Below are positions 1 through 56,554 of a stretch of 56,554 bases of DNA, one piece after another. Position 1 is the first letter of the stretch; each line of letters starts with the position of its first letter. A program made the position numbers and the translations under genes. The notes under the pieces were generated by a model, which saw only the letters and a program-made list of their open reading frames with translations, did no database searches and was not told the origin of the DNA. This DNA comes from a virus (taxonomy: Duplodnaviria; Caudoviricetes): the IMG/VR virus record IMGVR_UViG_3300014201_000010, positions 1 through 56,554 of that record. One strand, 5' to 3'.

Positions 1-66
1 GCGCGAGGATCGACTGTAAATCGATTGTCTATGGCCCGCTAGGTGCGACTCCTAGGGTATCCACCA
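1..66 (+). tRNA. tRNA-Tyr(GTA), 3' portion (5' portion at 56532-56554)
   Basis: Anticodon arm ATCGA-CTGTAAA-TCGAT, long variable region, T-arm CTAGG-TGCGACT-CCTAG, 3' acceptor strand GGTATCC-A-CCA pairing with GGATATC at 56532. Confidence 0.85.
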
Positions 67-314
67 AATAGAGGGTTTAGGATGAATAACGATTATTTAA
101 AAGAAAAAATAAAATTAATACAAGAACTGGTTAATATCCAATCAGGCGATGAGATTTTATGGGCTATAGTATTACCTAATGTAATGCAGACAGCTCAAGA
201 AGCTTATTTACAGGAAAAATTAAGAATATTGCACTATCTTATAGAAGAAGATGATATAGAAGATATGAAAATAATAATTGAAAATGAAAGAATTAAAACA
301 AAGGAATCTAATCC

Positions 315-1217
315 ATGATTAAATCATTTCCAAAAGTATTCTCATTAGGGCAAAACTACATTGGAGATATTCTTCAAGGTGAGATAGAAATTACTGAGAA
401 GGTTGATGGCTCGCAATTTTCATTCGGTCTTATTGATGGAGAATTATATTGCAGAAGTAAAGGTGCAGATTTAAATATCCTTCAGCCTGAGAAGATGTTC
501 AAAGATGCTGTTAATTACATTCTTTCAATTGAAAGCAAGATGCCAAATAATACAGTATTTTACTGTGAATATTTGAAGTCTCCCAAACATAATGTTCTTA
601 AATATGAAAGAATACCTAAAAATACATTATGTTTATTTGCCGTATATCAAAAAAATGTAGATTTATTTTATTGCCAATATTCATTTCTTCAAGAAATGGC
701 AGAATTACTATCTATAGACTGTATCCCTTTATTAGGATCAGGAGAATTTCAATCTTTAGAATTAGATAACATTCTTGATACCGAATCTTATTTGGGGGGG
801 GCTAAAATTGAGGGATTTGTCGTTAAAAATTATAAAAAGCCTTTCTTGTTAGGTGGCCAGCCTATTCCTATTATGTGCGGCAAGTATGTATCAGAAGGAT
901 TTAAGGAAATACATAAAAAATCATGGTCTAGAGAACATACAGGAATAGGTAAATGGGAACAAATGAAAGAAAGTTATAGAACAGAAGCCAGATGGCATAA
1001 ATCAGTTCAGCATTTAACTGAGAAAGGAGAATTAGAAGGTTCTCCTCGAGATATTGGAAAATTGCTTATTGAAGTGAAACGAGATATCACAGAAGAATGC
1101 CAAGAGGATATTAAAAAATTCTTATGGCGTGAATATGGTGAAGAGCTTTTGAGATATTCGATTAAAGGATTTCCTGAATTTTATAAACGGTATTTAGCTA
1201 AGGATATTATAGAATGA
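315..1217 (+). CDS. ATP-dependent RNA ligase (Rnl2-like)
   Basis: Nucleotidyltransferase motif I EITEKVDGSQF, motif III-like FYCEY, motif IV IEGFVVK; 300 aa. Confidence 0.8.
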   Translation: MIKSFPKVFSLGQNYIGDILQGEIEITEKVDGSQFSFGLIDGELYCRSKGADLNILQPEKMFKDAVNYILSIESKMPNNTVFYCEYLKSPKHNVLKYERIPKNTLCLFAVYQKNVDLFYCQYSFLQEMAELLSIDCIPLLGSGEFQSLELDNILDTESYLGGAKIEGFVVKNYKKPFLLGGQPIPIMCGKYVSEGFKEIHKKSWSREHTGIGKWEQMKESYRTEARWHKSVQHLTEKGELEGSPRDIGKLLIEVKRDITEECQEDIKKFLWREYGEELLRYSIKGFPEFYKRYLAKDIIE

Positions 1218-1420
1218 ACTTTAGTGATGCTCTTATACAATTGAAAGCTGGCGAGAAAGTGAGAAATAAATCCTGGGCTACTGAATATCCAGGATATTTG
1301 GTAAAGAGAAATAATAAAATTTATTATCACGAAGAATTATATACAATAGTAGGTGATTTCATTTTACATAGTGAAGACCTATTATCTAATGATTGGGAAA
1401 TAGTAGATGATATGCGATAA
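1214..1420 (+). CDS. DUF2829 / Tad2-like (Thoeris anti-defence sponge family) protein
   Basis: MNFSDAL..LKAGEKVRNKSW N-terminus and SEDLLSNDWEIV C-terminus. Confidence 0.65.
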   Translation: MNFSDALIQLKAGEKVRNKSWATEYPGYLVKRNNKIYYHEELYTIVGDFILHSEDLLSNDWEIVDDMR

Positions 1421-1666
1421 ATGCGGTGATAAACAATTAGGAGGCGTCCTTCTTGATTTCCCAGATAGAGGGAGATGCTATATGTGCATTGAAAAATATC
1501 CTCTCACTTTACCTAAAGAATTTGGTGATGCTCTTCGTAAAATATTAGATGTTCAAGAAGATAAGCCTTTTGTTTTACCGGATAGAACAGGTGAATATTC
1601 AAGAGTAGATTAGCCTATTCTCCTATGATATGCTTATTATCCTTATTATTTATTTAAGGATTATTT

Positions 1667-2389
1667 ATGTTAATAACGCCACCAGGGCCGGTGACAGGAT
1701 TAGTTATTAGTGTTGCTAGCAACACTACTTTATCCATATTACCAGGAAATGCTTTAGATTCTTTTGGAACTACATTACTCAACCTTCCCTATTTTTTAAC
1801 GTTAAATTCTGGAACAACTGGAGTCAATGGTATTGATACAGGCTCTGTGGCTCCAAGTACATTCTATGGAATATATGCGATAGGGACGACAGCTAATCCA
1901 GCTACTATTGGTTCTATTATGTCAACTTCGTTTTTATTCCCTACGATGCCATCTGGATATAATATATATAGACGAATAGGGTATGCATTAACCAACTCGG
2001 CGTCTCATTTTGTAGCATTTGTCTGTACTCCTACGCCATCATCTAAGATTTATATTTATCCGTCGCCTGTTTCCGTCTTATCAGCAGGAACGGGGACATC
2101 TTACACTCAGATTGATTTAACTGGAAAAGTTCCGGCCCTTATTTCTATTCCAGTTTTATTCAATTCTTCCTATACTGCAAATGCAAATGGTAATTATTTC
2201 AGTTTGATAGCTGATATTACTGCAACCACTATCCCCAGTTTTATTAGTGATAGTGCTAATGAGCCTCTTGTGTCTCAAGTATCACTAAATGCTGCTCTTA
2301 TTATGGGGGCGCCTAGTATTTATTATTTGGTGCAAACGAGTGATAGTTTAGATTTATCACTTGTTTCTTTTGAAGATTACTTAAACTAA
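1667..2389 (+). CDS. Putative virion (capsid decoration-like) protein, paralogue of 13008-13751
   Basis: Shared blocks ASNTTL, GVNG(I/L)DTG.VAP.T.Y and P.PV.VL..GT.T with the gene after the coat. Confidence 0.6.
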   Translation: MLITPPGPVTGLVISVASNTTLSILPGNALDSFGTTLLNLPYFLTLNSGTTGVNGIDTGSVAPSTFYGIYAIGTTANPATIGSIMSTSFLFPTMPSGYNIYRRIGYALTNSASHFVAFVCTPTPSSKIYIYPSPVSVLSAGTGTSYTQIDLTGKVPALISIPVLFNSSYTANANGNYFSLIADITATTIPSFISDSANEPLVSQVSLNAALIMGAPSIYYLVQTSDSLDLSLVSFEDYLN

Positions 2390-2598
2390 AGGAGATCTAA
2401 AATGCGTTATTTTGTTCATTGCAATTATATTACTCACGATATAAATGGAGGTTATTGTACTGTTATAGAAATGAATGGAAAGATTGAAAACATTGATGAT
2501 ATTAAAAGTATAGGCGAATTGCTTGTTCAAGAAATAGAGGAAAAAGTACAAAAAAAGGTACAATCTATCTCTATAACAAACTATATAGAGATACATGT

Positions 2599-3264
2599 TT
2601 AAATAAGACCTAATAATCTGTCCAGGCCTATTGATATTTCGTGAATTTGATAGCCTGGAAGATCATTTCTAATACTGCATCCCGCTACTTCTAATTTATT
2701 AATGTGCCAATCTATAGTTTTGATACTGTAATGTGGCAAATCGGTAGGTTCTTCAAGATAATTCTCATTACCCATATTAGAAAATCTTGTTTGAATAGCT
2801 TCTATTCCCCTTTCCATATAATTAGCCTTAGTTGATTCAGCGCAGATAAGCTCGAATTCTAGCTGCCAGAATTCACGTAATCTTAATTTGCTCGCCCTCA
2901 TCGTATCAGATGTTTTTTCATCTCTGAATGACTTGCCTGTTTGCCATATGCAGATAGGTAACAACTTATTGCGTTGGTTTTCTTGAGGAAAAATATCAAA
3001 GAAAGCCTGAAAACAACCACCCGCTATTTCAGGTCTTAAATAACCATGTTCAGTTTGTATCATAGGGAAACCTTCATCAGTATGCCCTTTTAGATAAGAT
3101 TCAGGTGTTAATATAGGAGTTTCTATTCTACAGAACTTCACAGCAGGATTAAGTCTAGTCCATGTTTTTTTAAGGATTTGGTAAATAATCTTTGTAATAG
3201 CTTCTCTTTCTTCGATTTCCTGTTCGTTCCAATAAACGGTTGCATTTGAATACATTTGTTTCAT
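2599..3264 (-). CDS. Truncated glycyl-tRNA-synthetase-like class II aaRS catalytic domain
   Basis: LRPEIAGG, motif 2 GKSFRDE...LRLREFWQLEFE, HYSIKTID, LEVAGCSIRND, motif 3 HEISIGLDRL; protein ends right after motif 3. Confidence 0.8.
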   Translation of the reverse strand: MKQMYSNATVYWNEQEIEEREAITKIIYQILKKTWTRLNPAVKFCRIETPILTPESYLKGHTDEGFPMIQTEHGYLRPEIAGGCFQAFFDIFPQENQRNKLLPICIWQTGKSFRDEKTSDTMRASKLRLREFWQLEFELICAESTKANYMERGIEAIQTRFSNMGNENYLEEPTDLPHYSIKTIDWHINKLEVAGCSIRNDLPGYQIHEISIGLDRLLGLI

Positions 3265-3382
3265 TTATTTACCTTTTAGGATATGATATATCCCATTATT
3301 TATAATTTATAAAAAATGTCAATGGAAATAATAAGAGCTACTGAATTATTATTAAAAATGAAAACTTACTTGGAGAAACATA

Positions 3383-3601
3383 ATGGCTAAAATTACTTCC
3401 AAACGTAGAAATGATTTATCTAATAAGGAGTTTGCATTACCAAAAGAAAGAAAATACCCACTTGATACAAAAGGAAGGCAAATAAATGCCAAAGCTAGGG
3501 CCACTCAAATGGAAGAAGAAGGTAAATTAAATAAATCTACAGCTGCTAAAATTAAAGCTAAAGCTAATAAGAAATTAGGTAAAGGTAAAAAAGAAAAATA
3601 A
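3383..3601 (+). CDS. Small basic phage protein
   Basis: Lys-rich, FALPKERKYP motif, GGAG RBS. Confidence 0.5.
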   Translation: MAKITSKRRNDLSNKEFALPKERKYPLDTKGRQINAKARATQMEEEGKLNKSTAAKIKAKANKKLGKGKKEK

Positions 3602-3698
3602 TTCCATTTAGGTAATTATTTGGATATAATCTGTTACGAAAATATTATAGCGTGGGCATTAATATTTTCATTTTTATTATTAACCTCGAGGAATTGAC

Positions 3699-3896
3699 AT
3701 GAAAGAAGAAGGCAAAATGCACAATAAAGAAATGCGTCATATAGCTAAACACATGATGAAAATGGATAAGCATCTTGAAAAAGCACGTGAACATCACAAA
3801 ATGGCTATGGATAGTATGGGCAGCAAAGAAGAGCCTAAAATGAAAAAAGAAGAGAAGATGGAAAAGAAAGGACGTGGTCGACCCAAAAAGATGTAA
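3699..3896 (+). CDS. Small basic protein with C-terminal AT-hook
   Basis: Ends KGRGRPKKM; GAGG RBS. Confidence 0.5.
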   Translation: MKEEGKMHNKEMRHIAKHMMKMDKHLEKAREHHKMAMDSMGSKEEPKMKKEEKMEKKGRGRPKKM

Positions 3897-3928
3897 TTAG
3901 ATGCCCCTTTGTTGGGGCTATATTACAT

Positions 3929-4006
3929 CTGGGTATAGCGCAGCCTGGTCAGCGCTCTTGCCTTGGAAGCAGGAGGTCGTAGGTTCGAATCCTACTACCC
4001 AGACCA
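3929..4006 (+). tRNA. tRNA-Pro(TGG)
   Basis: Full cloverleaf: CTGGGTA/TACCCAG, anticodon loop CTTGGAA, GTAGG-TTCGAAT-CCTAC, encoded CCA. Confidence 0.95.
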
Positions 4007-4733
4007 ACATTATTTCAACAGGATAATAATTGATGGATATTACGATAGAAAAAGATGGTAAAGAACCATTCGACTATAAAAAAGCATTGGACGGATATCC
4101 AGTAGTAGATGGATGGCATAGAGAAGTGTTTATTTTATATAAAAGAGAGGAGCCATCGCAATTTCCTTTAGTTGGTATTACTAAATGTAGTAATCATGGT
4201 GAATTCATATGTGAATTCACTTTAGATGGTATTATTAAAAGGGATAATAAGTGGTCACAAGGGCCCTCTATTTGGATGAAGACAGGAGATTTGAAAGTAA
4301 CAGTTAGGGTTAGAGAGAATGGCAAAATTGTTAAATGGGAAGAAACAGAAGCGTACAAAAAACAAATTAATAGAGAAGAATTAATTTTGAAAAAAATGCG
4401 TGGCTTAAGAAACGGTACCGATATAATGGAAAAGATTATTGCAGAAGGTTATTTAGAAGCTTTAGAGTGGATTTTAGAGGATAAACATGCTGAAAGTTAA
4501 TCCTTTAGGTGGCGTATATATAGATAATAAAGCTGCAATAGATAGAGCAAAAGCCGCTGATTTGATTACATTACCAAAAAACATACAAGGAACTAACTGC
4601 CTTAATTGTAAATTTGTATCGTTAGTAAGAAGTAATTATGGATATTGCATGAATCCAAAAGTGAAACAGAATGTAAATAATAGAATGTGTTGTGCGCTAT
4701 GGTCGGCGCATGGTCAATGGGAAGCTTGGAATA

Positions 4734-5069
4734 ATGACAAAAAAGATTAATTCTAAAGATAAAGGTAAACGTGGTGAACGAGCCTGGAAAGACATATTAC
4801 ATTCTGCTGGCTTTACTAGTGCTTATCGTTCTCAGCAATTTTGCGGTTCAGAACATAGCGCGGATGTTATTTGTTCAGAATTAGCTAAATATCACTTTGA
4901 AGTCAAATGGGTTGAAAAGCTAAATGTTAGAGATGCATTAGAACAAGCATCTACTGATTGTGGAACAGCTATTCCTATTGTGGCGCATTACAAGAATAGA
5001 GGTGAATGGCTTATTACGATGAAAGCTTCTGATTGGCTGAAAGATTTAAAGGTGAATAAATGTTATTAA
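4734..5069 (+). CDS. Holliday-junction resolvase (Hjc-like PD-(D/E)XK nuclease)
   Basis: INSKDKGKRGER, ADV, HFEVK motifs. Confidence 0.75.
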   Translation: MTKKINSKDKGKRGERAWKDILHSAGFTSAYRSQQFCGSEHSADVICSELAKYHFEVKWVEKLNVRDALEQASTDCGTAIPIVAHYKNRGEWLITMKASDWLKDLKVNKCY

Positions 5070-5216
5070 AATATCCAATGATGCAAGAATTTGAATATAT
5101 GTATTCTACAAATGGCGTGCCTTATCCGTTAGACAGCTATTTGTATTCAATAGGCGAGCCTACAACTGATGAAATAGCTAGTTTGATTCAATCTGATGAA
5201 TATATAAGGAAATGTA

Positions 5217-5492
5217 ATGATTAATTATACATGCAGACGATGTAGCGGTACTAAAAATATGATGGTAGGAGGAGTTCCACGTAAATGTAATCTGTGTAAT
5301 GGGACTGGTAGATATGAAGAAAAAGAATCATTATTGCAATTTTATAATGAGGGAACTTCTATACCAAAACCGCATTATCAATATGACGATAGTGATTCTG
5401 TCCCTTTTGACATAAATGATTATATTAAACCAGATGAGACAAAATCCAATGCGCAACCAAAGAAACGTGGTCGACCAAAAAAATCAGTTTGA
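5217..5492 (+). CDS. Zn-finger (CxxCxGxG-like) protein with C-terminal AT-hook
   Basis: CRRCSGT...CNLCNGTG; KKRGRPKK. Confidence 0.55.
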   Translation: MINYTCRRCSGTKNMMVGGVPRKCNLCNGTGRYEEKESLLQFYNEGTSIPKPHYQYDDSDSVPFDINDYIKPDETKSNAQPKKRGRPKKSV

Positions 5493-5623
5493 ACTGTTGC
5501 AAAAAAGACAACAGCTCAATGCTGAGAATGTTCGTATTAGATATAAGAGAAAGAAAAAAATAGATCTAAATTACGTTTCTTTTGATTTAGCGGAAGATAG
5601 AGATAAAAATATAATAATTAATC

Positions 5624-6106
5624 ATGGCAAAACAAGTTGAGTATTATAAAGATAAACAGTTTTACACCAATTCGGATGGTTTGACCTCTATGCAACGTAA
5701 ATTTTGTGAAGAATATTTAAAAGATGAAAATGGCTTTGATGCTACAAAAGCAGCTAAGGCTGCTGGCTTTAAATATCCTATGCAATCAGGATATCAAACG
5801 TTGCATCGTAAATCAGTCCAAAAATATTTAGAACCTAAATTACGAAACGTGGAGAGAGAATTACAAGTGGACCTTCATTGGAAAGTAAAAAAGCTAAGTA
5901 AGCTCATAAATGATACAATACCAGATGATGTTCCCATTACAAATGCTCAATTGGCTAAGGTTGGACTTGATGGAATAGCTGAATTGAACAAGATGCAAGG
6001 AGATATAGCGCCTGTTGTCAATAAGAACTTTAACGCCAATATCAATATGGATGCTGATCCTGAGATATTGGATGAATTAATTAAACAATATGAACGAGAA
6101 TATTAA
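5624..6106 (+). CDS. terS: Terminase small subunit
   Basis: LTSMQRKFCEEYL...DATKAAKAAGF HTH typical of TerS; ELNKMQG C-terminal motif. Confidence 0.8.
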   Translation: MAKQVEYYKDKQFYTNSDGLTSMQRKFCEEYLKDENGFDATKAAKAAGFKYPMQSGYQTLHRKSVQKYLEPKLRNVERELQVDLHWKVKKLSKLINDTIPDDVPITNAQLAKVGLDGIAELNKMQGDIAPVVNKNFNANINMDADPEILDELIKQYEREY

Positions 6107-6942
6107 GTGAGGATTTTATGTCAGTAGTAACCGAAATTAATCAGCACTACGCTGCAGAGCATCCAGTTCCGCGGCATACTTTTGAGGTTTCTCAAAAAGA
6201 GATTAAGCGCCTTACTGGATTTATCAATCAGATGGTAAAGATTTTTATAGAAAGGAATATTGAATTTCCTGCTGAAATTAGACGATTTTATTTAGATCAT
6301 GATCCACAACGTGATGCCGTTAGAGCCAAAATTAAACATGATTTAACTGTTTTAGCCCAGCTGAAGCAAGACACTATTGCTCATCAATCTTATCAAGGTA
6401 GATAAATATGACTAAAAAAGCTGAAAAGACTAAAAAAGAATCAAAAGTTCCAGAAGTAACCATTATTGGATACAAACCAAAGCAATCAGTTCGTATAGAA
6501 AAAGCTGATAATGGCTATACAGTCTGTACTCATGGATTAACGGGTGAAAAGACCTTGATAGCTAAAACTATGGATGAAGCTTTGAAAAGCGCTAAAAAGC
6601 TTATGGGAAAGAAGGATAAAGTAGGATGAGTTTACTATAAATAATATTATGTTGATTCCTATACTAGGGCTTTTAGTAGTTTTATTTGGTGTGTGCTGTC
6701 ATTCTTGGGTGGCAATACCCATAATTTTAATTGGTTTGTGGTTATTAGGAAAAGTTATTATATTAATAAACAAAATTAACTATTTGTTTATTAATGAATT
6801 TTCTTAATAAAGCATTTCCATATCCTATTCTTATTAGTCCCAGAAAAGTACACCATCCGATGCCAGTTCAGATATGGAATAAGAATATATAACATCTGTA
6901 TCGCCTATTTTGAGCAGGCGCTGAGCAGGCGTTAGCTGCTAA

Positions 6943-9084
6943 CTAACTTTTATAAGTGGTAGGAAAAAGAGTTTGCAGTAGCTTATGATGGTGATCGGCA
7001 TGATCTTTCTCAACATTATGATGATGTTGAGCTTCTTGTATGGCTAAATCAGCCGCAGCTCTTACTTTTTCAGTCTGTTGTTTACCAGCTTCTATGAGAT
7101 TTTCCTGATGATCTTGATGAGCTTGCATAATAATCTTTATTCGATCATTTTCTGAATCTTGTTGAGCTACTCCCACCTTGGCGGCCCCCAATGAAGCCTC
7201 TTGTTGCATTTTTTGAGCACGTAATTGCAGCTCTTGTTGTTCTAATTGCATTTTCATTTGCATGGGATTGGGTTGATTTTGAGCTTGTTGTTTTTGTTGC
7301 ATCAATTCGTTCATATATTCATCAGCCATGACTTTTAATTGGTCAGAATCTTTGCATTCTAAGTTGCTCACAAATACACCAAGTCCTTTTTCGTTCATAA
7401 ATTGAGCGAATGCTGGCATTGCATTGGATGCTGAAATGATTTGATTTAATGCTTTAGATTTTTGAATGGCAAAACTAGAACCTGCTTCGACTTTTACATT
7501 AATGGCATTTCTACCATAATCGAAACTAATACTATTAGGATCTTCTTTATCATTAATGCGTATATAACTACGTTTAGAATCAGCATCTAATACTGGAATG
7601 GTTCTGGCGGTTACATAATATTTTGGCATCAAATTGACGTAAATCTTTGCGACTTGGGTTAAAGCTTGAAGAAATCCCACTACATAAGGCATCGCAGCTG
7701 CATTCGATTGAGTAGCGCCTTCTACAATCGCAACCCCCGATAATTGGTTATCGTTTACTCCCAAGGAAGCATCATAGGATCCCAGAATAGTTTGGGATAA
7801 TCCATCCATGCCTACGAAGGTATTCATGATTTCAGGGGGGATAGGGGGTCGTACAATTTCACGAGGAGGAGGCAACGTTCCATATTGTGGATTATTATTA
7901 TGGAAAGCATTATAGATCAGGACATTTGGAACCTGATTATTTTTATAAGCTTCAACATATTGAGCTGGAATTGCTTCCTTAGCTACCATGAATTTATGTT
8001 GCACCATACTTTGAAGCTCTTGTGCCAAGCATTGGCCAGCAAAGTTCTTTAATTTTTGAGCCCCCTGCAGATGATAGCAGTAAGGTCTTGTCATTCTTTG
8101 AACCGGTCCGTCAGAACTATCACGTAAATAAATGGAATTTCCATCTACAAAGACAAGAGGTAAATCTTCGAAATCTGTATCTTCTTCTTCTAGAATTTGC
8201 GTCGAGATAAAGATAGTTCGCTTGATATTCGTTATTTCTGATTTACGTCTTTTTACAACAATAGGAGGTTGCTCAAAAGGATTGGTTTGAGACCAGTTCT
8301 TAATTTTCTTTTTATAGTCTTTTTCAATCATTGTTTTGCCGTCAGAAAGCAATACAATTTCTTCATTTTTTACAACTTTTTCATAATAATCACACATTAA
8401 AACAATATCTTTATCACCTGCTTTGAATGTCCATGAAAATCCACCAATGTTCTTTTGTTCTTTGAATCTATCCCAGTCAATATCAGGATATTTTGCGGCT
8501 AATTCATTTTTAGACTTAGGATAAAGATGAAAACAATAACGTCCATCTGATTTTGTAGGTAGCATCGCCAATGGATCGAAGCCTGTGAGAGTAGGTTCAT
8601 AAACACGTCCAAATTTAATCACTTGATTGAAAGACATAGGGTGAGCATATTCAGTCCATACTTTCCAAACACTCCATCCCCCGCTTAATGTATCAGTCCA
8701 TGTATTATATTCACATCCATCTTTATTAGTTTCAAACAATTCATGTCTCAGATAACCCTCCACAGCTTTAATAGTTTGCATATCAATGGTGGTGTCATCA
8801 GCAGCAGATGTTGCAAAAGAAGGTTCCTGTTTTGAAAATTCACCGCGTAGGCGAGAGACAAATGCTTCTTGAATATTGAATTCGATTGATGGTTTGCTAA
8901 TAGATGAATTGATAGATATCTCATCATCCTTCATGCTGGTATTGAAGACAAAACGGCGAGATTCATGGTAACGAGTAATATTGTGAGCATCATATTCTCT
9001 CGATTCTTCGACATTCTTTTTAAATCGTTGAAGTTTTGTTTCTTCTGATTCATCTTCCTGATTTTTAGCGTCTATATTGTTCAT
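6943..9084 (-). CDS. Portal protein (P22 gp1-like)
   Basis: 713 aa, directly downstream of TerL, SGVAI motif, long Gln-rich C-terminal coiled coil. Confidence 0.85.
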   Translation of the reverse strand: MNNIDAKNQEDESEETKLQRFKKNVEESREYDAHNITRYHESRRFVFNTSMKDDEISINSSISKPSIEFNIQEAFVSRLRGEFSKQEPSFATSAADDTTIDMQTIKAVEGYLRHELFETNKDGCEYNTWTDTLSGGWSVWKVWTEYAHPMSFNQVIKFGRVYEPTLTGFDPLAMLPTKSDGRYCFHLYPKSKNELAAKYPDIDWDRFKEQKNIGGFSWTFKAGDKDIVLMCDYYEKVVKNEEIVLLSDGKTMIEKDYKKKIKNWSQTNPFEQPPIVVKRRKSEITNIKRTIFISTQILEEEDTDFEDLPLVFVDGNSIYLRDSSDGPVQRMTRPYCYHLQGAQKLKNFAGQCLAQELQSMVQHKFMVAKEAIPAQYVEAYKNNQVPNVLIYNAFHNNNPQYGTLPPPREIVRPPIPPEIMNTFVGMDGLSQTILGSYDASLGVNDNQLSGVAIVEGATQSNAAAMPYVVGFLQALTQVAKIYVNLMPKYYVTARTIPVLDADSKRSYIRINDKEDPNSISFDYGRNAINVKVEAGSSFAIQKSKALNQIISASNAMPAFAQFMNEKGLGVFVSNLECKDSDQLKVMADEYMNELMQQKQQAQNQPNPMQMKMQLEQQELQLRAQKMQQEASLGAAKVGVAQQDSENDRIKIIMQAHQDHQENLIEAGKQQTEKVRAAADLAIQEAQHHHNVEKDHADHHHKLLQTLFPTTYKS

Positions 9085-10648
9085 ATACTCTGCTCTGCAT
9101 GGTGTTCAATTGTTTATAGTGAGAAGCCAATATGTTTACGACATCATCAGCTTGTGTATGCGAGGAAAATGTTCCACGAGAAACAACTTCATCGATGAGC
9201 CCTATCTTTATAGCGTCATACATGGTGTCTGCTATATCATCAAAACGATGAGCATCATTTGCCGTTATTTTTTCGCAATGAGATATACACATTTGAGCGT
9301 GGCGTGCATTTCTAAGGAATGAAATCCTTTTAGAGGCTTGATAAGGTTGAGCTTCTAAAAAGCGTGCTGTTTTGTTTCCTGATGCGCGAGTCCTTTCAAT
9401 ATCTAATATTTGTAATCCTTGCATTCCAGATAAAATAGAAGACATCGTGACGCCGGTAGATTTTTTTTCTATAGCTGCAATTTTTGGTTTGACTTTATGA
9501 CGCATGCAGCCTGCATAAAAATCCATAAAATTATTGAGTAAATCTTTAGGTTCCACGCGCAATTCAACGCAATCAATCCAGTGCAATCCTATTAAATCTG
9601 TTTCAATTTCAGTGGTTTCAGATAAGAAACCATTAGTCATTACATTAAATTTAGGTTGTTTTATTTTATAAAGGCCCCAAAAGCTAAAAACAGTCGCATC
9701 GTTATAATCTTTATCCGTTTCAGCTGTATCAATTGTTATGAAAGTAGAATAAATTTTTGGCTCTTCTGAAAGTAAGATGAAATCTTCAGCTTTGAAAATT
9801 CCATCTCCAGCGGGTAATGGAGTTTGTTGATATTGAGCAGCAAAGACGTATTTTTTATGCTCCTTCATTTTTAGAAGCATTTCTGTAGTGTGTTCTTCTG
9901 GATATAGAGCATTATTATTTTCATCTAATGCTGGGATAGAAATAACCGTCCAACCTCCTTGTTTGATAAGATTGGCAATTAAATCATCTTCATGTAATCG
10001 TTGACCTATGACCATTTTTGATGTAAGAGCCGCATTATTAACGCGACCCTCTAAAGAACGTAGATACCATTCATTTCTATCTTTTCTGATGGTTTCACTT
10101 AGCACATCATTTGCATCGATGATGTCATCTACCAATATAGACCCTCCATATCGGTTGCAATTTTTTATTCCGGCCCCTCTTCCAATAATGGTTCCACCGG
10201 CTCCGCAAGCATAAACAGAACCTCCTTTATCGGTATGAAAATTATGTTTAGCCCTAGTATCTTCTGTTACTTGAGTTCCAAAGAGCTTATAAAAGAGAGG
10301 ATGATTAATTATTTCTCTTATATATTGAGTTTGAGTGGTCGCTAATCCTTTTTCACATGACGTATAAAGAAAGTTGCAATCTCCATATCTTGCTATGGCC
10401 CAAGCTGCAAAATAAACCAAACTTATTGTTTTCCCATATCTTGGTGGAATAGCGATAATTAGGTTTTTTATTTCTCCATCAAAAACCTTTTTTAGAGCTT
10501 TAAAAATAGTAATGAAATGACTTTCTCGCCCTATCGGATTACTTAATACAAAGTCTTTCCCTGTTATTAATTTGAAAAAAACTTGAGTAAATAAGAGCGG
10601 AGAGCCTAAAAGTTTTGCTTTGTATTCTGTTAATTCTTGTGTATCCAT
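9065..10648 (-). CDS. terL: Terminase large subunit
   Basis: Walker A IPPRYGKT, GRGAG, Walker B ILVDD, GQRLHEDD, AQYQQTP, RNase H-like IDTA and DDIADT. Confidence 0.92.
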   Translation of the reverse strand: MDTQELTEYKAKLLGSPLLFTQVFFKLITGKDFVLSNPIGRESHFITIFKALKKVFDGEIKNLIIAIPPRYGKTISLVYFAAWAIARYGDCNFLYTSCEKGLATTQTQYIREIINHPLFYKLFGTQVTEDTRAKHNFHTDKGGSVYACGAGGTIIGRGAGIKNCNRYGGSILVDDIIDANDVLSETIRKDRNEWYLRSLEGRVNNAALTSKMVIGQRLHEDDLIANLIKQGGWTVISIPALDENNNALYPEEHTTEMLLKMKEHKKYVFAAQYQQTPLPAGDGIFKAEDFILLSEEPKIYSTFITIDTAETDKDYNDATVFSFWGLYKIKQPKFNVMTNGFLSETTEIETDLIGLHWIDCVELRVEPKDLLNNFMDFYAGCMRHKVKPKIAAIEKKSTGVTMSSILSGMQGLQILDIERTRASGNKTARFLEAQPYQASKRISFLRNARHAQMCISHCEKITANDAHRFDDIADTMYDAIKIGLIDEVVSRGTFSSHTQADDVVNILASHYKQLNTMQSRVYEQYRR

Positions 10649-10654
10649 GACCCT

Positions 10655-10663
10655 ATATTACCA
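10655..10663 (-). promoter_or_regulatory. Extended -10 (TGG-TAATAT) 6 nt before the terL ATG; probable leaderless transcript
   Basis: Minus strand reads ATGGTAATATAGGGTC-ATG. Confidence 0.45.
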
Positions 10664-10666
10664 TCC

Positions 10667-10697
10667 TGTGGATAACCTGTGAATAACCTGTGGATAA
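10667..10697. promoter_or_regulatory. Three tandem DnaA boxes, 11-bp period
   Basis: TGTGGATAA-cc-TGTGAATAA-cc-TGTGGATAA (reverse complement TTATCCACA / TTATTCACA). Confidence 0.8.
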
Positions 10698-10700
10698 CTA

Positions 10701-10729
10701 TTGACAATATATTTTTGGTCTGATAAGTT
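10701..10729 (+). promoter_or_regulatory. Sigma70-type promoter for scaffold/coat operon
   Basis: TTGACA-17 bp-TAAGTT with TGn extension. Confidence 0.6.
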
Positions 10730-10827
10730 AGGTGTCACGGAGCTATCCGGTACAAATAGTCGGGACTCTGACGATAAAAGAGGCACTACCGTGATGGGGT
10801 TAACAATCAACTAGAAGGTTTAAACGT

Positions 10828-11616
10828 ATGAGCGAGACTCAGATTGCAGGTGTGGCCCCAACGGCAGATCCGGAAGGAACGATTGAAAATAATTTTGGAT
10901 TAGAAGATAACACTCCTTCTCCAGAAATACTTCAAGCAGAGGAGCCACCAAAAGAAAGGGTTTTTACACAATCAGAAGTTAATAAGATTGTAGGGGATCA
11001 GAAAGCAGAAGCTCGTAGAATTGAACGAGATAGAATTGAAGCTGATAGGCAATATCAAGCTGCGCAAGCCGCAAAGGCTGCACAAGCTTCCAATATTTCT
11101 TCTACAACCTCAACTTCTTCTTCAACAATCACTACTTCTCCAGAAGAAATCGAAAGAATCTTTGTGGAGATGCAGAAAAAAGCTAAAGCAGATGCTTATT
11201 ACGAACATATGGTATCTGATGTCGTACAAAGAGTGCAGAAAGGAATTGATAAATATTCTGATTTTGAAGATGTTGTAAGTAAATTAAATATTGCCGCAGC
11301 ACAACCAGATTTATTAAATTTACTGCGAGAAATAGATAATACCGAGGATGTCTTACACCATTTTGGTAAAACTCCTGAAGGGCAAGAAGCTTATCTAATG
11401 CTCCTTTCCACAATGGATAAGGCGCCTAGATTAGCCAAAGAAAAACTTCAGAGATTATCCCAATCGATTAAAAATAATCAACTGGGTAGTCAGATGAAAA
11501 CTGCGAATGAGCCATTAAAGCAAATACAACCTTCACCAACAGGTTTAAAGGATAGTGGCTCTAATAAAAATATGTCTGTTCCTGAATTAAAGAAGCAGTC
11601 CTATTTAAGACCATAG
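10828..11616 (+). CDS. Capsid scaffolding protein
   Basis: FTQSEVNKIV motif, acidic coiled coil, directly upstream of coat. Confidence 0.75.
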   Translation: MSETQIAGVAPTADPEGTIENNFGLEDNTPSPEILQAEEPPKERVFTQSEVNKIVGDQKAEARRIERDRIEADRQYQAAQAAKAAQASNISSTTSTSSSTITTSPEEIERIFVEMQKKAKADAYYEHMVSDVVQRVQKGIDKYSDFEDVVSKLNIAAAQPDLLNLLREIDNTEDVLHHFGKTPEGQEAYLMLLSTMDKAPRLAKEKLQRLSQSIKNNQLGSQMKTANEPLKQIQPSPTGLKDSGSNKNMSVPELKKQSYLRP

Positions 11617-11668
11617 TAAGTTAGTCAGCCATTATCTCTATTTTTTTATAAATTAGTGGAGAATAATA

Positions 11669-12988
11669 ATGGCTGTTTTACCCTCAAATATACTTCAACA
11701 GGTACAAACTTATCAGAAATCTGGTATTGCATTTCTTGATAACTTATTTTGTGGTATTTCGATCTCAAACAAAAAATTCAACAACTTCCAGGATCTGACC
11801 GGCAATTTGGGCACCACGGTGACGTTCGATCTGCCAGTTCGATATAACACGATTAATAGTTTAGTCGCTCAGTTCCAAGCATCGCAACAACGTGTACAAC
11901 CTTTAACTGTTGACCAGCAGTTTAGTACTTCGTATGCATTCTCTGCTGAGCAGTTCATTTTCAACGTTGAAGATTATATGGAAAAGTTCGGTAAAGGGGC
12001 TATTAAAGAATTAGGAACTCAACTTGAATCTAACTTGCTTTTGAACTTCGCAAGTGCTGTCCCTGTTTATCAAGGAGAAGTTTTGACAGGTGCTCTTCAT
12101 ACAGAAAGCGGTCCTTACAGATTTTTTTCAGACGGGATTACTCCGATCAATTCTTTCGGGCAATTAGCTAAAATGCTGGCTTATTTCCGCAACTATGGTT
12201 CTGCTGGTGAAGTTAAATCCATTCTATCTGATATCGCAATTCCTGATATTGCTAATAGTGGGTTAAATCAATTCGTTATGAATCGTAACGAAGAATTAGC
12301 TTTAGAATGGCAATTAGGAAGATTTTCTAATTGTGATTGGTACCAATCTAACTTACTTCCAATACACAATGCAGGAAGTGTAGGTAATTCTTCTGGAAGC
12401 GAACAATTGATGACAGTCGTAAGTACCAATGATCCAACCGGTGCTAATATCACTCAAATTACCTTCAGCGTGACATCGGGAGCTTCTGACCCAAATTGTA
12501 TTGCTTCTGGTGATTTAATGCAGTTCATTGATGGAGTTTCCGGTCAACCAAATCTTCGTTATTTGATATTTATCGGTCAAAAATTATCTGCAAACCCAGT
12601 TCAAATAAGGGCAACAGCTAGTGCTGCATCCAGCGCAGGAAGTCAAGTTACTGTCAATATATATCCAGCGTTGTGTTCTCAATCTGGTAATCAAAATCAA
12701 AATATTATTTATAACATTGTGGCTGGCATGCAAGTTCAAGTTATGCCAACTCATAAATGCGGAATTGTCTATAGCGGTAATGCACTTTATTTAGCAATGC
12801 CACAATTGCCTGATCAAAGTCCGTATGCAACAGCATACAAGGCTGATCCCGATACAGGTATTGCATTGAGATATACACACGGTTCTTTATTCGGTCAAAA
12901 CCAAATGGGATTCATTAATGACGCCATTATGGGGAGTACATTAGTGCCTGAATACTCAATGCGTATTCTTTTCCCAGTCACACAATAA
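11669..12988 (+). CDS. Major capsid protein (P22 coat-like)
   Basis: 439 aa, GTTVTFDLPVRY, position after scaffold, GIALRY C-terminal motif. Confidence 0.85.
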   Translation: MAVLPSNILQQVQTYQKSGIAFLDNLFCGISISNKKFNNFQDLTGNLGTTVTFDLPVRYNTINSLVAQFQASQQRVQPLTVDQQFSTSYAFSAEQFIFNVEDYMEKFGKGAIKELGTQLESNLLLNFASAVPVYQGEVLTGALHTESGPYRFFSDGITPINSFGQLAKMLAYFRNYGSAGEVKSILSDIAIPDIANSGLNQFVMNRNEELALEWQLGRFSNCDWYQSNLLPIHNAGSVGNSSGSEQLMTVVSTNDPTGANITQITFSVTSGASDPNCIASGDLMQFIDGVSGQPNLRYLIFIGQKLSANPVQIRATASAASSAGSQVTVNIYPALCSQSGNQNQNIIYNIVAGMQVQVMPTHKCGIVYSGNALYLAMPQLPDQSPYATAYKADPDTGIALRYTHGSLFGQNQMGFINDAIMGSTLVPEYSMRILFPVTQ

Positions 12989-13007
12989 TTTATAGAGGAA
13001 TATTAAA

Positions 13008-13751
13008 ATGAGTTTATATGAACAGATTGTAAATGATGGATTAGAGTATGTTAATGGTCTTACAACCACATGGGCATCTAATACAACTCTAACTATCGGA
13101 ACAGGCCAATGCCGTGATTCCACTAATGTATTCGATATTTTTGTTAATACTCCATTAACTTTGAGTTTATCCTCAAATGGCGTTAACGGATTAGATACCG
13201 GAACTGTCGCTCCAAACACTTTATATTATGAATATGTTATTTATGATAATACAAACAATTTGCCAACCGCATCACTTTTATCTCTAAGCAATACATTGCC
13301 TTATCGCCCAGGTGGTTACAGTTCTTTTGCTTTGATAGGAGCTTGGGCAACTAATAGTTCAAGTCAGTTCTATTTAATGTATCAATACGGAATAAATAGT
13401 TGGCGCAGACTTACTTATGATGCTCCTGTCCCCGTATTGACAAGTGGTACAGCCACTACTGCTACTGCTGTACCCCTAGGCGCTGTTGTTCCAGCATTCT
13501 CAAATATCGATGTTACTTTAAGAACTAATTTTGTTCCTGCTACGGCTGGACATCAATTGATAGTTGTTCCTCATGGTTCTTCTAGTACTACAACTGTTGC
13601 AACAATAGGTCAAGTTGCATCTGTTAGTATTTCTGGTGATTTTGAATGTCCGGCGATATTAAATTCTGGTGTTCCTACAGTTGATTATTTCGTAACAAAT
13701 GGTAGTGATTTGGCAAACTTGAGAGTCAAATCATTTGTTATGAATTTGTAA
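13008..13751 (+). CDS. Virion structural protein (capsid decoration-like)
   Basis: Beta-rich, Thr/Ser-rich, strong RBS, between coat and a terminator. Confidence 0.55.
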   Translation: MSLYEQIVNDGLEYVNGLTTTWASNTTLTIGTGQCRDSTNVFDIFVNTPLTLSLSSNGVNGLDTGTVAPNTLYYEYVIYDNTNNLPTASLLSLSNTLPYRPGGYSSFALIGAWATNSSSQFYLMYQYGINSWRRLTYDAPVPVLTSGTATTATAVPLGAVVPAFSNIDVTLRTNFVPATAGHQLIVVPHGSSSTTTVATIGQVASVSISGDFECPAILNSGVPTVDYFVTNGSDLANLRVKSFVMNL

Positions 13752-13758
13752 AAAAGTT

Positions 13759-13798
13759 TTCACTGCTGGTTTAACATTTTTCCAGCAGTGAATTTTTT
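13759..13798 (+). terminator. Rho-independent terminator
   Basis: TTCACTGCTGG...CCAGCAGTGAA stem followed by T-tract. Confidence 0.8.
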
Positions 13799-13822
13799 AA
13801 TTTAATATTATGTTGGAAAATA

Positions 13823-14524
13823 ATGGCATACTCAGCATTACAATTAATAACGAATGCTTATTATCTATCTGGAATAGTTGCAAGACAACTTCAAACAGTT
13901 TCCGGTCAACAAATAACAGATGGTTTATATTTGTTTAATGCATTATTAGCTGTAAAGACTGCGGATAAGAGATTAATACCTTATTACACGCCCTATACAC
14001 AGAATCTTATCATAGGACAAGAAGAATATTATATTGAAAACTTGCTTGAAATTGAATCCATATCATTCAATTTAAACAATGTTCGTTACGCAATGAATTA
14101 TATACCAAGAAGAAAATATTTTGGTCAGCCTCGCGTCAATAATATTGAAACGCTGCCATTTAGTTGGCACATGGAGAGAACATTAGGTGGTGCAAATTTA
14201 TATGTTTATTTCTTACCAGATAATACATATCAAATTAATATCATAGGAAAATTTTCAATACCAGAAGTTACATTAGATTTTGATTTAACAACTGTATTTG
14301 ATTTGTTTTATATCGAATATTTTAGATATGCGTTAGCCGCATATATTTGTAGTGAATATACCGTTTCATTTAATCCGCAAAGTCAGCAACAATTAAATGA
14401 ATATGAATTATTAATTATGGATACGAGTCCAATTGATCTTACAACAGATGTTTTAACCACATTAAGTAAGAGTGGAGGTTATAACTTCGGTGATGTGAAT
14501 TTGGGCAAGGGCTGGAGACCTTGA
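13823..14524 (+). CDS. Head-to-tail adaptor (P22 gp4-like)
   Basis: ALQLITNAY..SGIV...DGLYLFNALL N-terminus, YALAAYICSEY; synteny. Confidence 0.7.
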   Translation: MAYSALQLITNAYYLSGIVARQLQTVSGQQITDGLYLFNALLAVKTADKRLIPYYTPYTQNLIIGQEEYYIENLLEIESISFNLNNVRYAMNYIPRRKYFGQPRVNNIETLPFSWHMERTLGGANLYVYFLPDNTYQINIIGKFSIPEVTLDFDLTTVFDLFYIEYFRYALAAYICSEYTVSFNPQSQQQLNEYELLIMDTSPIDLTTDVLTTLSKSGGYNFGDVNLGKGWRP

Positions 14525-14567
14525 TGAATAATTTAAAAATTATTAAATATATAAGACTATCATTATT

Positions 14568-16031
14568 ATGAAACCTATTTCACCTGGTACTAAATCACTT
14601 CCATTAGATATTGTAGGTTCAACATCTTTTGGAAGATATCCAAAAATATCGGTTGAAGAAACTTTCAACATGATTATTACGGATGACTGGTTGGGACCTT
14701 ACGCTGGTTATGCTATAGCTACTGAATTATTGCCAGGTGGTATTGGGAGAGGATTATTTACAAGTTCAACATTAGGAAAAATGGTTGCGGTTGTCGATGA
14801 CAGTGTGTTTTTAGTCGATGCTTATTTAGGCGTACGAAGAATTGGATTATTAGCTACGACTGCTGGAACTGTTTATATCGATGGTAATAACGGCGGACAA
14901 ATTGCTATTTGTGATTTGACCAATATTTACATTTATAATTTCAACGCCAATACATTCAGTATTGCTTCAATAGATTTTATTCCTGGTTATATTTCATTTC
15001 AAGACGGTTATTTCATTAGCGTATCCACTGGCACGAATCAATGGAGATTATCTTCTCCAAATGATGGAACTTCTTGGCCTGATGATGCACCTAACGATGG
15101 ATTTTTACAAACAAAGCCGGATACGGTTGTTGCTGCATTAAAAATGCCTGGCAAAGGAAATTTGTTGCATGTCTTTGGCCATAATGTGACTGAACAATGG
15201 TATGACACTGGATTAACTCTTTTCCCTTATCAAAAAAATAGTTATTCAAATATAGATTATGGTTGTTTGAATCCTGCAACCATTGCTACAAATGATAATT
15301 TAATGTGTTGGTTAGCCGCTAATGAAAAATCAGGACCGGTGATTATGGTTAGCGATGGTGGCCAAGCTCAAAAAATATCAAATGATGGTATTGATTTTAG
15401 ATTAGCTAATTTAACAAATCCGTCTGACTCATCTGCTTTCTTTATGAGGCATGACGGCCATCTGATTTATCAACTTACATTTCCTACCGACAATGTTAGC
15501 TATGCTTACGATTTCAATACACAAAAATTCTTTACAGTAACTGATCATAGTTTAGATCATCACATTGCTCGTAGTTTAGCTTTCTTTAATAACAATTATT
15601 ATTTCGTGAGTTTTGTGGATGGAAATCTATATAAGATGAGCACAAATATTGTGACTTATGATGGGACTGTCAATGGTGTAATTGTACAAAATGAAATTCC
15701 ACGTATTAGAAAATGTAAATCTATTAATTTGCCTGATCGATCAAGATTTATCGTTCAGAGTTTAACCTTTCCTATCGAAATGGGCCAACAAGTTGTTCCT
15801 ATAGGCGATACAGAATCTATTACATTTCCTCGAGTCGATTTGTCTGCTTCTATTAATGGTGGTGAGACCTTCGGTACCTTCGAAGGTGTTTATTCTAAAG
15901 CCGCTGGTTTCCCCCAAAATCGCTTGATCTGGTGGTCTGCTGGTTCTGGCAATGAATATGTTCCTCAATTTAGATTTTATGGTGGCGCACGTTTTGTTGC
16001 ATCAAATGGGGAGGCTACGATTTACCAATGA
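14568..16031 (+). CDS. Packaged-DNA stabilisation / tail hub (P22 gp10-like)
   Basis: 487 aa, FQDGYF, KPDTVVA, DGHLIYQLTFP...YAYD, SINGGETFG motifs. Confidence 0.8.
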   Translation: MKPISPGTKSLPLDIVGSTSFGRYPKISVEETFNMIITDDWLGPYAGYAIATELLPGGIGRGLFTSSTLGKMVAVVDDSVFLVDAYLGVRRIGLLATTAGTVYIDGNNGGQIAICDLTNIYIYNFNANTFSIASIDFIPGYISFQDGYFISVSTGTNQWRLSSPNDGTSWPDDAPNDGFLQTKPDTVVAALKMPGKGNLLHVFGHNVTEQWYDTGLTLFPYQKNSYSNIDYGCLNPATIATNDNLMCWLAANEKSGPVIMVSDGGQAQKISNDGIDFRLANLTNPSDSSAFFMRHDGHLIYQLTFPTDNVSYAYDFNTQKFFTVTDHSLDHHIARSLAFFNNNYYFVSFVDGNLYKMSTNIVTYDGTVNGVIVQNEIPRIRKCKSINLPDRSRFIVQSLTFPIEMGQQVVPIGDTESITFPRVDLSASINGGETFGTFEGVYSKAAGFPQNRLIWWSAGSGNEYVPQFRFYGGARFVASNGEATIYQ

Positions 16032-16318
16032 CCAATCCTGTAACAACTAATTTTTTAAGTTTTCCTAATTTTTTGCATCAACAGTTTGTAGATAAAGAAG
16101 GACATTTGACGCCTGCTTGGCATGGAATATTGAGTCAATTAATTCAGACTTTACAGAATAATAATTCTACTGAAGGCGTAAAACTTCCAGGACAAAATAC
16201 AAGCAATATTATTCAAATAGCAAGTATGGATAATTTAGGGACTGTAATTTATAACACACAAACTGGGAAGGGAATGTTAAATGAAGCTGGTGTTTTTAAA
16301 ACGATTGTAACGAGTTAA
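16028..16318 (+). CDS. Small tail-associated protein
   Basis: FVDKEGHLTPAW motif; synteny. Confidence 0.45.
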   Translation: MTNPVTTNFLSFPNFLHQQFVDKEGHLTPAWHGILSQLIQTLQNNNSTEGVKLPGQNTSNIIQIASMDNLGTVIYNTQTGKGMLNEAGVFKTIVTS

Positions 16319-16322
16319 TTAT

Positions 16323-17249
16323 ATGCCATATTTTAATCCAAATCCTGAAAATACATATTATTCAAAGCCTGGTTTGATGGGTGGTGGTAATCCTATGGCA
16401 CCTAATGGAATGGGAAGTCAATATGCTGGATATGATCCATATAACACTATGTATCAACCTAATCAGCAAAACAATTATATGCATCAGCCGCCATTTAATC
16501 CTTATTTGACGGGAACTATGAATCCTAATTCATCAACTGGAATGCAAACTCCGATGATACAAGGTGCAGGCCCTGCTCAAGGAGCAAATCTCACACAGGG
16601 CGGCACCGGTAATAATTTCTCTCCATGGGGAAATGCAATTTCACAATTGATAAGCGCATTTGGTCAATCGCGCGGACATTATAATGATCCATCAGATGCA
16701 GCTAACAAATATTTAGAACAAATTGGTGGAGCAGTAGGTCCTTATTTTGATCCTTATATTAGTGCAGGTAAAAAAACACTGGCTGATTTAATGGGTCAAT
16801 ATGGAAATTTATTATCAGATCCTGGTGCTTTGATGAATAAATTTGGTCAATCATTCCAGGAATCGCCTGGATATAAATTTAATGTAGATCAAGCATTGGG
16901 AGCTGCAAATAGAGCGTCAGCCGCTGGAGGGATGTTAGGTAGTCCCCAACAACAACAAAATCTTGCAAGAACAGTTACTGGTTTAGCAAATCAAGATTAT
17001 GGAAATTGGATGGATAGAGCTTTAGGTCTTTATGGAAGAGGATTGAGTGGAGAAGAGGGAATTAATCAAATGGGTTTTAATGCATCTAGCCAAATGGCGC
17101 AAGCATTGATGGATCAATTGATGAGTCAGGCAAGCAATGCATATGCGGGTGGAGCTAATAGAAATCAGTATGAACAGGATAAAAATACCGGCGTTTGGGA
17201 TTCTATTGCTCACGCAATAGGTGGATTAATTCCTGGCCCACATATTTAA
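16323..17249 (+). CDS. DNA ejection/pilot protein (P22 gp7-like)
   Basis: PYISAG..L, SPGYKF, AAGGMLGS motifs; Gly/Gln-rich. Confidence 0.75.
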   Translation: MPYFNPNPENTYYSKPGLMGGGNPMAPNGMGSQYAGYDPYNTMYQPNQQNNYMHQPPFNPYLTGTMNPNSSTGMQTPMIQGAGPAQGANLTQGGTGNNFSPWGNAISQLISAFGQSRGHYNDPSDAANKYLEQIGGAVGPYFDPYISAGKKTLADLMGQYGNLLSDPGALMNKFGQSFQESPGYKFNVDQALGAANRASAAGGMLGSPQQQQNLARTVTGLANQDYGNWMDRALGLYGRGLSGEEGINQMGFNASSQMAQALMDQLMSQASNAYAGGANRNQYEQDKNTGVWDSIAHAIGGLIPGPHI

Positions 17250-17258
17250 GGTGAATTT

Positions 17259-18617
17259 ATGGCGTTCGTTACATTCCAACCATTAAGTCCTGAAGCTGGT
17301 CCACTTTCAAGTTGGGAAAAAGCTCAACGTATTGCTTCTGGTTTAGCGGCCGATGTGCGTGCGCAACAAATGCAACCTGCTGAATTGCTTCATCAACAAT
17401 TATTGAATCAGCAATTACAACAAACTGTCCCATATGCCGGACAACAAGCGCAAGCTGATTTGTTGAAACAACAATTGATGAATAAATATTATCCTCAAGC
17501 CACTCAATCAGAGATTAATTTAAGACAAGCACAAGGTGGCCTTTATGGAACAGAAGCGGCTAAAAATAATTATATGCTACAACATCCTGGATTATTAGCA
17601 GGTGGACAGGCCGCTCAATTAACAGCATTAAAAGATATATTGCCTGGATTATTTGGATCACAGGCAGCTGGTACTGGAACTGGTCAAACAATGAATGTTC
17701 CAAATCAAGACCCATCGGTTGCAGCAGGAGCAGCGGCAGCTCCACGTCTTCCAGGGGGCGCAACTCCTCAACAAGGAAATCAAATATCCCAAATTGCTCC
17801 TCTTGGTCCTCCTGCATTGCAAAATCAAGGGCAAAATCCTTTAGAAAATGCAGGAAGAAATCTTCTTACATATGGAACATTTACTAATCCTGCCGAAATA
17901 AAATCTCAGGTTGAATCAGCTGGCGAGACAGCCAAACAAAATGTTAGACAATGGAATGAAGCACAAAATGATGCAGCTAAAATGGCTCAAGATGCTACAC
18001 AAGCAACACATATGATAGATGATTTTAGAAATACTTATAAAAAAGCTAAATTTGTAGGACCAACTTTGTCAAAAATTCCACTAGCGGCTGCTTCTGTTGC
18101 ATATGATGTAAATCCAGAACAACAATTAGATCAAATTGGTGCAAATATGATGGGATTAATTGGTAAATACATGGTAGGTGGAAGAGTTACTAATTATGAA
18201 GCACAAAATTGGTTAAATAAAGTTAAATTGGGAAGAGAAATGCTTCCTGAAACTGTTGAAAAAACAGCAGATGTTTTGCATGCAGTTGAAGATAGATCTA
18301 AAGAGAGACAACAATTTTTAAATGCCGCTCAAAAGAAAGGATTAAGTAGACCTGATGCCGATGTTTTATGGACAGCATATGATAATGAAAAGCCTTTATA
18401 TGATTTTTCAAATTCAAAAAGATTAGATAAAAATGAAAATACTTGGCAAAAATATTTAACAAAAGATTCCATTGAAAGAGTTCAATCTGGAACTCCCTTT
18501 GGCAATAAAAATACTGTAACGATTATTGCTCCTGACGGGTCAGAACACCAAATAGCACCAGAAAATGTTGATGTAGCCTTAAAACGATATCCTGGAGTAA
18601 AAGTTAAAAATGGCTAA
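17259..18617 (+). CDS. DNA ejection protein
   Basis: Gln/Ala-rich helical protein in second ejectosome position. Confidence 0.6.
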   Translation: MAFVTFQPLSPEAGPLSSWEKAQRIASGLAADVRAQQMQPAELLHQQLLNQQLQQTVPYAGQQAQADLLKQQLMNKYYPQATQSEINLRQAQGGLYGTEAAKNNYMLQHPGLLAGGQAAQLTALKDILPGLFGSQAAGTGTGQTMNVPNQDPSVAAGAAAAPRLPGGATPQQGNQISQIAPLGPPALQNQGQNPLENAGRNLLTYGTFTNPAEIKSQVESAGETAKQNVRQWNEAQNDAAKMAQDATQATHMIDDFRNTYKKAKFVGPTLSKIPLAAASVAYDVNPEQQLDQIGANMMGLIGKYMVGGRVTNYEAQNWLNKVKLGREMLPETVEKTADVLHAVEDRSKERQQFLNAAQKKGLSRPDADVLWTAYDNEKPLYDFSNSKRLDKNENTWQKYLTKDSIERVQSGTPFGNKNTVTIIAPDGSEHQIAPENVDVALKRYPGVKVKNG

Positions 18618-19998
18618 TCAATATGATTTTTCAGATTTGGCACCAAAACAAGATCAAAAATATGATTTTTCTGATTTAGCGCCACAATCACAACAGCAAT
18701 TTCAAATGTCGCCATCGAATATGCCAAACATGAAAATGAATCCTATTGCCTCATTTGGATCTGGTTTAACTAATTTATTGGCAGGAGCTGGGGATGCTTT
18801 AACGAGTACATATACGGCTGGATTATATAATCCTCAAGGTGGTTCTGGACCTGCTTATAATATAGGCAAAGGACTAGGAAATATTGGAGGATTTTTAGCA
18901 GGTGGAGAATTATTGGATGCTGCTCGTTTAGGTTCTGAAGCACTTCCTTATATTGGACAAGCAGCGAAAGCAATTGGAGGATCCGAATTTTTACCAACTG
19001 CTGTTAGACATGTATTAGGAGGTTCTATCTATGGAACTGCTACTAATCCAGAAGATAGATTAAGAGGTATGAGACAAGGAGGATTGGAATCAGCTTTATT
19101 TGAAACAGCGCCTGTAACTGTTCGTTTGTTAGGAAAAGGTGCTGAATTTTTAAATCCTCAAAAATTTACTAATTCATTGGTAGAAAATATAAAAAATGAT
19201 TATGGAGTATCTAAAGAATTAGCTTCTAATCAATATGAACCTGTAAGGAAACAATTTGGAGAAAGTAAAATTATCCCTAGTTTATACAACTCATTAGGAG
19301 ATGAAGTAACCAAATACTATGGGCCTGCTGTTAAAAAAGTTGAAAATGTATTTTTGAAAGAACCAATATTTGAAAATGCTCACAAACTTCAGCAACAGTT
19401 AGGTATTGATGCATCTAAAATTAAAAATCGTTCTGACCCGTCCTCCATTTATACAATAGATGCATTAAAACAAGCTAGAGATTCCTTGAGAAATGATATG
19501 TTCTCGTTTCTTAATTCAAATAATCCAGAAGCAGCTCAAAAATATCAAATTGGAACAGATATTTTTAGAGACTTTGTTGCTCCTTATAAGAGTTCTAAAT
19601 TAATAAAAGATATAGCAGAAGGTAATAAAGAAAATGTAACTCCTAAACAGCTTCTTACTGTTTTAGGAAAAATGAAAGAAACCGGTGCAATACAGAAAGG
19701 CCATAATTTGTATGGCATTCATGAGCAGTTAGCTAATAAAGTTAATAAAGGAAATATTGGCAGCAATCTTGCCTCAATATTAGGAGGAGCAGGCGTCGGA
19801 GAATTTATGGCTCCTGGATTAGGTGGAGGAGTAATGGGTGCAATGGCAGGAAAATTTGCTGGACCTACCGCCATTAACTTAGCATCTAATCCTACTGTGC
19901 AAAATGCTATTGGTAAAACTGAACCTTATTATTCTCTTTTATCTAAAGCTTTATTAGCTAATATTATTCCTGGTAATAATACTGGAGGTCAGCAATAA
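18610..19998 (+). CDS. DNA ejection protein
   Basis: N-terminal YDFSDLAP repeat, Gly/Ala-rich hydrophobic segments; third ejectosome position. Confidence 0.6.
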   Translation: MANQYDFSDLAPKQDQKYDFSDLAPQSQQQFQMSPSNMPNMKMNPIASFGSGLTNLLAGAGDALTSTYTAGLYNPQGGSGPAYNIGKGLGNIGGFLAGGELLDAARLGSEALPYIGQAAKAIGGSEFLPTAVRHVLGGSIYGTATNPEDRLRGMRQGGLESALFETAPVTVRLLGKGAEFLNPQKFTNSLVENIKNDYGVSKELASNQYEPVRKQFGESKIIPSLYNSLGDEVTKYYGPAVKKVENVFLKEPIFENAHKLQQQLGIDASKIKNRSDPSSIYTIDALKQARDSLRNDMFSFLNSNNPEAAQKYQIGTDIFRDFVAPYKSSKLIKDIAEGNKENVTPKQLLTVLGKMKETGAIQKGHNLYGIHEQLANKVNKGNIGSNLASILGGAGVGEFMAPGLGGGVMGAMAGKFAGPTAINLASNPTVQNAIGKTEPYYSLLSKALLANIIPGNNTGGQQ

Positions 19999-22400
19999 TG
20001 ACATTAGATCCTCGTTTTTTTATTGCGCCTTCTTTAGAGATGTATTTTGTCGATAAGGATACAGGTGAACCTTTATCTGGTGGTATTGTTACATTTTACA
20101 GTGACACTAATAGAACTGTATTAAAGCCTGTTTATGAATACAACAGTGCAACGACACCTAATTATATTCCTATAAATAATCCAGTTATTTTAAGCGATGT
20201 TGGAACATTTCAGGACGAATCTGGCGCTAATATATTGCCTTTTTATTATCCTTATACTGGGACACCTACTGAAGATACAGGAATTGTAGAACTATATTAC
20301 ATCACTGTTTATAGTTCAGGTGGTATATTACAATTCACACGAGAAGCATGGCCTCCTTACGGAAATATTGGACCAACTCCTAGTTCTGAGTCTGAATATT
20401 ATAATTATATTCCGAATGGACAATTTTTAACACATAATAATCCTCCTTATGCATTGCCTTTAACGGCAGGAACGACTGCTATTGCGCCAGGCGGATGGTT
20501 TTATAAAACCCCTTCCGGATCATCCACCTCTGATACCGTTACATTTACTGTTTTAACCCCAACAGCAAATCCGACTGGTAATTCAAAATTTAAATGCACG
20601 ATCCAATGTGTGTCTCCTAATCCATCAGATTTATTTAAAGATTTAGTTTTACAATTCCAAGATGTAAATAAATTTGCTTCAAATACAGCAACGATTGAAT
20701 ATACATTCGCCTTTACGGCAAGGACTGAAACAGGAACAAACCAACCTGTTGAAATATTGATCCAGCAAAATTTTGGTACTGGTGGGTCTGCAACTGTCGA
20801 GACTCCCATTACTGCTTCAGTCACAATTACTCCCACATTTACTATATATCAATATGTATTTTCATTTCCAACAACTATTGGAAAAACAATAGGAACTATC
20901 GGAACTGATTTCGTCGCATTAATCATAAGATTTCCAGATAATGCATTTACTATTTCAGTGACAGATTTCATTTTGGCTTATGGAACTTTAGAAATAGAAT
21001 CATTTCAAGATGAGACTAATAGCGACATGCTCGATAGGAGTGTTTTTGGATCGATTCCTATACCTGACCCAAATGGTTATAGTCTTTATCTTCCTGTAAT
21101 TTATACACAAACTGGCGCAACATTTGATATGAGTGTTGTGGGAAGCATAACAACTCTTTCTTATCCTACTGGAAGCACACCTTATGCCGCCATTCCTCCT
21201 GGTTATCTTGCGTGCGATGGCGCGCAATATTATACATTTGGTTATAATTCTTTAGGAATTCCATATCAAAGATTATTTAATTCATTGATTGATGTGACTT
21301 CTGGTATCCCGCGTTGGGGAACAGGTTTGAATTATGCAACAGTTACTATTAATAATTCATCTAATTTTTTATTTCTTGAAAATAATTTACCTGGAGTAAC
21401 AACGGCTACTGCCGATGGTGCTATACCAACCAATATAACATTTACAACTATCACTCCTGGAACATATATTGGTTTAAGTTCTTATATTTCATCTAACTCT
21501 CCTGGATTACTTTCTGTAACAATAGCGGATACTAATTATTTAGCTTATGGTCCTGTGGTGGCAGGAAACAGCGGATTCACTGTTGGTCAAGTATCTTTAG
21601 GTTCTACAATTACAAAACAACAATTCCAAGTTTCGACAACAGTTTTGCCAACAGCTGGTCATTATTTTGCTTTCGCAAATGGAGCGACAAGTTCTAATGT
21701 TTATTATATATGGTACACAATAAATGGTGCAGGAACAGATCCCGCGCCTGGTGGGACAGGAATAAAAGTTTCATTATTGAGCACAATGACTGCTACTGAT
21801 ACAAATATAGCAACAACAGCGGCTATTGCAGGAAAACAAGTTACATTAATGTCAAATATTCCTGCTGGTTCAGCGATAACAGCCGGATCTTATTTTACTT
21901 TTACAACAGTACCAACAAATTTATATACAGTATGGTTTTCAGTAAATAATGTCGGCACAAAACCATCTGTTTCAGGAACCGTTATATATATTGAGGTATC
22001 GATATTATCTTCATTTACTGTAAGTCAAGTTGCTGCCGCCATATTAAATGCTATTAATTCTCAATATTTTGCAACGCCGGATTTAAGAGGCGTATTTTTG
22101 AGAGGATGGAATAATGGTTCAGGAAATGATCCTGAAGCTGCTCTTAGATTTACATTGACAAATAATTATACTTTGGCTGGTGATCAGGTAGGTACTTATC
22201 AGCAAGACCAATTTGCTAATCATACTCATCCATCAACAACAAATACATCTGGTGTAATCCAAGAATTGGGTACAGGTTATCAAATTATAAATTCAGCTCC
22301 TTCCGGTTCAATCGAACTTGCTGCACTTAATCTATCATATACAGGCGGATACGAAACAAGACCTTTAAACGCTTATGTTAATTTCATCATTCATATGTAA
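19998..22400 (+). CDS. Tail fibre/spike with split tail-collar domain
   Basis: N-terminal GEPLSGG.V.FY...NPVIL...G head-binding-type motif; PPGYLACDG, PDLRGVFLRGW, ETRPLNAYVNFII collar motifs. Confidence 0.75.
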   Translation: MTLDPRFFIAPSLEMYFVDKDTGEPLSGGIVTFYSDTNRTVLKPVYEYNSATTPNYIPINNPVILSDVGTFQDESGANILPFYYPYTGTPTEDTGIVELYYITVYSSGGILQFTREAWPPYGNIGPTPSSESEYYNYIPNGQFLTHNNPPYALPLTAGTTAIAPGGWFYKTPSGSSTSDTVTFTVLTPTANPTGNSKFKCTIQCVSPNPSDLFKDLVLQFQDVNKFASNTATIEYTFAFTARTETGTNQPVEILIQQNFGTGGSATVETPITASVTITPTFTIYQYVFSFPTTIGKTIGTIGTDFVALIIRFPDNAFTISVTDFILAYGTLEIESFQDETNSDMLDRSVFGSIPIPDPNGYSLYLPVIYTQTGATFDMSVVGSITTLSYPTGSTPYAAIPPGYLACDGAQYYTFGYNSLGIPYQRLFNSLIDVTSGIPRWGTGLNYATVTINNSSNFLFLENNLPGVTTATADGAIPTNITFTTITPGTYIGLSSYISSNSPGLLSVTIADTNYLAYGPVVAGNSGFTVGQVSLGSTITKQQFQVSTTVLPTAGHYFAFANGATSSNVYYIWYTINGAGTDPAPGGTGIKVSLLSTMTATDTNIATTAAIAGKQVTLMSNIPAGSAITAGSYFTFTTVPTNLYTVWFSVNNVGTKPSVSGTVIYIEVSILSSFTVSQVAAAILNAINSQYFATPDLRGVFLRGWNNGSGNDPEAALRFTLTNNYTLAGDQVGTYQQDQFANHTHPSTTNTSGVIQELGTGYQIINSAPSGSIELAALNLSYTGGYETRPLNAYVNFIIHM

Positions 22401-22416
22401 TTTTTGAGGATATATT

Positions 22417-22761
22417 ATGTCAACACAATTTAATTTAAACAGAGATCAAACAGGAGTTTCTGCATATGCTCCATATTTTGCATATGATAATTATCAAACA
22501 ATATTATCAGCAAGTGTAGCGCAGTCATTTACGATTCCTTCAAATTACAGTATTTGGTGTGCAATTTTTAGTTTTACGCCAGGCGCTAGTGTTTGGGTTG
22601 CAAAAAACACTACAGCTACATTGCCTGGTGGTTCTTTTTCAACAACATTATCTACACTAAATCCTCAAGCAAGATACGTAAATGCTGGTGATATTTTAAG
22701 TTTTATAACGAGTGATACAACCGATGAAGTAGGAGTTACTTTATATGCTTACTCCTTATAA
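22417..22761 (+). CDS. Small virion protein
   Basis: Beta-rich, tail region, GAGGA RBS. Confidence 0.5.
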   Translation: MSTQFNLNRDQTGVSAYAPYFAYDNYQTILSASVAQSFTIPSNYSIWCAIFSFTPGASVWVAKNTTATLPGGSFSTTLSTLNPQARYVNAGDILSFITSDTTDEVGVTLYAYSL

Positions 22762-22921
22762 TTTTTTAACAAAAAGTAATCCTTCGGTAAGTGGATTATA
22801 TATTCAATATTTTGAAGTACAGGGACAAGAACCTCCTCCTCCTGGAGAAAGTTATCGCATCACTGATGATGATAATATAAGAATAACAGATAATGGTAAT
22901 AAAAGAATAACTGATAATTAG
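22745..22921 (+). CDS. 58-aa tail-region protein with three RITD repeats (below ORF-track cutoff)
   Basis: MLTPYNFL...YRITDDDNIRITDNGNKRITDN*; fills the gap before the next gene. Confidence 0.55.
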   Translation: MLTPYNFLTKSNPSVSGLYIQYFEVQGQEPPPPGESYRITDDDNIRITDNGNKRITDN

Positions 22922-22928
22922 GTGACAT

Positions 22929-24518
22929 ATGGCCGATGAAAAAATAATAGATTTAACAGCAATAGTTACTCAATCAATGACTGATTTGAAAGAAGTTAGT
23001 GCTAATGGAACAGGTAGTTTTAAAGAAACTAGACAGCAAGATATTAATTATACCCAAGCTCATTTGAATAATGTTGCTATAACTGGTGGAACCATTAACG
23101 GAACCACTATAGGTGCAACAACAAAAGCAGCGGGATCATTTACAAATTTAACGGCTACAGGAATTGTAAATTTTCCAAATAATTATGAAAATACAGTTTA
23201 TGTATCACCTCAAGGAAGTGATTCAATTGGAAATGGGACACTAAACAATCCATATGCGACAGTATCATATGCACAATCTCAAGTAGTTCCTTTAGCATCA
23301 CCAAGCAATGTTTATACTATTTTTGTGACTGGCAATATTACTGATAATGGTAATGTTTACATTAGTCCTAATGTTGGTGTTTTTGCTCCTTCCCCTGATA
23401 TATCAATAACGAATACGAATAATATTATAGCTGATCCAGCATGGGCAACGGCTGTTCCAGGGAGTAGTTACAGTTATTGGCAAAATCTAGCAATCTATGG
23501 TGACCTAGCAATAGATTTTTCTGCAATGAGTTCATCTATTTTTCCATTTTTCCAATTTATTCAAACTTATTTTGAAGGAAGTACTTTTTCAATCAATGGC
23601 GATCCCTCTTCTACCAATCCTGGAACGTCAGTATATTTTTATCAATGTTATAGTTCTGCCAATGTAGATATGGATAATGTTTTTATATATTCTGCTGATA
23701 ATCAATGGACTGGACAAGTTAATTTAGGTTCTGGAACTCCTAGCAGTTGTGTTCAACATTATTCAATCGGCGATATTTTTTATGAAGCATATAATTTTAC
23801 GGATAGTAATGGATCTTCTTGCAGCCCATTTTTACAATCTAATGGTAGTGCTTTTAACGGCGGCATAACTGTTGCCACACAAGGAGCCGTTTCTAATATA
23901 CAGTTTACAGTGATAGCAACTGTTCCATCGTGTGGAATAGAATATTATGTCGGATCTATAGGTACAGGTTCTATAACATGTGTTGCAAATGGTTCTGGTA
24001 AATTAGCGGGTATTACTGTAGATGATTATTCTACTGGAGGAACTCAAGTTAATCTGACATTAGATGGACCGCCGGCAGCATTGACTATAAATTCTGGTAC
24101 TCCTAATATAACTTATAATTATGTTTCAGAATCTACCAATAATGATTTTACTGGATTTAACTATTTTTCAAATGCTACATTATTCCCATCTCAGGAAGTG
24201 TCCTATAGTACTACTTCTACTTTTTCAGCATCAGATTTTGTTATTAAAAAAACGATAAGTTCAAACCCAACCGGAACTATCACTTTAACTCTTCCATCTG
24301 CTTCTAGTATTGATACTTTATTAGGATCTCCTTCAGTAAATATGGCTATTGAAGGAATAAGTATTACTAATTTTAGTTTAACGGGATCAATACAATTAGG
24401 AAATGGCAGTGGAACTACGCTTGGAGGCGTACCTACAAGTATTATTTCTCCTTCGACGACTAGATTTTTTAAACTGAGGAAATCTACTACAGGGCCAGCC
24501 TATATCTTGTATGGATAA
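22929..24518 (+). CDS. Tail spike / receptor-binding protein
   Basis: VAITGGTINGTTIG repeat and VYVSPQGSD..GNGTLNNPYAT beta-helix start. Confidence 0.65.
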   Translation: MADEKIIDLTAIVTQSMTDLKEVSANGTGSFKETRQQDINYTQAHLNNVAITGGTINGTTIGATTKAAGSFTNLTATGIVNFPNNYENTVYVSPQGSDSIGNGTLNNPYATVSYAQSQVVPLASPSNVYTIFVTGNITDNGNVYISPNVGVFAPSPDISITNTNNIIADPAWATAVPGSSYSYWQNLAIYGDLAIDFSAMSSSIFPFFQFIQTYFEGSTFSINGDPSSTNPGTSVYFYQCYSSANVDMDNVFIYSADNQWTGQVNLGSGTPSSCVQHYSIGDIFYEAYNFTDSNGSSCSPFLQSNGSAFNGGITVATQGAVSNIQFTVIATVPSCGIEYYVGSIGTGSITCVANGSGKLAGITVDDYSTGGTQVNLTLDGPPAALTINSGTPNITYNYVSESTNNDFTGFNYFSNATLFPSQEVSYSTTSTFSASDFVIKKTISSNPTGTITLTLPSASSIDTLLGSPSVNMAIEGISITNFSLTGSIQLGNGSGTTLGGVPTSIISPSTTRFFKLRKSTTGPAYILYG

Positions 24519-24556
24519 AATTTTATATTTTTAACTTTTATAAAGAGGAACAGACA

Positions 24557-25654
24557 ATGACAACTATAAGCATAACAACTGATTTTCCAGGTCAAGTTAA
24601 TGTAATGCCCCAAAACCCCAGGATTGTTTGCACAGATAGTTTAGAAGCTGTAACAACTTCTGGCTATTTGGATAATATAAGTATGCAGGGTCATACCATC
24701 AATCCAACAGATGTAATAGAAATAATCTATAATTATTCAACTATAAATAAAACTGGAACCTTTGGATTTTTTATCCCTACCATCACAGAGGGAATTATTA
24801 CTCTATCTCAATGGTTCAATTCAGGAAATGTTGTTCTGCCTGTTTCTGCTGGAGATATCGCATTATTCTATAATACGGAAGGACAAATATATGATGCGGG
24901 GATTTCACCATCTAATATTTCTTTGACTCATTTAGCTTCTGTTGGTACAACCATTTCAAATTATTTGTCCCACTTTTCAGATACAAGTGGAACATTAAGT
25001 TCTGCTGCAGCTAATGTTACTAATCCTGGTAATATTTCTGCTGGATTATCTGGCACGGCAGGTTCTGTCACGTCTTACCCTGCAACTGCAACAACTGGAT
25101 CATTATCTTTAACAGCTGTTTCAAATTCCGGTAATTATGCAAATAGTATTTCTAATGCCTCAACAGGTCAGGCAACTACATGGTCTATGGCTGATCCTGG
25201 AACTTCAGCCTCTAATCTTTTGCAAGCCAGTGGAACATTGACGACAGGTCATTTGTTAATGACAAATGGAACTTCTGGTGTGATGACAGATGCTGGAGTT
25301 GCAGGAACCGCTGCTAATAAAGCCGCTACCAATGCTTCTGATGCTTATCTTGCATCCACCACAGGGACAGTCACATCAGGCACTCTGGCAACTTTTTCAG
25401 ATGCATTAGGAACTATTGGTTACAGCACTGCTAACTTTAGAGCTCAAACTATTGGAACAGCTGGATCAACGGCTGCCAATACAGTCACGGATGCAAATTG
25501 TAAAACTACTAGTATTGTATATGCCTCTTATCAAAGCCAAACCAATCCGGCGTCAATTTTAACGATTGCGCCAGCAAATGGAAGCTTTCTTATAACTTCA
25601 AATACAGCTCCAGGAAATAGTGTTTTTCAATATATCATTGTGAATCCTCAATAA
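24557..25654 (+). CDS. Tail fibre-like virion protein
   Basis: Thr/Ser/Gly-rich with G.LA.FSD..GT repeats. Confidence 0.55.
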   Translation: MTTISITTDFPGQVNVMPQNPRIVCTDSLEAVTTSGYLDNISMQGHTINPTDVIEIIYNYSTINKTGTFGFFIPTITEGIITLSQWFNSGNVVLPVSAGDIALFYNTEGQIYDAGISPSNISLTHLASVGTTISNYLSHFSDTSGTLSSAAANVTNPGNISAGLSGTAGSVTSYPATATTGSLSLTAVSNSGNYANSISNASTGQATTWSMADPGTSASNLLQASGTLTTGHLLMTNGTSGVMTDAGVAGTAANKAATNASDAYLASTTGTVTSGTLATFSDALGTIGYSTANFRAQTIGTAGSTAANTVTDANCKTTSIVYASYQSQTNPASILTIAPANGSFLITSNTAPGNSVFQYIIVNPQ

Positions 25655-25655
25655 A

Positions 25656-26102
25656 ATGGACAATGTAAAGCTTGAAAACATGCTAGAGCGTCATGAAGGA
25701 CTGAAATTATTTCCTTATAATGACGCTACTGGAGGAAAAATTGAATTGATCGACGGTAATATTACAGTAGGAATCGGTTGTAATTTATCTGCAGGCATTT
25801 CACGAGATTTAGCTATTATAATTTTGAGATATTATATAGTTTTTTTTACAAAAAAATTACAAACCATTGTAAAAAAGTTTGATAGATTAAATGAAGCAAG
25901 GCAAGCCGCATTAATTGATATGATATTCAATGTAGGTGTTACTGGTTTTATGAAATTCGTAGAAATGCTAAAAGCTATCGATGATGGAGATTTTTATAAA
26001 GCTGCCGATGAAATGCTAAACAGCCCATGGGCAACTAAGGTGGGAAATAGATCTAACGAGTTGGCATTCATGATGAGGGTAGGAACATGGCAGAACCTAT
26101 AG
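25656..26102 (+). CDS. Endolysin (GH24 lysozyme-like)
   Basis: HEGLKL.PY.D, TVGIGCNL, ARQAALIDMIFNVG, AADEMLNSPWA. Confidence 0.9.
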   Translation: MDNVKLENMLERHEGLKLFPYNDATGGKIELIDGNITVGIGCNLSAGISRDLAIIILRYYIVFFTKKLQTIVKKFDRLNEARQAALIDMIFNVGVTGFMKFVEMLKAIDDGDFYKAADEMLNSPWATKVGNRSNELAFMMRVGTWQNL

Positions 26103-26338
26103 AAACATTCGTCCCTGTGATGTCTTTTGCTAATATAAAAAATATGTTAAGCTATATAGGAACAATATTTTCTATTATATCTGTTATTGTCTATGGTACA
26201 TATTGGATAGTCTCAAGAATAAGTACATTATAAACAAAAACTGATTACATTTTGAATAGCCAAATAGAGATAAAGGACGAAGTTAGCAAAATATATTCAA
26301 TGATGTTAAAAAAGGAGTCCAATGAAACTATCGCTTAA
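26087..26338 (+). CDS. Holin/antiholin-like single-TM protein interrupted by in-frame TAA at 26231-26233
   Basis: ATG 26087 after AGGA; TM segment, then SRISTL*TKTDYILNSQIEIKDEVSKIYSMML continuing in frame to TAA 26336-26338. Confidence 0.6.
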
Positions 26339-26534
26339 GGGAATAAATCTTCCCACGCCATTATTTATAAGACGAATAGCTAATTCTATTATGGCATCAT
26401 GTTCTTTTATTGCCGGATTTTCTATTATTTCTGATTACAAGGTAATGGGAGCAATTGCTTTAGCCGGTGGTTTAATTTCTAAATTTATTTCAGATTTTTT
26501 TCATGAGGATTCATCTGATGCCGACAATAAGTGA
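26322..26534 (+). CDS. Holin-like two-TM protein
   Basis: Two hydrophobic helices, PTP motif, AAGGAG RBS, inside lysis cassette. Confidence 0.55.
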   Translation: MKLSLKGINLPTPLFIRRIANSIMASCSFIAGFSIISDYKVMGAIALAGGLISKFISDFFHEDSSDADNK

Positions 26535-26880
26535 TATCAAGAGTGGATTTATATTAGTTTTGATTTTGGTTATATTTTTAATGTATTGTTTCTACAAGGT
26601 GTCCACTGACCACTATAAAAATGACATAAATATATTAAAATCTCAAAATTTAAAATTAATCGATAATATAGATGAGCAAAATAAAAAAGTTGATGAGATG
26701 AACACTGCGGCAATTTCCAAAGAAAAGCTGTTAAAAGCAGCAGAATTGAAAGCAGAGCATTTAATGTCATCTTCTAAAAAGAGAAATAAAGATCTATTAA
26801 CTGTAGATATTCCGCCTGGATGCGAAGACGCAGTTCAGTGGGCTGTCAATGAAGCTCTCATGATGAAAGAGCCAGCATGA
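26518..26880 (+). CDS. i-spanin (Rz-like)
   Basis: N-terminal TM, then coiled coil and C-terminal Cys. Confidence 0.65.
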   Translation: MPTISDIKSGFILVLILVIFLMYCFYKVSTDHYKNDINILKSQNLKLIDNIDEQNKKVDEMNTAAISKEKLLKAAELKAEHLMSSSKKRNKDLLTVDIPPGCEDAVQWAVNEALMMKEPA

Positions 26881-27128
26881 AATTATTATTCATTTTATTG
26901 TCTTTATTGGTAGTTGGTTGTTCTACTGTGCAACCTAAAATAGTGCAAGTTAAAATACCTATTCCTGTGTTTTCTAGAGCTCCTATTATTCCTGATAAAC
27001 CTACATTACCTATCTATTCTTTGAATAAAGAAAGCAAACCTCCAGAAGTTATGAAAGCTTATGTTTCTTCAGTTCATTTATTAAATGATTGGGGGAATGC
27101 TTGCTATCAGACAAGTAAGGCCCAATGA
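26877..27128 (+). CDS. o-spanin lipoprotein (Rz1-like)
   Basis: Lipobox LVVGC, Pro-rich; implies a diderm host. Confidence 0.7.
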   Translation: MKLLFILLSLLVVGCSTVQPKIVQVKIPIPVFSRAPIIPDKPTLPIYSLNKESKPPEVMKAYVSSVHLLNDWGNACYQTSKAQ

Positions 27129-27136
27129 AGGGCCTT
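27117..27136. terminator. Hairpin between convergent operons
   Basis: AAGGCCC-AATGAA-GGGCCTT. Confidence 0.5.
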
Positions 27137-27142
27137 TATATT

Positions 27143-27538
27143 TTAAGGAAATAATTTAATTAAAGGGCAAAATTTTGATGGATATGAACATTCATATGTA
27201 TAATCTGATAGTTTTGTCCACGCATTCGGTATAATGTTAACTCCAGGAGACAATGCATTTTTAGAATGAATAGAAAAGTTATGTATTTCTTCTCCGCTGA
27301 TAACATACTCACATTCTGCCGGAGAAGGATCCAATGTTCTTGTTGAAGATTTTCTGAAAATATAATCTCCATCAACTATTGGTCTTGGAATATAACTCAT
27401 AATAAAGTTATCGGAGCCTATCTCGCATTTACCATATTCGCAATGAATTGTTTGAGGGCAATAGATAGCAGGATAAGCAGATGCAGCGCTACTTGCAATT
27501 GCAATTGACAATAATGATATCTTTATTAAATTTTTCAT
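27143..27538 (-). CDS. Secreted Cys-rich protein
   Basis: Signal peptide ending ASA, six Cys. Confidence 0.5.
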   Translation of the reverse strand: MKNLIKISLLSIAIASSAASAYPAIYCPQTIHCEYGKCEIGSDNFIMSYIPRPIVDGDYIFRKSSTRTLDPSPAECEYVISGEEIHNFSIHSKNALSPGVNIIPNAWTKLSDYTYECSYPSKFCPLIKLFP

Positions 27539-27549
27539 AAATATTTCCT

Positions 27550-27804
27550 CTAAAGTATTATTTTTATATCCATATGTTTATTCTTCCTTATATCATCATT
27601 TCTGATGAATTCTTTTACTAGCTCTTCTAATTTTTGTAATACATTTTTTTTTAATTTAAATTTACTTTGATGATTAAAATCAAAATATTCTATATATGAT
27701 AAACCAGTCGGAATATGAATCGCTTTAATGTAACCTGATTTAATTCCTTCCGTACAAACAGATGGAAAGCATGATTCTATTCTTATATCTTTCATATCAA
27801 ACAT
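27550..27804 (-). CDS. Class I release-factor domain-3-like protein lacking GGQ
   Basis: KDIRIE...IKAIHIPTGL...QSKFKLKKNVLQKL parallels RF DLRID...RITHLPTGI...SQHKNK. Confidence 0.55.
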   Translation of the reverse strand: MFDMKDIRIESCFPSVCTEGIKSGYIKAIHIPTGLSYIEYFDFNHQSKFKLKKNVLQKLEELVKEFIRNDDIRKNKHMDIKIIL

Positions 27805-27817
27805 AATCTATCCCATT

Positions 27818-27893
27818 TGGCTGCGCAGGCTGGACTCGAACCAGCGACTTAAGGATTAACAATCCTTCTCTCTACCAACTGAGCTACTGCGCA
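27818..27893 (-). tRNA. tRNA-Asn(GTT)
   Basis: TGCGCAG/CTGCGCA, loop TTGTTAA, GCTGG-TTCGAGT-CCAGC, G-CCA. Confidence 0.95.
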
Positions 27894-27903
27894 ATATAAT
27901 TTT

Positions 27904-29379
27904 TTAAAATGGCACTTCTAATATTTGTTCACCATCTTTATAAACGGTCTTTAATTCATTTTCTTGTGATACAAATTCATTCCATGGCATATTTTCTAAA
28001 ACTTTATAAGTTTTCCCATTTTTAGATAGCTTACTATGATTATCTACTTTAATAACCTTTAATAATCCTGAATGACTTTTTTTAGTGCCATCATCCGTTT
28101 TAGGATTTTTAGTAATAGCTATTCCTTTACCATTAATCTCAGCATAAGTTGCTTTCATGGCCCAACCCAGTGAATCACGGGTCTGATACTGATAACTGTA
28201 GGACCCGACTCCAAATACAATATTTGTACTAGCAAATCCTTTTTGTTTTAGCTGAGCACATATTTTCTCACATCTATCTAAAGTAATACTATCACCATAG
28301 ATGGCACCTATATGTGAATCTAGCTGTTTATAGCCTTTACTATTTATAGTACCGCCGAATATATCCCATAGTCTTTCAATCACTCCAGCGCGCTCAGAAC
28401 TGCCAGGAACAGCCCTATTATCGCCACATATGATTTTTACAGGGTCGCCTGAATCAGGGCGACAGATCACACGACCATTACGTTGCATGATATCTTTTTT
28501 CAAAACTGGTAAATATTTATCGATAACATTAAAAAGATCCCATGTATCCATTACCAGTGAGATCATGCCTGCTGGATAAACTTCGGTAATTAATCGTTTA
28601 TAGTTTTCTAATTCATTCTCTTTGCCAGCAGCAGAATGAATAGAATGTTCGCTAGCTGGGATTGAGGTGCCATGACTTAAAGGTTTATTATAATAATGAT
28701 TACCGGCAAGAATAGCTGGAATGCTATCGCTGCCTTTAAAGTAATTAAGATGAGCCATTCCTGATAATACCGCAGCTTCCATTCCATACATGCCTCTGAA
28801 GCTAAAATCATGAGCCTGATAATCAACAAATTCTGGCATATCGCTTGTTTCAATTGCATAACGATCTAATATAAGACGATATTCTCTGGCTATAGTTGCT
28901 GAGGTACATGCTCCCCATAACACACAAGAAAGCATGGTTTCAAGCATATTGGTTACCCAATAAAAAGCAGGATGAGTATTGAATATAACTAATGCTGGGA
29001 CTCCGCATGGGACTATAGCTCCCTCCGGTAAGGATTTAATCTCTATTGGTAAATATCCTAATTTATGTAGTGCTTCTATATTATCCCAATGCCTATCATA
29101 TCCTAATGTCTGTTTCATAACTTTCTGATATTCTGTCAATACTTTTTTAAGTGGCTTATTGAAGAACATGATATTGAAACCATCTAAATGCTCTTCGATT
29201 AAATATTTTAAACCGAAAAAAACAGAATAATTAATTCCTTCTAACCTTGATTTGCGAGGCGTAAAGTTACTAACTATTCGTGTAGTTCCTTCTGGATACA
29301 TTTTAAAGTGAGAGACTTTATAAAAGTCTTTAAGATAAATTGGATTTATGTGACCAAAATCTGTTTTATACATTTTCAT
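27904..29379 (-). CDS. Nicotinamide phosphoribosyltransferase-like (NARP1 Namat-like)
   Basis: DFYKVSH, HDFSFRG, SIPASEHS, RPDSGDP, IYGDSIT, GVGSYSYQ, K.PKTDDGTKKS. Confidence 0.9.
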   Translation of the reverse strand: MKMYKTDFGHINPIYLKDFYKVSHFKMYPEGTTRIVSNFTPRKSRLEGINYSVFFGLKYLIEEHLDGFNIMFFNKPLKKVLTEYQKVMKQTLGYDRHWDNIEALHKLGYLPIEIKSLPEGAIVPCGVPALVIFNTHPAFYWVTNMLETMLSCVLWGACTSATIAREYRLILDRYAIETSDMPEFVDYQAHDFSFRGMYGMEAAVLSGMAHLNYFKGSDSIPAILAGNHYYNKPLSHGTSIPASEHSIHSAAGKENELENYKRLITEVYPAGMISLVMDTWDLFNVIDKYLPVLKKDIMQRNGRVICRPDSGDPVKIICGDNRAVPGSSERAGVIERLWDIFGGTINSKGYKQLDSHIGAIYGDSITLDRCEKICAQLKQKGFASTNIVFGVGSYSYQYQTRDSLGWAMKATYAEINGKGIAITKNPKTDDGTKKSHSGLLKVIKVDNHSKLSKNGKTYKVLENMPWNEFVSQENELKTVYKDGEQILEVPF

Positions 29380-29750
29380 TTTCCTTATCGTTTAGATAAA
29401 TAACGTAAAAATATTTTTCGTTAATATTTTCTAGTTTTGGTTTATATTTGCCATTATATTTATCAATATCAATTGAGTAATAATTAAAAAAAGATTTAGC
29501 ACCTATTATATAATATGTTTTGTTAACAGTAACAGTAAATATTCCTTCTAATGTGTTATTATTTGTAAAATCAAATACTATTGCATTTTTATGTTTTGAA
29601 AATGAAAGTATAACATATTTAAATTTATTATTTTTGTTTAAAATTGTTATAAAAGCATTATTGAACCTAAGAGTTTTGTCTTTATTAATTTTTATTATTG
29701 GGTTACTGAATCTTGATCTAACTTTTTTAAATATTTCTAAGTCGCTCCAA

Positions 29751-30209
29751 TCATTCATTTTCATTTTCCTTATTAATTGAGAATTCTTTCATAGAGTTTT
29801 GAAGACATATAATTCCGTGCCTACGCCACATTTGTACAACTTGTTCCCTATCATCGATTACTAAATCTGGCCACCATCCTTCAGATTTCAGTTGCAGAAG
29901 TATTTCTTCTTTTATAACTTCATCAGGTCTATAATCTCCCGCTGGACGCATTCTTAAATCAAAACCACCTATTGTATGACTTTCAAGCCATTCTAAAGTA
30001 TGAGGTCTATAATCTTCATTTCTGCCTGAAACTAATTTTATATCATATTCAAGAGATAAGGTTCCTAATAAATATACTATTGGTTTTATAGGTGGATCCA
30101 TAACCATAGATTCATTAAAACTTTTCCAATCATGATTGCCATCTGATACAAAATGTCTTCTATGTCTACAATCTGCTAATGTGCCATCTATGTCGAAAAT
30201 TATTTTCAT
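29751..30209 (-). CDS. HAD phosphatase, T4 PNK (PseT) 3'-phosphatase-like
   Basis: FDIDGTLAD, VSGR, MRPAGDYRPD..IKEE, DDR.QVVQMWR..G..CLQ. Confidence 0.85.
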   Translation of the reverse strand: MKIIFDIDGTLADCRHRRHFVSDGNHDWKSFNESMVMDPPIKPIVYLLGTLSLEYDIKLVSGRNEDYRPHTLEWLESHTIGGFDLRMRPAGDYRPDEVIKEEILLQLKSEGWWPDLVIDDREQVVQMWRRHGIICLQNSMKEFSINKENENE

Positions 30210-30784
30210 TCATTATTTTCCTTATGTTTAGTATCAAATTCTTTATGTTTTTCCAACCATTCTAATGTTTCATCACTTAATGCGCCCATTTCTTTATAAA
30301 ATTGCATACATGTTAAAACTTCGCATGTCACTCTTATAAGTTTATCTAATTCTTTTTTATCTCTTTCTCTATCGTCACTATCATCATAATAACAAGGCAT
30401 ATTAATCTCCCTTATTTATGGATTCATACCGATAGCCCTATAGGCCGCATTTAGCTGTCTTTGTGAATCTTCTAAAGTCATTCTCATATATTCTTTTTCA
30501 TCTTTTATAAGACTGTTTATAATGGCTTCATATTGTTCTTTTTCTATGCATGTCAATATATTAAATTGAGTTGGACATTCTAATGATTTAAGATATCCAG
30601 CTGCATAGCATTCACCATGAACTCCTGCGAATGCTAACGTATTTGTTTTTATTGCATAAAGCCTATATTTAAAAATAAATTCATACGGAGACATTTTCCT
30701 TATTGTATCGGGAGATAATGAATCACGTATGTCTATGTTATCTTTGGGTTCTTTATGTAATTTTTTTTAAAATATTTAAGCATA

Positions 30785-31606
30785 TTATTCTCCCCACACA
30801 TCAATAACTTCGACTTTAGGATGTACTATATCTTGATAAGAATTAGTACAGTATATTTTCTCATAATGCTCAGCTACTATATCAACTCCCTTCGTAAATA
30901 AAGCATGAGCCACGAATAGATATCGTTTATTATTGGGATAATGTTCTTTAAGGTATTCAGCTATTTGTATGAATGTAGCACCGCCATCGCATAGATCATC
31001 GATTACTAATATATTTTGTTCATCATCTATTTTATGATGAGTCTCTTTTTGATGTTCTGATATTTGCAGAATTTTATTAAATTTAATACTATCAATGATA
31101 ATCTTATCGTTATCTCTCTTTTTTGAAAAGAACCCACTTGGATATCCATATCTATTACTATCTCCTCCTAATCTAATACATTTTAATTCTAAAAATTTAT
31201 TAAATGAAAAACCATCATACACATAAAACATATCTCCATATCTATGTTTTAGATAATCTTGATGAGGATAAAAAATGCGAATGCATGTATTATAAGATTT
31301 TAATATAGGAACGATAATATCTCTGAAGTAATTCGGCATTCCGATTTCAAAAGCTCTATCGGAACGCATTCCACAGAGATAGCAAAAACATATATCTGTA
31401 ATCAAGCAATCATTCTTATTCAGAGCTGTAACCAAACAACTTAACAATTCCAAATCAGAAAATGTTTTAATCCTGCATTTAATTTGATAAGTATATTTAG
31501 GATTGTAATGTGCCATATCTAACTTAATATTACGCTGTCCATCAGGATATTTAATTACAGCGCAATTAGTGATAGTTTCATCTTTCAATACGATAGTTTT
31601 TTCCAT
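30785..31606 (-). CDS. PRPP-synthetase-like protein (NARP1 Adps-like)
   Basis: YPDGQ, RSDRAF, VIDDLCDGGATF, LFVAHALFTKG, IYCTNS. Confidence 0.8.
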   Translation of the reverse strand: MEKTIVLKDETITNCAVIKYPDGQRNIKLDMAHYNPKYTYQIKCRIKTFSDLELLSCLVTALNKNDCLITDICFCYLCGMRSDRAFEIGMPNYFRDIIVPILKSYNTCIRIFYPHQDYLKHRYGDMFYVYDGFSFNKFLELKCIRLGGDSNRYGYPSGFFSKKRDNDKIIIDSIKFNKILQISEHQKETHHKIDDEQNILVIDDLCDGGATFIQIAEYLKEHYPNNKRYLFVAHALFTKGVDIVAEHYEKIYCTNSYQDIVHPKVEVIDVWGE

Positions 31607-31708
31607 TAGTCAATTTTCCCCATTTTTTTGAGAATCTTATAAGTGATATAACTTCCTACACCTGCACCTAAAAACAGGCAAAACAAAAAGAATTCAATTA
31701 TTAGCATG

Positions 31709-33289
31709 TTAAGTCTCAATAGAAGGTTTATATGATTTTTTATCCAATCCAAAAGTCCAAGCGACAGCTTCAGTAGTATTAGTCATATTTGGAGGCACAC
31801 GGAGAAAATATATTTTTGATGAATTATCAGGCTCAGGGGTTGAATTGATTACTTTTACAACAACAATTGGTTCATCATTAGCGAACTTTTTTTTATAGAG
31901 TTCACCAAATTTATCTTTATGAATCATAATAGCGCCAGAATTTTCTATATATTTGTCTAGCCCATATTTATCAATCATAACTCTTTTTATTTCTAAATTT
32001 TCTTCTTCTTCTATATTTTCAACAGTTATTTTTTCTGGTGCTTTGATTATCCATTCTGGAAGTCTAACTCCATGGATTGAGTAAATAGACCATCCATCTC
32101 GATAAGAAATAGCTGGACCATCTATATTATGCAATCTTCCTTCTTCATCACGACTGATTAAATTAGGCCTATCTGAAATAACCAACACATTTTCATGCCA
32201 CCATACCCAACCGCACGATTTAGCAAGGTCTTCTTCAATTTTGAATTTTTCTAAAGTAGAATCATCCCATCCTAAAATATCTCTTATGTAGCTTATATAT
32301 GAACACCATCCAGCCCAAAAACTTCCGCCTCTGTAATTATTAAATCCTTCTTGAGCTTTTTCTCTAACCTGGCTCTTCACCTGGTCCAGCACGTGGCCCT
32401 GCACCTGGCCAAGTACATGGTCAATCACCTGGCTAGCAACGTGGTCAGCCACCAGTCTTTCCACCTGGCTAGCCACGTTGCTAGCCACGTGGCTCTGCAC
32501 CTGGCCAACAACGTGGCTAGCAACGTGGTCAGCCACCAGTCTTTCCACTTGGCTAGCCACGTTGCTAGCCAGGTGGCTCTGCACCTGGCCAAGTACATGG
32601 CCAACAACGTGGCTAGCAACGTGGTCAGCCACGTTGCTAGCCACGTGGCTCTGCACCTGGCCAAGTACATGGCTCTTCACCAGGTGAAGAGCCACCTGGT
32701 CAGCCACCAGTCTTTCCACTTGGCTCTTCACGTGGCTCTTCACCTGGTCCAGCACGTGGCCCTGCACCTGGCCAAGTACATGGTCAATCACCTGGCTAGC
32801 AACGTGGTCAGCCACCAGTCTTTCCACGTTGCTCTTCACGTGGCTCTTCACCTGGTCCAGCACGTGGCTCTGCACCTGGCCAAGTACATGGCTCTTCACC
32901 TGGCCAAGTACATGGTCAATCACCTGGCCAAGTACATGGTCAATCACCCGTCTTTCCACTTGGCTAGCCACGTTGCTAGCCACGTGGCTCTGCACCTGGT
33001 TAGCCACCTGGCTCTTCATCTGAGTGATATTTTTTTTATCAAAAAATAATTGTTTTAACAGAAGTACTGCATAAGCCCCAGCAATTGTAGCAGCCAGAGG
33101 GCTGCCCACTCTTATTATAACTGCTGGTTTATTTAGATTGCATAATTCATAAGCTTTTAAAGCAGCTTGTGTTGCTTTTTCAAAATCTGCTTCTTCAGTA
33201 GATAAGCCTATATTTATCCAATTTTCTGCCCATTCTTTAAATTTTGATGCTTGCTCGGGCGTTATTTCTTTTATTTTAATCTGCGACAT
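31709..33289 (-). CDS. DUF6745-like protein with long V-x-x-(Q/H/N/L) tetrapeptide repeat
   Basis: GRLHNIDGPAISYRDGW..HGV C-terminal domain, YFLRVPP, AVAWTF; central repeat. Confidence 0.7.
   Translation of the reverse strand: MSQIKIKEITPEQASKFKEWAENWINIGLSTEEADFEKATQAALKAYELCNLNKPAVIIRVGSPLAATIAGAYAVLLLKQLFFDKKNITQMKSQVANQVQSHVASNVASQVERRVIDHVLGQVIDHVLGQVKSHVLGQVQSHVLDQVKSHVKSNVERLVADHVASQVIDHVLGQVQGHVLDQVKSHVKSQVERLVADQVALHLVKSHVLGQVQSHVASNVADHVASHVVGHVLGQVQSHLASNVASQVERLVADHVASHVVGQVQSHVASNVASQVERLVADHVASQVIDHVLGQVQGHVLDQVKSQVREKAQEGFNNYRGGSFWAGWCSYISYIRDILGWDDSTLEKFKIEEDLAKSCGWVWWHENVLVISDRPNLISRDEEGRLHNIDGPAISYRDGWSIYSIHGVRLPEWIIKAPEKITVENIEEEENLEIKRVMIDKYGLDKYIENSGAIMIHKDKFGELYKKKFANDEPIVVVKVINSTPEPDNSSKIYFLRVPPNMTNTTEAVAWTFGLDKKSYKPSIET
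32368..33020. repeat. Coding tandem array of ~12-bp GC-rich variant units
   Basis: Units such as CACCTGGCCAAG, CACGTGGCTCTG, CACGTTGCTAGC, CACCTGGTCCAG shuffled in higher-order blocks. Confidence 0.9.
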
Positions 33290-33581
33290 ATTTAATCCTT
33301 TCAGGAGTATAAAATCGTTGTCTAATTACTTCATAATTTCCTATTGGCAAATTAATAGTATCATGTTCTTCATGAACCAATTCAGTTGGCTTCGTTACAA
33401 TAAGATAAAATTTATTTGAAATTTTATCTCTGAATAGAAATGAATTTTTATGAATAGCATGTGCATGCCCAGTCGCTTCTCCATAAGCCAGTACTATTCT
33501 ATTATTATCTTCTTCTATTTTTTCCAGATCATCAGGAATTGAATCACATGGAACTACTAATACGTCGCCTTGTCTATACAT
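33276..33581 (-). CDS. Conserved phage His-motif protein, coupled to the DUF6745-like gene
   Basis: RQGDV, GEATGHAH, HEEH, YEVIRQR. Confidence 0.65.
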   Translation of the reverse strand: MYRQGDVLVVPCDSIPDDLEKIEEDNNRIVLAYGEATGHAHAIHKNSFLFRDKISNKFYLIVTKPTELVHEEHDTINLPIGNYEVIRQRFYTPERIKYVAD

Positions 33582-33616
33582 TTTATTGTCCTCCGTTAGT
33601 TAATATTGTAAAAAAT

Positions 33617-34204
33617 TCAATTATTAGCATTTCTGATCCTATAAATTATGTAAATGAACAGACCTAATACACCTAAAAACACAATCCATTTAAAAAGAGA
33701 ACCAAGTACGTACCATAAATTAGCATCCCCTTGTTGATCGTTATAGGATTGATTTTGATAGTAATTAGGATCTTGCTGAGATTGTTGTTGCATTGGCTGC
33801 TGAGTAGGCGGACTCGCTACAACAGTTGTATTGCTGCCATGATTCATGAGAGAAGATCCGATCATGCCGCCTAACATCCCAGAAAAAAATCCACTACTGG
33901 CGGCTCCTCCTCCATAATAACCACCAGAGCCATGATTGTGAATCACAGTCGTTCTATTAGAAGGATAATGATAATTATATGATCCAGACCTGTTATAAGA
34001 GGGCGTGTATGCTCTATAAGTCGACTGATGAGAACTTCTGTTCCCATATCCTATTCCAGAACTTGAACCAGAGCGTGAACTGCTAAATGAAGATAAGCTG
34101 TGTGAGCTAAAACTTCCTCCTCTACCGCCAGACGAAGAACCACCTTTACCAAAAAGAGAAACAGAAAAAACGCATATAATAATAAAAACAAGTATTTTTT
34201 TCAT
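33617..34204 (-). CDS. Gly/Ser-rich membrane protein
   Basis: Signal peptide, GGRGGSFSS tract, GFFSGMLGGMIG, C-terminal TM. Confidence 0.55.
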   Translation of the reverse strand: MKKILVFIIICVFSVSLFGKGGSSSGGRGGSFSSHSLSSFSSSRSGSSSGIGYGNRSSHQSTYRAYTPSYNRSGSYNYHYPSNRTTVIHNHGSGGYYGGGAASSGFFSGMLGGMIGSSLMNHGSNTTVVASPPTQQPMQQQSQQDPNYYQNQSYNDQQGDANLWYVLGSLFKWIVFLGVLGLFIYIIYRIRNANN

Positions 34205-34507
34205 ATTAACCCTCGTATATTTCTAAAACGTCTTTAGCCGCCTCTTCAATGTCAGTGGCATAAGAATATATATATTTATCACTAACTTTAGATGGATAAA
34301 GAAATACACATATAATTACATTTTTATCTATACATATTTTGGCAGTTTCGTTTGAAATTGTTCTATTACTTAATAATAGGTCTATGTACCTATAAATAGA
34401 CATTTCATTATCAAAATGAGGATTAACATGTATCCTCAATTCTAAATTACTGTCTGTTGCTAATTTAAATAATTTATATAAGTTTTCCATGGCTTTTCCT
34501 TGTAAAA

Positions 34508-34951
34508 TTAGAATGGGATATCATCATCAGCGAAAGGTTTTAATAGTTCTTTTTGGATTGTTTTAGATTCAGAGCCTTTTAAATAATCTACGATGGAATT
34601 TTTATCAGGATATTGTCCTTTTTTATCTTTAGATATACCTATTTTTAATTTACCTGATTTGCCCAAACAATCATTTGCATCAAATCCTCCTAAATTATAT
34701 TTTTCCATTAATCCAATACATTCACAGAAATGTCTTATTTTATATTCCATAAATTCAATATTTACTAAATAATCAAAAATTATTCCTTCTCTTCCGTTTT
34801 TATCCAATACTCTTAGTTTTAGTTTTATTTGATTATTCCCATTTTGAGATACTTCTTGAATTGCGTCTAATATTTCAAAAATTCCTTCTCCTGGCTCTAG
34901 TAAATTCATAGCGTTTAATTCTTCTTCAGTACGAGGCGTAAAAGTGAACAT
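34508..34951 (-). CDS. DUF669-like ssDNA-binding protein
   Basis: C-terminal DDDIPF acidic tip; follows AAA recombinase. Confidence 0.7.
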   Translation of the reverse strand: MFTFTPRTEEELNAMNLLEPGEGIFEILDAIQEVSQNGNNQIKLKLRVLDKNGREGIIFDYLVNIEFMEYKIRHFCECIGLMEKYNLGGFDANDCLGKSGKLKIGISKDKKGQYPDKNSIVDYLKGSESKTIQKELLKPFADDDIPF

Positions 34952-34974
34952 AGTAGTTTCCTTTTTGGTTAATA

Positions 34975-35628
34975 TTAATCATTAAAATATTCATTAATTT
35001 TATTTTTTACTAAAAATAAATCATTATCTATATATTTATCTTCGAACATTCCTAATGGGCTTTTTGCCATATAAGAGCCATCATTTTGAGTTAAAAATTT
35101 ATAATTATCTAATTGTATAAGAGAATGAAGAACAATAGTAAACATTCCTTCCAAGACAACGGTATTATCAATCATTTTACCAATAGTTTTTGGTTTAGAT
35201 TTTCCATCTTCAACTTTAGAATGAGACAAATAGAATACACTTAAATCTTCTCGTTGATTAGCGGTGTATTTCACAAGTCCCCAAACGTTTTTACCTATAC
35301 TTTCAAATTTATCATAACCTCTGGAATTAGTCGTCATATATTCATTGCACATCAAATACTGAAAATCATCGATAATTATATTTTTTATTTCTGGACGTTC
35401 TCTATTTATGCCATCTATAATGCGTATTATTTTTGAATAATCATCAGTGGCATAATAATTTCCTTTTGGATTTTCCTTAGAGAAGGGAATATATTTTTTC
35501 CTGAATCCTTTAAATGGTAAAGGTTTATCTAAAACATTTATAATGAATGTATCATTTGGGTTAAGATTTATAATACTAGTGCTTTTGCCTGTCCCAGATT
35601 CACCTATTACTAAAATATTGGTCGCCAT
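34975..35628 (-). CDS. AAA_24 / Sak4-like ATPase (recombination)
   Basis: Walker A GESGTGKST, IIIDDFQY, KTIGKMID, EGMFTIVL, AKSPLGMF. Confidence 0.8.
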   Translation of the reverse strand: MATNILVIGESGTGKSTSIINLNPNDTFIINVLDKPLPFKGFRKKYIPFSKENPKGNYYATDDYSKIIRIIDGINRERPEIKNIIIDDFQYLMCNEYMTTNSRGYDKFESIGKNVWGLVKYTANQREDLSVFYLSHSKVEDGKSKPKTIGKMIDNTVVLEGMFTIVLHSLIQLDNYKFLTQNDGSYMAKSPLGMFEDKYIDNDLFLVKNKINEYFND

Positions 35629-37399
35629 ATATTCTCCTTATTTAATTAAAAAAGTTTTAGTTTCTATTGGTTTAATATATTGTTCATATAAAATTATATA
35701 ATCTTTCTTAAAAGAATTAATATCGAATGAACTTCTGACATTTCTTGAATAATCATATAAAGTATATCTTCATATTCTTTTTCGATAAATTCAATTCTTT
35801 CTCTTAATTCTTTCAATTCATTAAGATATTCTTTTAATGGTTCATTGATCAATAATTCCATTGAATGTTTCCTCAATTGATGAATATTCCTGATTCTCTT
35901 CCAAATATCTTCTATTCTCTAATTCACATTGATAATGTTGATAGCCATTATCTTGCTGGTCATTATCCATTATTTTCTCCATTATAATTAATTATTAGTG
36001 TCCTGCACTTGTTTATCTTGCTCTTCTAATTGGAACTTTAATAAAGTTCTCATTTCGCCGTGATATTCTCCCATTTTAAAAATAGAACAACATAAGCTAA
36101 CAATAGCTATAACACACAACGCTCCTTGTAAAAATCCCATTTTAAAATCTCCGTTTAGTTAAAGGGTAGTTTCTTTTTTTTCTCCAATTTTAATTTCTAA
36201 TTTTGTATTATAATTTAATAGAAGTTCTTTAGTCCTGTCCGCTAATACATTCATGAAAGCAACCAATGATTGAGGGCCTGCGCAATTCGATAGGAACTCA
36301 GCAGACATGATAGACATCATGGTGATATATCCATCCATAAAGCAATTCGCGTTTTCTTCGCATTTTACATACTTCTTGAAAATATCATCGGATGAATTGG
36401 AGATCCTCTGATGCATTTTTACGATGGAATCTTTTATTTTTTCGTTATTAGTTGGCATTTTTTTCCTTAATGTACATTTATATTAATAGAAGTTTCTTTA
36501 GTAGAGTTTTCACCATTATCCTTAGATTCTCCAAATTTACATTCCATAAAATCTAAGAAGTCAGATGAGTCTATAGCATCTTTTTCTTTTAAACGTTCCG
36601 TAGTTTTAGAAAAAATTAAATCTAGTACTTTGTATAAATTTATAATTTTGTTTTCTCTTTTTGTTTTATATAAAAAACACGAAAAAATGGATACTAACAA
36701 TCTTACTCTCATCTTAATAATAATTCCGAATACTTCCTCTCCTATATTTTCAGGATTTATATCTGGGAAAAATTTATTTACCAGTTCAGTTTCTTTTTTA
36801 AGCAAGAAACTAATAATTTCTTCTAGGCTGTCATTATGATACTTGTCAATTGTTGAATATTCCATTTTTTATCCTCTTGATAGTACTTTTACATTTTTTT
36901 TAAGGCATCTCATTGCTTCTAATCTCATGGATTGTTTAGTGCAAAGAAACTTAAATTTAAAATAATAATTTGGGATCCGGCTTCTTTCTGCTATTGATAC
37001 ATAATCCTTGATTAATTTCATAAAAACCTCCTAGGTTAAATTTTAAAATGTTTCTGCTGATTCTTCCTCAAAAATATCGATATAGTTATCAAATACATAA
37101 GATATACTTTCTTTCAGATAAGATTTAAGTTTGAATATTATATCACTTCTGTAAGAAGAGTCATTTCTCAATAAGCACTTAATTTGTTCAGCCAGATCAA
37201 TTTCGTTTATTATCTCGCCGATATCATCACGTGGTAATAAATTTATGAATTCTACAATTAGCTTTTCTTTATCGATATTTGCAAGATCATCATATCTATT
37301 TAACTTTTTAATATTTTTAAAATTATACCAACTAATGACGTTGTAACAATAATATTTAAATTTAAGTCTATTTTCATGATTCATTATTTCGTACATAAA

Positions 37400-37597
37400 T
37401 TATCCTTTGTTCCCATTTTTAAATTTATCTATTTCCTCCATAGACATTCTGACTAAGAGTTCATCACGAATAATATTTATTCCTTTTGGAGCATTAATGC
37501 CCAGTTTGCATTCTCCTTTATAAATTTTTAATATTGAGACCTCTATATCCTTTCCTATCAAAATAGATTCTCCAGGCCTTCTCATCAAAATTAACAT
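37400..37597 (-). CDS. csrA: Carbon storage regulator CsrA/RsmA homologue
   Basis: MLILMRRPGESILIG.DIEVSIL......KLGINAPK.I.I.RDEL; AGGAGG RBS. Confidence 0.9.
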   Translation of the reverse strand: MLILMRRPGESILIGKDIEVSILKIYKGECKLGINAPKGINIIRDELLVRMSMEEIDKFKNGNKG

Positions 37598-37800
37598 ACT
37601 TCCTCCTTTTTGTTTTCTACAATGTCCCAATTACTTAGATACTCAACTGGATGCATTTTTATGGTATTTCCATCGGGCCCTACAAGGCAATCATTTTTTA
37701 ATTGAAGATATTTTCCTTCAGGATTCCACGAATGATGTTCATCGCATACAAATATTTTATGACCATAAAAAGTTTTCTTCACCGCTTCTAAAAATGTCAT
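37591..37800 (-). CDS. DUF2829/Tad2-like paralogue
   Basis: MTFLEAVK...G.KI...W, ends LSNWDIVE. Confidence 0.45.
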   Translation of the reverse strand: MTFLEAVKKTFYGHKIFVCDEHHSWNPEGKYLQLKNDCLVGPDGNTIKMHPVEYLSNWDIVENKKEEVC

Positions 37801-38788
37801 ATTTATATCCTTTTATGGTTTTCTTTTTAATTCGTTTACAGTCATTTCCATTACTGTTTTAAAAATGCTCATATATTTTCCTTTAAATTAGATTAGGTTC
37901 AAATTGCTCAATAGAGCCATTATACAATTCTTTGGTGGCGCATCCATTGCCGTCGGTTTCTTCAACTTTCAAATGCACAGGTCGGTTGAGCCCATCTGGA
38001 CGAAGAGTATAAATAAAATCCTCACCCACGTCTTGAGCATCAGGATGGTAAAGATAGATATCGCCATTGCCATTTTTAAGCTCTTTAATAAGAGTTGCGG
38101 CCAAGCAGTCAATGCCATTAGCTATTTTACGATAGGAAGATCTCATTCCATCTACGATAATGATGCCTTCAAGAATATTTTTAAGAGTTTGGCCATGACC
38201 CGTTGGATAGCCATCACGATGACGATAAATAGAACAAAAACGTTGTCCATCATTATCTAAAATTCGAGTTAAACTGCGTGTACCCATTTTTATCTCCTTA
38301 TCATTACTTGATCATTATTAATATATATATCAGTAATAGGCACATTTCTCCTACCTTTATCATTTAAATGATAAAGGTTTATCTAAAACATTTATAATGG
38401 AGGAAATATTTTTTAAATAAAAATTTTCTCTTATTTCCCATTCGTTTTTTTCTATTTTGTGCTGTTCAATTAGTTTATTTATTTCGGTCTTTTCTGGGCT
38501 TTCAATCGAATCATATCCCATTAGTGTTCCATAATTTTCAGCAGCTCCACTTATAGATTCGCTAATTTGATTTATTTGTTCTTCTGTTAGTAATCCAAAA
38601 GCACCTACTTCATCTAATGCTATTTCTATGGATTCTACCCAATATCTAATATTGGCATTATTAACCATTTTCCATTTCTCCATATTAGGTTACAATTAAA
38701 CAAATGCGGAAACTAGCTTGCTTCCAATCCCCGCATTTATTATTTCCCACCAACTGTTTAATCTTTCAATCAACCAGCTAGTGAAAGC

Positions 38789-38820
38789 ACTTTAGCAAAC
38801 TGATATAATTTTGTCAAGAA
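38789..38820 (-). promoter_or_regulatory. Sigma70 promoter for the leftward early operon
   Basis: TTGACA-17-TAAAGT inside shared motif TTCTTGACAAAATTATA. Confidence 0.65.
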
Positions 38821-38851
38821 ATATTTTAATTTTTTTTACAAGTAGGTTTAG

Positions 38852-39250
38852 ATGAGGAAAAAAGCAACAAAAGAACTCCCCAATTTCAAAGAGTTTTGTC
38901 AGCGCGCAAGAGGCCGATTAAATATGAATATAAAGCAATTTTCAGAGCTTATGGGGGTCTCTCGGCAAACAATCTATGCCTATGAGAGGGGTGACATTCA
39001 ATTCCCCCAGGCGCGTCCTTTAAAGCGGTTTAAAGAGATAATAGAGAATGAGAAGTTATATGCGCTTAAGAAGAGTAAAAGCGGAAATCATTACAAAAGA
39101 ATACGCCTTGAAAAGAATCTATCCGTAAAACAATTAGCAGATTTGTTTAATATGAAGCCCGTTACTATTTATAAATATGAAAACAATATGTACAAATTAA
39201 AACCAAAAGGAATGGTAGCTGAAAAATACGAACAGTTAAGAAAATCTTAA
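38852..39250 (+). CDS. Tandem XRE-family HTH regulator
   Basis: Two HTHs: FSELMGVSRQTIYAYERG and LADLFNMKPVTIYKYEN. Confidence 0.8.
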   Translation: MRKKATKELPNFKEFCQRARGRLNMNIKQFSELMGVSRQTIYAYERGDIQFPQARPLKRFKEIIENEKLYALKKSKSGNHYKRIRLEKNLSVKQLADLFNMKPVTIYKYENNMYKLKPKGMVAEKYEQLRKS

Positions 39251-39776
39251 TTGTTCAAAAAATAAATAGCAGTGTAGCGCTACACTAATAGTTTTATCAT
39301 ATTGCCAACGCCGGCAAAATGATTATTTTTTCCCCTAAAAATACCTTAAATTTGTCAAGAAATGTGTAAAGAAAATGCACAGAAACGATGTATTTTTTTT
39401 GAACTCACCTTTCGCGCGCGCGCGGAGTAAGGAGATCTATCTAACACCGATCTTTAAAGATCTATATGCTAACTCATAAATGAGAAGTTAAAGAAATGTA
39501 ACGTTATGATCGTAGGTTGTCAAGCATAATATTTAATCTTTGGGTACGATCTTTCCGATGAGAAGATAATGATAAAAAAGATCCCCACACATACAACCAC
39601 TGAAATGATGGTGTGGCATGAAATTTACTCATTAGCACGAAATGGGGTGGCACTAAGGTAGTAAGAACTCTGAGGAAATTCTTGTTTATAAACCTTTTTT
39701 TGGCACTTGTAAACCTTTTTTTTTAGTATAAAATGTCGGTGTATTTTGAGGGAATTGGAACGCCAGGAGGCGGACA

Positions 39777-40550
39777 ATGCAGGGTTGCGAGCAAGATTAT
39801 ATTCTTGAGTTATCTGAAATACCGAGAGAAGCGCCATTGAGGCCTTTCCCATTGGCGGCTGTTAAGCTGATTTTTTTAAGGTTACAGGGGAAGTATGGGT
39901 ATTTGTGGAAGAAGCTACATGATGATTGGGAAGTGGCCGAACGCTCTTGGCAAGATGAATTACACGGAGTTTCGCTCAATGCTGTGCGTTCTGCCATGCA
40001 GGGATTGCCGCCTATGCTTATCAATGCCATAGATTTTAGGGGACGCTGTGACCAGGCCATGGGCCTTTTAGGGATTGAAGATGCTTTTTCGGCCGCCTGT
40101 AAACAGAATTTTGATGATCCCCTTGTTAAACTGGCTTATGAAAAAGTGGGGAGTCGTAATTTTAAAACCCTTACGGAAGTTCAGCTTATCTCTAAATTTT
40201 CAAAAGCTTATACAGAAGTTGTCAGACTGCACAAATGTGAAAATATCGATTTAAACGCTATAGAAGAGATTAATCAGCCTAAACAGCCACTCCCCTATTG
40301 CCCACCTAATGAAGCCCTTCTAAAATCAAAGAATGACGCGTTAGCGGTGATTAACGAGACTAGTCACGAAAGGAATTGTCGCCTTTATGATGAGATAAGG
40401 TCAGATTACCAGCGGGAGATATTGAAATTGAGACAAGGGCCTAAGAAAACATGTGTAAGATTTGGATGTTATGAATTAGGTAATTTTTTGAACAATCAAG
40501 GACAATGGTATTGTGATAAGCATTCTTGGGTAAAGAAGGGAGCCGACTAA
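39777..40550 (+). CDS. Replication protein, lambda P / helicase-loader-like
   Basis: IFLRLQGKYGYLW...W...L...AM..LPP...DF...C pattern; position after regulator. Confidence 0.55.
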   Translation: MQGCEQDYILELSEIPREAPLRPFPLAAVKLIFLRLQGKYGYLWKKLHDDWEVAERSWQDELHGVSLNAVRSAMQGLPPMLINAIDFRGRCDQAMGLLGIEDAFSAACKQNFDDPLVKLAYEKVGSRNFKTLTEVQLISKFSKAYTEVVRLHKCENIDLNAIEEINQPKQPLPYCPPNEALLKSKNDALAVINETSHERNCRLYDEIRSDYQREILKLRQGPKKTCVRFGCYELGNFLNNQGQWYCDKHSWVKKGAD

Positions 40551-40643
40551 AGGGGTATGTAGGCTCCCCATTAATCCTTTACCAGTTAATAAAAGTTATC
40601 ATTAATTTTTACAAAAATGGGAAAGGATTAGATCAAAAGGATA

Positions 40644-40865
40644 TCAGCCTACTTGTTCCTTCACAACTTCCCACTGAAAGTTATTTACCTCTTCAAAGGA
40701 AAATTCTACAGAAGCGCTGCAAACATCCAATTCTTCATCTTTCCAGTAGAAATAAATATTTTTATCTTTTCCCAAAGATAAATAAGAATTGGCAGGATGA
40801 ACCCATTGTTTGCAAAAAACTTTTTTTCCCTGGGAAACCTTTTTCATTGCATCGATAAATTTCAT
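40644..40865 (-). CDS. DUF2829/Tad2-like paralogue
   Basis: MKFIDAMKK...GKKV...W, ends WEVV. Confidence 0.45.
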   Translation of the reverse strand: MKFIDAMKKVSQGKKVFCKQWVHPANSYLSLGKDKNIYFYWKDEELDVCSASVEFSFEEVNNFQWEVVKEQVG

Positions 40866-41121
40866 TTGTATTATTCCCTATATTTATTTATTTTCAAAAA
40901 GATTTTTCAATGTATTTTCTATGTCGCGTCTGCTGACGATAATTGAGCGCTCCTTTTTGGAGAAAGGGTTTAGTCTAATTTTAACAGGAGAATCTGCCGA
41001 TCCATCATCGCAATGTTGATCTTCCAACCTGACGTGACCAAAGTTTGCTATTAGACTTCTATCAAACATAAATGTATTTAACATATAAACTCCGTGTTTA
41101 AATGGCCTCATTGCCATTATT

Positions 41122-41186
41122 ACTATAGGTTATAGATATAATTTTGTCAAGAAATATATTGACACTGGTTAGAATAACTATATAAT
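41122..41186. promoter_or_regulatory. Back-to-back sigma70 promoters
   Basis: Minus: TTGACA-17-TATAGT (41150 to 41122); plus: TTGACA(41159)-16-TATAAT(41181). Confidence 0.7.
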
Positions 41187-41725
41187 GGTACTGTCACCCT
41201 ATAAAAAAGGATTATTATGGATAATAAACAAAAAGATAAAAAGATAAAGTTTTGGGAATTAATTAATTATATGTTTTACACTATTTTATTTGTTTTAATT
41301 TTTGTAAATTGTTTTGTATTAATACAACTTGAGATATATATGATAGTTGCAATAGGGATTACGATTATGATAGTTATTTTTTCACATATAATGTGTTATC
41401 GCTACGAAGAAATGAAAATAGAAGTAGATGATGATTAATTTGCGTAAAAAGATGCCAAGAGGATCAATTTATGAATGATGAAAAATTTATTGAAAAATAT
41501 CCATTCGGATATTCTTACGATGACATGGATGTAGAAGCATTCATGAATTTAAGAAATTGGCTCGAAAAATGTTTGATAAAAGGAGGCGCTACAATTGATG
41601 GGTGGGGAATTGGATACGGACAGACTGACGTAGAAATAGAAGTTGATATAGAAATGGAGTGTCATCGGTACACTGTTTCAATTAAGCCAATTTAAGCATA
41701 TATACCTATCGGTATGTGATTTAGG

Positions 41726-42184
41726 TTGATTATGGTAGATAAAGTATGTAAACAATGTGGAATAGGGTTTAAGGCTAATCCTAAAACAAAAATTAATCCT
41801 AAAAGGAATAAATTTTGTTCGGTAAAATGTAAAAATGATTCTAGAGTAGTTCTTATTTGCCCTGTACATAATATAGAAAGACAATTTAAAATTGGCATAG
41901 GAAGAAGAATGTGTGAACAATGCAGAAAATCTTCTGATAGAAAATATTATTATTCACATAGAGAAAAAGAGATAAAGAGATCTATAGATTATCGTCTGAA
42001 AAATATAGATAGAGCTACGAAAAGAGAAAAAAAAATTGTAGAAGAAATGAGAGATAAATATGTTGCTCAATTACTTGGTATAAGTATTCATGATATTAGG
42101 CCCTATCCTGAGTTATTAGAAACAAAAAGAGTTGTTTTGAAACTTAAACGTGAACTTAAAAAGGAGAAAAATGTATGCCAATAA
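41726..42184 (+). CDS. Zn-binding basic protein
   Basis: CKQCG..F, FCSVKC, CPVH, CEQC. Confidence 0.5.
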   Translation: MIMVDKVCKQCGIGFKANPKTKINPKRNKFCSVKCKNDSRVVLICPVHNIERQFKIGIGRRMCEQCRKSSDRKYYYSHREKEIKRSIDYRLKNIDRATKREKKIVEEMRDKYVAQLLGISIHDIRPYPELLETKRVVLKLKRELKKEKNVCQ

Positions 42185-45005
42185 AAAACATAGAAGACCT
42201 CAGGGATTTTATGAGTCAAGAGCTGTATCGCTTACGTAATAAGCAATCATCTGCTGCGGTTGCAAATGCTAGTGCTCATTTAGCGGATAAGATTATGACG
42301 ACCATTAAGATGGAACTTACATATAACAAGATGATGGGGGCTATACCTAATATTGATTTTCTGAAAGGATCTAAGCATTTGTCACTTAAGAAAAAAGGAA
42401 AGTTGGAGAATGTATGATTAGCTTTCTTGTTGTAAATATAGCTTTTCTTGTTGCAATTATAATTATATATTCTTATATGATTCTTTACCTTTGTCGAGAA
42501 ATAAAAAATCAATATAGTATTTTAACTGAAATGAAAAATACTCTTACCAAACACATGTGTGGTATGTTTGATATAATTAAAAGATTAGAAAAACTGGAGA
42601 ATAAACAATGAATTTACAAAATATGGTTGATGATATAGAAAGAATAAAGTTAAGGGTTGATAACATTGAAGAAGGATTCAGTAAACACAATACATGGCTT
42701 ATGGAGTGTAATGAACTCTTTAAGGAAAAACATGATCATCAGCGTAAACTGGATGGCGCCTTGAAAGAAATGTTTGATAAAGTTGCACATAATTTTAATG
42801 TTATTGAATCGGTCATTAAAAAACTGGAGGAAAAATGTTCATAAGCAAGAAGAGATATCATGAGTTATTTGATGTTGTAATGAGAATAGAAAATAGAGTA
42901 ACTAAAGCTGAATTAGCTTTCAATAATAAACTGGTTAATTTACCGGCAGAAGTTACTGAGCAAAGAATGATTACGGATGAGCTAGCTACGAGAGTAACAA
43001 AACTTGAACAACCATCCTATACTCCTCCATCATTAGAGAATATCTATAAGGCTATTGAGGCTTATATAGATAATAAGATGAAGAAATATGAAATAGAAAA
43101 TATTAAACATTCTGCTGAAAAAAGTAGAGATATGTTAATGAAAATGGCAGAAGTTTTCAAATGGAGTTACTGGGATTGGGAGAGACCTTCTCGTGCTTGG
43201 AAAGAAAAGATTAGCGAACAAGAATTGAAGCATTCTTCTACAGGAGAAGAAAGAAAAGACTATGAATTTAATATCACATTAAGCGCCATAAAATGTTATT
43301 TAGGAGATGATAAATATTCATGGGCTGGGCTTCAGTGTAAGAAAAATATATTATCTAATGCTTCTAGCGAAGCATATTCAAAGGTAGAAAGGGATATAAT
43401 TAGTATGATGGAGAAATATCCTAAATTATTGGAAGATGAAGCCTTCATTCAGGCACTAGAAAAATATGCCGATGAATATATAGCAAATTCTGAGAAGCTA
43501 GAGTTGGTGGAAATTAAAAGAATGGGGAGCTTGATATGATGGACGATAATGAACCAATAAAACATACTTTTAGAATTCCAATAGATAGTTTGCCAGACTG
43601 TTATAGGAAAACGTTTGATAAAGTAGATAAGCTTATTTCTAAAAATAAAATACCACTAGAACTTTTAAAATCATATTTTTTACGGAGAATAGAGAAGGAA
43701 TTAAATGGGGATATAATAAGAAATGACTGACTACGAACGAATAGAGCTTGACAGATATTTGGATGAGGAAGATTCCAAGGTAGGATTTAAAGTGGCTTGC
43801 TATAATGATGGCAAAAGAACAGAAGGTATAATAGTTGGATTTAATATTAAGGAAAAATTGGTATTGATAGCCGTAGAATTATCATCAGATTATTTAAAAG
43901 AAATAATAGCTCATCTAAAACAATGCTATCCATTAGTTTGTAGTAAGTGTAATGGAAGTGGAGAAATTTTAAAAATCCCCCTTATTTTTAGTAAATTAAG
44001 ATTTGGAGAACTTACACAAGGGTTACAAGATAGAAGCACAATAAAGTGCGATCAGTGTAATAAGGAGTGATATGGAAACAATAATGATTATAATTTGTTT
44101 ATTTTTTTTATTAATGTTAATTTTTATTATGTTAATTAGTCTTCCTATGGCAATAGGTAAATTTAAGGAAAAATAAAATGCAATATATAATGGATATATT
44201 TGTAGCAGATAAACAGCTGAATAAAATAATGGATATGGTCGACCTTAGGTTGCCTCATAAATGGTATTATTCATTAATAAAAGTTACATTCACAACGTCT
44301 ACTGAGATTACAAACAATTATTTTTATAAAATAATAGAAGAATCAAAAAAGGAGAATGATATTTGGATACCGGCTGTTTTGTTCTGCGGAAATCTTTATG
44401 TGGATGATGAAGTTAAAGAACTTTCAGATGGGCAGAAGAGTTTTTTTGTTAATTGATGAGAGAATAACATGTATCGCCATGCATATGTAATGAAGACTCA
44501 TACGAATAAATTCGAGAAAGGCCAGATAGTATTTAAAACATTGCATCCTAACCTACATCATTTTATTGGCCGGTCTGAAGTTATTGAAGTTGTAGGCAAA
44601 CATAAATATAATAATAATTTGATCAAAGGATGGGTTACTTGTGAAGGAAATAAAGAATACATAAATGTTAAATATATAGGTAAGATTAAAGTAATAGGAT
44701 TTAATAGAAAAATTATTTTTTTAAATGCAATGAATAATAAATATGGGATTGGTGAGATAACTTCAAATTTTGACGAAAAACTTTTGTCTAAAAATTATGG
44801 ATATACAAATTTAATTCCTTTCTATAAAGGAAAGAGAGAACTTAAGCGTAATTTAAAAAAATATGACAATAAGATTAATGAATTAGAAAAGGTTAAAAAT
44901 TTACAAAAAAAGAAGTGGTTTGAAAAAAAGTGGGAAGAAACAAATAAAGATTATGTTGGCAAAACGGTTTCAGAATTGAAGAAGATGCCAATATTTAAAC
45001 GTTAA

Positions 45006-45081
45006 TGGCCTATAGCTTAACTAGTAAAGCGATCATGCTGTTGAGATCAGTTCTTGGGTGCAACTCCCTGGTAGGTCACCA
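45006..45081 (+). tRNA. Atypical or degenerate tRNA-like RNA
   Basis: GGCCTA/TAGGTC-A-CCA, D-arm GCTT/AAGC, T-loop TGCAACT, but 4-bp anticodon stem with 10-nt loop. Confidence 0.55.
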
Positions 45082-46248
45082 AATTTTAGAAGGAAAATAT
45101 TATGGCATATCATATGATTGATTATGATGGAGGAGTGTATAAAAGAATGGAGGAAAGGGTTTTATCCATTATAGAAGAGGGAACGCATCCTAGAGCTTAC
45201 GAATTTGGAAGAAAATTGAAAAAAGCTGAATATGAGTTTGAAAGATGTGATCCTAGTAACCATGACGAAGTTCTAAGGCGTTCTAGAGTATATACTGATT
45301 TAATAAGGGAAGCTAATAAGATTTTCTAATGAGGGAAAACATGAGAAAGATAATTCAAATATCTAATATTAATTATGCAGCAGATGGCCAAGAATATTTT
45401 ATTGTTCTTTGTAATGATGGAGTAATTTATAAATGCTGGTTATATCCTGGGAATAATCATGTATTTGAGGAGATAATTTCAAAAGTTCCACAAGATGGAT
45501 ATGACGAATGCAATGATTTAGTTGGAAAGAGTATTCCTAAATATATATATGAATTATGGGAAGAAAATAAGAAGCGGAAGCGATAAGCTAATATAGGCAC
45601 AATAGATCCAATACAGGAGTATGACGTATGCATAAAAAAGAAAAAGTAAAAAAAGTATATGAAGAACTTGACAGTGCATATAATCATCTTAAGGCTTTAG
45701 GAATGATTAATTTATTTTCATTAGATACTACAGAAAAGAGATTTGAAGCTGATATAGCTATTGAAAAAGCTAGAGCAAGATATTTTGCAGCAATAGAATC
45801 TAAAGATAAATTAGTTAGGGAAAAAGTAAATGAAACTTGAATCACAAGTAGTATCTCTTGAACTAGCCAAGAAGCTTAAGGAATTGGGTGTTGAGCAGGA
45901 TAGTTTGTTTTATTGGTATTTAAGTGAGAATGCTAATTATGATATTACTGAGAATAAGTACAAAAATGATTATTCATTTACATGGTCAGCCTTTACAGCT
46001 TCTGAGTTAGGAGAAATTATAGGAAATTCATTTAATGAATGGGCGCAGGGTTGGAATGATTCTTATTGCCAATATTACTTCCAATGGGGACCACGAGGAG
46101 CAGGTTCCATGATTGAAGGAATTGGTAAATCTGGTTTTATTGATTGCGATGATGAAGAAGAATTAACAGAGGTTAATGCTAGAGCTAAGATTCTAATCCA
46201 TCTCATAGAAAATAAGTTGATAACTTTGGATAAATCCTAAATATCTTC

Positions 46249-46276
46249 TTGACAATATTATATTATAGTGGATAAT
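46249..46276 (+). promoter_or_regulatory. Sigma70 promoter
   Basis: TTGACA-16-GATAAT. Confidence 0.55.
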
Positions 46277-46283
46277 GGGTTTT

Positions 46284-46323
46284 GGCAGTTATGGGTTATT
46301 AGTCCTTTCCCAGGCTGCCACCA
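46284..46323 (+). ncRNA. tRNA minihelix-like RNA ending ACCA
   Basis: GGCAGTT/GGCTGCC-A-CCA plus TGGG/CCCA; begins near the predicted TSS. Confidence 0.4.
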
Positions 46324-46664
46324 AAATAGTATGTTTAACCTCCATCTATTCCCACCAATTTACAAGGAAAATATTATATGGAACAAGAAATAAATACAGA
46401 AGAATTAATGGACATATTTAAATTGCATGTCAATTCAATTATCGATGATAAAAACAAAGGTAGCAAGAAAGAACAGGTTTTACTAAGCGCTTATAGAAAC
46501 TTATTGAATGTCAATAAAGCTCTTATTAGCCGATTTGGCGAAACTTCTATTGGATTAGATGAAATGGAGTCAATGGATAATATTAAAGGCCTATCTACCA
46601 TCAAAGACAATAAGCTCACTTTGAATATTTTGTAATAATTTTTAACTTAAAAAAGGAGAACCCA

Positions 46665-46967
46665 ATGAAAGTAAAACTAGCAGAAGCACTATTACGCCGT
46701 AAAGAGCTACAGCTTAAGGTTGATGTTCTGAAGAAGATTGATGAGAAAGCTTTGTATGAAGTAAAAGCCGGTCGTCAACGAGTTACCGACAGTTTAGATG
46801 ACATTGTAGCGCATGTTCCTAAGCTTACAGCATCTCAAGTAACACAAGAGATAGATTGGCACTCACGTCAATTGCGCCTTATAGACGCCGCTATACAGCA
46901 AGCTAATTGGACATGTGAGATCGAAGTAGAGCATACTGTTATGAGTGATTTTGTCAAGAAAGACTAA
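46665..46967 (+). CDS. DIP1984-family (DUF6847-like) coiled-coil protein
   Basis: KLAEALLRRKEL N-terminus and RLIDAAIQQANW C-terminus. Confidence 0.7.
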   Translation: MKVKLAEALLRRKELQLKVDVLKKIDEKALYEVKAGRQRVTDSLDDIVAHVPKLTASQVTQEIDWHSRQLRLIDAAIQQANWTCEIEVEHTVMSDFVKKD

Positions 46968-47937
46968 TTATGCTAACCATAAAACAATATGTGCGAATAG
47001 GCGAATATCTAAGGAAGTATGATGCTTTGATGACGCAAAGAGATAACAGTGTTTCTCCAGAAAAAGGCCACGAATTACAAGATAAAATGCATTATTTATA
47101 TGGAGAATATAAAGACGTTCAACCATTATTCTGGTCATTCGATATGGCCAGAAATATATGGAAAGAATATAAACGAAAATTACTTTTACTTTAACGGAGA
47201 TATTTAGAATGAGCGAAAATGATAAACAATTGCAAGTGGCTGAAGGATTAAATCTTAGGTCAATTATTGTGGAAAAGAAAACGGATGATGTTGAACATAA
47301 GTTCAACTCAAAATTGAATAAGCTCAAAAAGCAATATCTCTTAATGGTCGCTTCTATAGATTCTGAGAAAGAAGAGCTCCAAGAAAAGTTTATTGAAAAC
47401 TGTTCAGAAAAGAACTTCAGTCTCGAATCTTTAATCTATATCAAAGATGAAATGGACCTATTGGACAGGAAGAAAAAGATTGCGAATGAGATTTACTGTC
47501 AGCTGGTTGGGGAAGAATAAAAGGGTTAATTATGAAAAAAGAAATTAATGAAAATATACATGTTAATTTAATTTCTTCGTGTAATGAAAATTTCTATACT
47601 ATAATTTTTGTTAATAACAAAAATTATAGTTTTGATTTATTTCTCTCAGATGGCCATTTTTGTAATGATCAAGCTAAAAAATTAATTTCATTTTTAGAAA
47701 ATTCCATAAACAATTAACTATATGAAACAAGAAAAATTTGATAAAATAATGATGATTTGTATGGCTTGTACAATAATAATGGCATCTTTTATGCTTTTAA
47801 TTTTGTGTATAGTCGCTAGTATAGGTTGTTATCATATGATTTATTAATAATGAATATTCAAGATATAATTACAACTATTGCATTAATAATTCAATTTATA
47901 GGAATTATATTTTTTATATTAATTATTATTTTTGATA

Positions 47938-48304
47938 GACTCCATTGAGATATCTCGATGCGTTCAGAGAAAGGCTTGCTCGTTGCCTTAAAACGTAGAG
48001 ATTACGTAGTCTCGTTAGCAAAGAGTATAAGTTCGGCTTATACAGCAGTTTGTTAAACTGTTATTAAATATGTTATGGCGAAAGTCATTCATGGGTTCAA
48101 ATCCCATACGATCTGTATGGATCGTTGGCGGAGCGGTCAAACGCGACATACTAAGGGTTTCCAAGTGCCTTTTCGCTTGGAGGAACTCCGATTAAGATAA
48201 CTTTTAATTGAGAAGAACTGACTAACCGAATAGCTGAACAAATTACTACCGACTATTATATTTCCGACTAACCAACTCTGGGTCGGGATATCTCAATGGG
48301 GTTT
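47938..48304 (+). ncRNA. Large structured ncRNA containing a circularly permuted class II tRNA
   Basis: 21-bp terminal stem 47938-47958/48283-48303 whose only non-Watson-Crick pairs are G-U; internal hairpins; permuted tRNA at 48069-48152. Confidence 0.8.
48069..48152 (+). tRNA. Circularly permuted tRNA module (3' half, GTAT linker, 5' half)
   Basis: TATGT, V-arm ATGGC-GAAA-GTCAT, T-arm ATGGG-TTCAAAT-CCCAT, ACGATCT, GTAT, GGATCGT, TG, D-arm GCG-GAGCGGTCAAA-CGC, G, ACATA-CT. Confidence 0.85.
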
Positions 48305-48377
48305 TATCATATATAAAAATTGTTATTTTCTATATATTAACAGATCATCATATATATAAAATAAGGATTATTTAATT

Positions 48378-48526
48378 TAGCGGCTGGGTGTGACTGAACC
48401 TAAAGGGTCTTTAAATCTCCGCATACCGGAATGAGGCAGCTAACGACCGGCGCTTAGGGATGCAGCGTAATGTATGTGACAGGAACAGAGACGCATCCTC
48501 CCTGTGACAGCCTGGAAAGACAGGCA
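48378..48526 (+). ncRNA. GC-rich structured ncRNA candidate
   Basis: Non-coding GC island; GGATGC/GCATCC stem; 3' GCCTG-GAAAGA-CAGGC hairpin. Confidence 0.5.
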
Positions 48527-49191
48527 TTATCTCAATGGGGTTTTATATGATTTATTTTATTATATTTATTTTAATAATTGGTCTATATTTAGGTTTTTCT
48601 GCTGTTTTGTTATTAAAAATTTATAATAAGAGATGCTTTAAAAATGAGAATGAGCATTTATGTCGTTGCAATGATGAACATAGCGATTATCATAAATTAT
48701 ATCCTTGCCGTCATAAATATTGGATAAAATGCGAGAGATGTAATATTAAATATAATAGTTTAGAAAGAGGTGCGTACGCTTGTCCAATGTGTAGTAAAGA
48801 TAAATATATAATTCAACTAGAAAATGATAAAACTAAAATACATGAATCAAGACTCAGAAAATACAAAGAAATAGAAGATTATTTAAAGTATTTAAGGACA
48901 TTTTAAGAATGAAATGTAAAATATGCGAAGAACAAGGATTAAAGAGCAAACTATATTCAGGTTATGGAGCTGTAACTTGTATGGGAGTTGGTGATTACTA
49001 TGATGAAGATGGAAAACATCATTATCATGATCCAAATGATACCACTATCGATTATAGTTGCAGTAATGGGCATGAATATCGTGTTGTTTATAAAAATAAA
49101 TGCCACTCATGTGATTATGGGAAGGAAGAATAAGTAATGTGGATAAGCGTAAAAGATAAATTACCTCCAGTTGGCGAAGATGTTGTCGCTG

Positions 49192-49314
49192 GATATTGGT
49201 GTAATAGATGAAATACCAGAGGCTTATAAAAATATTGACCAAGTAATGGCTAACCAAAGTGATTTAGTTGAAATAGTTTATACATTGAAACAGTTAATTT
49301 GTATTAAGGGATAA
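49192..49314 (+). pseudogene. rtcB: C-terminal remnant of RtcB RNA ligase
   Basis: DIGVIDEIPEAYKNIDQVMANQSDLVEIVYTLKQLICIKG* matches the RtcB C-terminus (DEIP.AYK.ID.VM..Q.DLVE...TL.Q..C.KG). Confidence 0.85.
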
Positions 49315-50023
49315 TATGGGATTAAGTATATATTCTAAATCTAAATATGAATACCACTATCCATATTCAGGATTGAGTAGGATTAGATTTGTAGCGTTTA
49401 TTATAAGTGGAGGAAAGTTAGATTTTGCAGATTTTATTCAACATCTAAAATATGACTGGGCTTATCAAGTAATGTCAATTAATTTTCCCAATCTTGTCTT
49501 TCATTCTGATTGTGAAGGTTCATATACATTGAAAGGAAAAATAGGTGGAAAAGACCTAATGACTGGAAATTCAAAAGAACTTTTGAAAGAATTACGTTGT
49601 TTACGAAGAGGATTTAAAAAAATATCAATTGATGATGATGGATACACAAAACGTATTTTAGATGATTTATATAAATTAGTTAATGATGTTGTTAAAAACC
49701 ATGATGGTAGAATAAGATTTTGTTAACGTACAAAGGTCGCCTATAAGGAGCGGTGACCACCAAAACAATGGCATAGAGATTATGAAAATATCGGCAGGTA
49801 AATATTACAAAACAAGAGACGGAACAGAGTGTTTTTGTAGATATGCTGGTGAAATATGTACTATGATAAAATGGGTAAAATATATTTATCATGTGAAAGA
49901 TGATGGAAGGTTTTATGTACATAAAAATGGTGACTATGTCGATTACTTACTAGAAAATGGAATAATCCCTTTATATATACAATTCGGACACGGTCATCAT
50001 CTAGATATAGTAGAAGAGTTAAT

Positions 50024-50170
50024 GGCATAGCGATGTGGTGCGAAAAGCTTAATAGACACATCTAGTAGTTGCTACGAATGGCTACCAGTTTAACCTGGCC
50101 TACCTTAGACGCGACGGCGCGGATGGAGAAGCTACCATTAAGCACTCTGAAATGGGTGCCTATGCCGCCA
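50024..50170 (+). ncRNA. 147-nt RNA with tRNA-like acceptor stem, T-arm and CCA, expanded interior
   Basis: GGCATAG/CTATGCC-G-CCA; GCACTC-TGAAAT-GGGTGC; GATGTG/CACATC hairpin; GTAGTT/AGCTAC stem. Confidence 0.65.
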
Positions 50171-50176
50171 AACAAC

Positions 50177-50257
50177 AGCAGGACGTCTCATCACGCGGAT
50201 GAGTGGGGTGTTCATATCCTGTCCGTGCGGTACGTGTAAATCGTACTCCTGCTACCA
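50177..50257 (+). tRNA. Atypical tRNA (6-bp D-stem, TTCA-containing anticodon loop)
   Basis: AGCAGGA/TCCTGCT-A-CCA; CTCATC-ACGCG-GATGAG; GGGGT-GTTCAT-ATCCT; GTACG-TGTAAAT-CGTAC. Confidence 0.65.
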
Positions 50258-51276
50258 AATATAGAATTAAAAATATAAAATATATAATTAAAGAACTAAA
50301 GAAGAAGTATTAAATTATGGAAACTTTGCCTAAAATTACTAAAAATTGGAATGAATTTAAATTAATTATGCCTTTTGGAGGTAATGTTATCTCATATGGC
50401 TGGAGAGGTTTATGGCAATCTATTAAATTTTTATTTAAAAGAAAAATAAATAGAATTGAGCTCTCTTTCTGTGCTTGCTATAAAGAAGATTCGCTTCATG
50501 TGACAAATGTGCAATTAATTTCGAAGGATTAAATTATGCTTGAAATTACTTTATCTAAACGATTAGTTGAATTGGAAGTCAAAGTCAATAAGTTTGATGA
50601 TAGAATAAATGAATTGGCAGCTATTGTTAATAAGATTCATAAAGATATTAATGGAACTAATAAAAGAATAGATAATCTTGTTAACGATCAGATTGAAGAA
50701 TTAGAAAAACCAAAACTTAATCTTCGTGTGGATTCATTTTGGACATTGAGAGATGGAACTACGGCTTATATCTATTATGAATATCAGGAAATATTTCGGG
50801 GTGTTCGTATAAATAGTTTAGATGCATTTAGTTGGGATTTATCAGGGAAATATCTAACCGATAAAGAGTCTTTATATGACATCATAGAGGAATGGAAAGG
50901 ATGAGGATAGAAGAATATTGTAATCCGAAAGGTAAAGTACTCTATAATATATTTCATATAGAAAATGGAGAATTTTGTAAATTAAGAAATGGAAATAAAG
51001 CTTATATTTTCTGTAAGATTAAACGTAAAATATATTACAATGGAGATAAATTTAATGAATTTAGATATAAAGGAGCTATCTGTGGTTATTCAGAACCATT
51101 GGAATGGACTATATTTGGCCATCTTGGGTATGATCTTCCAGGAATAAACTATGCGGGACTTGCTAAGCTTCAAAAAGACATAATAGGAGTATGGAATGAC
51201 TAATTTCTATACCCAAATGGATGTGCGAAGAAGAAGTTAAAAATCTAATATCCTTCCTCCAAGAAGCAATTAAGGA

Positions 51277-51594
51277 TTGAATATGAAAAATATTAAATAT
51301 TCCATAGAATGGATAAGCTGTCTAAACAAATTACCAGAAAATGGACGTGAATGTTTAGTTTTTTGTAGTAAACATAATCAGATTGCACTCGGCGATTTAG
51401 TAGATAAAGAAGATTGTGATGGTAATCCTTCTTGGAATATTGATAGTGGCGGAACTATTAACTTTGATGTTGATTTTTGGTCTTACTTATCAAAGCCTAA
51501 AACTGATACGGAAGAATATTATGTAAAAGAAAATATATGTTATAAATTTATAGAAAAAATAATAGAGTCATGTCTTGTAAATTATGAGGATTGA
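51277..51594 (+). CDS. DUF551-like protein
   Basis: EWISCLNKLPE...CLV...V.FW..L..P. Confidence 0.55.
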   Translation: MNMKNIKYSIEWISCLNKLPENGRECLVFCSKHNQIALGDLVDKEDCDGNPSWNIDSGGTINFDVDFWSYLSKPKTDTEEYYVKENICYKFIEKIIESCLVNYED

Positions 51595-53050
51595 TTGTGT
51601 GGCCGTTTAAAATTAAAAAAGTTAAAATATCAGAACAAAAAATAGGGCAAGCTATACAAATGACTTGTATGTACATGTTAAATAGAGCAGTAGATCATCC
51701 TCTAAATATTCCTTTATATTTTATGAGATTAGATACTACTGTCATGAATGACAGTGAAAAAATTTTATATGAAAATACTTTAGAACAAGTTAAGCAAATA
51801 AGAAAGGAAATCAATAATGTGGCCGTTTAAGAAGAAATCTGATCCATATTTTAATTGTTTTGTATATGGATGTGCCGAATCTTCACAATGTTTTTACGCG
51901 GAAAATAAAGAAGTTAAAGCTTGTAAAAAACATGCGGATAAACTTAAAGATCCAATACGTCCATTTATCCGTAAGATAGCGAATGAGATTGATAATGATA
52001 GATGCGAGGGATGGGATAAAATAATTTTACAAAAAAATAATTCCATAATAATTGAAAAATCTTATGTTTTCTTTGGTTCAACATGTGTGGAAATATTTTT
52101 TCCAGGAATAGAATCTGAAAGATTGTTCAATTGCGATGAAAACATCTACTTGTCAGAAATTATTTCTAAATATCAAAATAGAATTGAACTAAAAAAAATA
52201 GAGAAAAGAATGGAAGAAATGGACGCTATCATCAAAGAAATAGAAGGGTGGGAATGATGGATAAAAATGTAGAAAATAGACTTATATCACTGATTGAGGA
52301 AGTGCAAAAAATTGATATAGATGAATTTCCACTTGCTGTAAAATTTATTGATATTCCTTTAGACTTTTGGAAGTTATATAAGAGAGATATTATTAAAACA
52401 ATTTTAAGGTATTCTAATATTTTAATAGATTTAAGGGCTGCAATGGGCGGAGGGATAAGAGAAAATGTGTATATGATATCAATATCACCGGCTAAAAATA
52501 TTCCTGCTATACCAGAAGATAAATTAGATAAAAATATAGATGAGATATTAACAACTGAATTATTTTTATGAAAAAACTCACACTAACATTAGGTAAACGA
52601 TATGACATGGGAGAAGCTGTTTGTTTCTCTATTAAAGGAGAAGAAGATAAAGATTTATATTTTAATTTTCCTGATAATGAAGGCTTTAAAACTATAGAGC
52701 TTAATGAAAAGCAGGTGGTAGATCTTATAAATTATTTAACAAATTCTCTTTTTTATTAAGGATTAATACTGTGAAAATGAAATGTAAAAAATGTAATCTT
52801 ATCATTGATAAAGGTAGCCGCCATTATTGTCATGGAACCGGATATAATGTCCCGTATAATGATGATGATTTTTTAATTGTTACCGCGATGGTTGCTTATT
52901 CTATTTTTAACAACAATAATAAATCCTATCAAGATGATTCTTCTAGTTCATCCTATAGTTGTACTGATAATTCAAATAATAGCTGTAGTTCAAGCAGCAG
53001 TTGCAGCTCATCTAATTCATGTTCTAGCAATAGTTGCTCTAGTTAAGTTC

Positions 53051-53079
53051 TTGACAAAATTATACTGTTCATGTATTCT
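53051..53079 (+). promoter_or_regulatory. Sigma70 promoter
   Basis: TTGACA-17-TATTCT inside TTCTTGACAAAATTATA motif. Confidence 0.6.
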
Positions 53080-53108
53080 ATCCCCATCTTAGGTATGGGG
53101 ATTTTTTT
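53080..53108 (+). terminator. Rho-independent terminator
   Basis: ATCCCCAT-CTTAGGT-ATGGGGAT followed by T-tract. Confidence 0.7.
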
Positions 53109-53453
53109 ATGACTAAATGTTCTAATAAATATATAATAGCAGAAAAATATATTCCTTCAGAATATGAAGCTGCATATAAAAATAATCAAGTCTCTAATGT
53201 TCTTATTTATTCTACTTATGATAATTGGATAAATGTAAAAGATAGATTGCCTGAAAAAGATGGAACCTATTTAATAGTTTATACTAATGGAAATTACAGA
53301 GATGTGAGAGCAGCTAAATTTAATGTAGGAATTACAGGAATAGGTTATTGGGGGCCAACATGGTCTACTGGAGAATCTTATGTAGGGTATGAAGCATCTC
53401 ACTGGATGCCATTGCCTGAATTACCTAAAGAGATTGAAAACAAACTTGATTAA
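53109..53453 (+). CDS. Portal-like peptide fused to DUF551 domain
   Basis: N-terminal IP.EY..AYKNNQVSNVLIY matches this phage's portal; C-terminal WINVKDRLPE...SHWMPLPELP. Confidence 0.7.
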   Translation: MTKCSNKYIIAEKYIPSEYEAAYKNNQVSNVLIYSTYDNWINVKDRLPEKDGTYLIVYTNGNYRDVRAAKFNVGITGIGYWGPTWSTGESYVGYEASHWMPLPELPKEIENKLD

Positions 53454-54112
53454 ATATCGTACAATGAAACTATATAGAAGGAAATGAATAATGCACATAT
53501 ATATTAATTTAACGATAGGAAATGAGCATAAACAAAATACAATTTTATTAGGTAGAAATGTAATAAGTGATGATTCAGCTTGCACAATTCCAGGAGATAT
53601 TGATGCTGAAAAATTCTATGCATTAAAAGAACATATAGAAAATGAAATTGTTAAATTTATAGATAATTCAAACTACAAGGAGTAAGTATGAAAAAATCCA
53701 CTTCAACGAGACCAACTTATACTAGATCGAGAACACCTGGAGGTTTGCCTCGTATAGTTTCAGATGACAAAGAATTTATGGGAATGGGACATTCTTATGG
53801 ATTCTTCGAGCGTTCTCAGGCAAGTATTGGTGCTGTTCATATAACGATTAACAATCCTACCTTTGTGACGGCTGCTCCTGTTTCTATGCCTATGACATCT
53901 ATCGTCACTACGCATCCTGAAACTAAACCTGAAACTAAATACGAAGTAAGTGTCGCTAGGAATAATGCTCCAACAGAAGAAAAACCTAAAAAGTTCAGCT
54001 GCTGGGATTATATTTGTTGTAGGAAATGCTGATGAAGCGAATTCCTTTGCATCGTTCAATGTTTGTGTTTTAATTGTCTTTCTTAATAAGAAAGACAAAT
54101 GGGAGAATAAAA

Positions 54113-54256
54113 ATGCCGCTTAAATCAGGAAGTAGTAGAAAAGTTGTGTCTGAGAATATCAAGACAGAAATGAATGCTGGTAAACCTCAAAAACAAAGCA
54201 TAGCAATTGCTCTGTCTAAGGCAGGATTGTCTAAGAAAAAAAGGAAGAAGAAGTGA
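54113..54256 (+). CDS. Small basic conserved phage protein
   Basis: MPLKSGSS...SENI..E...[15 protein letters not shown]. Confidence 0.6.
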
Positions 54257-54423
54257 TATGTCTACTTCATTATATTGGTTGCCAAATGAATCTAAAGAAC
54301 CTAACTATCTTGGAAAAGGATTAAAATACCATTTATCTCCTAAAGTTTTTGGGCATGATGGTTCATTATATGGTGAAAAATTAATAACAAAAGATTATAT
54401 TCCTTTTTTAGAAGGAAAAATAT

Positions 54424-54581
54424 ATGACTATTTCATGTGCTCATTGCGGTAAATTTATTTCTTATGATGATATTGAAAATGAAAAAGCAAAAATAGCTGG
54501 TGGTGGTATATCTTTTACTGGGAATGAAGAGGATATATATTTTATATGTAAAAAATGTATAGAAAAAGCAAATAATTACTG
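54424..54581 (+). repeat. 158-bp direct repeat, copy 1 (copy 2 at 55639-55796)
   Basis: Near-identical ATGACTATTTCATG...AATAATTACTG encoding a CxxC...CxxC mini-protein. Confidence 0.9.
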
Positions 54582-54995
54582 TGATTATGGTAAAACAATA
54601 GATTCATAATCTGCCTAAGGAAGAAGAAATGAAATGCGATAATTGTGATTCAGAATTCAAAAATATTAATGTGGCATTTTATACAGATGGTGTATTAATA
54701 AGTCGTGGATTAAAAGGGATAAAGGAAACAATCTTAAATTTATTATTCAATAGAAATAAAAATACTGTACTTAAATTCTCAATTGAATTTAGATTAGGAC
54801 CTGATGGAAAATTATACCTATGTAATCCACAATTATTGCATGAAGTAAATGATATATAACAGGAAGAAGAAATGAGATTAGGAACAGTAATAGGTGTGTT
54901 ATCTATAATGTTAATGATAGATACATGGGGATGTAAAAGTATTGGCGAAGCCATAGCTCATGTAGTTAATGATTATAAGCAAGCAATGATTAAAT

Positions 54996-55244
54996 ATGAA
55001 ACTCCTATACAATCCAAATAAAGTATCTCATCCTGGTGAAACTTTGAGAGACTGGCTTGATGAGAGAGTAATGACCAGGCATTGCTTAAGTGCTATATCT
55101 GGTCTTCATATTAATTGCATTAATTTGATTATCAATGGAGATATGAATATTATACCGGTTTATGCGCGTAAACTTGAAAAAGCAGGTGCGGGAACTGAAA
55201 AGTTTTGGTTAAAAAGACAAGAAATTTATGATTCAAATAAGTAG
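54996..55244 (+). CDS. HigA-like HTH protein
   Basis: SHPGETLRDWL, IN.IING, A.KLEK, FWL.RQ..YD. Confidence 0.75.
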   Translation: MKLLYNPNKVSHPGETLRDWLDERVMTRHCLSAISGLHINCINLIINGDMNIIPVYARKLEKAGAGTEKFWLKRQEIYDSNK

Positions 55245-55316
55245 AACTGTAGCTCAATGGTAGAGCAATACACTGATAATGTATAGATTGTGGTTCAACT
55301 CCACGCGGTTCTACCA
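55243..55316 (+). tRNA. tRNA-Ile(GAT)
   Basis: AGAACTG/CGGTTCT-A-CCA, ATACA-CTGATAA-TGTAT. Confidence 0.9.
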
Positions 55317-55543
55317 GAAAATATATATAATGAACAAATTTTATGAATAAATATGAACTTAAATTTTTTGTTAGTGTGTTAGTGGTTTTAGTTAATTTAA
55401 TTATCTTAGGAATAACAGGATGGTTAGTTTTTTTCAAAGGATTTAGCGGATGGTGGTTTCTTTTAAGTATATGTTTTATGTATTATATTAAAACAGGAAA
55501 ATGTGAAAAGTGTGGTTATGATCCGTATGAATAGATTGAATTT

Positions 55544-55618
55544 GGCTCTATAGTATAATGGCTATAACACCACCCTGTCACGGTGGAGATTTGGGTTCGA
55601 TTCCAAATAGAGTCGCCA
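55544..55618 (+). tRNA. tRNA-Asp(GTC)
   Basis: GGCTCTA/TAGAGTC-G-CCA, CCACC-CTGTCAC-GGTGG. Confidence 0.9.
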
Positions 55619-55638
55619 ATTTAAATGGAGAATTAAAT

Positions 55639-55796
55639 ATGACTATTTCATGCGCTGATTGCGGTAAATTTATTTCTTATGATGATATTGAAAATGAAAA
55701 AGCAAAAATAGCTGGTGGCGGTATATCTTTCAATGGAAATGAAGAAGATATATATTTTATATGTAAAAAATGTATAGAAAAAGCAAATAATTACTG
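55639..55796 (+). repeat. 158-bp direct repeat, copy 2
   Basis: Matches 54424-54581. Confidence 0.9.
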
Positions 55797-55870
55797 GGGC
55801 TGTAGCTCAGTGGCAGAGCGCAGAACTCATAACTCTGTGGTCGATAGTTCGATTCTATCTATTAGCACCA
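55796..55870 (+). tRNA. tRNA(CAT) with non-pairing acceptor stem (pseudo or chimeric)
   Basis: D, anticodon (CTCATAA) and T arms present, but GGGGCTG vs TATTAGC has 3 mismatches. Confidence 0.7.
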
Positions 55871-55884
55871 AATAAAGGATAATT

Positions 55885-56457
55885 ATGATTGCAAAAAAAG
55901 CACAAGAAATAATAGAAAAATTCCATAACTTTACTAATGGTTATAGAGTTTCCATGTTAATAAATAGAGGAATGGCAAACACAAATAAAGGATCTAGAAG
56001 ATGGGTTTCTAAACTTATTTCATCCGACCCTATCTCATTAGAAAAAAATATAATTCAATTATTAGAACATCAACATTATATTAATAATCCAGATGTTAGA
56101 CTTTATATGTGTGTTAATGAAAGAAATATAGAAAGAGCTATCACTTATTTTAAACATAAACAATTAGATTTAAAGTCAGTAGCGGAAATAGACAAGTTCT
56201 ATAGGAATATACATGATAGTTTTTGTAGCGCATTAATGAATCCAGAATGTAGAAAGCACTCATTATTTTTGATTGATTGGGATAATGAAAAAGAGCCGCC
56301 GCCCAGCTTCTCAAGAGTTTATGAACTTTTTAGATATAAAACTCCTAACGGATGGCATATTATTACTGCGCCTTTTAATCCTGAATTAGTAGAGAAGTTT
56401 CCTGAGATTGAAATAAAGAGAGACGCATTGTTATTGCTTCATACTTTAAACAGCTAG
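55885..56457 (+). CDS. Primase-polymerase (AEP)-like fold protein
   Basis: RLY..VN.R, FLIDWD and KTPNGWHII motifs. Confidence 0.45.
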   Translation: MIAKKAQEIIEKFHNFTNGYRVSMLINRGMANTNKGSRRWVSKLISSDPISLEKNIIQLLEHQHYINNPDVRLYMCVNERNIERAITYFKHKQLDLKSVAEIDKFYRNIHDSFCSALMNPECRKHSLFLIDWDNEKEPPPSFSRVYELFRYKTPNGWHIITAPFNPELVEKFPEIEIKRDALLLLHTLNS

Positions 56458-56528
56458 CATAGCACAATTGGCAGTGCGTCTGATTTGTAATCAGGAGGTT
56501 CTAGGTTCAAGTCCTAGTGCTAGCACCA
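56453..56528 (+). tRNA. tRNA-Thr(TGT)
   Basis: GCTAGCA/TGCTAGC-A-CCA, TCTGA-TTTGTAA-TCAGG, CTAGG-TTCAAGT-CCTAG. Confidence 0.95.
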
Positions 56529-56531
56529 ATA

Positions 56532-56554
56532 GGATATCTAGTCTCGTAGAGCGC
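56532..56554 (+). tRNA. tRNA-Tyr(GTA), 5' portion
   Basis: GGATATC acceptor strand and start of D-arm; continues at position 1. Confidence 0.8.

Follow-up and report, generated by a model that had tools for sequence, protein, structure and literature searches.

Y RNAs normally partner the protein Ro60 and are defined by that partnership. For the YrlA form the hallmarks are binding of Ro60 and modification by TruB and DusA, and in Deinococcus and Salmonella the Y RNA tethers Ro60/Rsr to PNPase or another nuclease. YrlA RNAs occur in phages too. For animal Y RNAs GACUA is a word of the 3' strand. Another system with a comparable order of parts is that of the circularly permuted tRNA genes of some algae and archaea, reportedly described by Soma et al. 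in 2007. The layout of YrlA is described by Chen et al. (2014, PMC4201824): a V stem-loop, a T arm, a closed acceptor-like stem and a D arm follow each other, the RNA ends in a stem, and a motif GNCGAAN0-1G near the 5' end is a putative Ro60 contact. According to these authors nearly all YrlA genes lie within 4 kb of rsr/Ro60, and the published surveys of Y RNAs covered only Ro60-carrying genomes. For the YrlA of M. smegmatis, which has a 7-bp acceptor stem, they report that RNase P cuts the RNA and that CCA is added.

The DNA analysed here, called the window throughout, is a stretch of 56,554 nt and corresponds to a complete 56.5-kb phage record (IMG/VR). The phage has a P22-type portal, and the closest relatives of its terminase are ~60% identical. 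The RNA locus is a G+C-enriched stretch flanked by small + strand ORFs, and a promoter and terminator scan gave no result above shuffles. Our main reading, to which we give a probability of roughly 0.6, is that the locus encodes an orphan enlarged tRNA mimic of the Y-RNA type (YrlA-like) and not a decoding tRNA. The RNA probably binds protein through this mimicry. Its tRNA-like body is composed as follows.

48069-48152, +: permuted class II tRNA(Ser)-like body (from the sequence, ARAGORN on the re-joined halves and the architecture common to rsr-linked modules)
48069-48073, +: anticodon-stem 3' strand TATGT
48075-48088, +: V arm of 5 bp with a GAAA loop
48091-48107, +: T arm with TTCAAAT
48108-48114, +: acceptor 3' strand ACGATCT
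48115-48118, +: linker GTAT (G73-UAU)
48119-48125, +: acceptor 5' strand GGATCGT, followed by U8-G9
48128-48144, +: D arm with a 3-bp D stem and the loop GAGCGGUCAAA, followed by G26
48146-48152, +: anticodon-stem 5' strand ACATA, then CT

The individual parts were read from the sequence, and every tRNA element that the sequence-only reading had listed in permuted order was found in its place. The acceptor stem has 7 bp, is paired at 7/7 positions and is sealed by the GUAU loop. The long V arm together with G73, G2-C71, A3-U70 and C11-G24 forms what we take to be a serine identity set. For the native order ARAGORN made no call at 48069-48152. After the halves had been re-joined by a script it called a long-variable-arm tRNA at 5/5 junctions tried, one of which gives the 7-nt loop CUUUAAA; these calls and this loop would suit a permuted tRNA gene, a possibility to which we return below. 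Rfam likewise made no call at its thresholds over the body. Its tRNA model reached 24.1 bits (threshold 29), and these bits come from taking an upstream hairpin (H4, 48045-48061) as the anticodon arm. Constraining the fold to the cloverleaf cost just 2.8 kcal/mol.

Two other known RNAs were considered at the level of layout. In two-piece tmRNA the T arm and the acceptor 3' strand also precede the acceptor 5' strand, whereas the window RNA carries A3-U70 in place of G3.U70 and has a long V arm. We rejected tmRNA of either kind, standard or two-piece: there was no ARAGORN call or tag frame and no Rfam tmRNA match, and the pair 3-70 is A-U. A permuted intron-exon arrangement of group I was rejected by eye, as there is no G directly before the 3' half and no P1 pairing could be drawn; the intron families of Rfam gave no match at the locus at E ≤ 10.

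The comparison with YrlA (RF02553) was closer. The window RNA has the same order of V arm, T arm, closed acceptor and D arm with conserved letters of the tRNA type, it ends in a stem at the place of the anticodon loop, and its 7-bp acceptor is like that of the M. smegmatis YrlA. The class II V arm had been put forward as a distinguishing feature; this did not hold, because many YrlA RNAs already have a V stem-loop. The window RNA stands out by its size, an extra 3' domain and the missing Ro60. YrlA RNAs measure ~100-150 nt, compared with 272 nt for the window RNA (368 nt with its stalk), about twice the usual size. Further differences are the clear 5-bp anticodon stem, two extra hairpins, a tract with three GACUA words, a degenerate 5' motif, the lack of a Ro60 gene nearby or anywhere in the phage and the lack of an Rfam-model match. 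The YrlA model gave no match at gathering (69 bits) nor at E ≤ 10 when we searched 1201 nt and 311 nt of the locus. The earlier reading had made novelty depend on there being no full match to an Rfam family, and there was none: Rfam called nothing at its thresholds, and the YrlA and intron families were silent at E ≤ 10. The same YrlA model scored 32-45 bits on the rsr-adjacent units of three other phages (G031, G011 and G018), which is also below 69 bits.

In order to compare architectures we used R1, a covariance model built from window positions 48045-48190 alone. The genome search of 31 terminase relatives yielded a single match, in G031. The blanks in this search are weak evidence because it missed G011, whose unit later reached 27 bits by cmsearch. 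The match in G031 lies ~40 nt upstream of the gene for a 483-aa TROVE/vWA protein and is the third of three tandem units, the first of which is a sub-threshold Rfam YrlA match. In G011 the R1 unit adjoins a YrlA-like unit, and there the ~800 nt upstream of rsr (L327 2040-2830, -) are filled by at least 3 tandem Y-like units and T-arm-like hairpins. TROVE genes were present in 3/50 terminase relatives, in each case with such RNAs. The TerL match between the window phage and the G031/G011 lineage is at 49-54% identity.

When 80 phage rsr loci were searched with R1, 33 matches reached E ≤ 1, every one on the strand of rsr; 23 lie ≤900 nt upstream of rsr, 4 just downstream and 6 farther upstream. 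In 25 of the 33 matches the T stem pairs at 5/5, the D stem at 2/3 or more and the acceptor, closed by a short loop, at 6/7 or more. Four matches are ordinary or tandem tRNAs (L392, L335, L341:1257 and L362:1388). In the R1 alignment, which is fitted to the model, 92% of the cells are paired compared with 39-45% for slid partners, and each of the 7 acceptor pairs varies in both strands. R1 also scores 17-55 bits on tandem-tRNA junctions at loci pre-selected by T- and D-loop sequence; thus it detects the T-then-D layout and not Y RNAs as such. In 10 whole relatives without rsr (383 kb) there were 0 matches at E ≤ 5. Against 88 rsr-locus sequences blastn found nothing past the T loop, and therefore homology, as opposed to common design, is not proven.

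The likeness is nevertheless detailed in two units, the third of G031 (L320 1501-1616, -) and that of G011 (L327 2444-2585, -). Like the window RNA, both have a 3-bp D stem with the loop A/GAGCGGYCAAA, a V hairpin, and a hairpin with an A-rich spacer before the body. The closed acceptor pairs at 4/7 positions in G031 and at 7/7 in G011, as it does in the window RNA. For the anticodon-like stem we observed UGUCC/GGACA in G031 against UAUGU/ACAUA in the window, 5 bp in both with fully compensatory changes, while the G011 unit pairs at 2/5 positions. The G031 unit furthermore folds as stem, CGAA internal loop and stem, the layout of the predicted basal stem of the window RNA, and has CGACUAUU in the 3' strand. 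Unlike the window RNA, the units of G031 and G011 have 115-140 nt, stand in tandem arrays directly upstream of rsr and are without hairpins H5 and H6, the long tract and the terminal helix. The model comparison places the window RNA within the YrlA structural class, apparently nearest to an rsr-linked serine-type sub-form in related phages. The sequence-only reading had offered a choice between a new Y-RNA-like class and the precursor of a permuted tRNA. Its Y-like part stands on the YrlA order and on the rsr-linked modules picked by R1, but "new class" was an overstatement and the precursor found no support. By eye, most of the units inspected at the rsr loci have the word UACUUC after a GGYGWAGA-like start; UACUUC is missing from the window RNA.

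The body is embedded in a unit of 368 nt (47937-48304) with the following further parts.

47937-47959, +: 5' strand of the terminal helix (leader), pairs with 48282-48304; outside the RNA contig
47960-48014, +: leader with UCAGAG (47964-47969) and hairpins at 47971-47989 and 47998-48013 (minimum free energy and constrained folds); outside the RNA contig
48014-48030, +: 5' strand of the basal stem, with P1 GUUAG, internal loop CAAA and P2 GAGUAUAA (predicted pairs)
48045-48061, +: hairpin H4, 5 bp, loop UUGUUAA (folds; hairpins at the same place, helix 1, in rsr-linked units)
48155-48188, +: extra hairpin H5, 13 bp with a GG bulge (folds)
48189-48210, +: extra hairpin H6, A+U-rich (folds)
48218-48273, +: 3' tract with three GACUA words at 48220, 48251 and 48266 (word counts), partly the 3' strand of the basal stem
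48282-48304, +: 3' strand of the terminal helix, then UUUUAU (sequence, folds, repeat search)
48289-48307, +: copy 1 of the exact 19-nt direct repeat TATCTCAATGGGGTTTTAT, with copy 2 at 48528-48546

The + strand of this unit folds at -119 kcal/mol (z = -6.0), with 0/100 shuffles as good, and the - strand at -92.4 kcal/mol (z = -2.8); folding thus favours the + strand. The terminal helix had been described as 21 bp deviating only by G-U pairs. We can confirm that its 4 G.U pairs, all read on the + strand, are the sole deviations, with zero other mismatches, but by our own count the helix has 23 bp; the repeat search reports its arms as 20 nt and 90% complementary. UCAGAG is predicted to pair with 48276-48281. 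In the constrained fold of this single sequence the basal stem pairs 48014-48018 with 48268-48272 and 48023-48030 with 48256-48263, so that a U-rich run and a GACUAAC word are its predicted 3' partners; the local hairpin 48025-48043 is a competing structure. The rsr-linked units lack H5 and H6 or leave them mostly unmatched; of the 13 pairs of H5 they have 2-9. The searches gave no close homologue, so a single sequence, with no covariation, underlies the basal stem, H5, H6 and the terminal helix. The repeated GACTA-like words noted earlier are borne out by the counts: GACTA occurs 3 times within 51 nt at the tract compared with 24 times in the whole 56.5-kb window, and GACTAACC occurs twice in the window, both times at this locus. 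A search for phage targets of the GACUAACC words returned none besides the words themselves.

A search for relatives of the locus by sequence gave the following picture. Neither blastn nor megablast against 50,697 phage records produced a match, and an exact 45-mer from the locus had 0 matches in IMG/VR. A pattern running from T loop to D loop hit at least 119 stretches in IMG/VR; among the matches listed, the best closed acceptor was 6/7, and the cases inspected look like tandem tRNAs. With a stricter pattern we obtained 109 loci in metagenomes: both loops fell in ARAGORN-called tRNAs in 90 of them and one loop in 16, and in the last 3 (L144, L165 and L216) neither loop did, none of these being a homologue. 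Neighbouring genes were used as anchors as well. The 123-aa ORF and the RNA ligase led to no relatives, and the 136-aa ORF led to 10 distant loci without an RNA match by blastn. A homologue carrying the extra domains (H5, H6 and the tract) turned up in none of the searches made. Two of the loci seen on the way are odd in themselves. L165 (Ga0206352_10929148) has, at ~690-760 and 870-940 in match orientation, two modules of T arm, closed 6-bp acceptor with UUUU loop and D arm, ~190 nt apart; ARAGORN calls neither and R1 gives 39.4 bits on the first. Permuted tRNA genes are one possible identity for them, orphan permuted tRNA mimics another. In L114 (IMG/VR), at ~290-350, an HNH-type ORF is followed by a T arm, a short closed hairpin and a tRNA 5' half with a GTA anticodon arm, which is an odd rearranged tRNA region.

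The RNA is made. RNA run X2 is the metatranscriptome library of a wetland metagenome, from another sample and another study, and it holds 27% of the sampled words of 47700-48700. Its cover of the locus is one contig:

48015-48286, + (strand from the folds): RNA species of 272 nt, single contig, 100% identical, word depth 42.6

Within 47300-49100 this contig is the sole cover in run X2 and the flanking genes are uncovered, whereas the DNA run covers all of 47300-49100 evenly at 12.4; the contig represents RNA and not DNA carry-over. It begins at the first base of the predicted basal stem and stops at 48286, having covered the first 5 nt of the terminal helix's 3' strand. It has no joints and no loose ends and runs linearly across the GUAU linker and both ends of the body. 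Since one contig covers exactly this span, a linear RNA of ~272 nt with an intact linker exists; contigs give neither strand nor exact ends, and the strand was taken from the folds. A joint of 48152 to ~48064 and a cut in the GTAT linker, which the earlier reading had proposed to look for, are both missing from the contig; this is weak evidence, as it is at contig level and contigs miss rare forms and small RNAs. The first 78 nt of the unit (47937-48014) have no cover, which does not make their absence firm. Because the contig is without these 78 nt and ends 5 nt into the 3' strand, we read the terminal helix as a putative processing stalk; that an RNase III-type enzyme cuts it is a guess.

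Taken together, the preferred reading of an enlarged YrlA-like mimic would work as follows. The + strand transcript would be made with the surrounding small genes and contain the 368-nt unit ending in the 23-bp helix. If this helix is a stalk of the kind cut by RNase III, its removal would free a stable RNA of ~272 nt (48015-48286). In the mature RNA the serine-tRNA body may take the L-shape, with D, T and long variable arms and a 5-bp anticodon stem; with its 7-bp acceptor sealed by GUAU it would have no free 3' end, and it would have no anticodon loop. The anticodon stem would run on into the basal stem, whose small internal loop sits at the place of the Ro60 site in Y RNAs, and the basal region would lead to the two extra hairpins and the tract with three GACUA words. 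The tRNA-like head may dock on proteins that recognise a tRNA body, and the stem and tract may hold a second partner. The RNA could thereby be a tether or decoy, the role that YrlA plays for Ro60 and PNPase, with a partner that is either Ro60-independent or supplied by the host.

A more specific version is possible, though we consider it rather unlikely: a double-sized Y-like RNA independent of Ro60, in which the sealed tRNA(Ser) head captures a tRNA-recognising protein of the host and the three GACUA words recruit a second factor, e.g. the RNA-repair enzymes of the phage. Candidates for capture by the head would be seryl-tRNA synthetase, RNase P, PNPase or a tRNA-directed defence nuclease. 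In a bolder form RNase P would open GUAU and CCA would be added, by analogy with the M. smegmatis YrlA, giving a two-piece chargeable RNA. In Pfam scans of 101 ORFs the RNA ligase (PF09414) and the PNKP phosphatase domain of the phage were recognised. They belong to a counter-defence and RNA-repair set at 315-1217, 1214-1420 and 27904-31606, which further includes NAMPT, a PRPP-synthetase-like protein and a Tad2-like anti-Thoeris domain. A role against host defences is plausible because the phage has RNA-repair, NAD-salvage and anti-Thoeris genes. A well-expressed, elaborated Y-like RNA in a complete phage without Ro60 argues for an independent existence of the tRNA-mimic scaffold in phages, since the RNA lies away from the rsr site of the relatives and the phage has no Ro60. 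It is also a concrete molecule on which to learn what the tRNA-like head binds.

The alternative that survives best, though we consider it rather unlikely, is a classical Y RNA whose Rsr/Ro60 comes from the host or from a co-infecting phage and would be tethered by the RNA to PNPase or another nuclease. The architecture shared with the rsr-linked phage RNAs speaks for it, as do the 3/50 terminase relatives that have rsr together with such RNAs, the internal loop predicted at the place of the Ro60 site, and the word GACUA, which is also a 3'-strand word in unit 3 of G031, as in animal Y RNAs. The phage itself, however, has no TROVE gene: the complete 56.5-kb record gave none in six frames at E ≤ 10, with control genomes matched, and the Pfam scans of 101 window ORFs contained no Ro60 domain. 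The earlier reading had likewise seen no TROVE gene. TROVE was also found in 0/5 of the MAGs with related phage contigs (Gammaproteobacteria, Legionella and Aquirickettsiella), which are incomplete and weakly linked to a host. The 5' end of the RNA contig, AGCAAAG, is off the motif GNCGAAN0-1G at 2/6 fixed letters. The only exact match to the motif, GGCGAAAG, is at 48078-48085 in the loop of the V arm, and the chance of one in 370 nt is estimated at ~0.2; 47993-48013 is similar by eye to the 5' motif of rsr-linked units. Against this reading, too, nearly all YrlA genes in Chen et al. (2014, PMC4201824) are within 4 kb of rsr. The window has its PRS-like, PNKP and NAMPT genes at 27904-31606 (-), and their homologues in G031 follow just downstream of rsr and its Y RNAs. 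The window RNA is ~15 kb from the window's gene set on the opposite strand, which is not where the relatives keep rsr, and because of this distance and strand it is not the scar of a deleted rsr.

We regard it as distinctly unlikely that the locus is a functionless leftover, whether what remains of a tandem tRNA(Ser) duplication after decay or a piece of a Y-RNA array, kept visible by a nuclease-resistant fold or acting as a mere processing signal in a polycistronic transcript. The lack of any homologue with the extra domains and the lack of synteny with the rsr modules of the relatives would fit such an origin, and a stable tRNA fold alone could account for the high depth. On the other hand the break of both halves lies within the anticodon loop and spares the stem strands, the acceptor pairs at 7/7, the 368 nt are far more stable than shuffles, the 23-bp helix deviates by G.U only and the conserved tRNA letters are intact.

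Highly improbable, finally, is a precursor of a permuted tRNA(Ser)-like molecule, in which 48064-48152 would be excised and joined in the anticodon loop by the phage ligase and kinase-phosphatase, RNase P would open GUAU, and 3' trimming and CCA addition would give a tRNA with a UUA-type loop: besides the ARAGORN calls on the re-joined halves it can draw on letters like C32-U33 and A37-A38 flanking the break, on the ligase (PF09414) and PNKP phosphatase domain of the phage and on a 7-bp acceptor with G73 that suits RNase P (as for the M. smegmatis YrlA in PMC4201824), but the sole RNA contig is linear over 48015-48286 across the cut sites and the linker without a joint (a weak point), we identified no excision motif in the folds and no splicing endonuclease in the Pfam scans, the same flanking letters (CU, AA) occur in the rsr-linked unit of G031, which is plainly no tRNA gene, and the long open reading frames under code 11 give no sign that stops need a suppressor. 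The permuted tRNA genes of algae and archaea resemble the window RNA in having the 3' half before the 5' half and a short acceptor linker. They differ in a complete anticodon loop after circularisation and in a bulge-helix-bulge with its splicing endonuclease; we saw no bulge-helix-bulge in the window folds and the Pfam scans (101 ORFs) contained no splicing endonuclease.

Some further features of the window were recorded alongside. The 19-nt repeat TATCTCAATGGGGTTTTAT, whose first copy closes the RNA, has 2 matches in the window compared with 0.08 expected; it may be a sign of a recombination joint or a 3' signal common to both places. Its second copy lies at the end of a stretch 3' of the RNA (48380-48527, 148 nt, 54% G+C) that holds no ORF of at least 40 aa except the start of a small GTG ORF (48504-48626). 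Rfam matched nothing in this stretch, the folds of both strands were no better than those of shuffles, and run X2 did not cover it, which does not make its absence from the RNA firm. For the CsrA homologue that the phage encodes at 37400-37630 (-) (PF02599, 67.7 bits) we found no GGA-rich sponge RNA; 48380-48527 was rejected as such a sponge, with GGA 4 times compared with 3.6 expected and no fold signal on either strand. At 2599-3264 (-), adjoining a tRNA-Pro gene, a 221-aa protein comprises only the catalytic core of a GlyRS-like class II synthetase (NCBIfam glycine--tRNA ligase 62 bits, far below the cut-off; PDB GlyRS E 1e-7). With this GlyRS-like core it was rejected as a seryl enzyme. 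Just downstream of the portal gene, at 6811-6880 (-), lies the Rfam DUF3800-IX RNA motif with 39.9 bits (gathering score 36.8). The terminal tRNA cluster includes a sixth tRNA at 55799-55867 (+), which was seen by Rfam only (46.2 bits) and has no ARAGORN call.
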